Shown here in pieces: positions 1 to 64,000 of a DNA stretch of 64,000 nt. Both the position numbers and the translations under genes were made by a program. Below the pieces are notes generated by a model, which was not told where the DNA came from, ran no database searches, and saw nothing but the letters and a program-made list of their open reading frames with translations. Origin of the DNA: Ramazzottius varieornatus (taxonomy: Eukaryota > Animalia > Tardigrada). Position 1 is the first letter of the stretch, and every line of letters starts with the position of its first letter. Location of the stretch: positions 1,725,249 to 1,789,248 of the forward strand of contig BDGG01000005.1 of NCBI GenBank assembly GCA_001949185.1. The letters are read 5' to 3'.

Positions 1-144
1 GATGATTGATTTTGGCAATAATGGATATATTCAACACCCTTATTACAAGTGAGTCCTCCCAGCTGCAGAATATTTACTAGTAATTCTTTTTTAGGTTTAG
101 ACAGAGTAATTTTTCTGTGAAGAAGAACAATCCCGCCAAGAGTG

Positions 145-200
145 CTTCAAGTGGCGCACGTTTCCAGTACTGTGTGCTATAAGTGTGCGCCACTGAGAAA
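145..200. repeat. GGCGCAC-N25 palindrome family copy (upstream of grh)
   Basis: caagtggcgcac-N25-gtgcgccactgag. Confidence 0.8.
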
Positions 201-1957
201 AAATCTGCTCTAGCTTGGTTAAATTCCCAATTGGCGCACAACACCGTTGTGGAAGGTTTTGCTCGGGTGGGAAATTTCAGACAGTCTGAAAGATCCTGTA
301 TGACTGATGCAGAATAATGGAATATTTTGTCAAGGCTTAAGGCTTCGCGAGACTGTCAGAATATATTTCGCAATATTGTGCTTGCCACCTGTGGTGCGCG
401 TCTTGGAAGCGTTTATGGCAGAATGATTTTAAATTTCTGTGAAAAAGGAGACGATTCCGCACGAATGAGTGACCACACTGATTGTCGTCGGCAGAAGAAA
501 AGTAGTCTTCAAAGCAATAAGAAGGACCGACCATGTGCTCACTTCAATGTTGCGTGCGAATCGTCACCAGCAGGAAAAGTAGAAAAAACTTTTGGCGGAA
601 GGTGCGATGAAAGAGATGGTTAAGTCTGTTTCGCCCCGGCAACACCTCCATTGTCTTCGCGGCTTAATTTACTCTAAGACAGATGTCCCACAACTTGCTA
701 AAGGGTGATACCGATGTTTAAAGATTACAAAGACTAATCAAAAACGGATAGGCGCACCTTTCCTGTCCGGGTTACTTTTTTCATTCAGTCTCTACTTCAC
801 CCGTATAATGCTCAGCTTCCGGAGACTCTTCCGACATGCAACTGCTCAAAAGCCTCAGCCATGAAAGTCGTCCTCAACAAGGCCCATTAGATCTTTAGAA
901 ATTCACCAATGGCCAACATTTTCTTCCGTGGCAAAGTGGCTCCTTTCCATTCAGACATAAGTGCCCTGTTTTCGTCAGCTCCTTCTCCTGCAAGTAAGAT
1001 GTACCGACCGACCGGCAAACAGCGCTCGTAATTATATACGTTCGTTGCGATGCGCGAGCCTCCGTCGAGCCGCCAGATGGAAATCAGAAAAGATGAAACG
1101 GACACCAAGCTTGAAGATGATCAAAGGAAAAGTGTCTCTTGGGCATCGCAAAGATCGGCCACAAGTGACGTAGCCAGCCACTTGACGAGGTGGAACCTTT
1201 TTCTTTAAGATGCTGCCATTTTGTCCGTAAACCTTGTCACTTGTTTTCCTCGTAACAACCATCTTCGGCTCTAAACCATTCTTGCGCCTCGGCGACCCAC
1301 CACAGGGAATATTTTCAGGATATTCGCGCCTCGTGAGAATTTGCGTACCCTTGCACCTTGATAGATTTTTGTGAAGTTGGACATTCATAGCATCCTGCTG
1401 TGTCAATTTGACTGCCATCAGACGAATTTAGCCTCCAATGGTGTATCGATGGAACTATCGGTAAACCCTTTCTGCATATTTTGGTCGAGGGAGAAGAAAA
1501 AAACTTTTTGGCATGGCGGAGTATAATGAGTGGTCGTATAGTCGAGAGCGTGATATAGCGAGGTACCTTTGCCGGTACCAGATGACAGAGTTGGTGTCAT
1601 ATCGATGATATAACAGGCTGGACCGTGTTGGTGTCACTTTATTGCCTTTCTCTTTCTTCCGTGTAGTGTGTATTTCTGTCCGTCAAACGCCTCATTGCAC
1701 CGAGCTCGTGTATTCTTTTGGTGGAGGAGATCGCGAGCTTTGAAGGTCGAGCTTCAGTTTCAGCCAAGCTCTTCCCTCTCACGCTCATCCACCCGTCCAC
1801 TTTTTTCTGTAATACCTTCACCGGGCTGCCGATATTCCATTCGAAATCGAAGGGGGAGGGTCCCTCACGTTAAATTTTGAAATTCGAATATTCGTCTGCA
1901 CTAGTTCTACTATTTTTGGAATATTCGGTATTGACTGGTTTCTGGCTTTTCGCATAG

Positions 1958-4900
1958 TGGTGGACAGAAAAAGAGCCATGTGAACGGGAATATCGAGCCC
2001 AAGTCCTCGGCGACGCCCGTGATTACCAACGTCAATGCTGCCTCGCATCGCTTAAGTATGCAACTAGAGGAAGACAACTGGTACGCTCGCCATCGAATGG
2101 GACTCACGGATGACAATCCTCTCACGACAGCCACCGCTGCCATGCTGAATCTCAACGGCGGAGACGAGCATACGCAAACTCACATGGGACTCTTGTACGA
2201 CTACTACCGCCAGCCAAACGGCGACAAAGGCGGAAGTGGCAAATCCCTCAACGACATTTGGCACAGGTACGAACCCTGATACAAATACCGTTCTTTGAGA
2301 TAAGCCACATTATCTTTCTGATAAATGATGTTGCATCTTTGAACAACGGCTGAATTTTAACTAGCCTTTTCTGAAGGGATGTTTTGATCAACAAAAAACA
2401 TTCCAATGGAGAGGAAATTCGAGTGCATTATAAATTCAACGTTTTTGCCCAAGTAATTAGTATGTGCGACTTGCCAAGATACCGCAAGATACTGTAGAGT
2501 CGTCAATATCGTTCAGGGTTGCCTTCGGGCACAATGCGTCGAAAAACATACCACTTTTCTTTGTTCCAACAAAATAATCAACGGGGTGTTACTGATGAGA
2601 AAGGCCTAATGTCTGCATACTTTCAAAAACTTCCTCCTCCCTCACTGCCTCCTGACTACTGACTATTAGATATTGGCAGTTAACTTCCAAAGAAATTTAC
2701 TGCAGCATTCACAAAGCTTTCCATGCGGAATAGATTTATCTCAAAATATTCACTGCAAGCGACAGTGCAAATTTTCGAGCAGCAAATCTGCCATACCATA
2801 TGGAGACCTTTGCGTTTTCCACACGACCCTCCACAAAACAATACAAGATAATCCTGTGGACGCAGAAGTCAGTCTACAGACGGACTGCCCCGCACAATTC
2901 TATAAGTCTTCACTGTTTTCTTACCTCAAAACAAGCAGTACTTTCACTAAGCACTTGGACCCTTTTTTCTTTGCGAAACAAAATACCCACAGACTAATCG
3001 TAAAATTCAAATGAGTACCGCCTGATGAGTTAACCGTGTCGACGAGAGAAGGTTTGCAGTCCGAAAAGGAAAAGTGGCCATGCTTAATTGGACTGTAAAG
3101 ACACGACCTCATTAGCCGTTCATCTCACACATGCAAATTACACAGTAGAAACTTTCATTCGAAAAAATACATAGCATTTGGGAAACCGGCAAACAATCCG
3201 GTGTGACTGTTTTCTCGAATGGCGCATTCTTCCAGCTAGTAACAATGGAAACGTGCGCCACTTCAGAAGACAATCATCCTGAAATTTTTTGCCGGACTGG
3301 GGTTTGTTTTTTGGAATAATCAGAAAGACATATTTGCAGTGGAAACCACGAGTCGACAGTGGAGGTCTCCACCATTCGAACGGCGGGTTCCACCGGTCAA
3401 ACCATGCATCGTTCGGCCCACGCCCATCACTTGTACAAGTCCCAGCAGCACAACCAAGACACAACCTGCGGAGGAATATTACGCAACTCTCCCGACCATT
3501 CCACGGCGTCCATGCGTTCCCACCATTCCTCACCGTCCAGTTCTGACCAGTCACTCAACGCCGGCCACCACTCGCCACATTCCACCAGTCCCGGCACCAA
3601 CCACGCCGTCGTCTCTTCCAGCACCTTCTCCTCCCACACCAAGCATGACGCGGAAGGTAACTCGGTCATCATGAAGCAGGAACAACACACAGAACTTCCG
3701 CCTATCCATCAGGCAGCCTTTGGGGCCTATTACCCGGCACAAGCAGTCCCCTATGTCACGAGCTTGACTGATCAGACAGTGTTGCTCCAGGCCGCCAATG
3801 GCGAGTATTACAGGGCGCCTATTGCCACAGCTAGTACCATGATGGACTATGGCTATGGCTTTCAAGCTAGAGTTCAGACACAGTTTCAGGACCCTTCTTT
3901 GGTGGACCATATGACGGTCGAACGTTATAGGCAAGCCTTTCCGCAAAGCATGAGCAGCCATATACCGGGAATGAATGTTGATTTGCCTTCTCCTGATAGT
4001 GGTCTTGGTGAGGGGCTTGCTTCCCGCGAACACTCAAATTCGCAGGTACGCTCAGCTTTTACCTACGGGTACCAAGAGACATGAAACTAACTTCCGGTTA
4101 TTTTAGCAACAAATGTACGACAGTTACAACGCAAATAACGAAGCACACAATTCGTTCGTCACTTCCGCCTCGTTGATGTCACCAGAAACCTCGACGTCCG
4201 AAAGCCCCCGACTGACGCCAACCCTGAGCAACCGCCGCAACTCTTCCACAGAACGAACGCCGGTCGAGAAGCTTGGTTCGGTCAACCCCATCGTCAACAT
4301 TCCTAAAGTGTAAGCGAAAAACTCCAATCGGAAAACCCAGTTCCTCGCTTTGTTTAAAAATCGAGAGCGCCACGCCCAAAAGTTCAAAATATCTTTCCTG
4401 TCTAATTCACGAAATTTTCAATCCTAGTTTTCTCGTTTACTGCAAAGAGACGCTTTAGTTTTTCTAAAGTTCTTTTCCGACGGGGAATATGTGAGCGAAC
4501 TTAGTCGGAAGAGTGTCCAGTGGGCACTTGAGCTCTGAGAAACTTGTGTAGGCAGCGCCGATCGCTCATCGCCTCCTCAGCGCTCTTGCCTGACGCTCGA
4601 GCACAGTGAGAAAGGGGTGTAGTCTCCGTAGCTCGCTCTGAATGGACTATAGGGTCTCAATTGATCTGCTTATCAAAAATAATCCCTCTGTAATAACACT
4701 AACCCGGCTCTGGTGTTGCTCTGGCTGCAGATTCTCCAACGTCGGTTTCCGTTACTACTTGGAGTCGCCCATTAGCACCAGTCAAAAGCGCGAAGAGGAT
4801 CGCATTACCTATATTAACAAAGGTACGTAGCCCATCTTGTGCCTCCATCCAATCAAGCGGAACACCCTTTGGACAAGTGTCGGCCCTGTTTGCCCATCAA

Positions 4901-6710
4901 TTTAAGATGTGTAATACCCGCTGATACTCCACCCCGATCAAGCGACCAACCGATCGACATACAGACATCATAACATGCAATGAATGAATCTGACCAATCT
5001 AACCCATGTTTTCATTTGCTACATCTAGGCCAGTTTTACCCCATCACTCTTGAATACATTCCTGATCCCGACAAGCCCTTGAAATCACAAACAGTCAAAG
5101 TAAGAATGAGAGAAGCCTGTTTTGATGTAATTTCATTTGCGATGTAAAGTATGCGAATGAATGAGTGAAATCGAGAAGGGTTCAATTTCGCCCACACTTC
5201 CTTCTTTTGTGGTATAAATACCTGTCTCACCGACGCTTTCCTTCCTAGTCAACCATTATGCTGGTGTTCCGTGAAGAAAAGACCAGTGAGGAAGAAGCGA
5301 AAGCCTGGCAGTTTTGGCACAGTCGACAACACAGCATAAAACAACGCATATTCGACGCCGACACAAAAAACAGCATCGGCCTAGTCGGCTGTATCGAAGA
5401 AACCTCCCACAACGCCATTTCCGTGTACTGGAATCCACACGAAGGACCAGCAAAAGTTAACATTGCCGTTCAATGCCTCAGCACCGACTTCAGTAACCAA
5501 AAAGGAGTGAAGGTAAACCCAACTTCTCAAAACTTAAAACCACGCCCCACATTCAACCGGCAAAATACATCTAACGTATATTCTCCTACAGGGTCTTCCG
5601 CTTCACATTCAGATCGACACCCACGAGGATCTTCGAGCGCAAGGAAAGCCATTCCACCGAGGTTACTGCCAAATAAAGATATTTTGCGACAAGGTGTGGA
5701 AATTCATCCTGTCAAATTTCGACTGACATGTCCACTAATTTTTGAAAATTTGCACTAAAATTTGGTTAAAATTTTTTGTAGGGTGCAGAAAGGAAGACAA
5801 GGGACGAGGAACGAAGAGCCGCCAAGAGAAAGATGGCGGCTGCCGGTCGCAAGAAGCTAGACGACCTGTACCATCCCAACATCGAGCGCTCAGAGTTCTA
5901 CGCCATGGCCGACTTGGCCAAGCCACCCCTCCTCTTCACACCTGCCGAGGACCTCGACCGACTTCCACCCATGGAACTCGGACTCTTCTACAATGCCGGT
6001 AACGGTAGCGAGCCCAAACCAGACGACGAGGATATCCGTTCCGAGCGTGCTTCCTCCATCGTCGACAACGTCCTACCTCCGGCGAAACGCATAAAGATCG
6101 TTCCTCCAGTCTCAGAACGAGGTACTGTCGCAAGAACTCTTACCCAAACCATCGGAAATTCTCTCCTAAAATATCACTCCGTCCTTTCAGTCATGCTTTA
6201 CATGAGGAAGGAAAGCGACGAAGCATACACGGCCCTACACCTGGTTCCTCCAACCATAAAGGGACTCACACAAGCTGTAAGTACCCCAGTCAAGCTCGCG
6301 CAAAATAGCGCCTGAGACACGCCAGTGTGCGCCACTTCATCCGATCGATGAATAGAACGGATATCTCTCTTTGCAGATCTACCTGAAATACGGCGCCGAT
6401 CCGAACAAAATCACCAAAATATTCAAAAAGAATTCTCAAGGGTACGTTCAACGCTTTTCATGGAAATCGGAAATAACTCAAATATCTAAAAATTTCAGAT
6501 ATTTCTGATCAATGAACAAATATCTTTCTGTTCAGGTCGACGGTGGAAATGGACGACGACATGGTTCGTCTGTATTCCAACGAGGACACATTCGTCATCA
6601 ATTTCCAACAAAACGCCGAAGACGACACCCTTCACGTCTACCTGACGGAACTTCCGTACGAACCGAGGGCAGATTCGTCTTCAACTTCTCTTCAAAACAT
6701 ACCAAGCTAG
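1958..6710 (+). CDS. grh: Grainyhead / GRHL (CP2 family) transcription factor, multi-exon; 5' end uncertain (acceptor at 1957, first in-frame ATG 2058)
   Basis: Spliced ORF pieces: N-terminal [22 protein letters not shown] motif; CP2 DNA-binding domain [75 protein letters not shown]; C-terminal dimerisation region [16 protein letters not shown] and [17 protein letters not shown]; stop TAG 6708-6710. Confidence 0.93.
3209..3275. repeat. GGCGCAC-N25 palindrome family copy (grh intron)
   Basis: tttctcgaatggcgcat-N25-gtgcgccacttcagaa. Confidence 0.75.
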
Positions 6711-7503
6711 ACCTCCGCTTACTCAGCATATGCACAAGCTGCCACGTTTATACCACAATATTCTCACTCAGAATCTCGTGCTACTCATTCCACAAGTTTC
6801 TATCCCGCTATCTACTCCCATCTGACACTGACCAAATATCGACTGTCGAGGACAAACCCGAAGGTTCTCGGGCAACCTGCAGCTGGAACTGGACCAAGTA
6901 CCGCTCTATAGCCTTGTACAGGAGTATACCGCGCTGAACCGGCAAAAGATTACAGTAAACTCTTCCGAGATTATAGTTTTATAAAATAATTGTCTCGCGC
7001 AGTTACTCCCCTGCTCCAGCTTACTCCTTCTCAAACTGCCATATTCGCAATCCTTCATATGCGTGGTAAAAGCTACAGCTTCTTGTTGACCATTCCTGCA
7101 CATCTGCTCTAGCCCATTCTCCGTTCCTCTTCCTGTCTGTTAGGAATAACCCTCTCTAATATCGTTTCAATCAAACGATGTCAATGTGTGCCTGGTGACG
7201 TGACCGAGTGTTTTATTTCAATAAAATATTCAGTTTCCGGTTAGGAACCTCCAGACAACAAGGTGAAGAGCAAACGCCTACGCGCACTTCGTCTGCTTCC
7301 ATTTTGAAAAAGGGATGTGGTAAAAGTGCAAACTTTGGGATTTGTCACTATCAGTGCAAAGGTCCCTCATCACAGAGTCGATAATGTAAAGTATTTCTTT
7401 GGGAAGGGTGGTGGCACTTACCATAGATCTCTTCGGAAGGCTTGATGGCGTCAAAGCTTCATTACGCAGTTGTCCTGTATGGCTTATTCTTCTTTTCTCT
7501 TTT

Positions 7504-8640
7504 CTATCCTTTCATCGATTTTGCTAACTTCCTCGTTCCTTTACTCAGATGACTTAGATCCTTCAGTAAACTCCGGGCTGTCCCCAGGACCTTCAGTGTG
7601 GCCGCCATCATAGACCAGACCGTGCCACTTTCTTCCTTGTTCTGACGATCTTTCGGACAGTCTTCCATCCCATCCCACTTATCCATCTTGAATTCAGGAA
7701 ACAGAAGCTGGCATTCTCTCTTCGTGGACTCTGGCGAATCTGAGGAACCAAACATCGATCGGATATTCAAAAATTCTGAATTTGCACGAAGGTACAGGGC
7801 AAACCGGAGCCATGAACAGCATTTCGAGTATCTGTTAAGCCGAATCGTCCGCGGATTGTTACCGGATGCGTCAGCTTCGTCCTGAAAGCATAACCATCCA
7901 GATTCCTTCTGGTTAGTAGAGACACAATAAGAAAAAAACAGCTGGCCCGCTAGCGCTTACTTGGACACTTTGGTCGGCCCCATCAGGGAACGCCACCGTT
8001 TTACGGCATCTTTGCCATGAAGAAGCAAAGCGATCACTTCCCCGCTACAGAAACAACAAGACGATAGCATGCTTACCAGTCGATGCTTTACAACGCCTTT
8101 ATGTACTACTGCACAAGAAAGCTTGTTCTAGGACTTACACTCGAGTTACCTGGACATCATCTCGGTTGCACGTTGGAAGAAGAATCGTCCTATGTAGCCA
8201 GACATACCATAAGACGAATTTTCTATGGATGATGGAAGTGCTAAGCGATATTCACCTCTATGCTCTTTATACAGCTCCTCAGCCTGTTGGCGAGTCAAGT
8301 GCATCCTTCGACTTCTGGAGATGTCCAGACCGTTGTCCCTTATGGTGTCGACAATTTCCTGAACGAAAGGCAAGTTTTCTTGAAGTATTAACATTTAATA
8401 CTGTGGTTTCGTTAATGGTTACTGATCATCATCTGCACATACATCAACAACGTGTGGAAGTGTGGCGGCATGAGGCTTGATAATGGCAATCACCAAACAA
8501 CTACTGGAATCTTTGAGGGTTGGCGTTGCAGTCTGGAAGCGTCGTTGGTAGTGACAGCAACTTCCGGTCACTTTTGCCATCTCGACTGCTGCTTTCCAAT
8601 AGTCTAGTGGCCGGGCGAGAGTGCTGGACTTGCGGAGCAT
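7504..8640 (-). CDS. NME6: Nucleoside diphosphate kinase 6-like (mitochondrial), multi-exon
   Basis: Exons encode AIIKPHAA, ELYKEHRGRFFFQR, WRSLMGPTKV, TIRGRFGLTDTRNAVHGSDSPES (catalytic His motif); start ATG 8640 inferred. Confidence 0.88.
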
Positions 8641-9119
8641 CCTGGAGGCAACTGACTTACTGTTTCTTCGTGTGAAGCTTCGGACTCTACAATTCTCCAA
8701 AGTGGCAAAATCAGTAAACGACAACAATGGAAAATTGGAATTACTCAATATTCAACATCTCTGACATTGTCTGTAGAGACTCGAGAGAGCTCCATGCCGC
8801 GCTTTACCATACGACTTGCTGCCACTGTGTCCATCAATTTGCAATCGGGCTTGTTAACCAACAATCATCACCAATCAAGTCCTGGCTCCCATTGCTCGAA
8901 CTTCCAACGGTACGGCTAACCAGAACTCTGCCTTTTTTTCTCTGGTTTCAACCAATCGGATGACTTTTGCAGTCGATGTTCTCGTTTCCGCCTCTACCTT
9001 AACTAAGTTGATAAGTGAGATAAGGCAAGCGGAGTGCGGAGATAAGGATCGCCAATTTATCCGACTGCCCATTTTTATTCCAGTGATATCGTGGTTGGAT
9101 AACAGTACGTCAGTCGTTC

Positions 9120-10698
<1,579 letters not shown>

Positions 10699-10795
10699 TG
10701 ATGATGAGTCGAAGTGGTCCGGAAACGCCCTTGATATGGAATCCCTGCATGCTCCGTAATTTTGTCTGATAATGCGCTTCGGTCTTGTTTGCTGA

Positions 10796-10830
10796 ACCCT
10801 GTTTCACTCGTACCCTGTTTCACCCGTACC
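10796..10830. repeat. 16-bp tandem duplication downstream of LYPLA
   Basis: accctgtttcactcgt accctgtttcacccgt acc. Confidence 0.6.
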
Positions 10831-11266
10831 TCGTAAGTCGTAATGATTTATAGCCCAGAAGACCATTATGGAACACGGTCGTTTTTATCGTGATTGCGTT
10901 CTCAAAACTTTTTATTTATGTCGCGTTCTAAGCTTGATATTTGAATAGTCCTCTTGTAAACAATCGATGTCCACCTTTCATGTTGAAGATACTTTATTAC
11001 TCAGATGTCCCTCACCATGACACCTTTGCGGACACGCAGAACATCACAAGATACATCAACCCCTTGATTTCTGTCATGCACGACGATTCTTCTGTCCACC
11101 AGAAGCTGAAATTAACCGATTTCACTGAACGAAAACCAAGAACAATCTGCCTTATTACGGAATGTGAAGTTGAGAGTAAAACATTAAAACACATAACTAG
11201 ACAACACCGTTATTTGCATATGAGTAGATTGTAGATATCTGTATAGTTTGGCTGACTTCCGTGATC

Positions 11267-11617
11267 TCATCCACGGTAATTCTTGTGAAGACGAGGCTCC
11301 ACGTTGTTGACCATACCCAGAAGGTTCTGGATGACCTGCTCCTTATTGACATCTACTCGCTGGTTCATGGCGTTAATACGCTTGGTTGTCTCGATGTCGA
11401 TCTTGGTGGCAATGTCATCACGGGATCCCAGATGCTGGCTTTCATATGCTTTGAACTGGCGTTCCCGTTCTTCGCGATACTTTTCGATCTCCGACTGCGC
11501 CTCCTCCTTGGCTTGTTTCAGGCGACGAGCCTTCCTCTTTCTCGCTTCGGCAACCTTGTCCGCAGCCTTCTTCTCGGCTGCCAGGAGCTGCTGGATACCT
11601 TGGGTTTGAGTAGCCAT
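11267..11617 (-). CDS. ATP6V1G: V-type proton ATPase subunit G
   Basis: Single [51 protein letters not shown]...LHKNY, characteristic of subunit G. Confidence 0.97.
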
Positions 11618-11635
11618 GAAAGATCAATTCGCGTA

Positions 11636-11882
11636 GTCACGTGAGCCAGTACCAGCCAACCCTCCGTAGATCCGATCGGAGAGAAGCAGGCAAACAGAGA
11701 TAAAGTAGGTAGACCTCCCACTATGCTGCTTCAGTGGTCCTCGTTCACTACTGCAGAATGTTCCTCACGTGGGGTTCCAGAGATCCAGAGGAAGATCAGA
11801 AGCTCGGACAAAGCTGCAAGATGAGAAATCAAGAATGCTTTCACGAAAAAACAATACGAAAATCTGTCGCCTCTTTCACATG
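11636..11882. promoter_or_regulatory. Cluster of CLEAR/M-box-like E-boxes upstream of V-ATPase G
   Basis: GTCACGTGAG 11636-11645, TCACGTG 11765-11771, TCACATG 11876-11882. Confidence 0.45.
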
Positions 11883-12222
11883 GTAGCGTCGAGTTGATTG
11901 GATGAAAGACTTGATTCTTGCCAGTTACGGTGAGTTGACATCCTCTGGAGGGAGGTCGCCCGGTGAGGGGGAGGGGCTCATGGCCTCATATGCTCACACT
12001 GACTGACAAGAAGGAATGCCCAGCCTGCCCCGGGGGAAGATGGCCTGTGGACCTTCGAATTCGGACTCCGGTCGCTTTGCTGCTTTTGTTCCATCCTTTG
12101 ACTTTACGACTTTATTAACGAACTTCGGAACCAGCTCCAAGTACGGTTTTCGAGGTCGCAAATAGAGCAGGTGATCCAGGTTTATTTGGAAGTATTTCGA
12201 AAAAGCGAAGCAGCGCTGCAGG

Positions 12223-12861
12223 ATGAAGAATATCGACTGGGGATGGCAATTGAAGGCGAGAAATCTGCGGCACCGTGGAGAGTACCTCTTCAAGAACATG
12301 CCCATTCCTGCTGATATTACTTTCCACCTTCCGACAAACAACGGAAAAATTGAGACTATCGCTGCGCGCAAGTGAGTTCATCGGTTCGTGACTGTTCGTC
12401 TTCCAATGTTCCGTAGCGATCTTTTAGTTTGGAGTGGTCCGGCAATGAACCGGCATCGCGTACAGGTGCCTTTCCCAACTGATACCCGGCAAACCAACTC
12501 TGTGAGGCAGACTTGTCATCTCCGTATCCCAGACCATTTGAGCGGCGATTCAGTCGTCTATAAGCCGATAGATATCATTGTCGAGCCTTTCGCTCTTGGG
12601 GTCGACACTACCGCGAAGGACTTCCGCGATCTCTATCAAAGCAAGCTTCCATTCAGGATTACTTCAGGCCGGATAAACGACCTGGGAAATGATTATGAAG
12701 TTCGCAACACTGAGGAAAAGATGTTTGTTCATGACTCGGCTGGTACGGTCGGTCTGCGGTTCAACAAGTCTACGGGGGTACAATTTGAACGTTTCGATTG
12801 GCAAAAACATGGACGCTTTGACCGACACCCGCTGTTCTGGAGTAGTTTTCGGCAGAGTTAA
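12223..12861 (+). CDS. Orphan or degenerate protein beginning with a partial BTB/POZ-like segment (BTBD3/6-like); 2 exons; may be a pseudogene
   Basis: Exon 12223-12371 MKNIDWGWQLKARNLRHRGEYLFKNMPIPADITFHL..ETIAAR resembles the BTBD-family WQ..LRER..MFNN..ADVHF..AHK; GT-AG intron 12372-12416 joins in frame to ORF ending 12861. Confidence 0.4.
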
Positions 12862-13100
12862 GAACCATATTGAGGTGGTCGATCTTTTAAATCTGATTAA
12901 AGCAGCGTGGCGATGCAGAGAAGATTATAAGACTATCCGTTTGCAGTCCTACGTTCAATACCACTAGTGAGAACCTTCTCGGTCGAATTTCATCGCTCCC
13001 CGATATCACAACTAGCCTATTTTATGCATATGCCGGATAGCAGTTCCATAAAGCCTTCATTGACTCCACATTTTACTGGATTAGATAGAGCTTCCCGAGA

Positions 13101-16100
13101 TCATAGCAAAGCCTTATGAGGCAGAAGGTACATGTCGGCGAACTGGTACTGCAAACTATGCGGAGGCCGGACCAGAACTCTCAGACTACTTTTCTGCCCC
13201 GCGACAGTATCTCTTCCAGAAAGAACTCGTAACAGACCAAGCAAAGAACAATAGCCTACAGACATCTCTTTCCCTCGAATGAACGAGTAGCCACCTTTCA
13301 GCACATAACCGAAGGTCCGTCTATCGGAGGCGTCGACCACCGCCGTAGGGTCAGCCAGAATCTTCTCTACTTGCAACTTCCTTCTCTCCTTTACAGCCAT
13401 CTTCCTGAATGGGTCCTTCTTTGCCGCCTCGACTGGTCCTTTGAATGTCTTGTCAGCTACGAGCTTGGTCAAGTCATCCTCATTCGGGATACAAATGGTA
13501 GAGAAGTCTTGCGAAGTGCCTCCAGCATCGAAAGACACGCAGACCGGAAGAAGACCTTCACGGTGGAGCTGAAGTAACTCTGCACAGTCCACTCTGAACT
13601 TCTCCAGTGTTACGGGACCGTTAAGTAAGCTTTGCAGCTGGAAAAGCAGCTTTAGGTTTCGTACGACATGAAAACCACCAGACTCAAGAGCAGAGTTTGC
13701 GGGAGACTCTTTGGTTGAGGTTTCGTTCAGGGTGACCCATTCGCGAGTGAGGACTTTCCACGGACAGTGGCATGGACTCTGAGAACCCATCTTGATGTAA
13801 TTTGGTCGTTTGTCAGGAGGATATCGTTGGAACTTGGCTTCTTCTACCTTGCGCCCTTCTGCGCATTCGGTGAGACCTGCAGAATACCAAAATTAAAATT
13901 TCGCCCTAAATTTGCACGCGCCTGCGTACTGGGACACCATGATCCTTAGGCGGTATATTATATGTAGGTTCATGAAAGACTGGACATTTTGTTCACCAAG
14001 CTCTTTTACGGTACTGTATTCATAATCCGTATTATTGAAACAAAATCTAGTTCTTCACCCGCAGCAGAATCAGGATAGTCGAAAGGAAACAAAAGACTGG
14101 CTTGGTGCAACGATACAGTCTGTAGTTCACGGAGACCTCCGACGCGAGCGCCGCTGTAAACCAAAGGCACCCAGAAAGACATGGCCCATCCAGCGGGAGC
14201 GATCAAGTCCCAACCTGCTCCGTACTCTGCAAGCCAAACATCATTCTGTAAATCGAGCACTCATGGAAACCATCAACATTAAAAGAACCTGCTATCGTTT
14301 TAGGTTTGACCTTCCGATACATACCTCGTCGCGAGAGGTTCTGGTCGAAGTCGTATCCGCCGTTACGAACCAACAGAATCGGCACCCGTGCCTCACGTTC
14401 ACCCAGATCCAGTTCCGATCCTAAAGAACCACTGTTAAAATAAATTCGAAACTTTACAGCCACGGCGCTCGTCGTGGGAGATGTGCTAAAACAAAACTAT
14501 AACACCCGTGTACAGCTTCATAAGCGACTCTGCGCAGGAATCGAACCTGCTGATCAGTTCATCACCGATCACCATTCAGAGTTGAGCTCGCCATGAAAGC
14601 AAGGCTGTTAAATTCTTGTAAGATTTACGTACTAGCAGAATTATGCCCACCAGTACCTACCTGGAGCAGGAAGCTCTGATCGCAACTTGTTCATCTCGAA
14701 GTCACTCAGCTTTTGCTTATTCATCTGTTGGCGTACGTCTTGATCCCATATGAACGACGCTGCTATCGACGAAGAACGGTCTGGCAATTTTGAGCTTACC
14801 GAAGATTCTTCTGCTGTCTCTGCGAAACGCAAGTGTTTACAAACCTTCCCTATTCTAGACACTAGACATGGGTTACTCGCACTGATCGACAAACAAACTC
14901 GAACAGGTGGTTTTCCCAAGTGGTGCACGTTCCCAGCCGACAGCCGTGAAAACGTGCGCCACTTGGGATCACTATATTTCAAATGATGATGTTCAATTGA
15001 ACACTTACTTGTGTCTTTCTGACCCTCAAGGCTCGTCTTCATCTTTGGGCGGAACAATCTGGGGTCCCGGACCACAAGACCTAGCACACTTCCGGCACGA
15101 ACCTCCAGAAAGGACGGGTTCACAGCCATGTTGTTCCACACATCTCGTTGCTTGTTGGCCAGCTCCAGAGCGCTCTCTTCACCAGCACCAAAGACTCTCA
15201 CCCACCAATACTCCATGTTCCCATGGCCAGTTGGACTAACTAGGTTTGCTGGTTTGAGCACACTCTTCAAGACCTCGGTACTTTTCGGACCAGTCAGACG
15301 AAAGCGGACCAAGTCATCTTTCTTATTTCTCAAAGTAACAGTGCCGGAAGCATACTCTAGACTCTGTACGACTAGTTCAGCCGCCTTCTCTTTTCCCACT
15401 GCGGTCGCACTTGGCAGTTCTTTCATATCAACATCTTCGTCCTCTAGCGTCATGCTGCTCTGTTCTCCGGCAGTTTCGTTAGTCTGAGCGCTTGCTGCTG
15501 CACCACCGGAAGTTACTGCTTTCATCTCGAAAATGCGAAGAAGTTCATCTACCAGTCCCGCACTACAAGACGGGTGAGCCCAAATATGCAACTTCCACTG
15601 GCTGGTATGAGTGTTGGTTTCACCAGTCGGGAACCACGAAAAGCGAACCGGTCCGAGGACTTTATTCGGGTACTGTCCAGTTTCGTACAGCAAGCAGGAA
15701 CCTTCCAGATGTCCGGCCAAGTAGTCATTATAGGCAAATGTGCGACCTGCAAAGAAAAGACAACATAAACATCACTGAAAGAGAACAACAAGAATATGGG
15801 TAATCGACAGTATCGACCGTATCGGTACCGATTTCCGGGGAAGTGAGCGTTTGCAGTCCAGATAGAAGTGCAGCTTGTGGACCTTCCAGTTCGAGACAGA
15901 CCAAGTACGACATGTCCGTCATAAGGCAGTGTTCACTGGAAGCTCGAAATGCAGCTCGGAAGCCTTTGTCGTTGGGATAATGAGCAATTTTACGACCCCA
16001 TTTTGGAATCATGTGGAAGCGCTTGGCGTGCCAAACGTGGGTCTCCAACCAGCCATTTGTCGCACTTCTCCTCGTATACATGGCTTTCTTGTTCCTCCCA

Positions 16101-16709
16101 CGTTTTCGGTACTTGCGCCGAGGACGTTTCGGTGCTTTAGTATTGCTTGTCTGTGTTGAAGAGAAACATACCTGGTTACTTTATAAATGGTTCACGCACG
16201 CTTCAAGTGTTTGATGCTGAGAGCATGCGCCACTTTGAAGAAACCATCGTGTCGGGCTCGGTTCATCTCCATGCGAACACATACCTCTTTGAACGCGACT
16301 GCTCTTAGTCTCTTGGGGAGACGTTTGACATTGTAGCTCATGGCTCGGCGTCGCATATGTCGAGGAAGCTGCTGAAACACTCGTTTGTTGGTCTTTTTCA
16401 AAGCGAGGGAATCAACAAGTGTTCTGATTTCTCGCGATCGCTTCTCGGCAAAGGCAATCACGTTAAGGTCTGTGAAGCAAAAGAGTCTACTTTACCAGGC
16501 TTCAGCCTACATGTGGTACATACACTAATGTACTGATATTCTTGAAACTTACCTTTTGGCGGAGCAGATTGCGCAGCCTCCCGGCTTGTTTCCGGGTGAG
16601 AAGATACCGCAAATCCGTCAGCTGATGCAACAGAGCCGGATGGACTCTGTCGTCGATCTCCAAGGCTTCCGCCATCCCTCTTGCGCTTCCCTCCTCTTGA
16701 CGACTTCAT
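13101..16709 (-). CDS. POP1: Ribonuclease P/MRP protein subunit POP1, multi-exon
   Basis: FQQLPRHMRRRAMSYNVKRLP, WLETHVWHAKRFHM, DMSYLVCLEL, HIWAHPS, GWDLIAPAGWAMSFWVPLVYSGARVGGLRE, FPFDYPDS, C-terminal GYVLKGGYSFIRGK..VLVRPPHSLQY. Confidence 0.95.
14527..14582 (-). ncRNA. tRNA-like structured RNA element (acceptor-like stem + 8-bp hairpin + T-arm, no D-arm) in POP1 intron 14421-14660, sense to POP1
   Basis: Minus strand reads ACUCUGA AUGG UGAUCGGU GAUGA ACUGAUCA GCAGG UUCGAUU CCUGC GCAGAGU; flanks pair further (14515-14600). Confidence 0.65.
14890..14970. repeat. GGCGCAC-N25 palindrome family copy (POP1 intron)
   Basis: tcccaagtggtgcac-N25-gtgcgccacttggga. Confidence 0.85.
16185..16260. 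repeat. Degenerate palindrome family copy (POP1 intron)
   Basis: cacgcacgctt...agcatgcgccactttgaagaaaccatcgtgtcgggctcg. Confidence 0.6.
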
Positions 16710-17289
16710 TATGGGTACCCTGCGAGAACAACAGATCGCTACTATCGTTGTCAACGACTCAACGCCATAGGCTCGTAGCTGCAGCCTGCACGAGTCTTCC
16801 TGTTCCAGTTTCAATTTTCAAACGGAAGATCAAGAAGCGCCTTCGCATCTTTGAAGGTCACCGCTATCTTCGGTCCTAGGCGAGTTACTGATGGGTGTAA
16901 GGGCCGGGGCGAAATGCTTACCACCGCGGCCTGCCATTGTTCCCGTACTGCATCTGATGTGGTTGTGCGCATGGTATGATTCATGATGGTTCAAACGGGG
17001 AGATTACACCCGGGGCCCACACTTGAAATTTCAATTTGGAGTTGAACTTCCGGTCGTAAAATTGTCAGCCATGACGGTTCTTTGTTGTGGTTTACCTTGA
17101 CGTACGCGTCTTAATCCGTCTTGCAATCGGAATCTTCTCGTCCCATGAACTTGTCTTCCAGTATTACTAACGTTGCTCCTGTCTGTTTACCAGGAAGAAG
17201 GCTGGAGTATTCATCTCTCAATGGGAAGACGGAGGGGTTAAGGCTTCAAGCTGGAGAACGTATTTCGCTTCTTCAACGGGCATGGCGGA

Positions 17290-21021
<3,732 letters not shown>

Positions 21022-21263
21022 TTTTGTTTTTTTTACCATGAAGACGTGTTTTTTTCATCTTTGGTTCTAATGGGATGAACTTGCCGCAATACTCAGTTTC
21101 CTTGATATTCCTGCTTTCTTGTTTTACCTTATTAGCGGCTAATTTGCTTCATGTCTGCCAAAGAAACGATCTGATCGCAGAGGCCTGGCTTTTGATTTCC
21201 ATTTTTACTAACCTTTAGACTGTTTGGTACGCTGATTCCTGCTTAAGTTCTTTTAGCCTTCAT

Positions 21264-21392
21264 TGTAGTACTGTATACTCTCCCGAAATTCACGTACGTC
21301 ACTCCATTCAGAGTGTAAAACTAGACGGTAAGACCCCAATGATTTGAGAGTCAGTGACGTACGTGAATTTCGGGAGGGCATACAGTACTGCA
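21264..21392. mobile_element. MITE-like inverted repeat (40-bp arms, 49-bp spacer) downstream of groucho
   Basis: tgtagtactgtatactctcccgaaattcacgtacgtcact (21264-21303) vs agtgacgtacgtgaatttcgggagggcatacagtactgca (21353-21392), 3 mismatches. Confidence 0.7.
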
Positions 21393-21517
21393 CAAGCGAT
21401 AAAATTAATTCAGCACCGATCGAAATACACACTAATATAGGCTTTGTTAAAACAAAATAGCATAAAGATGAGTTTTACCGTTATATTTGCCATCTTCGAT
21501 TTGCCCTTAACATTGTT

Positions 21518-22156
21518 TCATTCTGCAACCTCGAATGCAATGTCCTTCCCCGGGGATGGATCCATTTGAGTGAAAGTAACTGGCCTACGAGCGTCCGGTG
21601 GGCAACTTGGAATCGTGCAGCGACTGTTGAATAAACCGATCGACATCGACGCCGGTACTTGAAAAGGCAGCTTGGCTCGAATTCCCCACGAACCGTACGA
21701 CGCCGCGAATTTATACACAGTGTTGACATAGAAGCCAGTGTTGTAGTTTCGTGGACTACGGCGCTGGAACTCGGGGAAACAACACACTTGCAACTGCTCC
21801 TCCACAAACATCAAAGTCATGTCCTCGATGGGGAAGTTGTCATCGCCGACCCATTCTGCGAACCCGAAATATTCGGGATGCTGAAGAAGGTCGAGTTGAG
21901 GCCGGAACCCGGCATCCAGCTCTGTGGTGGCGTCGGCGCTGTACGCAAACGTAATCGGATACGCCGTGGGATCCTCATTGGACTGAAGCAGTGACGACAG
22001 CGGGGAATAAGTAATGGCAGATATGGTAAGGCCGCTGTCCGCATCGGTTGGACGTTGTCCGTGAAACTGACGCTGTTTCGGGCAGTCAGCCATCACATAC
22101 AACGCCATTCGCTGATGTGGGACCGTATACCGAATGAAAACTATTTGTCCGACCAT
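21518..22156 (-). pseudogene. Truncated GH16-like (concanavalin/beta-glucan-binding fold) paralog fragment
   Basis: C-terminal end of one repeat (MALYVMADCP..DSGLTISAITYSP) plus N-terminal half of the next (FPIEDM..QLQVCCF..FYVNTVYKF..YGSWGIRAKLP), stops before the FHTY motif; clearly paralogous to 23765-25464. Confidence 0.6.
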
Positions 22157-23764
22157 TTTTGGTACGAGCTGCTTTTGAGATCACCAAAACACTTGCTTGC
22201 GTCACTATACATTTGTAGCTAGCCGTGGTAGCCCTATGTTGCAGGTATGCATCTGTGAAGAACCTGAAGTCAACCCGGACGTATCTGCCCATTAAAATTC
22301 ATAACGAACCTGTTTCGGCCAAAGGTTTCAGCACTGATAATCATGAACGTCGGCGGAATACCAAGCCATAGGGACTTCAGCTGACAGCACCGGGTTCACG
22401 CACAAACGACTGGAACTGGTACACGTGAACGCTAGCATCTGTTAGACAAAATCAGAAGTTCCAGCTGATAGTCAGGACTCTGGACATAATTATTCATAGT
22501 ATTGTATTATATGTCCGTCTGAACATAAACTTCAGCACGCGAAAAATGACCACACGTGCCATCCTCCACGTTCTGAAAAAGGTACATTCTCCCGCGGGTC
22601 TGCAGAATGGAAAGAATGGAAAGTCCCCGCTACAGTTCGATCTGTTTGTTTCCCATGCACAATGAAGGAACGATCAACACCTCCAGCTCGGCTTGGTCGT
22701 ACACTCACTGCACCGTATGGGGAAACAGGAAACAGCCGTGCCAAAAGCCGGCCACAAAGGAGCACCCCTCCGCACTAACTTTGGTCTCAGCACGATTGAT
22801 ATTGCCGAATATCCAGGCTAAGAATTACGGTTTCATGAGAAAAGACAGACGCTGGCCGTGAATGAAATTGGGTGTAGTCTTCGATGAATACGCAGCGGAC
22901 CGCTAATTCGGATAAAATTGAAACAAAACATGCAAAACTTGGTCAGCAAGATATGACGCTTGATACTGTAGTACAAACAACGCGGATAAGATTTACGAGA
23001 AGCGCAGGGGTTAGTTGTAAGGTTGGAGATTATTTATAGCTTGCACTCACGTGGATGATGGAGGTCAGCAAAGCTTTGTCTGCAGAGATGGCCAATCCGA
23101 ACACTTTCTTGTTCCGACATAGCCGGCTGGTAATGTAAAGAGTGGAAGGAGGCGAGATGTGGGCAGATCTGGATTTTCACTCAGCAGGATCGAATTCCTA
23201 CACGATACTTGGACCCCGATCTGAAGGACAAAAATGCTGGTATAGTCTGAAGGAAGGTTGAAATCACAAATTTTTCCGTTGACGCCTAACCGTTGCTTTT
23301 GGATTTGGCCAGTCCGAGGTCCTTCATCCACTGTTCTTTGTTGATGCGAATGACGATCGAGGTGATGTTTTTGATGGCATCCACGATGATTCTGTACTTG
23401 TCCGCAATCAGGTCGACCGAACGATCCAACGTGAAGGGAGTAGCTGTTGTGGTCTCGAGTCCGTCGTTTCTCGGCTCATCGAGTTCGGGACTACTTACTG
23501 GCACATTCGCTCGGGCGGGAGTCCAAAATGCGGGAGTCCAAAATGCCTGGACTTAATTGACGATGTGGTTGGAGAGGCGACGGCCGAGTCTGCCCAGCAT
23601 ATCATATCGAGAATCTCATGATAATCTTCCGTCGCAGTGTACGATCTGGTAGTCGTGCGTGTGCTAGAAGATGTAGCAGACTCTGGCTTCCGTCGATCGA
23701 GGCCTAACGATGGCGAACCGTAAGAAGAAAATGATGGTCTCCGAGTACTTGCTCGCGCACCCGT

Positions 23765-25464
23765 TTAGGCTGGAGTCCAAGATGTGAATGGCCACTTTGT
23801 CGTAAGCTCCGAGGGTTCTTCCGTAGTAGGCCTCTTCCACGATGTAGTTGGAGACGTCGTGGTCCGGTCAATCGCACGTCTGAAACCGAACAGATCCACA
23901 CCCTTCCGACGTGGAGGAAGTCGTAGTCGATGGTGTGGCGGGAGACGTTGCGAACTGTGGCGTCCGGCGTTCCAGTGTGGGCGAACCCGAAGAGAAGGGT
24001 GTGTGGACGATGGACGAGATGGTAAAGGAGCTGTCTTCATCGAAGGATTGCGTGAAATCGTCGTCGGGACAGAAGACACTTACATGGAAGACCATCTTTT
24101 CCTGTGGAATCATAGCGGGGTCGAAATACCCGGCTACGACTTTCCCATCAATTCTCCAGTCCAGGCTGTCCGCTTGCCAGATAATCTCGTAGGTATGGAA
24201 GGAGTCTTCGTATTTCTGCAGCTTCTTCGTGCCTCTGAACGATTGATCCACTGCTCCATTATCCAACGTGAAGTCCGTCTGGAATTGGATGTGGGTCTCA
24301 ATAAGCGGGTGCAGCCTCATGACTGTCGCAGGAGCCTCCACCAGCGGTGGGCAGATGGGAGGTCTGCAGTGATCGTCAGTCAGGGCGAGCCTCATCGATA
24401 TTTGGACTTTAGAGGGAAGCTTGGCCCGAATCGTCCATGTACCGTACAGCGCGTCGAATTTCTCCACAGTGCTGACATAAAAGCCGTCAGTGCCGTTGTA
24501 ACGCGGTTGGTAACGTCGCTGACGAAGTTCCTGGAAACAACGAACTTGTAGCTGTTGATTGGCCAGGGCGGGTGAGATGTCATCGATGGGGAAATCTTCG
24601 TTGCCGATCCGTTCTCCAATTGCCAGGTATTCGTCATGCTGAACGAAGTTGAAAACCGGTGTAGGTGGCTTGGGCTTGGGGAGGGTAAGAGAATTGGAAG
24701 AGAAGGGTGTGTAAACGATGGACGATATGGTGAAGAAGCTATCTTCATCGATGGACTGCGTGAGGTCATCGGGGCAGGCTGCACTGACAAAGCGGAACCA
24801 TAGCGCGATCGAAAACTCCAGTGAGGACTTTCCCGTCGATCCGCCATTGCAGGCTGTCTGCTTGCCAAATGATCTCGGACGTATGGAAGGAGTATTTGTA
24901 CTTCTGCAGCTTCCTTGTGCCTCGCGATCGAAGAGCTTCATCCACTGTGCCGCTGCTCCAGGTGTAGACCGTGTCGACCTGCATGTAGGGTTCGGATTAT
25001 GGTTTCAGCGTCAGAAGTGTAGCAGGAGGCGCCACCATCGGCGGACAGCTGGGAGGTCGACAGTTGGCGTTGGTCAGAGTCATCTTCATGGTGCCTTGTA
25101 CCTTGGAGGGCAGCTTGGCACGGATCATCCATGTACCGTACATCGCGTCGAATTTCTCCACAGTGCTGACGTAAAAACTCTCGGTGTCGTTGAGCAGGTA
25201 CCGCAGTGGGGAACGCTGATTTCGCAGTTCCTGGAAGCAGCGGAGCTGGAGCTGTTTGTTCACCAGCACGGACGACATATTCTCGATGGGGAAGTCTTCG
25301 CCGCCGACCCATTCGCCGAATGCCAGATATTCTTCATGCAGAACAAAGTTGAAATCCGGTGAAGTGGGGTTGGGTCGTGGGGAAACTTGGACTTGCATGC
25401 AGCATAAAATGGCGAAAGCGAACAAGAATTCTAGAAACCGATCGTTGCGAGCCATTTTCGTCAT
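23765..25464 (-). pseudogene. Secreted tandem GH16-like protein (signal peptide, 2 GH16-like repeats, Ser/Thr-rich tail) disrupted by a stop and frameshifts
   Basis: Signal peptide FLEFLFAFAILCC; YGTWxIRAKLP and FHTYEIIWQADSLDWRIDGK GH16 hallmarks twice; in-frame TAA 24997-24999, frameshifting deletion near 24791, probable frameshift near 23900. Confidence 0.7.
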
Positions 25465-25929
25465 TCGGAAAAGGTATTACCGCGGAAGAGATTAACAACG
25501 GTAACTGATTCCGAACTACGGGTCGTCATACATAGTCGGTATTATATATCAAAAATTACGCGATGTATCCGCGACGAGCCGGAAAGCGAAGCGGATTGTT
25601 TGCCCATTAAGGTTGGTGAGAAACCAGTTCCCAGTGTCACCGAAGGTTTCTTGCTTTTGTTAGTTTGGACATATGAGGAAATAAAGAGCCGGGAGCATCT
25701 CATTATTGATCAGGACCCGGAATCCAAATGACGTCGCTCAGCCCACGATAGCGGATGATGACATCGGCTGACGAAACTCTCTCTGCAAGTGTCGGACACG
25801 ATTACAGACATCCAAATACTAACTGATGAATGCCATTAAAAAGGTATGATATTAATAATTTTCTCTCTCCAGTATAGGTTAACTTCTGGAAAAAAATAAA
25901 ACGGGATGTCGGGCAGATGAATGGAGCGC

Positions 25930-26010
25930 AGTCGTTCTATCAAGTTGCGTACGTTCCCATTATTAACAGCGGAAAGTGCGCGCGACTCGGGAAAACGATC
26001 ATGTTTAACT
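25930..26010. repeat. Palindrome family copy (downstream of CPVL)
   Basis: caagttgcgtac...gcgcgcgactcgggaaaacgatc. Confidence 0.6.
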
Positions 26011-26131
26011 CATTTGCCGACGTCCGAAATCGGGAAAATTTTGAGCAAGGGACTAAATCAATAAACAGAGAGACAATACAGAAAAAAAAACATCCTGATT
26101 TGAATACAGTCTTAAAAGTCAAAGTGAAAGC

Positions 26132-28219
26132 TTAGTCCCGGAAAGAACGTTCGTTGAGGAATCTGTAGATTAAGTCGAAGGAAAATCTCGGTTGGTCGTA
26201 CGGTAACATGTGCCCACCTGCAAATCCAGGCATGAAAAGCGGACAGACAAATGTAAAGTATTGAGAAAACCAACGTTGACCGTTCTCGTACCTGCGCGCA
26301 CGCCGACCTGATAGAACGGTGGTGAGGACCCCACCATCCGAACATAGCCAGCCGCTTCGACATCGTCCTTCTGTACTTTCCACACAAACTTGTTCGCCTT
26401 CTTGTACTCTTCTGCCCGCTTCCACTCCAGCTTACTCAAGAAGTTCTCCGTCAACGGTAAGGCACAAATGATATCCAGCTGGCCATTGTACAGCATGACC
26501 TTGTAGTTCTCCATCAGAGGCACCAAGTAATGCTTGGCTGTCTTGTAGATATCCTCCAGAAGGTACTTCTCCACCTTCAACCCACCATCAAAGACCTGGT
26601 TACCCACATGAATGGCACTTCGGACGTGGCATTGGTTCAAGTAGCGTAGGTAGTTACTGAAACCGGCGGGTTCGGTGGACTGAAGGAAGTTATAGTAGTA
26701 TCGGGAACCGCTGATGTTGAAGAAGTACGTTGGGTACGGGAAGCGGTCGCCATCCATCACTGGGTCTTCGATCTCGAAAGCGTCGAGGTATCGTTCCTCT
26801 TGGATGGCTTTCTTGACGAGGACGTTCTTGGCGTTGATGTAGTCGCGCTCTTTGTCGTCGGCCATTCCAATGTTGTAGAGGAGGTCACCGTAGTCTAGCA
26901 TGTTCTCCGGGTCAACCCACCCATTTCCGATCGCCACTCCTGCGGAGAAAGTTCTTGGTATAATATTATGATAAAATCCAAATTACCATACAGCGATAAC
27001 TCTGACGCATATCGAAATTGTGGGCAGATTGTTTGGGGAGCCGAAAACGACAGTTTGCCCATCTTGAGCCCACCTGCTTACTCCAACTCCACCTCATAAA
27101 GACCGGTACCATGTACACAATCAGTGAAAGCGGCGTAAAGATGCCATAATATTTTCTTCTTCTTTACTTCGATGAGAAAAGTACCTTTGAATGGGAGCTT
27201 CAGCTTTGACTTCTGATTGTTCATGTGAACTGTATAACCTGCGGAAGACGGAAGGTTAAACTAGCACCGTATGTCAAGAGACAACTACTTACAGCTGCTA
27301 ATCTTGACATGCAAACTGACCTAGAGCAGGAACGTATTTCCCGCCGTAAGATTCTCCCGTGATGTACAAGTCACTCGATTTTTGATACCGCGGAAACAGC
27401 TCGTAGAACTGCAGTAGCGCTTCATACAGGTTCTTTCCAACTTGGTCTTGATTCCTCGCATAACCGTCATCGCTTTTCGTGAAGCTCCAGCCCGTACCGA
27501 CAGGATTATCTATGTAGAGCATGTTGGCCAACAGCGTCCACCGATAATCACGGGGTATCAGACGCAGGTCGTCCGTCACGTAAAAAGGGCCATGTTCATC
27601 GAATAACCCAAACATCGAAGTAGCACCAGGACCACCTTGAAGCCATACCACCACGGGGGCGTTCTCCGGCTCGGCTACTTCCGCTTGGAAAAACCAAAAG
27701 AACATTTGGCTGGAATCGGACTGGTTCACGGTCAGGTAACCACTGTAACTCGTTACATTCGTTCCCGGAAGGTGTACCTATCATGCAGAAAGAACCTTCA
27801 TCCAAAGCATACATCATAATGGTTAACGTAGTCCGAAAGTACCCGAGCTTGTTCCTGAGCTTCCGCAATGTCGCCGTTCCGTATCATGGGCGTGAGAATT
27901 AGGGGATCCATGTCGGGACATACATCCCCATGTTGGTCTCGGAACTTATGTGGCGTCCATGCCTTCCAGGGCTTCTTACTCGGTGAAGAGAAATCCACTT
28001 TCCCTGCCGGAAAAGTAAAAGTTAGTTGCTCGGAAAACAAGCATACGCCCCATAATACGGCTATGCCCACGCTATATAGTCTAATATAGGTAACACAAGG
28101 TGAAACGCATGCCGATGCAGTGGAGACTTACCAGATTGCGGAGCTTTAGGTGTTATTACCACAGCTGACGCCACTACCATCAGCAGCGAGAGAAATCCCC
28201 AGAGTTGAATGGTGTCCAT
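26132..28219 (-). CDS. CPVL: Serine carboxypeptidase S10 (CPVL / vitellogenic carboxypeptidase-like), multi-exon
   Basis: Signal peptide MDTIQLWGFLSLLMVVASA; PLILTP, YSGYLTV, WLQGGPG, YIDNPVGTGWSF, TGESYGGKYVP, AIGNGWVDP, YNGQLDII, AGHMLPYDQP-type motif. Confidence 0.94.
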
Positions 28220-29147
28220 CCCGGGTCTCTAAACAGCAAGTCAGAAACAGCGCGGTCGACCACCGGAAGTGGGCTGACAGTCGATATCCTCTATATGGCT
28301 GGAAACCCAGGAGCTCGCTGACTGTTGCAGACCCAGTAAAAGATCCTCGTCACAAAGAAATAGCGTACGAGACAGCTAAGAATCCTACCGACCTGCACGA
28401 AGCACGGAAGCAGACTTGAACACTGGAAGGAACTGATCCGGCGATGCACACCATGGACCGATAAGAACAGCAACCCATGAACCAATGGGTCCCCTGTCGA
28501 TCCTGTTCACGTCCCGAACGGCCTGCCAAGAGCGACACAACGATGCATCACCCGACTAGCTAGTGCGCACACGCACAGGCGGCATGCGCTGGGCATAATG
28601 CCCATGAATTTGGTAGACGGTGCTACGGAACGACGTATTTGTAGTCCGAAACAGGACTGCCTAGCTCTGTTCTCCGTCCGCAGTCTCGTGGCGGTCTTGT
28701 CCACTGCCAGCCTGTTACAGGTGTTTGTTGCGTCGACGATTACAAGTTTCCCTACGGCACAAGCCGTGGCTAAAACAGTTACAGCTTGGAGAGCTCATCA
28801 GAAACCTCAACAAACACCTTTAAAAGGCATATCTTATGCGACAGAACCCATAAAGCCAAAACTGGGACAAGCAATAGGTTCAAAGAAGGTTCCGTATGAG
28901 GCTCCGAACAGAGCGGATTGTAAGGGGCCATGAGAAGATCTGGTAGCGGACCCGACTGGTGACTGACCGACAATGGTCAAACAACAGAGCGGACTCAGCG
29001 GCTGCGCATCTAGATCTGAGCACGATCTTGGGAATTACAGCTCACGGAGTCCTCCCCACTCCTTTCGCTCGGCGTCCAGCGTCTCTTCATCACCTGGTCT
29101 TACTTTCTTGGGAACAGCTGTTTTAAAGTTAGTCACTACCCTTGTGC

Positions 29148-29591
29148 TAGAGCCCTGCAACATGCAGCACGTTCTGCACTGCACTGCCTTTTACTGCAAT
29201 GCAGTACAGCTGTAGTCGCCGAAATGGTGGGAAAAATGCAGTTGCAGTGCAGTTGCAGTAAGTTGCAGTTTTCAAAAGACGAGCACCTTTCGTCGCAGTA
29301 CACTTTTTTTGCCCCAAAACAGTAGTAAAATCAGCTTTTTCCGCATTTTCAGGCCGGATTCTACCGTTTTTCGGTTAAATCTCCGTAAAACAACGACGTT
29401 TACGATGTATTCGACATGTATCTCCGTTGGCACGCAGAAACTCTGAATTTTTGAATGCAGTGTAGTACAGTTGCAGTTTGGAAAACAGTAGAAAATTGCA
29501 GATGCAGTATCGGAACAACACTGGTTGTAGTTTCTGGAAACCGGATACAGTGCAGAGCAGCACAGGTTTCAGCTACTGCTGCAGGGCTCTA
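29148..29591. mobile_element. Non-autonomous hAT-type DNA transposon (444 bp)
   Basis: 12-bp TIR TAGAGCCCTGCA / TGCAGGGCTCTA; 8-bp TSD CCTTGTGC (29140-29147) / CCTTGTAC (29592-29599); many internal TGCAG/CTGCA subterminal repeats. Confidence 0.8.
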
Positions 29592-29756
29592 CCTTGTACT
29601 GTATGATGCTATGGACCAATCAACTGGCTTAAAAAGCAACCGTAGAAACGCTTTCCCCTTGGTTTTCAGTTGGACCCGATATCACTCGGGTGAAGTTGTC
29701 TCTCCTGTCGTGTCTCCTCGGAATCCCCAGCAGTGCGAGTATTTTGAATTTTCATT

Positions 29757-30313
29757 ATGATCCCTGGAATAATCCGTCATATTTGTCGGCGATCGGCCAC
29801 CAGCATCATCTCTGCCAGTCTGATAGCTGGAGAACGTACCACTCCACGGATATCAGCAGCGTATCTTCTACGCAACGAGACATTCCATTCATCGGCAAGA
29901 ACACGGGGACGTCTCACAACTGAAGCGGAATCTCTTCCCAAAAGCGCACCGCTGACGCAGATCCAATTAAAGATTGCCCTCGGCTTTACTTGTAAACCCT
30001 GTGGTCAGCGAGTCAATAGGCTGATCTCGAGAGTTGCCTATACGAGAGGACTTGTGCTGGTGCGTTGTCCGGGCTGTAAGAACGTTCACTTGATCGCGGA
30101 TAACATTGGATGGTTTAAAGAGTTGGCACCGGGAGTACGGTACGTTCGACAGCTTCTCAATCTATGAACACCCCTGATTTGTGGCTTCTGCATTGTAGGA
30201 ACATCGAAGAGATTCTTGCTTCGAAAGGCGAAAGTGTGCGGAAGCACCTTGATGAAAACGAAGCTTTCGAGATCGAAGACTTTCCACCGGAAGTGTCGCT
30301 AAAACTTTCATAA
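29757..30313 (+). CDS. DNLZ: DNL-type zinc finger protein (Zim17/Hep1, mitochondrial Hsp70 escort), 2 exons
   Basis: Basic presequence; GFTCKPCGQR..ISRVAYTRGLVLVRCPGCKNVHLIADNIGWF; intron 30140-30198; exon 2 NIEEILASKGESV; stop TAA 30311-30313. Confidence 0.93.
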
Positions 30314-30339
30314 CAAACCGAGAGGATAACGAGTAAGCC

Positions 30340-31568
30340 ATGGTAGTCGTTGAGACTGTGCAGGAAGCTGCTCCCGAGACGGAAAAGAAGTGGGACTTTG
30401 CTTCGGATAAGACTTTCAAGAAGCGGCTGATACGCAAAGGGAAGGGACTCTTCTGTCCGCGCGACGGAAGTGTGTGCCAGTTTCTCATTACACCTCTTCC
30501 GCCTACTTCAGCCGAAACCCTCACCTCTCGATCTCTACGGCTTGGACACACTCTCGAAGGACTAAAAGAAATCATTATCGGCGAACACGACGCGGAGCTG
30601 GATCATATGCTGGACAAGATCATCGAGCACATGAAGGCGGAAGAGGTTGCCGAATTCAAGTTCAACATTAACGCGGTTGAGCATACATCTCTGAACACGG
30701 AGGTAGGGAGCAAAGCCAAAGAATCAGTCCTGATTGCCATAAGGATTGAACTGCTGAGCTTTGTGGAAGTTCCTGAACTCTGGGAATTGAATTCCGCCCA
30801 GCTGGTTGATGGAGGAAGACATCACAAGGAAGAAGGCGTTAAATGGTTCAAGAATGGAAACCACGTCTACGCGCTGCGAAGATTCATGAAGGCCATCCGT
30901 TTTCTGATTGTCGTCGACAAAGAGATACTGGAGAACCTAGCGAAAGGTTCGTATCAATTTTGTGTTCGCAAAGTTTTCTGTCAGTCAAAAACTAAGAGGC
31001 CGGCAGACGAAGCGTTCACGAATGCTTTCTCAAGTGGCGCACGCTTGTGTTGTTACTGGCCGGAGTCGTGCGCAATTAGGTAATGATCTTGCGCGTTTCG
31101 GTCCGGCCTCCCCATTCTCAGGATTGAGCTTCTCTTTCTATATTAGACTCCGCACTGTAGGAAAGAGCTCGTCTACGATACTTATCTTGTGGTAGGCGCT
31201 GTGTAAAATAGTTCGTGGTCTATCATTTTCGTTCTTTTCCAGAGAACGAGGAAGCCGCCGAACTGCTCAAAGAATATCGCTTCCTGATGGCCAACGTCTA
31301 CGTAAATATTTCCGCCGTGCAGCTCAAGTCAAACAACTACAATGCTGTGATCGACAACTGCGGGAGAGCTCTAGCGTTAGAGCCTTCTAACGTCAAAGCT
31401 TTCTACAGGCGCGGACTCGCCCACGCAAGCCTCGGAAACAGCTCGTCAGCCAAAGCTGACTTTCTAAGCGCCTTGAAACTCTCCCCAAACGACAAAGACA
31501 TCCGCAAAGAACTGGAAAAATACGGAATAGGCAGTAAAGAGCCTCTAAAAGAGATGAAAACAGAGTAG
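30340..31568 (+). CDS. FKBP-like (degenerate PPIase) plus TPR Hsp90 co-chaperone, FKBPL-like, 2 exons
   Basis: DKTFKKRLIRKGKG..P.DGSVC, HMKAEEVAEF; TPRs HKEEGVKWFKNGN, YVNISAVQLK, NVKAFYRRGLA, DFLSALKLSPNDKDIRKEL. Confidence 0.82.
31021..31095. repeat. Palindrome family copy (FKBPL-like intron)
   Basis: ttctcaagtggcgcac-N25-gtgcgcaattagg. Confidence 0.8.
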
Positions 31569-31577
31569 AAAGCGAGC

Positions 31578-32251
31578 CTACTTCTTTGATGTTCTGAAAC
31601 CAGAAAAGCCCATCATCGCGGCCATGTCGGGATCAAGACTGCCATCGTCCTCTTCTGCAGGTGCTACTATTTCAGCTTTCTTCTTTTCTTGCTTTCTGGC
31701 TTGTCGATGTTCTTTTAGCCGTACTTCTTCTTCTTTCAGTTCACGCATCCGGTCCTCCAAGTCGTATTCTTCTTTCTTTTCTTCCATCTTTTTCTTGTTA
31801 AATTCGAATCTTGCTTTTACTTGCTCGAGAGTCGATCGTTCGGCTTTCATGGAACATCCCATGTTCTTCTGATCTGTAAAACGGAGCATCGATTAACAGA
31901 GGGTTTTTTTTCGTCGCAGGAATTTTACGCACGTTTCTTTCCGTTGATATGATCTAAGTAATTGATGGAGTCTTTGATCACACAGTCACAGACGTCGCAG
32001 TAGAATCCTCCAGCAAGGTTGAGAGGTGTCGTTTGGGTGATGATCACAGATTTCCCAACACGGGATTCAAGGTCTACCTTCTCCTCCCGAGGCTTTGCTG
32101 GCTCTTTTCGTACCTTCTTCCTGGGCTTTTCGTCCTCTTCGTCGCTGTCGTTCCGTGAGGCTCTGGCTCGTTCATCAGCTTTCTGCTCGTATTCGTCCCG
32201 ATCCCATTTCCTGCGGTGGTCTACAGGCCCTCTCAGTCCGTGGGACGCCAT
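31578..32251 (-). CDS. ZMAT2: Zinc finger matrin-type 2 (Snu23), 2 exons
   Basis: DHRRKWDRDEYE, VDLESRVGKS, GGFYCDVCDCVIKDSINYLDHINGKK, QKNMGCSM..ERSTLEQVKARF, DMAAMMGFSGF. Confidence 0.96.
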
Positions 32252-33191
32252 GGTTGACAGAGCTGGAGAAGTCGTCGCACGTCAGCAGATCGCAGCGGAA
32301 GTTTGGAGCAGAGGTGGCAGAGGAAGAATTAATTTTTGTGGAGGTAGGAGAAGCGAGAAGCTTTAATTGGAGGAGCAACTCATTGTTTCAATTGTTTCAA
32401 TTGTTGACGAAGTGATCAAGCACCTTGATTGATTCAAGATCGTGACTCGTATACAGTCCTACCTGTGAGATGTGACAATTGCTTCTCCTGCAACCGAACA
32501 GCGTTTCCGCACGAGACTGCTGGCCATGCACTGTGCGGCATCATCGGCTGATCGACGTCCGGTTATGGCTTGACTTGATCAAGTAATCAAACGCGTTTCT
32601 GATCAGCCGATCGGTCTCAAGCGAACAGCATAGCGAGCAGCCCCGTATATACACGTACCGTCCCGAACTGAAATGGGGCGTTTGAACTGCCACATCTCAC
32701 AGGTAGGACTGTACGTCAGACGAGGGAACCAGCTGAACAGAAAGAACAAAAACGGATATTTCCCATAGATTTCGCTCTCCGTAGTTTCCTCAAACAGCAA
32801 TCAATGCAAGAGTAAACGGAAAACGGAACCCTCAGATGTTTGATTTCTACTCTGAACAAAACGATGAGGTAATACAGCGCCTTGACGTCGCAGACTCCTT
32901 CACGATTCACGATTTTTTCGGGGTTTAATCTTCAGATAAAATTTTGCAGGTTGCGAAATCGTCGGTAATCCGAAATACCTTCTAGTCTTATACCAATATT
33001 CCAAGCCAGCCCAACTGCATTCTATTCTCGCTAGAAGAATCTTAGGACATCTGGGAGAACACTTTTGAACCGGTGAGTTGCAATATTAACGGAATTAGAG
33101 TCCTGGAACGTTCTGTGAAAACTGACCGTTAAGTCACCGGTGAAAATGTCGTATAATTGCTCGTAACTAGAGTCCCTTGTTTTTTACAGAA

Positions 33192-35600
33192 ATGGACGCA
33201 GCTATCCTTCAGAGTTTCGTCTACGAACACCTGCAGAAGTACGGACAAGATCTAGCTGACCTGTACAGAAGGAAGATCGCAGAACATGGTACTTCTTCTT
33301 CACAAAACCACAAGGCTGCTTCGCCAGTCAAGCAGACACCTCAGCTGACAAACGGACGTCCGGCATCTACGGCCAAACTCAACAGCAAACCCGCCGAATC
33401 ATCTAGCGAAGAAGAATCAGAAGATGAACAACCCTTGGCGAAGGCAGCACCGAAGTCTGCACAATCTTCGCCAGCAAAGACAACTTCAGCCCAGTCTTCT
33501 GCCACAAAACCAGCAGCTGCCACCAATCAAGCGAAACCGACGCCAGCCAAGAAACCTGACACTGATACGGATGATACCGACGACGATGAGGATGAGAAGA
33601 AGCCTATCCCAAAAGGTAAGACAGTAAGCAATTATGGAAGCTCGGCAGACAAACTCGACCAGATCGTTTTCTCAAGTGGCGCACGTTTGCAGCCGGTATC
33701 ATTGCAAACGCGCGCCATTTGAGAATATGATCTGGTTGAGTCTGGTTGCACTCATTGTCAGTAATCCGCCATGTTCACCTCGATAACTCTCTTTTCCTCA
33801 AAATTAGCTGCTATTGCTGCTCAGCCCTCCCGTCCGGCACCTGTAGTAGCTCAGAAAGCCGTGATACAGCCGCCGAAGAAGGCTGCCCAGAAAGAAGAGA
33901 CTTCAGAGTCTGAGACAGATACGGATGATGACAAGGCAAAGAAGCCTGCGTCCAAGCCAGTAATATCAGCAGCCGCTCCGGCGGTAAAACCGGCTGTTGC
34001 AACGCCACAAGCCTCTGCAGCTGCAACCAAGAAACCAACAGCCAAGAAGGATGAAACCAGTTCGGAGGAGGACAGTGAAGATGAAAAGCCTAAAGCTGCT
34101 CAGCCAAAGGTTCGATCTTCTTTTTCTCACAGACAACATTTCCGAACCTAATCAGAAGCAAAAACGCTTGAAAAATGGGAGGCTGTTAAAATCAATGAGT
34201 TGATCCAGATCATTCTCAAAAGTTGCGCGCCTTCTCACGGTTACTTACTGAGAGCGCGCGCCACTTGGGAAAAACGATATGCATGGATTCATTTCCCGGC
34301 GTCCAAAAATAATAAGTTGGATAAATTCAAGATGAAATTCATTCTCATGCAAAGGCGATTTCTGTCTTTCAGGCAGCCACGCCAGCGGCAAAGCCAGCTG
34401 CAGCCCCGGTGAAAGTCACCCCAGCAAAGAAGGCGCAAGAATCCAGCGACGAAAGCGACACTGACGAAGATGAACCACCCAAGTCAGCTACAAAGAAGCC
34501 TGAACCAGCCAAGAAGCCCGCCGTCACCACTCCGCTAGCCACGTCCACAAACACCAACACCACTCCCAAGAAAGTAGTCGCTCTTTCAGCCAAGAAGCCC
34601 GAAAGCAGCGAAGAGTCTTCGGACGATGAGAAGCCCAAAGGTAAGGTGGCGGCTGCTCCGGCCAAGCCAGCTGCGGCACCTGCAGCGAAGCCTTCACCGG
34701 TTTCCGCTGCAAAGGCTGCACCGAAGAAGGCTGATACGAGTGATGATGACACGTCGGATGACGAGAGCGCCAAGCCTGAACCTGTGGCCAAGAAACCTAC
34801 TGCTGCTCCGGCGGCGGCTGCGGGTAAGAGAGCCAAGGCTGGGACTAGTAGCGAAGAGGATAGCTCGGAAGATGACAAGAAGAAGCCAGCTATCTTCTCG
34901 GCACAGAAGAAGCAAAAGACGGACAGCCCTGCTGCAGGCGCGAAGCAAAATGGCATTGCTGCTTCGGGTAAGGTGAGTTCGATGTTTAGGTTCAACTCGG
35001 AGGCTTACTAGTCTTTAAAGAAGTCCTTTGAACAAAAAGTTGATCAGCTTCACTGAAAACTTTGTTGAAGGAAATCTTTTCAAGCACCTGCGTACAGTAT
35101 GTAGTGCAAACCATGAAGATTTCTGTATGCAGGTGCAGTAAGATGGCGCAGTTTTCGGCTTGTGTCTTCCAGAGCCGAATGAGTCAGGGTTGGCCGGGGT
35201 TGGTTGTTAGTGCGACTAGTGTTACGATGTTCTTTTAGGGGGCGAAGAAGAAGTAGGGAACGATGAGGCCGAACGGGAAGAAGAATTTGGTGGAGATGAA
35301 GGACAAGAAGAATCAACCGTTGATGTTCCTCAGAAAGAAAAGCGTCGTTCATCTCCTTTTCGCCGTGTCAAATCTAATCTAGATAGCGTTCAATTTGCTG
35401 TATCCGATCATCGTCTTTATGATAATTCTTATAATGCTGCTCGGGAGGGTATGGGGGATGCTGATTGGGGTGACAAGGCTGCCAGCGATTTCCGCACTGT
35501 CAAAGGCAAGAACTTCCGCCATGAAAAGACGAAAAAGAAGCGCGGATCGTATCGTGGTGGAAAGATCACCACTGGCGTCAACTCTATCAAATTCGACTAA
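33192..35600 (+). CDS. NOLC1: Nucleolar and coiled-body phosphoprotein Nopp140 (SRP40 family), multi-exon
   Basis: LisH-like N terminus, alternating acidic-serine and K/A/P repeats, SRP40_C tail SPFRRVK..WGDKAASDF..KGKNFRHEKTKKKRGSYRGGKITTGVNSIKFD. Confidence 0.93.
33648..33745. repeat. Palindrome family copy, near full length (Nopp140 intron)
   Basis: aaactcgaccagatcgttttctcaagtggcgcac-N25-gcgcgccatttgagaatatgatctggttgagtc. Confidence 0.9.
34197..34290. repeat. Palindrome family copy (Nopp140 intron)
   Basis: ccagatcattctcaaaagttgcgcgc...gcgcgccacttgggaaaaacgat. Confidence 0.75.
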
Positions 35601-35880
35601 CTCTTTACGTCTTTTCTTTTCAACTTTATTGTAGGATGATATCTTGTTCTGTTATCTGTTATCCCCTATTTTTGTTGTGAAAATCCATAGAAATTTTCAG
35701 CAGCGCTTCATTCCCGATTAAACTACAAATTTAACATGTGTATAGGAGGGAGTAGTGGTCTGTGGAATACGATTCACACGAATGTCGGAATGAACAGCTC
35801 GAAAACATGTTCATAAAAAGTAGCACGAAGAGATCTTTGCGGACGAAGGAAGTTGAACACGTCTTTTCGACTTTCTGAAA

Positions 35881-36458
35881 TCATACGGTGGTAATGTAGA
35901 CGTCCGGGTGGTTCGAAGCTATCTGGATTGCTTCGTTGTACGTGTCCAAACCTCCGAAGACAAAAAACGCGCAATGAAATAGGAATTTCGGTTGAGGGGA
36001 CAACGAAATGAGTCTTACTAAAGTTTATTCCGTTGTTCGCGCCGCACAACGTGTACATATGGCAGTCGATGGCGTTTTGTCCTGTAACGAACCCTTCCAC
36101 CTCGATGAGTCCATCGATAGGTTCTCCAAGCTGCAAAATCTCCTATCTGTTGCAGTGGTCCAACAGCGAAGAAAGTCAAGGAAGAGACCCTTTAATTATT
36201 TACCGGTTCTTTCATCCTGATGATGACGGATTTCTTATCCGGGCTTTGTAGACGGAATGACCGACCATTACCTTCAACCTATCAATGGAAAGACTCTCTG
36301 CGTATAAAGAACTCGGTAGTGTATTTGACTACGAGACTTACGTTCTCCACGATTCCCAACATGCAAACGTATTTTCCCTGCATGGTGGGAAGCATCGTTG
36401 CGTTGACTCGTCTAGTGGGAACATTTCCAGCCGCTCCAGCGTCTCCTTTCTGCATCAT
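35881..36458 (-). CDS. RPA3: Replication protein A 14 kDa subunit, 4 exons
   Basis: Spliced: PTRRVNATMLPTMQGKYVCMLGIVEN | VEGNGRSFRLQSPD | LGEPIDGLIEVEGFV | DLDMYNEAIQIA..HP. Confidence 0.85.
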
Positions 36459-36917
36459 GGTCGATGTCCTCGTTACAGTCGTCGTCGTACTAACGATCTC
36501 CCTGGACGCAGGAGAAGATGGCCAGAAGGATGAAACGAGATTCGAGAGAAGCTGGAGATCCGAATATTAAACAAAGAGAACTACAACCAAACGTTTGCTA
36601 CAACTACGAGTCTACGAAGCTGCCGTAACGATAACGATATCGAGTGCTGACTCCAGAAGCACTCCACCTTTGGGCGGAGTCGCTGCACTGTGCATTGTCA
36701 ATCAAAAACAATATTAAATCGATCATTAGGTTTAGGCAAATACGAACATAGCGAAACGCATACTGAAACCTTCTAACCAATCAGCAACATTGTTGTGGAT
36801 TATCCAAGACGTCTTGGCTCTTAGCTCTTACTGTCCGCTTCATTTTCAATTTCCGTCGATTTGAAGTTTTGTGCTGCATTCCTTTGATTTACGGGATCAT
36901 CCTTCATTCCCACCCTA

Positions 36918-38455
36918 ATGCTCACAAGAGCTCTTTTCAACAGGCTATATCTACATCAAGCTTGCGCGGGAACGAATGCTCTCATCATGCCGAAACGCGG
37001 AGTGAAGCGCAAGACGGTCGAAGTTGAACATAGCCCAGATCGTCGCTCGGTAAGTTGCCATGCCCGTTGCATTGGCTCTGTCTCCAGTCGGGGCAACAAC
37101 TGTGGACTCGAACACATCTAGTGTTATTTTCAGGAAACGCCGCCGGTAGTCCGACAAACGAAAAGAAAATCGGCGAAAGTGGTGACCACGACTACGACCA
37201 CCGTGACAGTCAGCGCGACAGCCGTAGTCGAGACTGCTCCGTTAGGCACCGAAGTAAGTCAAGTAACCCAGCCTTTAGCTTCCGCTGTCTCGCCACAAAG
37301 ACTCGCATCGAAGAAGTTCATAGGCGGACATTTCTCCATCTCCGGCGGACCTAAAACAGCCGTCAGGGAAGCTGTTGAACATGGCGCTAACGCATTCGCC
37401 TTGTTCGTGCGCAGCTCCCGAACGTGGAACTGTCCACCGCTTTCGCCCACTGCAGTCGCTGAATTTAAAGAAGCCATGAAGGAATCGGGACTGCAGTACT
37501 CAAAGATTGTAGCTCATGGTAGCTACCTGATTAATCCAGGTAGGCGAAGCTCTGAAGAGCCCCGGAAGTTACCCAGAACTAGCCAGTGGATATAGTGCTT
37601 ATTTATATCACGGCGCACGGAAGATAAGTCGGTCCCCATCACAATCAGTGTCCCAGTGACTTCAGGCGCCACGTAGGCCAAATTCGATGGGTGACTGACT
37701 CACTCTTCTTGCCTCTTGAAGTGTCACGTACTGTCTAACGCCGTTTCGGCGACAGGTTCGCCAGATCCAGCGGTCTTGGCAAAGTCACGGGCAGGTATGC
37801 TGGACGAAATGCAACGCTGTGAGCAACTGGGAATAAAGTACTACAATCTCCATCCCGGTTCTACCTGCAACAAGATCAGTGTCGATGAATGCATCGACCT
37901 CATCGCCCAAAGTGTCAGCCAGACTTTGGCAGCAACCAAAGACGTAACGTTACTCCTTGAGAACATGTGCTGTCAGGGAAATACTTTAGGTGGCGAACTT
38001 GAGGAACTTGCGCAGATCATATCGAAAGTGGACGATGGTGTAAAGGACCGAGTAGGTATCTGCTTGGACACTTGTCACGCCTTCGCTGCAGGTAACGATA
38101 TCAGCACCAAAGAAGGCTGGGATCTTCTGATGAAGAAGGTCGAAACTATCCTAGGACTGCATCAGTTAAAAGCGTTGCATCTCAACGATTCGATGTTCGC
38201 TGCGGGTGCGCATCGTGATCGCCATGAAAAAATTGGCAAAGGTAGGAAATTTCATACGATGGTTATGATGTTCAAAGAATCTTTGGGTGAATGTCTGATC
38301 TTTTATGTATAGGACTTATCGGCGTTGAAGCGTTCAAGCACTTGATCAACGACCCAAGGACAAACAATCTTCCGATGATCTTGGAGACAGAGCCTCCTCA
38401 GAAGCCGGAAATCGATCTCCTGTTTTCCCTTCACGAGTCGGCTAAGGCTTTCTAG
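36918..38455 (+). CDS. APN1: AP endonuclease, endonuclease IV (Nfo/Apn1) family, multi-exon
   Basis: IGGHFSISGG, NAFALF, HGSYLINPGS, YNLHPGS, LLENMCCQGNTLG, VGICLDTCHAFAAG, ALHLNDS, DRHEKIGKG, PMILET. Confidence 0.95.
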
Positions 38456-38609
38456 CAACTATTATGGTGCTAATGTTACTAATGTGAGTTTTTTGCGCTG
38501 TTCGAACCTTTTTAGTCATTTTCTTGTTCGATCTTACTGTGTTCGATTTTGCTGAGTTTTATTTTCTGACTGTCTAAAAAAGCTTCCATCTTATATTAGC
38601 GTGCCAAAC

Positions 38610-40773
38610 CTAAGCGTCGAACAAAACCATATAATCAGAACGTAAGTTTACCCAGCTGAACCGCGACACATCCAAGTGCTGGCGACGGGTTCTTATGAGA
38701 CTGGGGTCCAGGCAAAAAGTCCGAAGAATGTCCGTCAAGTTCGAAGGACTGTTTCCATCGTAAAGGTGCTCCTCTGTAACGCAACCCACAAGTCGAGACT
38801 CATTCGCATAACACCACCGGATATGGAACCATATGGGTCTCGGCCCAATTTTCGGCACATTATTTTTAGTACCAAATGACCCTTTTCTGACATAAAATTT
38901 GAGAATATTCAGGGGCATCGGATGGTAGCTTTGCCGTACCTCGCCGTGGCTCAAAGTCTCACTGTGAGACTCTCAGAAAACTTTTCGCCTTTCTGGGAAG
39001 ACACTCTGGAAGATTTCAGGGGTATCCACTAACTGAAACCCCTTTCCAGGGAGTTAGATGCCAGACCGACTACCCACCCATTTTCGTGCTACATGACGTC
39101 ATCCTAACGTCAAAACTTTCTGAGTGAAAAATTCGAACCCCTTCAGACTTTTCCGACGCAGCCATCTGAGCACTGGTCAGACGGCCAAATGGTTATCGGA
39201 ATCTGGTTGCTCGATGTTCATTACGCTAAATTGCATCAGCAGTTGAAGTTTTCCCTGGGGAGCCAGAATTTCAAAACCGCTTCCTGAACAATCGCAATGT
39301 TAGTCAATGTGCCAAAAATTGGGCTGCCGAAACCCATATACTAACCATGAAATGACAAAACGAAGGGCAAAGGACATACCCTCATACAACTCTGGATACA
39401 CAAGTCGGTTTGGCACAAGAGGAAAGCACCCGAAATAAGCAGCTTCCAACCTGCAAGGTGAAATCATACTTTGTTGCTGATCAACTTCGTTTAGAGAAGC
39501 AGGTACACCCAAACAATACTTCAAAAATATCCAATTCTTACATTGCTACTCCGAAAAACTCGTGGTCGGCTGTCGATACAGCCACATCCGCTCTTTTCAG
39601 CGTTTCTTGGTAGTCGTCTTTTGACGGCAGGAAACCGTAATGAAGAAGATTTCTGTGTAGGGAGAACGCTAGGTGTGAAAGAGAATCTGAAACAGACAAG
39701 ACTCTGAATCAACGACTCAAAATAAGATCCAACTGTGGAAGAAACTGACCGGGGACTTGAGAGTACGTCTGTCCAATAACGGATACCCGAAACGGTATAT
39801 CTTCTGCGTGAAGTTCCTCGAGGACCGTCACGAAGAAGTCCGGGTTCTTATCGTGTTCCCATCGATGGGGCCACACAATATGCAGAGGCCGCTGAAGGTC
39901 TTCGTCGGAAAACTCGGTCGCTTCGGGAACTCTGTAGAGCGGAAGGACTAGGGGGAAGTAGAGTACACGGCATTTCGCTCTAATCTCACCAGCAACCGAC
40001 CTCGGCGGTCTTCCGCTAGGTATTCTGGACAGAAAAGGCTTGATACTTGAGAGGAAGGAATCCAGATTGAACTGAAAAACCACCCAACCTGTTACAGAAA
40101 AATCGTTGCTGATCCGGTTCAGTTACAGAAGAACGAACGACATCGCTATTAGGTTCTTACCTGCGAGTTGAACAGATTAACGTCGGCCACGAGCCTAAAA
40201 TGCGAAAAACATCTTGCAGATGCTGATAAAGAGATTAGCTTTGCTTGCTGAGCTATCTTACGCGGATAGTATCTGGTTATAGCCGTATTGGAAGTCTCGT
40301 TCCTTCTCATCTTGCGCGGGGTATACGAGTTGGTTCTCGTGGAAGAATAAAATCTTCTTTAGTTGTCCGAGGTCGGGGCGAAGGGCTACGAGTTCCGCCA
40401 GGTTCAATACTGCACTGGCAAAAAGGTAACTACAACACAAAGCAATAGGTGTGACAGGGGACGTGAGATCGATAAACGAGACTGATATTTTGTCTCACCG
40501 GAAGTGATGAGCCTTTGGTACCATCTGGGAGAAGTAAAGAGCCGAGGTACGAGCGCGCCAGTGCCATTTCTTGTCCGTCAAGGTGTACACTTGTGCTCGG
40601 TGTTTCAAAGCTCCGCGAAGGACATCCGCTAGGTGGCCGTGCGACCCGCCGTAGAATGCTTCGATGATCAGGATGTCCTGCTCCTCCCCACAACTTTCGG
40701 CCGGAATCGGCGACATGACTTTCGCAGTATCAGCCGTGCGCCTCCCGGGGCGCTGCTTCTTCGTCCCTGACAT
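38610..40773 (-). CDS. GTDC1: Glycosyltransferase-like domain-containing 1 (tRNA-queuosine alpha-mannosyltransferase-like), multi-exon
   Basis: [80 protein letters not shown], last exon EHLY..RFSW. Confidence 0.92.
38831..39339. mobile_element. Non-autonomous TIR element (~510 bp, probably Tc1/mariner-type) in last GTDC1 intron
   Basis: atatgggtctcggcccaattttcggcacat (38831-38860) is an imperfect inverted copy of atgtgccaaaaattgggctgccgaaacccatat (39307-39339); TA at both ends. Confidence 0.6.
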
Positions 40774-40907
40774 CGTGACCGTCGGCCGTCCTGTGGTCCA
40801 ATGTAGCCGGGAATCCGGTGTCCAGTGAATAGAAAAAAACGATGTCAGATAAAAGCAAAGACGGACGTTTCCGGTTGCTGCTGCTTCGTCTTATCAACAA
40901 TCAAGAG

Positions 40908-41067
40908 ATTGCGACCGAAGGTCCGACTCTCACATGGTAGAGAAACTCTCACAAGTTGACATCCTTGCTGTCGTTTCTCTGCTTGGCCGTTTCGGGATAA
41001 ACGACAACAATCACGTCAACTGGTGAGAGTTTCTCTCACATGTGAGAGTCGGACCTTCGGTCACAAT
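40908..41067. repeat. Long palindrome (~70-bp arms) in the divergent GTDC1/POT1-like promoter
   Basis: attgcgaccgaaggtccgactctcacatggtagagaaactctcacaagttgac... mirrored by ...gtcaactggtgagagtttctctcacatgtgagagtcggaccttcggtcacaat. Confidence 0.9.
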
Positions 41068-41160
41068 GTCTCAAATACCGAAGAACGGATGGAACGAAAC
41101 GAACATAATTCGGATTTTCCCGTAAGCGTAATCGCAATCTCAGCGATGTATTAAATCGAA

Positions 41161-43372
41161 ATGGGAATTTCGCATCAAGGTCCGAAGTCCGAACTTCCGG
41201 TCGCTCTCGCTGTCGTTCATGATCGCGATCTGCATGAAGACTGTTTCGACACCTTTTGTACCGAGGACGCTTGGGACACGACGCACCTGCTGCTGGACTG
41301 GAACATGGCGGAGCAGCAGAGCACCGTCCTAGGCGCAACGAAGAGACGGCTCTCGTGGCTAATGAACTCTCCCAAGTCTGCCAACGTCAACAGAGTCGCG
41401 GATGACCGAGTTCCACTGCTCGAGCCCGAACCTGCTGCCAAGCGCCAACGTACTGTCGCAGTGGAAGAAGTAGCACGTGCCGAAGAAGAACCTCTAACCG
41501 CCCCCGCATTCTTCTTAGCGGAATACGCGGCTGAATATTCCCAGAAGACTCTTGCTGATATCGAAGCTGACTTTCTGGAGAAAAACCATTATCTTTCCCG
41601 CGCCAAAATAGCCGATCTCCCATTTGACGCCATCAAAGATAAGTACATCGTTCTTCAGCTGGTAGAAAGTCGCGGGAAATGCATTTTCCAGAACGAGAAT
41701 CGATGGAGGTTGTTAGCGAGGCAGATCTGCGCCGATGGCACGCGAGGCAGTAAAGTCTACCTTCAGATAACGAGCTATCTTCCCCAGATGTCAGAAGAAG
41801 TACCAAAAGAATGGAATGTTAGAACGTCATGGACCGACTTGAGAATCGCGCCGATCCTCGTGGTCAATGGTTTCGCGAAGCAGAAGGACAAATTCATCAA
41901 CCCCGAATGGAAAGCCAGTCTTCTCTGTGAAGCGTCGATGACACCTCGAATATTCTGCGGTGGGCGTCTGTAGAGTTTCTTTTTGTGAGTCTGTTGAATC
42001 AAGCTTTGCTTTGTGTTGTAGGAATTTTGAAGAAGCCGATGGAGAAACTCTTCACGTTGGGTTCTGCTGAACGCAGTAACGGCAACCCCGACAGTCCGTA
42101 CTTCCCCCAGTTCCCCTTCGCGGCGAGCCTCATGGCGCAGAATGTTCCGTTGAACAACGCTGCTACTTCTGATGGATGGGTCCAACCAGATTTTGTCTGT
42201 GATTACGCTCTTCCGCAGACATCGGGATATACATGTCTGCGAGATCTCGGGGGAAACATTCTATTCAATATCATCGCGGTTATCAAACACTATCAAGACG
42301 TCAAACTCGTCAACGGTGGCCGAAACTTCATGATGGTACGGTCCATAGTTGCGTTTGCCCAAAATTAGCTTCGTTGTTCACAAGCTCAGAAATTCGGTCA
42401 TATCCGAGAGAAATCAAAAATTAGGAGCTCGTTTATCAAATTCGAAAAGATCGCTTTTCCAAGTGGGTTTCCAACCGATAACATCAGAATGAGCGCCATT
42501 TGGGAATGCAGTCTTGTTGAATTTTCTTTGCCGCGCTTCCAATCGATCTTGGCACTGGCTGACACTACATTTATTTTTCCTAGATGGTGACGGTGGTCGA
42601 TCCCAGTCTAAACGTTGCCACGAACGAAAAGCTGTCCTGCTACCTCTTTGCAGGCTCGAGGACCAACCTACCTGTCTTTCTGACTGTTGGCGACATTGTC
42701 ATCATCAATCGTTTGTCCATAAGTTATCACAACATGCAGAAACAAGGTCGAGGTCGTGAGAACGACGCTTATACCTTCACGGTTATAGATAGTTCTAACC
42801 ACTGCAATATCTGGACAACCAGCAAGACTCCCCTTCGAGAAGTCGATAGAGCGATCATCAATCAACTCAAGACCTGGTACGATAGCTACGCTGCGGTCGC
42901 TATTGCCGAAGCCGATGCTCGGTATCTCGTACCACCATTGAGCAACAGGTCCCCTTCCGCTGTGGAAAAACCGAACGCAGTTCCCGAAAGCTCAAACCAA
43001 CTCATAGAAAAACCTCCAGCTAACACTGAACAAAGCAACATACAAAAATCCCCACAGCAAGCCAAAGCAACCCCACCAGCAAACGGTACAGAACAGAGAA
43101 CCGGAAGTGATGTCGCTGCTGCTATTGCTGAAACTGTCAAGGATTTCTCAACCGATGTCCTGAACGGGGAGCCTTCCGAAGAAGCGGCGCGGAATGGCGA
43201 AGCTTGGAAGCCCACCGTGAAACCTGCCACTAGAGTCGTGGAGGTTCCGACGAGTTTGTATGGGACTGCCATCAGAACACTGAACAATGTGGCTGCGAGG
43301 ATCTCCGGGGAACCTTCGATCAGTGACCAGAAACAACCAAGAGATGGTAATGACTTCTGTCGCCTTTCATAG
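41161..43372 (+). CDS. POT1-like OB-fold ssDNA-binding protein with atypical architecture, at least 3 exons
   Basis: YTCLRDL..FNIIAVIKHY..MVTVVDPSL..KLSCYLFAG..LPVFLTVGDIVIINRLSI..QG..DRAIINQLKTWY matches the POT1 OB1 pattern; long N-terminal extension and low-complexity tail. Confidence 0.75.
42436..42523. repeat. Degenerate palindrome family copy (POT1-like intron)
   Basis: aagatcgcttttccaagtgg...gagcgccatttgggaa..tcttgttgaatt. Confidence 0.6.
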
Positions 43373-43891
43373 TTTTCTGAATGGACTTGTCGATCTCAGC
43401 TCAAAATTCTCGGCCTGTACGAACTTCGGTTCGGACAGCCGAACTCGAAGTCGGTTAATTTCAATCGGAAGATTTCTTCTTGTTTTTGTCTCAGTTTATT
43501 CACGATTGTGTTACCCTTCATTTCTTTTTGTTGCGCGATCTTCAGTACGGTAGGGAAATTTCCCTCTTAGGTAAACTGAATTGGTTGCTTTGAGTACCTG
43601 CTTCGCTTTATGAGTCTTTGACAAAACGATAACAATTTTTAGAAAATTTCAGTTCGCAGATTAGTTGAACTAGTTAGAACGTTTAAACGGTTTTCCTGGA
43701 ACCAGTCCAAAAATAAAAAGTATCAGATCCTTTTGTCTTTTATGTCCATCTATGAAAGAGCTACGTCAGTTGAAGCTGATGCATACGCCGTGGGTTTCCC
43801 CAACAATAACAGATATGCTAGCAGAAAAGGAATAGTCGAACCGTATCCATAATAAAAGCAGAAAAAAGAACTTCCATGAAGTATTACACAA

Positions 43892-45528
43892 CTACGTTGG
43901 CGGGAAAGGAAAGTAAATGTAAGGCAGAATGACCATTCTTTCGCCGGAACGTGTGCGATCAGCATAAGCTTCGGTCCAGCCATGCCAGAGACCATCAGCG
44001 TCGAACGACCCGCTATCACTAACTTCCGCTGATGTCACATTATCGTCCACTGTTGGTGACGTCACATCACTCGACGCTACTTCGGAATGCAAGGGTGGTA
44101 AACCAGCCAGAATTTCCGCTAGCTCTACCGCCACCGGATCTGGCCCCCTTCCGGGTGGATAAGTGGGTTTCGGTTCTTCCACTTCAGGTTCCACTGGCCT
44201 TCTCTTACTATTATCGGAGTACATCACAGATTCCTTAGACGGATCACAGCTGGCTTCGGACGAAGTCCCGATTGACCCTAGGTTAGGGTTCTGTTTACGA
44301 ATGGCTTCCAACAACTCTTTCTGCGTCTTGACTTTCTCCCGACCAGGCTTATGGTACGTGGAGGAAGGGGTAGCGGACAGATCAAAGGCGTCGCCGGAAC
44401 CGGAGTCGGAACCTATCACAGGACTATCAGAACGCTCTTCGATCCGTGGTCGTTTCAGAGGGCTCTCAACGGCTCGATCCACCACAGCTTTGCCGCCCAG
44501 CTTGATCTTCAGCTTCAGACCGGAACCCGGCGTGGATGACGTTTCTGTCTCCGGAAGGACACGCGCTTTGGACGAAGGTGTTGATTCATTCCGTTCGCGG
44601 GAGAGAGACCTCCTTTTCACACCTACGAGCACACTTCATATCAACAACCTACATAGAACCAGTAACGCAAGTAACATAAGGCGCATGTATGCAGGTGCAG
44701 AGCGACTTCGTTCATTTCGTCCTTCAAACTCCTGTATCTACTTTTTAAGTCAGTCAAATCCTTCGAAAACCGCGAAACGCTTGCTTGAACGATGAAAGTA
44801 TCTTACCTTGAGCAACCGACGGAGAGTTAGTGTAGAGGCTTTCGATCCTCGGCGCAGAGACGGAACTCGTCAGCACTGTCGACAAAGTACCGATTATATA
44901 AACTGCCAAACTTGTTCTAGTTTCGAGATTTCGCACACTGTGATCCATAGACGAATAGCTGTTGGTACTTTACGAGGCCGAACTTACCCCGAGCGACGGC
45001 AGGAGAAGCAGGAATACGATTGAGAGTGGAACCATTCGAGTGGAGAGAAACACCAGGCGAAGGTGGGAAACTCGGCGACGACGACTGATGTCGTCCGTTA
45101 ACGAGCGCGGGAGACGAAGCCGTGGACGAAAGTTTCGGTGATGCACTATACTCTTGTTTGATCTGGTCCAGACGATTCCCTGGCCGATGTCCATTCATCA
45201 CCGGTCCATTTACGGGAGAGTTAAGAGCAGGAGAATTCAGCGTCCCATTCTCCTCCTTTTCTTCTATCGCGCGACTCTGCCATGACGCCACTAGCTTCTT
45301 TATCCGCTTGGCGATTTTCAGATCTTCTGGAGGGAGTGCCCGGCGTAGATCATTGACAGTTTTGCCAATTTTGGAGGAATAGACTAGGCTGATGGGAATA
45401 TCGGTGGCTTCCATGATTTCCACACAGCGCAGTAAGAGGTTCTTGTCCTTCACGCCATCTTCCTGCGTCCAGGCCTGTTCCAGTCGTTGTTTCAACTCTT
45501 CCACCGTCTTCTCCATCCCCTCCATCAT
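43892..45528 (-). CDS. MED26: Mediator subunit 26, multi-exon
   Basis: TFIIS-N-like N terminus ELKQRL..VKD..SKIGKTVNDLRR..KRIKKLVASWQ; C-terminal DGLWHGWTE..MVILPYI. Confidence 0.85.
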
Positions 45529-46280
45529 GGGAAACGTGGTGGACAGCGTCCGAAACGCCCGGGATAGTGTCCAAATGGTTCATGAACGTACCGTCGTCCC
45601 AAAAAGGTCGAGAGCACAACAGTACGCAGGTCGGTGAAAACGCAACTAAATTTAACATGGTGAAGACGGCAGACAGTCGGCTGGTGCAGCGCATTGCACA
45701 GCACACTGCCTGAAATGAAAATGGAAAATTTCATTTCGCAAAAGGCTGCCTCGCGTCGAGACGGTACTGAACTAGAAGCACCAATCAGATCGGCTGGTAG
45801 GCGGACTTGTTAGTGTACAGGGAAGGTGTTAATTATACCGCCATATTTTCGAGACGATCTCTCGAATGGATTTGGAAACTTGGCGTAAGCCGATGTCCCG
45901 CTGTATCAGGAGCGTTGTATAACGGTTTGGTCCACCTCTTCTGGACTGACGTACGTCCAGGGCGTTCAACTTCCGCTCAGCATCTTGTTCCATCGCGCTC
46001 TCATCGATCTGATAGTTCATGCCTGCTGCTTGTTGGAATGTTTGTCAGACTGATAGGCTGCGTTAGCTGAATCGCAATCTTCCTTTTCTATCCCCAAAAC
46101 TTTCGTTTGCAGGTTATCCCCCGGGCCCGGAGTTCCAGAGCCAGAGGAGTGAATCGCGTTCCCAGATTCTTCCACATCACACGGACGGTGCCCGCGCTCG
46201 TCGAAGACCATTAGACAATCAAAGCCTTGTATCACTTTCGTCGCTTGCAAGGCTCCTGCACCGTCTTCCGGTCAAAACGA

Positions 46281-47501
46281 ATGGCCCCAAAGGCTCTGCC
46301 TCGGACCGTGGTGAGGACGATCTTCGGATCGAAGTGGAACTCTGCATCATGCCGCCGTGACGTTTTACGTATCCTCGATGGATCAGCGGACGTCAGAGGG
46401 ACAGGTTCTCTCCTTCGAAGGATGCACAGCGTGCGGATTGACATGACATCGGTACCGAGATGGCGAGCTGCTCTAACCACACTTCGTGGTGTGGACCACG
46501 TTGTCGACGAAGAAGAAGCCAAAAACTTCGTCGTTCTCCTACAGCCTAGTGAACGACAGTTGCTCCTCAAAGAGCTCACCTCGTTTCAGGGAACACCTGC
46601 AAGTAAGGCTCTTGTCTCATCCTTCTTCATCAGTTTTTCTCTTTTATGTAAAGTCTAATATGGTCCGATTTTGCTTTATAGTGGCTTGTTCCAGGTGAAG
46701 AGGTCCTTCCATCCGCTGCTGAACTAAGACAGTGTAAGCTAATCATGCTGAACGTTAGTTATTATCTCTTCTTACGTTTCTCTGTTTGTCTTAATGTCTT
46801 TGCAGTGGCACTCTTTTGCGCGTTGCCGTTTGTGGGCTTCGGGTTCCTGGATAATTTTCTAATGATCGTGGCTGGATCGTACATCGAAATCGGTATCGGA
46901 TCGATCTTTACAATATCGACTATGGCAGGTATGCTTCGGTTGTTTACTTACTTACCTAGTATCTTTCCTGTTTCAAGACCGTTGGAACATACCGGGCTCC
47001 TGTTTTAGCCGCCGCTCTGGGGAACACCGTCTCCGATATTGCGGGAATCGGGTCCGCGGGCTATGTGGAGCGGGTAGCAAAGAAGGTCGGAATAAACCCT
47101 CCCGCACTTTCTGCTAAGCAGGCAGATATGACGAGAACAAGATGGGCCATGAACCTGGTATGTACGGGCCATATTGGGGATTCGGTAAACAAATTCAACA
47201 AGAGGTTTTTCAAGCGGCGCAGATCTCAAATGTTATTGGCTGACAGCGTGCGCCGCTTGGAGTAATACTCCTGTCGAGTTTGCTTGCTGAGGTTTCAATT
47301 AAACTGCCTTCAAACTAATTATTATTACCGAGTCAGAGCTGTTTATTGTAGGGAAGAGTTATCGGAATCACCATTGGCTGTCTCCTGGGAATGTGCCCTT
47401 TGCTTCTGATGAACGAGAAGCCGGAGACCACGGTTGTGTCGGTAACTTCGCCAGTGGTGATACTCGGAGCAGAAGAAGCCGTCTCGCAAGCAGAACGATA
47501 G
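46281..47501 (+). CDS. TMEM65: Transmembrane protein 65 (mitochondrial), multi-exon; start uncertain
   Basis: LPFVGFGFLDNFLMIVAGSYIE, ISTMAAAALGNTVSDIAG, GRVIGITIGCLLGMCPL. Confidence 0.92.
47188..47283. repeat. Palindrome family copy (TMEM65 intron)
   Basis: caaattcaacaaga..caagcggcgcag-N25-gtgcgccgcttgg..ctgtcgagtttg; both arms carry the reciprocal CGG/CCG change. Confidence 0.8.
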
Positions 47502-47859
47502 ACTTGGCGTCTCATTTTCATTACTGTTTAGTGATCATTTATGGTTGCAGCTGTTGTAATTACTCAAATTCTTCCATCGTGGCCTTTGTTGTACTGCATA
47601 TTGTGGCCCGATAAACTCGGACCATGGAGACTCCGGGCGTAATGGTGACGAACCTCATCCTTGAACCATTCGCAACGAGCCTATTTACCGTTTTAGCTTT
47701 TATTTCTTCACCTGAGATGCGTATGGTATGCTATTCTTGAAACAGCAAAGCGAATCTAAAGAGTAGATATTTTAAACGGATCACCGAGTTAGCATATTTT
47801 TACGTCAATCACAGTTAAGAAAAGGTCCTTATTAGCACTGTCCCAATTTCTTTCCGCTC

Positions 47860-49095
47860 TTAGAAGTTGAAGTACGTCGAATATAGCTCTTCACCCACTA
47901 GAAACGAACACCGATATCTCGTTATGTGGTTACCACTAAAGCGATACTTCTTCGCATGAGATATCGTACCTTGAATGCAGCGTAGGCTTATGAGTCCGAT
48001 TAACCGCATCGGTCTGCAAAACATGACAGTCAAGTTTATTCCCGGGTAGAAGTCAATGTACATCGCTCGCACTTTTTTTTACAACTTACCTGTCTTTCTC
48101 CGGCGCAAAATGGACGTTGGGAATATATTTTCGATACTTCAGGTCAAAATCGGGAGGGATCTCGAATTCGTGGTACGACACGTTAGCAGGAAATTCTATG
48201 ACAGAAAGCAATAACTACTGTACCATTCCACCAGTACGGAGACTTTTTTTCAGCATCCACCGCCTGCATGTCCAGCCCTGTACCTGGAGGACCAGCGTTG
48301 TTGACGTACTGTCCAACGGCGTAAGGGTTGGCCATCCTCTTCGTGTTGAGCCAACTAGTATCACACCAAGTGAACCCATGAAAGAAGTCACGGTTTGCGC
48401 ACGACCTACAAAAACCACCACAGGGTTCAACTCGTCGTTCTGCGCCGTTCACCTTTTAGGTATGACGAAAGAAGCTCACTTGTATATCAAACGAGAAATT
48501 CCTGTTGGCTTTCCGTCGATGTAGCAGCCATCACCGCATTGGATGATATAAGGGTTCCCGAAGGACTGAAGCAACACCGGCTCTCCTGCGTCGTACACGG
48601 TTCCAGGATACAGAGCCACCAGAGTATCAGGCTGGACAACTCCACTCTGCAAGATGAAAAGATATTCACGAAGAAAAATTGGCCTTGAACGATTCCAGTT
48701 TACCGCGACGAATACGCCACGTCCAGATTTTGGTATCCGACTCTTCCGGAGCTCCAACGAGAAGCCCATAATTTCGGTTAGGTTATGCGTGTTTTCCAGG
48801 TCCTTTAAGCGTTGAGCCGAAGATGCAAAAGGGTCGCCCCTTCTCACTCCAACCGGGATCGAATCCAGATATTTGACCAGCTCTCCCACTGTCGCCTGCA
48901 ACTCAGCTGCTGGTACATTCGGAATTTTCTCGGCCTTCAGGAGGCTCTTCCTGCGAAGAGACGTAACATCGAACTTCTGTCATGTACAGTTCGGACTTCG
49001 GACCAGCACACTTACCGAGCTCGCATTCGCAGAACAATCCATGGCACGAAACGATGTCTGTAGGAGCTCCACCATTCCAGAAGATTTCTCCACAT
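47860..49095 (-). CDS. SETD9: SET domain-containing protein 9, multi-exon
   Basis: MWRNLLEWWSSYRHRFVPWI, GRGVFV, LVALYPGTVY..EP..QSFGNPY..IDG, NPYAVGQYVNN, GEELYSTY. Confidence 0.88.
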
Positions 49096-51815
49096 TGGAC
49101 AGACTCGTTCAGTCTCCCGTCTGAGCGTCTTCCGTACGGAGGTCAAGTCTCATAAGACAGCTTTCTTTCGCAGCGCTTACCCGTCAGTCATGTATCGGCC
49201 TACTTTCCTACATACGCACAACAAATAATCTGGATGAGAATATCGAGCTTAAGAAGGCATCGAATACGGAAAATGGAAGACTACTGTGTGACCAGTTATC
49301 AGCCGATCAGCTGTTTGGCTGTTTCAATTGTCAGTGGGCCAACGGCTGTTTCCCATCCGCGGGAGATCGTGACGTAGTTGCAGAATCTTTACGTCATACA
49401 TCACTTTTCGGCGAAATGAAGAAATGAAGTGTGGCTCCATTCCAGTCAAACTTCCTGGGATATTATCATACTTATCACAGTAAAATAGAAAGCTCATGAA
49501 TTTTCTCTAAACTCATCCCGAATTACAATGTAGCTTCCATTTAATGGCCTAACGTATGCTGTCCAGCAAAAAAGGGCGTTTCCAATGGGAAGATTTCCAG
49601 CGTTGCCCTCTGGGTTAGCTTTGAGCGGGCTCCTCTGCTTCACAGCTGCCCATGCAGGGAACTTTCCTAACTTATCGTAAGATTTTGGATGTAATCGGCA
49701 AAACTGTCTCTGTTTCGCGGAGTCGAGAGACCTGGCGAAGATTATTCACGATTTCACCTGCCGGCGTTGCATAGTGGAAAGACTTCGGGTCCGTCGAGAT
49801 CGACCGGTATATTTGCTTCGATATTCGATAGACTATGGATCACGGTATAATTTTTCATTGAATGAACCCATGCCGTGCAACTGCAGCATCGTCTACATAA
49901 TATACCAGAATGCTTATTCTGAATTGAGAGTGCAATAAAAGAGCAGCTTTTCCAATCTCGTACAAAAGAGGAACCAGCTGTCTGCTTCACAATTAGAGAA
50001 TGCTCGAGAAAGAAAAAGGAAACCAGAAACTTTGCGTGTGACAATCTCAAAAGACAACCGCGGCCAATCAACCAGCTGCTACCAAGAACCAATAAAGTTT
50101 CTTCTCCATGAAGCCATCTCATCAAACCATTGGAAAACCATCTCCGATGAAAATTTCACGTCTGTGGGAAAACATAGTGGGTTCTTTGTGTCCGCGAATG
50201 CAATTCATTCACTTTGAAGTCTGCCCAGGATATCATCCGCATGCCTTGTGGCAAGATGACTTAACCGCAGGGGAAAGTAAACGGCGAGCTGAAAAGGTTT
50301 CAAGGAAATGCGTCGCTGCTGGATACTGATACTGATGATGACAAGACTTTTAGCGAACTGACGAGTCTTGCTGTTTTGGCCCTTCCAAGTGTCACACCTC
50401 TTGGATGCCTTCCACCAGAATGAGCAAATGGCAGCGGTGATCGATCACTACTCTGACATTTGTCCACAAAGAGATGGTACGTACGTGTAACGACGGCAGG
50501 GATTATATTGCCGGATCACGCTCTCTTGTCCCTTCCTCGTTCCCCTGTTGGAAACACACGCTGCCTCATAGTCTCCATTGCGAATCGTAGGACTTGCGCC
50601 TACTCCAACGAACGCGACTGGACAGTATCCGTAGGGTTCAGATCGCCAAATGCGCCTACCGCAGCAGGAACTGTGGTGGGAGATGCAGTGGACGGTTGCG
50701 GTGTGACAGTACGGTAGGACCTACATGCCGGACCCGTGGTAGGAGCTGATTGTACGGTTTCTTTATTCACTAGCCTGCGGATAACACTGAAGACAGCTTG
50801 GCTCTTGACAGCTTGCTGGAAGACTAAGTCGCGATCTCATCAGTGCAGCGGTATCGATCGATGATGAGAAGGAGCGAGGTACCAGCGGTGGTTGTTGGAG
50901 TTGGAATCGATCAATCTCCCTGTAAACGAACGGACGGTAGGGTGGAGGAGATCATGTCGTGTGCAGATGGTCTCTTCGTCTAGCTTCGGCTTTCTGTTCC
51001 TCCGCACGCCATCCCAGCCGCGATCTATGGAGCATAAAAATCGATATGAAATGTCACGACGCAAGAAACAAAGAGTATGTGGATGGCAATGCACAGAATA
51101 CCGCCGTTTACTTACGGCATCTGTTTTACTGTCACTTCATCAACGCCCATCATCCACGAGTTCCCACGTATTCCTTTGCAGGATACCATCACCAATACCT
51201 GCGTCACAAAGACTTCGATGGTACCTTCGTGTGTCGAAATGGAACCGAATGTTTCTTTCATTGGGAAAACTGGGAAGGGATGCTTTCGGGAGGGCAATTG
51301 CGTAGTTCGCCGGGTGTGCGTTTGTCTTTAGCGTCTGGAAGTCGATGGAAGCTGTTAAATCCGTCTGGTACTTTTTTACCACTTTCGGCGGCACTGACGT
51401 CAAGCGGTGATTGCATTAGTCCGAGAAGAGTCATTTCGTGCCTTCCGCTTTCGCTACTTGAGCTTCTACTAGACAACCCAAATATTTGCGTCGACGCAAC
51501 CTTGGTTTCGGTATCCATCTGGCTGGTGGTGACTTTGGTTATGTCTTTCGTCTTCTTCAAGTTCTGGTCAAGAATGTAGCGTAAGGAATGTTCTTCATGG
51601 TTTCCTCGCATGTCTTCCATGAGAGGAAAAAAGAAGTGTGTCTGGAAAAAGTGTCTGGTCCGTCGACTGGTCCGGCCATTAATGTGCACAGGTGCAGCAC
51701 AGACGCAGAAGAAGAAACAGTGGAGCGATATTCCTTCATCTCGCCTTCTCTTCCGTAGCGACAGACAGGACAAAGAACTGAAGAGCAGTAAAAGGGGAGA
51801 GAAATAAGAGGTTAG

Positions 51816-54800
51816 TCATCCCGTTGAGCCAGCCCGTTGTTGGGAATTAGAGGATGAAGAGGACTGTGTCTGTTGTTGCTGCGTTGAGGCACCGGCGGAG
51901 TTATTCGTCGACTGAAGCTTGGCTGTGTTTTTCAGGTATTTATCCACAAGATTACGATACTGTTGAGAGTTGACGAACCGCGGGTAAGAATCGCGATGCA
52001 TCAAAGTAAAAATTTGCAGTTGAGCTTCGTCAAAGGTGTGCCGAGAGGGCTCGACCATGTTCCGGTTCACCATCTCACGAACCCGCGAATCAAGGCTGAC
52101 CTGCAGACACAAGCCATAATTAACTACGTTCAAAACCTATATAAGAGAACCACCAAGTCTTAAGACTTCTAAAAGCTTTCGGTGTAACTGGAAAGTCGGC
52201 ATAAGATCGTTTTCCCAAGTGGCGCACGCTTTCATCGTTACTGGTTGCTTGCATGCGCAACTTGTTAAAACGCTATTCTCGAATTCCCAGTGGCGCACAT
52301 TTTCAGCGCTTCTTGCTGACAGCGTGCGCCTTTTTGAATAACGATCTTGTATTTTTTATTTGCCGGTCTCCCAATTTATTCCCCCTTTTTTGAGATTCGT
52401 CCTATCGTTTTAATCATTTTTTGATCTTTCTGATTCGTTCTTTCATTTTGGGAATTTTGAGGTGATTTGGCTGTTTTTAAGCGACAAATAACACGTGGTT
52501 ATTCGCGGGAAAACAAGAGGATAGCGTTTCGTACTCAGAGAAAAACACGGACTGATCGATGGTGCACTCTAACCTCCCGTATTTGTCTCAACCGATGATT
52601 GCCTTCATTTTGCTTTGGCGGTTATCAGTTTACACGCTGATATTGCGCTCTCTTATTGACGGCCATGAATCGACCGCGAAAGAAAGACAATATTTTTCAG
52701 AGGCCTCATTGTCCACACCTGATTTGATCACATGCCCTTCATTACCGCCAGCTTCGTTAGGCAGGGAGAAAAAGGGGAGCGGAACGGAAGTTGGTTGCGC
52801 AGTCAGAGCGCAATGCCTCGATGATGGATGGATCGATCGATCGATTGAGGGACAGACACAGACCCGAGCATATCCAAGGGCCCATCAGCGCCTGTCAAGG
52901 TTCCCTTCATGTGCCGTGAGTCCGCGACAAAAGCCACGCAAAAGGCTCGTGGAACGGAAGCCCAACCAGCCCCTCCGCTTCCATCCATGTTCCAATCTCT
53001 AAGAGCCTTTTGGCTACGCGTCGTTAAGTTCAAAATTAACTTCCGGCCCTTTTGTCCCGGCCAAAAAGGCAACTTGCGAACTTCACAGTACTACACAAGA
53101 GAATCCTTCCGGATAGCAGATGTGTAATACCACGGTCTAGGCCTAGTACTGTACCACCGTCGCCTGTTCTCCAATTATCTTTCCAGTACGATGCGCTTTT
53201 ATGACACGCGAAGCACGAAGCGGAAAATGCGTGTGGGGGAAAAACCCTCATGAGATGAGAGACTTTCAAAGCCGCGTTCCTCATTCATAAGACAAAGATT
53301 GGGTGGCTTTGAGGCGCTACCGCGCGAACTTCATCACGAGTCCGACCTCATTCATGCCAAAGGAAATTCGTGGAAAGGGAACTAATGCGGCTCGCTTCTT
53401 CGTGCCCTTGATTCTTGGTTAGGCAAGGTATGCCACCTTTCTTCGGACAAAGCACGCTGCTGTACCGCATGTAATGAACTAACCACCAGCAGCATCACGG
53501 CGATGCCCCATGCCTGCCTCGTGCACGCGTGCTTGATTGGTCTCACCGTCACGCACACGTGCTTCTTCCAGTTCCCGATTTGCGGTAACGAACCTTGATA
53601 AGTAGGCGGAGTTGCGCATTTTGTTGACCGCGCATAAGCCAACCGTGCACGAGGAACTGTTGGCGTGTACTGTATGAACGTCATCGCGGTGGACTCATTA
53701 CAGTGCAGTGATCGACCAATCAGAAATTTTCTGTTTGAATGGATTTTCAAGGACAGACTTTTTTCCGAGGGGAGAGTGGAGTAATTTTGATATGTCTACA
53801 CTTCTCATCATTTATTATTCTTGGGGCAACATCTGGTTGGACCATACAATGAACTCTAGTGTATTTTCAGTGCGTGCGTGAGAGTGTGCGGGACGTACCT
53901 CTTTCGGGGAAAGTATCGATATATAATCCTCATAAATTATCCGGGCTTTTTCTTCGACAATTTCCGGATTGGTCTCTTTCTTCAAGTCTTCACAGGCCAG
54001 CCAGAAGAGGATATTTTCTTCACTGTATTCACAACGCAGGAAGTCACGAAACCATTTCCGGCCGCCTGTAAACAGGACATGGTCCACGAACACCCGAGAC
54101 GGCTATTATAATATTCTCAACAAAATACGATCACTGGCTTAATCAGCGCAGGCCCACATGTCCCCCAGTTCCGTCGACTCGTTTTACCCTTTCCGACCTC
54201 CTTGCTTGCGGGTCTCTATCACCCGCGCGCCTTCACGACGAAAGACGAACACACATTCTCGCCTAATTACCACATTAACCAGCCACACGGAACTTGGGCA
54301 GATGAACTGAACCACGTTGGCTGTGCAAGCGGCGCACGCTGTCAGCCAAAAACAACGACAAGGTGCGCGACTTGAAACAACGATCTCGTCTGCTCAAGTC
54401 TCCTATACTTACAGGCAGTGGCCATTACATTGTCGAAGCTCTCGCCCCATAACCTCACGTCTTCGGCGGTCGGTCTGCAAAGAGACAAACAAACACATCA
54501 TTAAGTGGGCTCCTCCTTCAGTTTCCACGAACAACATGTGCCTTTTATACGTCATGTCAGTGGCGGGTCGCTGCTCCCGCCCAATTACGAAATTAGTGGC
54601 AATAGAAAATTCTAAGGTTATTCTAAGGATTATTATTAATATCAGAAATAGGCCGTTCAGAATTCTGGAAGTTGGAAAATACCCATCGTTCCACCACATG
54701 ACCCATTTGGCCGAGAAAAGGGATGTGTCTAATTAGCACAATTCCAGATACTTCAGTACGTTCGATACTTGTTTATGCCATCCGAAACTTCCTGTTTTAG

Positions 54801-57086
54801 TGGAAAGGCTGATGATTTACGTGCTTCGGGTAAACCTTTCAGGCTTTCAGCGATCTCAAGCGTGCCGGTCTACAGTGTCCGACAAAACAGACATTCAAAA
54901 ATGGGGGGCTTCTTACTCACATGTAGCGAGTTCTATTTGAGGCTGACGAAATCTCCAAATTTGATTTAGATGAAGCAACCTGGTTTCCACTGATGCCCAT
55001 TTTCGAAGGTCTGTTTTGTCGGACACTGTTTTCTTCTGGTGGCGAATCCAACAGCCGTAGTGACCTTTGATCCTGACATCGTTTAGCCCGTGTAAAAATA
55101 GATAGACTACCACAGTGCACTTACTGGAGTTCGAGGTCTTGAGGTGCGGCTTTCGGCTCCAACTTGGTACCATTGCCGCCTCTCGATGACCGGGGTGGAT
55201 CGGGGTTGCTTCTCACAGTTAAGCTGCAACGAAAGGCATCACAAGTTAATACACAGGAAGTGTCTCAATAGCATCATATAATAGATCAAGGCCATACTGT
55301 CAACCCCAGCGCAAACACCGGCCTGGGCGAAACCTTTTTACGGGTCCTCCCCACAATCTACTCAACCCCTTTTAGGTTTCTCTTCGCTGACGACGTTGTG
55401 GAATGGATACTCAGTTCTAGCTACAGTATCCATCACAGGAACGGAATAAGGGGGAAATTTTGCGGTGAGGCTTACTGATTGAGAATGGCAGCATAGGCTG
55501 CTGACATACACATCTCCGCACTGCCCGGTTTCCGCATAAGAACAATTTAGCGTAAAATGGGCACACAAAAAAACTTGGCGATATGGTTTGACGGATCACG
55601 ATGAAAAAGAAGATCTCGATATTGAGGGATACAAAGACGACCAGGCAGACGATTGGTGGCAAGCAGACAGCGGGGATATAACGTTTCGAGGGGAGGAGCC
55701 AGCAGGAAGAAAAAGGCGAGCTGTGGACGGAGAGAAGCAGAAACCGTGTATACTGGCAGATGCCTTCCTTCCCCTTACAATCGAGAATCTGAATGGATGC
55801 ACGCGGCAGTGTGCCTCTTTTTCCGTGTGACTCAGCACCGCCAGATCTCTCCTCCGATATCTTACGTAAAACACCTCCTGCAGCTACCAAGCTCTTGCAT
55901 GCACAGCGCGACCAATCGACCAATCGATAATATTTTGCGAAATGAACTGAGGCTCAATGCAGCTCAGCAAGCAAACTGTGTGGTACCACACCGTATACAG
56001 TGACAGTACGAGGTACATCAAGACAATACCGAACAGTTGCCACTGACATGCTCCAGCCGGAGATCAGCGAACGAGTCAGACACAGTTGACTTGTAACGAA
56101 AGATGTGTCCCTGAAGATGTATCCAAACCCTTGGTACAATCGTACAGAAACCAGTACGTCAGGTAAGGCGAGCTCACGAACTTCCTCGCCCTTCCTCATG
56201 CCGTGTTCGTCCCGCCCAGTTCAACACGCGCACACTCGCACCAGAGTTGTGCCACGGCATGTATGCAACACATCGCACCCAGATACAGCCGCGCACAGTA
56301 CCGTTTGATGCTGCGTGCGCCACCCAAAGATGGTGCGCGTGCTGATCTGGGTCATTGCGGTAAGGTTGCCATCGTATTTCAGGAAATCGGTCTACTTCCC
56401 ATCACTTTAATCGAGCTCAACTCGCGCGCTGTCGCGCCATAGTTCTGCAAAATACGTCTGTACGAATGCATTCACCCAGATGAAATCGCGCACAACTCGT
56501 TTATATTTGTCCCCGTCATTCAGGGATAATGCGCGTGCTCATATGAGTCAATGCGTGAGGTTTCGATCGTATTTCAAGGAATTCGGTCTACTTTCCATCT
56601 AGCGTCCTGCACAGTCATCAGCCGTACATCATGTGCCTCACACGGATAGAAAGGACGAAGCTAGGACGCGAGTTTTACGTATGGGGATTTCGCGGTGCGA
56701 GTGGGAGGGTGGCGATTAATTTGTCAAAGTGAGGAAGGAACTCAGGTTGACAGGGATGTCTTTGGGCATTAGCGCATGCTTTGCTCGAAGACACGCTGTT
56801 GATTTAGGGGAATCCTGTCACGTCCGAGTAGCTAGCGGGCAGGGGGTTCCTGTACGTTGTAAGGTCGTGGTACCTTACATTCAGGAGCACTTAGCTAATA
56901 CGACGGGAAGAAAGAGAATGCTTACCCGCAACAGGAGAAGCAGCAGCTCCTACTACTCCGGCTCCGACTGCGGCTGCCAGATTGGTTCGGGGAAGAAGGC
57001 GGTGTGTCGACGCTGCTGCGTGATCGAGAATTGGGATTATTGCGAAGCCGAAGATCATTGTTCCGCGTGTAGGTGCTACTACTCAT
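51816..57086 (-). CDS. Regulator of G-protein signalling, RZ family (RGS17/19/20-like); exons between 54476 and 56926 unresolved
   Basis: Exon 57086-56926 ends in Cys string SCCFSCCG; exon ~54476-54414 [57 protein letters not shown] | VSLDSRVRE..FDEAQLQIFTLMHRDSYPRF. Confidence 0.88.
52192..52350. repeat. Two tandem palindrome family copies (RGS intron)
   Basis: aagatcgttttcccaagtggcgcac..atgcgcaacttg and cccagtggcgcac..gtgcgcctttttgaataacgatcttgt. Confidence 0.8.
54323..54392. repeat. Palindrome family copy (RGS intron)
   Basis: caagcggcgcac-N25-gtgcgcgacttgaaacaacgatct. Confidence 0.75.
56334..56599. repeat. Two diverged ~70-bp direct repeats in an RGS intron
   Basis: tgcgcgtgctgatctgggtcattgcg..atcgtatttcaggaaatcggtctacttcccatc (56334-56404) vs tgcgcgtgctcatatgagtcaatgcg..atcgtatttcaaggaattcggtctactttccatc (56530-56599). 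Confidence 0.75.
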
Positions 57087-58433
57087 CTACAACAGAAAAA
57101 CACAGCATGAAGCAAAACCTTCCAGTGTAAATGTCTCATAATGATGCAATAACGACGAAACCGGCTCTTAAAACATTTCTTCGGCATCAACCATTCAAAA
57201 TTTTGACAAGATGCCAAACCAAAGAAATCAGACAAATAATGATGTTCTGCGACTGCCTTTCAGCAAGGGAAAGAACTTCCCTCTTCTGCAGTCTTGGGCG
57301 GCAGTAAGATTGGCTTGGTTTCTCGTTGACACATCCTACAATCTTTAGTGTCATATCTTTACGACCCACAGCTCAACGTCTAGGCAAGTTGTTAGCAATT
57401 AATTTAACCAGTACTCGTCAAACGGACAGAGGGACAGAACGCCATCTGTCCGCGAACCATAAAGAACCCAACGACCGTGGCGCCACCTTTGGCGGCCCCA
57501 CCGCAGGATAAGCTTCCTATCAAAACCTTGATCTGCTTCACCAACGAAATTTCCAAAGATCCAAATATCCTTTCTAGAGACCAACAAAATTGGAGCCTCG
57601 TAGCACTGTTGCAAATTGATGAACCATGACGAAGTAAACTATACGTCCATATTCCATAATTACCATTAATGTTTCCTATCAGCCCCGCGAGTACACGCAC
57701 TGGAAGTAATGTCCAATTTTATCATCGAATCTGTCCGTTTAAGGGAAAACGTTCACGTGTAGACAGAAATAATATAGACCGCAGTCGATGACGAGGTGCG
57801 GCGTAGGTACCTATGCCTTTCCGGCGGCGGAATACTTATAAGGTCGCGGTCGGTTGACTATCTAGTCCAGTAAAATGGTTCCTCTCCTTCCAAACCATCT
57901 CCTTCCCAGATACTTATTCCACCGTCTTGCCCGATAGATATCGCAAGAAGACATCTAGACAACCATGACACGAATCCAGACACGAAAGAATGAACAGCGA
58001 TCACCGTCTCTCATTCCAAAACATGGGCTGACGTGCGCTGAGATTGCTTGATGATGGCAGCTCAAGGTCCCCCTTTCCGTCTCAGGGATGAGACTCAATG
58101 AGGCTAGAGGGGGTTTCGCACGCGGCCATAAAAATAGCTTGCGCGCATGCCTACACCTGCCATCCCGCATCACAGATAGCATACACTTTTGACGTGACGT
58201 CATCGCGACCCGACCCTTCCCTTGATCATCCCCAATGCTTATGGGAGGGATAATAACAAAAAGCAGACGATAAAGTGCAGGATGAGTGTTTACTGATTTC
58301 ATTCCAGCCGCTACACACTGCCTTCCTGGGCCGGATTATGGTGGGGCGCGCGGCTTTAGTCCCATGTAACCATGAGCAAGCAGGCGCAACTTCCTGATAT
58401 TCAAAGTCTTCACTATGGACAATTAACCCGCAT

Positions 58434-58499
58434 ATCAACATAGGTGTGGACCGACACACCTATGTTGATTACACCTAACCTACACATTACACCTAACCT
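58434..58499. repeat. Perfect 15-bp hairpin followed by a 12-bp direct duplication
   Basis: atcaacataggtgtg-gaccga-cacacctatgttgat, then tacacctaacct twice. Confidence 0.75.
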
Positions 58500-61400
58500 G
58501 CTGCAACTTTTCTTGTGGCTCAAACTAAAGCAAATTGACGTTCAGCGGTTTTCACCCGGGTAACATGATCCACTTCAAAGACAGAACACGCATTACATCT
58601 TGCTCGCTCCCGCTTCAGGGGACTCTATATTACCATAAAGCATGGACGGACAACGAACCAAGAAGCAAACTTCTTCGGCAGAGTAGTCAACGCGCTCCAC
58701 ACACGATAAACGGTGGCTTTCCTTCGCCGAGATCTTTAAAAAAAACGACCGACTTTCTCCCTCCCTGATTTTGACGTGCTTCCTGTGGCGCGAGAAACGG
58801 AGTGGAAATTTCCAGTTCGCTTCTGGAAAGATCATCGAGGTACGGGAAGGGATCATCAGCGACTTTGACAGGATTCCAAGGTGTACAGACAAGGAAGAGA
58901 CTTTGGGGACGGCGTTGAAGTGTCCCAATTTATTAGCGCATTATCGTGGCACTTGACATCCAAAAAAACAAGAAACCGCCTGTACGAAAATCAGTTGGTA
59001 CACTTGATTTTCGACAACCTGCAATCGCTTAATCCACATGGGGAATTGCAGCAACGTGAAGCCTGTAAAAGAGGAAGGCATCGATGAATGGTCGATGTTG
59101 GGTTCCTGAACTTTGCCTGAACCTCCGCATCCATGATCCATTTGCCACCACACAGTACGTGCATGTGTACATCGACGTCTGGGTGGAGCAACATGCCGCC
59201 ACCGTCTGTCTCGGCTGATGCTTGATGGAGGGTTCGTCCATCAGCCATGCGTACATTAGGCCTGCGATAGGAAGAGCCACTCGATTGGCAGGTCACAAAA
59301 GTCATCGCCATCTCATCATGCAAATTGTTCCCCCATTGCTGCTGTCTTTTTGTGCGCGCCAGCCAAAGTCACTTGTGCGTAGCACCAACAACACTGCCAC
59401 TATTCGCCCCATCCGAACTAGGCTGCCATCTCATCCAACTAAGTCACCGAGCTGGGTCGTGAAGACTCTTGTGAATGGGCGAAGAACTTACTACGACCCC
59501 AACAGTCAGTTGCTTCAAAACGAGAAATTTCGCAGTCCCAAAGCAGACACTTGCCTTTCCTACCCGATTCAACTCGCGCAGTACGATAAGATACCTTTTT
59601 ACAAACCAACGGCACGAACGAGATGGAATCAGTGGATGACATACCAACATACAATTTCTGCCCAACCAAGCCTGTGCAGTGGTCTGTATATTATCAATTG
59701 GATCCTGCGCGGACTGAAAGGCAAATCTGCCAACCTTCACCGAGCTGCCCCGGTTCGTCCGCGCACGAAACGAACGTTTGCGCGGCTACGATGGGGTTCA
59801 CATTGAGAGCCAGTGTGCTGCCCGGACTAAGCCGCGTACTGAAGAGCGGAAGTACCTTGTTGGGGTTTCTGGAGTCCTGCGCCGCCGAAATGCGGTAGTG
59901 TAGATTTTCAGATCCACAACACGCTAAACAGCGAAGGCATTAATGCAGTGTCGAGCCACCCCGTTGCCCGGATCCTTGTACACACAAGGAACACATACAT
60001 CATGATTTTGTAGCGATATCGATTGGTAAATCGCTGCCACCGATCTTGCCTCTCATGAGAGAAATGAAAGTCCCAGGCTGTCCAATTCCGCAAGCGGTGT
60101 ACGCACCATACAAGCCATCGACATACACCCCAATGCATCCTCCGTTTCTCATCGTCCATAAAGCACAAATCAAACTCTAGCACCTTTCTTAACAAGCAGC
60201 GCCTATACAGTATTCAGTTTCCAGGAAAACAATTCGCTTGAGGAACCCACACCATGCAAGTGGCAATTTTCATCCTCAAAATATTCCCTGTCTTTCCAAC
60301 GAAGACTGAGAATACACACTCTACTTTTATAAAATTCTAATTAAAAATTAAGGGAATTGAAAATTTGTGGGAAGGGTTTCCCGAGGAGCTTACCGGACGG
60401 GATTCTTGCTTTAGCATTGTCATCTAGACATACGTCTAGATGAAAGAATACCGGTAGGTTACTACGCAGGAAAGGCTGATCTGTTGGAGACCGTCAGCGT
60501 CGATCAGAAGGCGATGACGACGATTGCCTGCAAGATGATACGTAGTTCCCAACTTCACTGACGTCTCTTACAGCCGGATAATCCAAAGTCAAAAATCCGC
60601 GGACGGTACTGCCGGATGTAGGTATTACAGCGTCAACATCATTTGACCAGCCAAAGTTAGATAATCAGCATGACAAAGTAAATGCTACGTTCACAACAAG
60701 GCCTTGACACAAAGATATGAGCAACCAGGGATCATGGGCAATACACGGTAAGATCACTAAGTTGAGACAAAGTCCTTGCATGAGGTTATTTCATAAGGCA
60801 ATAAGGCAGAAGAAGGGACCACAAGACACTTTTCCCTTCGACAAAGAACGAGGTCTAACCTTGTCTTTGGGCCACAATATTCGTACAGCTAATTCGCCTC
60901 CATGACATTTGCTGCATAGTGAGCACCATAGTGTGGTGGTGTGTCAGGGATTCGCTATCGACGTTACGCGACAAAGATGGGAGAGAACCAGCGGCGAAGA
61001 GTGAGAGGAGGAAGGAAGAAAGGCAAATGGATCGAAGTGTGCGCGAGCCCAACAACCGAGGCTGAGGAGAGACTGACACACGAGGGAGGGAGGGTTGGCC
61101 GGGTTGTTGGCTTGTGTTGGGCCTGTATTCTCAATGAGGATATATTGGCAGCTATAGCTTGATCGCCAGCTCTCGCCTCGCTTCTCTGAGGTCTCTGCAA
61201 TATGCATCATGACAAATGTGGAACGATGAGCTCCAACTTCTTCTTGCTGTGTTCACGGGACAGGAAGCTCCACATTGCGTCAAAGAGTACTAATATGTTG
61301 TACGCAGAAGCGAGCGGGGACCTCGCGCGGCGCTATACGAGGAAATGAAGCGAAGGACTAGACGCTGCGGTCTGCTGACGAATCGGCATTACAACCCATG

Positions 61401-61796
61401 GTTTTGCATGCGAGACGCGTATGTAACCGTTTCTCTTCTGGCCGGGGCACATCAAGTGGGAGCACTGACTTGCTAGCCACAGCTACGAGTACGTAGCATG
61501 AGGACTGCGGGAATGGGGTTTGCGACTGCATAGACGCGGGTAATATATGTGTTACAGAATAGGGCAATCGAGGGGCGCGCCATCTAATGCGCCTACAAGC
61601 AAGCTTGTATTTCCGCCAAACGATACATTAATACGTTCAATTGCCTGCTAAGTTGCTACTGTGAGAGCCACGATATACACGCTATCATGATGGAAAGCAT
61701 CTCTCAGAGTGGATGCAGTAGTAACCCCCCACATCAGGCTCACGACCTCGCAGCTGGCACCACGCAAAGGGAGATAAAATCATGCTCACGATGAAA

Positions 61797-61880
61797 GAGG
61801 TCATTTTGTTCAAATGGCGCACGTTTTCGGTGCTGTTGCATGAAAGTGTGCGCCACTTGGACAACGATCTTGTCGCGCTG
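61797..61880. repeat. Palindrome family copy (RGS upstream region)
   Basis: caaatggcgcac-N25-gtgcgccacttggacaacgatcttgtcg. Confidence 0.8.
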
Positions 61881-63455
61881 GTCTACCTGCGTCCCGCATT
61901 GCGACTCGGATTTAAGCTATCCAGAAGCGCAAAGCAGTTTGTTGGGCAAGGTTTTCTCTTTTATGCGGATAAGGAAGTACGCAATGCATATTCGACTCTA
62001 CGACGAAAGTTTGCCTAACCACAAACAACGTGGCCGCATGGTGAACGAAGACGAATCTTACGTAGCTGAATTCCCACAGGGGAATATTATGGGACTTTGA
62101 AGCTGCGCATGCCGAACAAATACTACGCGGTACAAGACGTGGTTGCAACCTGCAGTAATGTCATGCATAGCGCAACAGCAGAAACCCTGGCCCGGGAAAG
62201 AAACGCAGACGTAAAACAGTCAACAACATGGTCCGTCATATCACAGTGCAACCTATCGGCGAAAGGTTGACGGAGAAAGCAGCAACGTTAACAGGGGTAT
62301 AGAGAAGAGCGTCAGAGCTTTAAATTCAGCTCGCAGCGTTGACAACCTAATATTGATGGACAAGTTGAAGGAGGACGTGAAGATGATGGGTGCCAAAAGC
62401 AGATTGTGATTTGGCCGTAATTGCCACTCTCATCTCTCACGATTGCCCAGTTTGCCGTCCGATGTCTTCCCCCTCCTTCTTACCAACCAAGAAGGGCCAG
62501 AGCGAAACAAACTTAGTTACCTTGCACATGCAGTGAAGCTACTGGAATGAAAAGTCAATTGGGCGGAAAACTCAACCGACAAGAAAAAAGAACCATCTTC
62601 CTGTTGAACAGGAAACATCCTTCCCCGCGTCTATTTTCTCAAATGTAGTAACCTCTGCCTTAATTAAACTGAAGAAATTCCCAGATCAATTTCTGACCTG
62701 AAGGTAATTTGGAGACCGGCAGACGGAACGAGCAATATCGTTGCGAGTACCTGTAGTGGCGCACCCTTCCAGCCAATAACAATGCAAACACGCGCCGAAT
62801 GTGTAAGTAACGCCTCCATGCTTCGTCTGCCGACTACCCAAAGTTCGGATATAAAAATAAAATTTGGAAAGAGGAGAGTGCGATCGATGGCCTTGCTCGA
62901 TACCAGTAGGTGCAGCTATTACGTTTTCCCGGCCTTTCTTCCGTGAACGTACTTTTATCATAGCCTGCGTGGAACCACACCCCTATACAGTCAGCATGTC
63001 AAGCCTCCAGTAACACTGGGTACCAGGTAAGAAACACTTCTCACATCGACCATTGAAGACCACACTAACTCAAAGATCCACAAAACGCACCGCCTCGGAC
63101 TAGCGTACAGTCCCATTCATGATTATACTGAGTGACGCCACTTGGAGGAGGCAAGGCCTAAATTCTCAAGATGCCTTCTTGACTATCCATTAATTTTAAC
63201 CATCAATTTGCACGAGACATGGTGGTGTGCTACTTAGCACACTGAGGTAATTGACATCTTTACCGAGGGAACGTGAGCTTGTCTTTGCCTGTAAACCAGC
63301 TTCCCAAGCCCAACATTTGCGCACGAGATCTCTTACGCACCACAAAATGGACCAACCGTCGTTTTGCCATCCCGGTGCAGTACGCGTACACCAAGTCCAG
63401 CCATATTATAAAACAATGTTCAACATTATAAAACTAAGCACTTACAGAGAAAAGG

Positions 63456-64000
63456 TTATTTCTTTCCGGTTTTCGACGGACTGGATGAAGATTCGCTGAG
63501 AGATGCGTCAAAGGCTTCGGTCCCTCCACCGTCTTGAACTTGACTTGCTTTCAGAAGGCGGTACAGCGCTACGGCTTCTTTGCTGGTTTGTCTCACGCAA
63601 AAAGCTTGAATTTCAACCAGCAAATCCTGCAAGAAAAAATCACCATTCATACACTATTCAAAATCAAGATGCTAGAAAAAATCTGGAAGCTCTACAACTC
63701 GACTAGATCTTTTTCCAAGTGGCGCAGTTTTCACTGATACTGGCTGGAAGCGTGCGCCACTTGGAAAAAAACGATCTGGTCGAGTTGGTTCGTCGAGCTC
63801 CTGATTGATTTCAATCGAAATTCTATAAAAGTAAACCTGAGCGATAAAACTCTGCGATACTCATACCGGATTTTCAGCAAGGTTCAAAGTCTTGTTTCGG
63901 ACAGCGCTCTGCAGGAAGACGCACACCAGCCGTATCAGCCGGTGATTGTATGCTGATTCGGTTGAAGCGCCACTGTCGCATTTGCGAAGAGCGTAAGAAA
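63456..64000 (-). CDS. CNOT11: CCR4-NOT subunit 11, last two exons (gene continues beyond window)
   Basis: RLIRLVCVFLQSAVRNK | DLLVEIQAFC..KEAVALYRLLK matches the CNOT11 C terminus. Confidence 0.85.
63695..63790. repeat. Palindrome family copy, near full length (CNOT11 intron)
   Basis: aactcgactagatctttttccaagtggcgcag-N24-gtgcgccacttggaaaaaaacgatctggtcgagtt. Confidence 0.9.

What the first reader, a model, noticed from the sequence alone, without database searches (positions are those of the whole stretch)
14515..14600. tRNA mimic inside a POP1 intron: candidate RNase P autoregulatory feedback loop
Seen: the 240-nt POP1 intron (14421-14660, at protein position RSELPAPG|SELDL) carries on the POP1 sense strand ACUCUGA-AUGG-[UGAUCGGU GAUGA ACUGAUCA]-[GCAGG UUCGAUU CCUGC]-GCAGAGU. 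That is a perfect 5-bp T-stem with a canonical 7-nt UUCGAUU T-loop, directly followed by a 7-nt acceptor-like strand (6 of 7 pairs), one 8-bp hairpin replacing the D and anticodon arms, and a single-stranded GG. The flanks pair further (UUCAUGGCGA with UCGCUUAUGAA). There is no D-arm or 7-nt anticodon loop, so it cannot be a working tRNA. Established: RNase P recognises the coaxial acceptor+T stack (~12 bp) and T-loop and cuts minimal tRNA-like substrates such as mascRNA; POP1 is the scaffold protein of RNase P/MRP. From memory, to be verified: a comparative vertebrate RNA-structure screen (EvoFam, Parker et al. 2011) proposed a tRNA-like structure in a POP1 intron as autoregulatory. Inference: RNase P cleaves its own subunit's pre-mRNA just 5' of 14582, competing with splicing and setting holoenzyme level, with the GG mimicking D-loop G18/G19. 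An invertebrate instance would imply an ancient or convergent circuit.
Basis: partly seen in the sequence, partly recalled or inferred. Interest (0 to 1): 0.9.

Follow-up and report, generated by a model that had tools for sequence, protein, structure and literature searches.

The report
tRNA-like minihelix in POP1 intron
An intron of the tardigrade gene for POP1, a core protein of the tRNA-cutting enzyme RNase P, carries a unique 56-base RNA shaped like the part of a tRNA that RNase P recognises, so the enzyme may cut its own subunit's transcript, but no cleavage or conservation data could be obtained.

Summary
On the minus strand, window 14527-14582 has these parts: a 6-of-7 acceptor stem, an AUGG linker, an 8-bp hairpin, and a perfect 5-bp T-stem with loop UUCGAUU that runs straight into the acceptor 3' strand. 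It lies mid-intron (14421-14660) in the sense strand of a confirmed POP1 gene.

It is not a tRNA. It is single-copy in the 55.8-Mb genome, and no tRNA of this genome has a similar 3' half. It does not belong to the abundant palindromic repeat found in two other POP1 introns.

The bare T-loop/B-box motif occurs at chance frequency (115 hits against 103 for a control). The full architecture is expected about 2e-4 times per genome under strict criteria and about 0.1 under loose ones. The core fold persists when the whole intron is folded.

The genome encodes RNase P RNA, Rpp29 and Rpp30. The intron position is ancient, but 13 non-tardigrade POP1 introns at that position show no such element.

The feedback mechanism stays an inference: tardigrade orthologues and RNA reads could not be reached. 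Best reading: an RNase P (and RNase Z) substrate mimic competing with splicing, confidence 0.4. The main rival is an inert tRNA-derived relic.

The parts
13125..16473 (-). POP1 gene (RNase P/MRP subunit), coding part seen in the window
   Evidence: Pfam finds POP1_N (E 1.8e-17 and 1.6e-20) and POP1_C (E 3.1e-28). tblastn with P0008, named by NCBI as Paramacrobiotus metropolitanus POP1-like, covers exons from 16473 down to 13125.
14661..14819 (-). Exon upstream of the intron, ending ...RSELPAPG (first base of the Gly codon)
   Evidence: A further intron, 14820-15008, bounds it on the 5' side.
14421..14660 (-). 240-nt phase-1 intron (GTAGGT...TTTAG) hosting the element
   Evidence: Sequence. P0008 aligns contiguously at residue 492 on both sides. 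The same intron position is seen in many POP1 loci from metagenomes.
14576..14582 (-). Acceptor-like 5' strand ACUCUGA. The predicted RNase P cut lies between 14583 and 14582.
   Evidence: The first six bases pair with 14527-14532, all Watson-Crick. A14576 faces G14533 as a mismatch.
14572..14575 (-). Single-stranded linker AUGG
   Evidence: Unpaired in the MFE and centroid folds.
14551..14571 (-). 8-bp hairpin with 5-nt loop GAUGA, standing where the D and anticodon arms would be
   Evidence: Folded with the four linker bases as a 25-mer it gives dG -9.2 kcal/mol. Only 0.7% of random 25-mers from the window fold as well.
14534..14550 (-). T-arm: 5 Watson-Crick pairs GCAGG/CCUGC around loop UUCGAUU (G53, U54, U55, C56, G57, A58, C61 all canonical). 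At DNA level it is a perfect B-box, GGTTCGATTCC.
   Evidence: It is the only B-box match in the window. Within one mismatch, the 17-mer occurs at only one other place in the genome, and that place is not a tRNA.
14526..14533 (-). Acceptor-like 3' strand GCAGAGU (14533-14527) directly abutting the T-stem, plus discriminator-like C (14526). The predicted RNase Z cut follows 14526.
14329..14420 (-). Exon downstream of the intron (..SELDLGEREARVPILLVRNGG..)
   Evidence: tblastn.

Best explanation
The element is a selected tRNA mimic reduced to the module that tRNA end-processing enzymes read. That module is a 7-layer acceptor stem stacked on a 5-bp T-stem, a canonical T-loop and an unpaired junction. 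One hairpin stands in for the D and anticodon arms.

It is transcribed as part of the POP1 pre-mRNA. It would fold in the middle of the intron, 78 nt after the 5' splice site and 105 nt before the 3' splice site. Nuclear RNase P would cut between 14583 and 14582. RNase Z could cut after 14526.

A cut made before splicing severs the pre-mRNA and costs one POP1 mRNA. POP1 output would then fall when free RNase P capacity is high and rise when the enzyme is scarce or busy with pre-tRNA. That is a negative feedback on a shared RNase P/MRP subunit.

Shown: the sequence, the fold, its uniqueness, the host gene and strand, and that the genome encodes an RNA-based RNase P. Inferred: cleavage, its timing relative to splicing, and any effect on POP1 level.
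For: - The architecture is exactly as described, and it survives folding of the whole intron in both MFE and centroid structures.
- The T-arm is canonical at every universally conserved position, and the acceptor 3' strand abuts it with no spacer, as in tRNA.
- It is single-copy. BLAST of 106 nt finds only itself. A covariance model of the element finds only itself in 55.8 Mb, at 103 bits. blastn and nhmmer of the intron against the window find only itself.
- No parent tRNA is visible. No tRNA in the genome comes within one mismatch at the 18 specified positions of the 3' half, and the sites at two mismatches that I checked are not tRNAs. The best of 16 distinct tRNA sequences sampled shares 16 of 24 bases, which is essentially the shared T-loop and the stem pairs next to it. 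The 24-mer has no exact match in prokaryotic genomes or viral contigs.
- I inspected 97 of the 115 B-box sites. Apart from 23 ARAGORN tRNAs, only five have a 5-bp T-stem. Two are intron-bearing tRNAs, two are tRNA-like fragments, and the fifth is this element.
- The strict chance expectation is about 2e-4 per genome, before asking that it lie in the sense strand of an RNase P subunit intron.
- A long-decayed relic should have lost acceptor and T-arm pairs as fast as the middle of the molecule. Here 11 of 12 stack layers and the whole T-loop are intact while the middle is unrecognisable.
- The genome encodes RNase P RNA (137.8 bits), Rpp30 and Rpp29.
- From established knowledge: human RNase P cleaves model substrates made of acceptor stem, T stem-loop and a bulge (Yuan and Altman 1995, cited as reference 65 in PMC12390755). 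RNase P cuts the tRNA-like mascRNA out of MALAT1.
Against: - There is no evidence of cleavage, of a small RNA product or of any effect on POP1.
- Conservation is untested. The orthologous introns of other tardigrades could not be fetched.
- Thirteen POP1 introns at the same position from other eukaryotes carry no tRNA-like element. Rfam on seven of those loci is also blank. The circuit, if real, is not general.
- The thermodynamic z-scores are modest: -1.88 locally and -1.40 for the whole intron.
- The bare B-box is at chance frequency in this genome.
- The first pair is A1-U72 and position 7:66 is an A/G mismatch, both unusual for tRNA.
- tRNA-like fragments do exist elsewhere in the genome (L117 and L139).
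- Cleavage of an already excised intron would have no regulatory effect.
- The vertebrate precedent rests on memory only.
Confidence: 0.4

Rival explanations
1. It is an inert relic. An old tRNA gene or tRNA-derived fragment landed in the intron, lost its D and anticodon arms by deletion and drift, and keeps its T-arm and acceptor pairing by luck. RNase P may or may not nick it, with no consequence for POP1.
For: tRNA-like fragments without a full cloverleaf exist elsewhere in this genome (L117 and L139). Every perfect T-stem around a B-box that I inspected was a tRNA or tRNA-derived, so a tRNA origin is plausible. No conservation data argue for selection.
Against: No parent tRNA with a similar 3' half or T-arm exists in the genome, so the insertion cannot be recent. 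If it is old, neutral decay should not spare 11 of 12 stack layers and all conserved T-loop bases while erasing the rest. With only a few relics per 55.8 Mb, a landing in the sense strand of this 240-nt intron has odds of the order of 1e-5. No CCA or A-tail follows the 3' end.
Confidence: 0.25
2. The intron hosts a small tRNA-like RNA. RNase P and RNase Z release a ~57-nt RNA from the spliced-out or nascent intron, as with mascRNA. That RNA has its own role, or is simply degraded, and POP1 level is not controlled by it.
For: The structural evidence is the same as for the best explanation. The mid-intron position leaves both splice sites free. mascRNA and menRNA are the precedent.
Against: It does not explain why the host is an RNase P subunit gene. 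There are no paralogous copies elsewhere. No small-RNA data are available.
Confidence: 0.15
3. It is a chance occurrence. A random B-box-like 11-mer happens to have flanks that pair.
For: The 11-mer is at chance frequency (115 against 103). Under loose criteria about 0.1 such elements are expected per genome. The scan reads very many windows. The z-scores are modest.
Against: Under criteria as strict as the observed features, the expectation is about 2e-4 per genome. The further requirement of a sense-strand RNase P subunit intron adds roughly 1e-5 to 1e-4.
Confidence: 0.1
4. It works at the DNA level. The perfect B-box is an extra-TFIIIC (ETC-like) site inside POP1 that couples POP1 transcription to the Pol III machinery, and the RNA fold is incidental.
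For: The B-box match GGTTCGATTCC is perfect. From memory, yeast ETC6 lets TFIIIC regulate TFC6.
Against: About 90 other non-tRNA B-boxes exist at chance level. There is no A-box by my reading. This reading does not explain the acceptor pairing that abuts the T-stem, or the hairpin.
Confidence: 0.05

Closest known systems
mascRNA/menRNA tRNA-like elements at the 3' ends of MALAT1 and NEAT1 (MEN-beta)
   Same: A tRNA-like fold embedded in a Pol II transcript. It is recognised by RNase P, which cuts just 5' of the acceptor stem. RNase Z can release a ~60-nt RNA.
   Different: mascRNA keeps a full cloverleaf, sits at the end of a lncRNA and serves 3'-end formation. This element lacks D and anticodon arms and sits inside an intron of a protein-coding gene. 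It gave no Rfam match of any kind at gathering score. No mascRNA-type family appears among the eight weak matches at E<=10.
Minimal model substrates of human RNase P (acceptor stem + T stem-loop + bulge; Yuan and Altman 1995)
   Same: The same three parts are present: a 12-layer coaxial stack, a 7-nt T-loop, and an unpaired or inserted segment between the acceptor 5' strand and the T-stem.
   Different: Those are synthetic substrates. This is a natural element with a 25-nt insertion, and its cleavage is untested.
tRNA-like structures predicted in a vertebrate POP1 intron (EvoFam screen, Parker et al. 2011)
   Same: The same host gene and the same proposed logic: RNase P acting on its own subunit's pre-mRNA.
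   Different: It is known to me from memory only. The paper was not retrievable, so intron position and structure could not be compared. No paper in the searched library mentions a POP1 intron element, and to my knowledge it has not been tested experimentally.
Microprocessor (Drosha-DGCR8) autoregulation by cleaving hairpins in DGCR8 mRNA
   Same: An RNA-processing enzyme cleaves a mimic of its normal substrate in the transcript of one of its own subunits, which gives homeostasis.
   Different: The enzyme and the mimic differ. The DGCR8 hairpins lie in the 5'UTR and coding sequence, not in an intron. That loop is proven and this one is not. (From established knowledge.)
Human RNase P/MRP level control through RPP14 exon 2 splicing (PMC13408128)
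   Same: It shows that RNase P/MRP abundance is set post-transcriptionally, at the pre-mRNA of a protein subunit.
   Different: That control acts through the splicing factors TRNAU1AP and PRPF39 on RPP14. It does not involve a tRNA mimic or POP1.

Membership tests
tRNA gene (Rfam RF00005 / cloverleaf) | Four-arm cloverleaf with a D-arm and a 7-nt anticodon loop, detected by tRNA finders | tested here: not met
   ARAGORN finds no tRNA in the window, yet it finds the genome's real tRNAs. Rfam has nothing at gathering score. The best weak hit is tRNA-Sec, 17 bits against a cut-off of 47, E 0.76. Only one hairpin, with a 5-nt loop, lies between the acceptor strand and the T-arm.
tRNA gene (Rfam RF00005 / cloverleaf) | Canonical T-arm (G53-C61, U54, U55, C56, R57, A58) directly followed by a 7-nt acceptor 3' strand | tested here: met
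   GCAGG-UUCGAUU-CCUGC is followed at once by GCAGAGU. Six of seven acceptor pairs form.
tRNA-derived SINE or other repeat family | Multiple related copies in the genome | tested here: not met
   BLAST finds one copy. The T-arm 17-mer within one mismatch occurs at two sites. Covariance model R1 finds only itself. The intron matches only itself in the window.
Abundant palindromic intron repeat of this genome (earlier finding s1-789690) | Paired inverted motif AAGTGGCGCACGTT / AACGTGCGCCACTT | tested here: not met
   The motif occurs 32 times in the window against 5.4 expected. It is present in two other POP1 introns (14918-14964 and 16222-16235) and absent from 14421-14660.
RNase P substrate (tRNA-like minihelix class) | Coaxial acceptor + T-stem stack of 12 layers ending in a 7-nt T-loop | tested here: met
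   6 Watson-Crick pairs plus one A/G layer, then 5 Watson-Crick pairs, with no intervening base on the 3' strand.
RNase P substrate (tRNA-like minihelix class) | Unpaired junction or bulge after the acceptor 5' strand, and an accessible 5' leader | tested here: met
   The AAUGG junction is unpaired. Four leader bases are unpaired in the full-intron MFE and centroid folds. In the local 106-nt fold a six-base leader stretch is unpaired, although bases further out pair with the trailer.
RNase P substrate (tRNA-like minihelix class) | Actual endonucleolytic cleavage at the -1/+1 junction | not testable with these tools
Box C/D snoRNA (intron-hosted) | C box near the 5' end and D box (CUGA) near the 3' end, joined by a terminal stem, with a guide region between | tested here: not met
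   UGAUGA and CUGA lie only 2 nt apart inside the 8-bp hairpin. There is no distal D box. Rfam snoRNA hits are at E 2-10, far below their cut-offs.
Conserved autoregulatory element of POP1 across animals | Presence in the orthologous intron of other species | tested here: inconclusive
   The intron position is shared by many metagenomic POP1 loci, and none of 13 such introns holds a tRNA-like element. Rfam on seven of those loci is blank. None of the loci looks like a tardigrade, so close relatives were not tested.

The most novel reading that the evidence does not exclude
A tardigrade sets its RNase P/MRP level through a minimal tRNA mimic in the POP1 pre-mRNA, which RNase P itself cleaves in competition with splicing. 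This would be the first invertebrate case of a loop proposed only computationally in vertebrates, and it would have arisen independently. The element is a natural 'acceptor + T-arm + one hairpin' substrate smaller than mascRNA.
Probability: 0.35. Interest if true: 0.85.

Novelty: new variant of a known kind. Interest (0 to 1): 0.62.

Why it matters
[quoted passage not shown] A splicing-based control through RPP14 was described in human cells only in 2026 (PMC13408128).

A substrate mimic inside the pre-mRNA of the shared scaffold protein POP1 would be a direct sensor of spare RNase P capacity. The logic is the same as Drosha cleaving DGCR8 mRNA. It would also add a natural minimal substrate to the short list of non-tRNA targets of nuclear RNase P.

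The hypothesis is sharp and cheap to test. It names one cleavage site, one 57-nt product and a handful of point mutations. If comparative data show the element is not kept in other tardigrades, it becomes an ordinary relic and the interest falls sharply.

Tried and rejected
- **Orthologous DNA.** I could not fetch the contigs encoding the tardigrade-like exon proteins P0001 (ENA) and P0002 (JGI), or the Paramacrobiotus gene for P0008.
- **Metagenome scans.** A scan with the conserved exon 14045-14227 found nothing. A second scan with an alignment of ten full-length POP1 proteins gave 70 loci, none recognisably tardigrade. In these loci ARAGORN (run on 60 of them), model R1, a T-arm-plus-acceptor descriptor and Rfam (seven loci) found no tRNA-like element in the orthologous intron.
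- **Literature.** The EvoFam paper is not held under DOI, PMC id or PubMed id. No held paper combines EvoFam with POP1 or mentions a POP1 intron.
- **Rejected readings.**
  - tRNA gene.
  - SINE or MITE copy.
  - Member of the palindromic intron repeat.
  - Box C/D snoRNA.
  - Recent copy of a resident tRNA.
  - Foreign tRNA fragment.
  - Extended flank helix as part of the element.
- **Other RNase P genes.** Rpp30 and Rpp29 have no B-box nearby among the 100 listed sites.
- **Rules kept.** No spliced, joined protein model was used in any search. Exons were searched one by one, by reference.
Full report
**What is there.**
- On the minus strand, window 14582-14526 reads ACUCUGA-AUGG-UGAUCGGU-GAUGA-ACUGAUCA-GCAGG-UUCGAUU-CCUGC-GCAGAGU-C.
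- When the whole intron plus flanks (280 nt) is folded, the core appears unchanged in both the MFE and the centroid structure. The core is a 6-bp acceptor stem, an 8-bp hairpin and a 5-bp T-arm.
- The opposite strand folds worse.
It is also not unusual: 9% of random sites have an equally good flank duplex.

**Host gene.**
- Pfam finds POP1_N in 16195-16461 and 15731-16081, and POP1_C in 13104-13790, all on the minus strand.
- A protein-representative search with the last exon returned P0008. NCBI names it POP1-like of the tardigrade Paramacrobiotus metropolitanus.
- tblastn of P0008 against the window lays out the exons. The 14421-14660 interval falls exactly between P0008 residue 492 on one side and 492 on the other, so no coding sequence is missing.
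- The intron is GT..AG and phase 1. The element starts 78 nt after the 5' splice site and ends 105 nt before the 3' splice site.
- The assembly has 55.8 Mb in 200 contigs. From memory these figures fit Ramazzottius varieornatus, but I did not test that.

**Not a tRNA, not a repeat.**
- ARAGORN finds no tRNA in the window, although it finds the genome's real tRNAs.
- Rfam has no match at gathering score. With permissive settings the best match is tRNA-Sec at 17 bits, E 0.76, aligned only through the acceptor and T-arm.
- The 106-nt region is single-copy by BLAST in the whole genome.
- The 17-nt T-arm, within one mismatch, occurs at one other site, which is not a tRNA.
- A covariance model built from the element with its structure finds only the element itself in the genome, at 103 bits.
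- An earlier finding of this scan (s1-789690) reports an abundant palindromic repeat in introns of this genome, so I tested that rival.
  - Inverted repeats sharing the motif AAGTGGCGCACGTT are indeed common in the window: 32 matches against 5.4 expected.
  - They sit in two other POP1 introns (14918-14964 and 16222-16235).
  - The 240-nt intron has none, and it matches nothing else in the window by blastn or nhmmer.

**No parent tRNA.**
- I searched the B-box plus acceptor 3' strand with the three variable stem positions on each side left free.
  - No site in the genome comes within one mismatch.
  - The sites at two mismatches hold no tRNA.
- The best of 16 distinct tRNA sequences sampled shares 16 of 24 bases with the 3' half. 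The shared bases are essentially the T-loop and the stem pairs next to it.
- The 24-mer has no exact match in 185,579 prokaryotic genomes or in the viral contig collection.
- No CCA or A-rich tail follows the element.

**More than chance?**
- The 11-mer GGTTCGANTCC by itself is not. It occurs 115 times in the genome against 103 for the reversed control. One match per 64 kb is seen in 16% of shuffles.
- I used every position of the window, on both strands, as a mock anchor. The conditional probabilities were:
  - three further Watson-Crick T-stem pairs: 0.017;
  - six contiguous Watson-Crick acceptor pairs abutting the T-stem, gap 10-60: 0.016;
  - a 25-mer hairpin at least as stable as the observed one: 0.007.
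- Together that is about 2e-6 per B-box, or about 2e-4 per genome. With G-U pairs allowed, any 6-of-7 acceptor pairing and my rough assumption of 0.05 for a well-folded spacer, the expectation rises to roughly 0.1 per genome.
- Empirically, I fetched 97 of the 115 B-box sites.
  - 23 are ARAGORN tRNAs.
  - Of the other 74, only five have a 5-bp T-stem. Two are intron-bearing tRNAs that ARAGORN missed (L153, L164). Two are tRNA-like fragments (L117, L139). The fifth is the POP1 element.
- None of these figures yet includes the requirement that the element lie in the sense strand of an intron of an RNase P subunit gene.

**Is the enzyme there?** The genome has a nuclear RNase P RNA (RF00009, 137.8 bits), Rpp30 and Rpp29, besides POP1. 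Neither Rpp30 nor Rpp29 lies next to a listed B-box.

**Comparative evidence.** This is the weak point.
I could get neither tardigrade orthologues nor RNA reads.
- A metagenome scan with the conserved neighbouring exon found nothing.
- A second scan, with an alignment of ten POP1 proteins, gave 70 POP1 loci from assorted eukaryotes.
- In these loci the intron position at P0008 residue ~492 recurs: L009, L013/14, L016, L017, L021, L022, L024, L027, L030, L035, L055 and L056-58. The intron position is therefore old.
- None of these introns shows a tRNA, a match to model R1 or a T-arm-plus-acceptor structure on the sense strand. Rfam on seven of the loci gave no match at E<=1.
- The element is therefore not a general feature of POP1 genes. 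Whether it is shared among tardigrades is unknown.

**Literature.**
- The EvoFam paper could not be opened.
- No paper in the library links EvoFam with POP1 or mentions a POP1 intron element.
That is memory, not a check.
- RNase P cleavage of tRNA-like structures in Pol II transcripts (MALAT1/mascRNA) is well documented.
- A 2026 paper shows that human RNase P/MRP abundance is set at the splicing of RPP14. Post-transcriptional control of a subunit is therefore a real theme, though by another route.

**Reading.**
- The element has the features that RNase P and RNase Z read, and little else. The T-arm is flawless, 11 of 12 stack layers are standard pairs, and the junction is unpaired.
- The part of a tRNA that these enzymes do not need has been replaced by one tight hairpin.
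- A recent tRNA copy is excluded by the lack of a parent.
- An old neutral relic should not have kept just this module.
- Pure chance is unlikely at the strict level.
- I therefore favour a selected substrate mimic, cut by RNase P between 14583 and 14582 and possibly by RNase Z after 14526. Cleavage would compete with splicing of the POP1 pre-mRNA, giving negative feedback on RNase P/MRP assembly.
- Every step after 'it folds like this' is inference. I put this at 0.4. The rivals are an inert relic (0.25), a processed small RNA without feedback (0.15), chance (0.1) and a DNA-level TFIIIC site (0.05).

Noticed in passing
window 14820-15008 (minus strand): The 359-aa ORF 14641-15720 reads straight through a likely intron (GTAAGT...TTTCGCAG, 189 nt = 63 codons, no stop). 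Tardigrade POP1 homologues have a gap there. The interval holds a copy of the palindromic repeat (14914-14968). ORF-based gene models would wrongly add 63 residues.
   Followed up: partly
window, whole; e.g. 149-195, 14918-14964, 33674-33720, 61812-61858, 63717-63762: There is an abundant inverted-repeat family with core AAGTGGCGCACGTT / AACGTGCGCCACTT. It gives 32 matches in 64 kb against 5.4 expected. It is probably the palindromic intron repeat of earlier finding s1-789690.
   Followed up: partly
L009, L013, L016, L017, L021, L022, L024, L027, L030, L035, L055, L056 (positions): The phase-1 intron at the ..VPG|S.. junction at the start of the POPLD region (P0008 residue ~492) is shared by POP1 genes of many unrelated eukaryotes from metagenomes. 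Its length there ranges from 47 nt to 2.1 kb. It is an old intron position.
   Followed up: partly
G000:C1:7733182-7733492 (L105:1501-1811, +): This is the nuclear RNase P RNA gene (137.8 bits). It has TATAAAAG about 35 nt upstream and a T6 run about 30 nt downstream. No long ORF lies on its strand nearby. It looks like a free-standing Pol III-type gene rather than an intron-hosted one as reported for insects.
   Followed up: partly
G000:C4:3595258-3595508 (L153) and G000:C7:2026451-2026701 (L164): Two long-arm tRNA genes (Leu/Ser type) with apparent introns and T-run terminators. ARAGORN did not call them.
   Followed up: no
G000:C2:8635467-8635717 (L139) and G000:C1:6080445-6080695 (L117): Two tRNA-like fragments with perfect T-arms but no full cloverleaf. 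L139 abuts a run of N. They show that the genome holds a few tRNA-derived relics.
   Followed up: no
L031:1475-1547 (minus strand of a metagenome POP1 locus): A tRNA-derived-looking piece (D-arm-like TAGCTCAATTGATTAGAGC plus T-arm ATGGG-TTCGAAC-TCCAT). It lies antisense to, and upstream of, the matched part of a non-tardigrade POP1 gene. ARAGORN does not call it.
   Followed up: no
own genome, whole: The canonical B-box GGTTCGANTCC is no commoner than its reversed control (115 against 103). Only 23 of the 97 sites inspected lie in ARAGORN-called tRNAs, plus two intron-bearing tRNAs it missed. This compact genome therefore carries essentially no tRNA-derived SINE load.
   Followed up: yes
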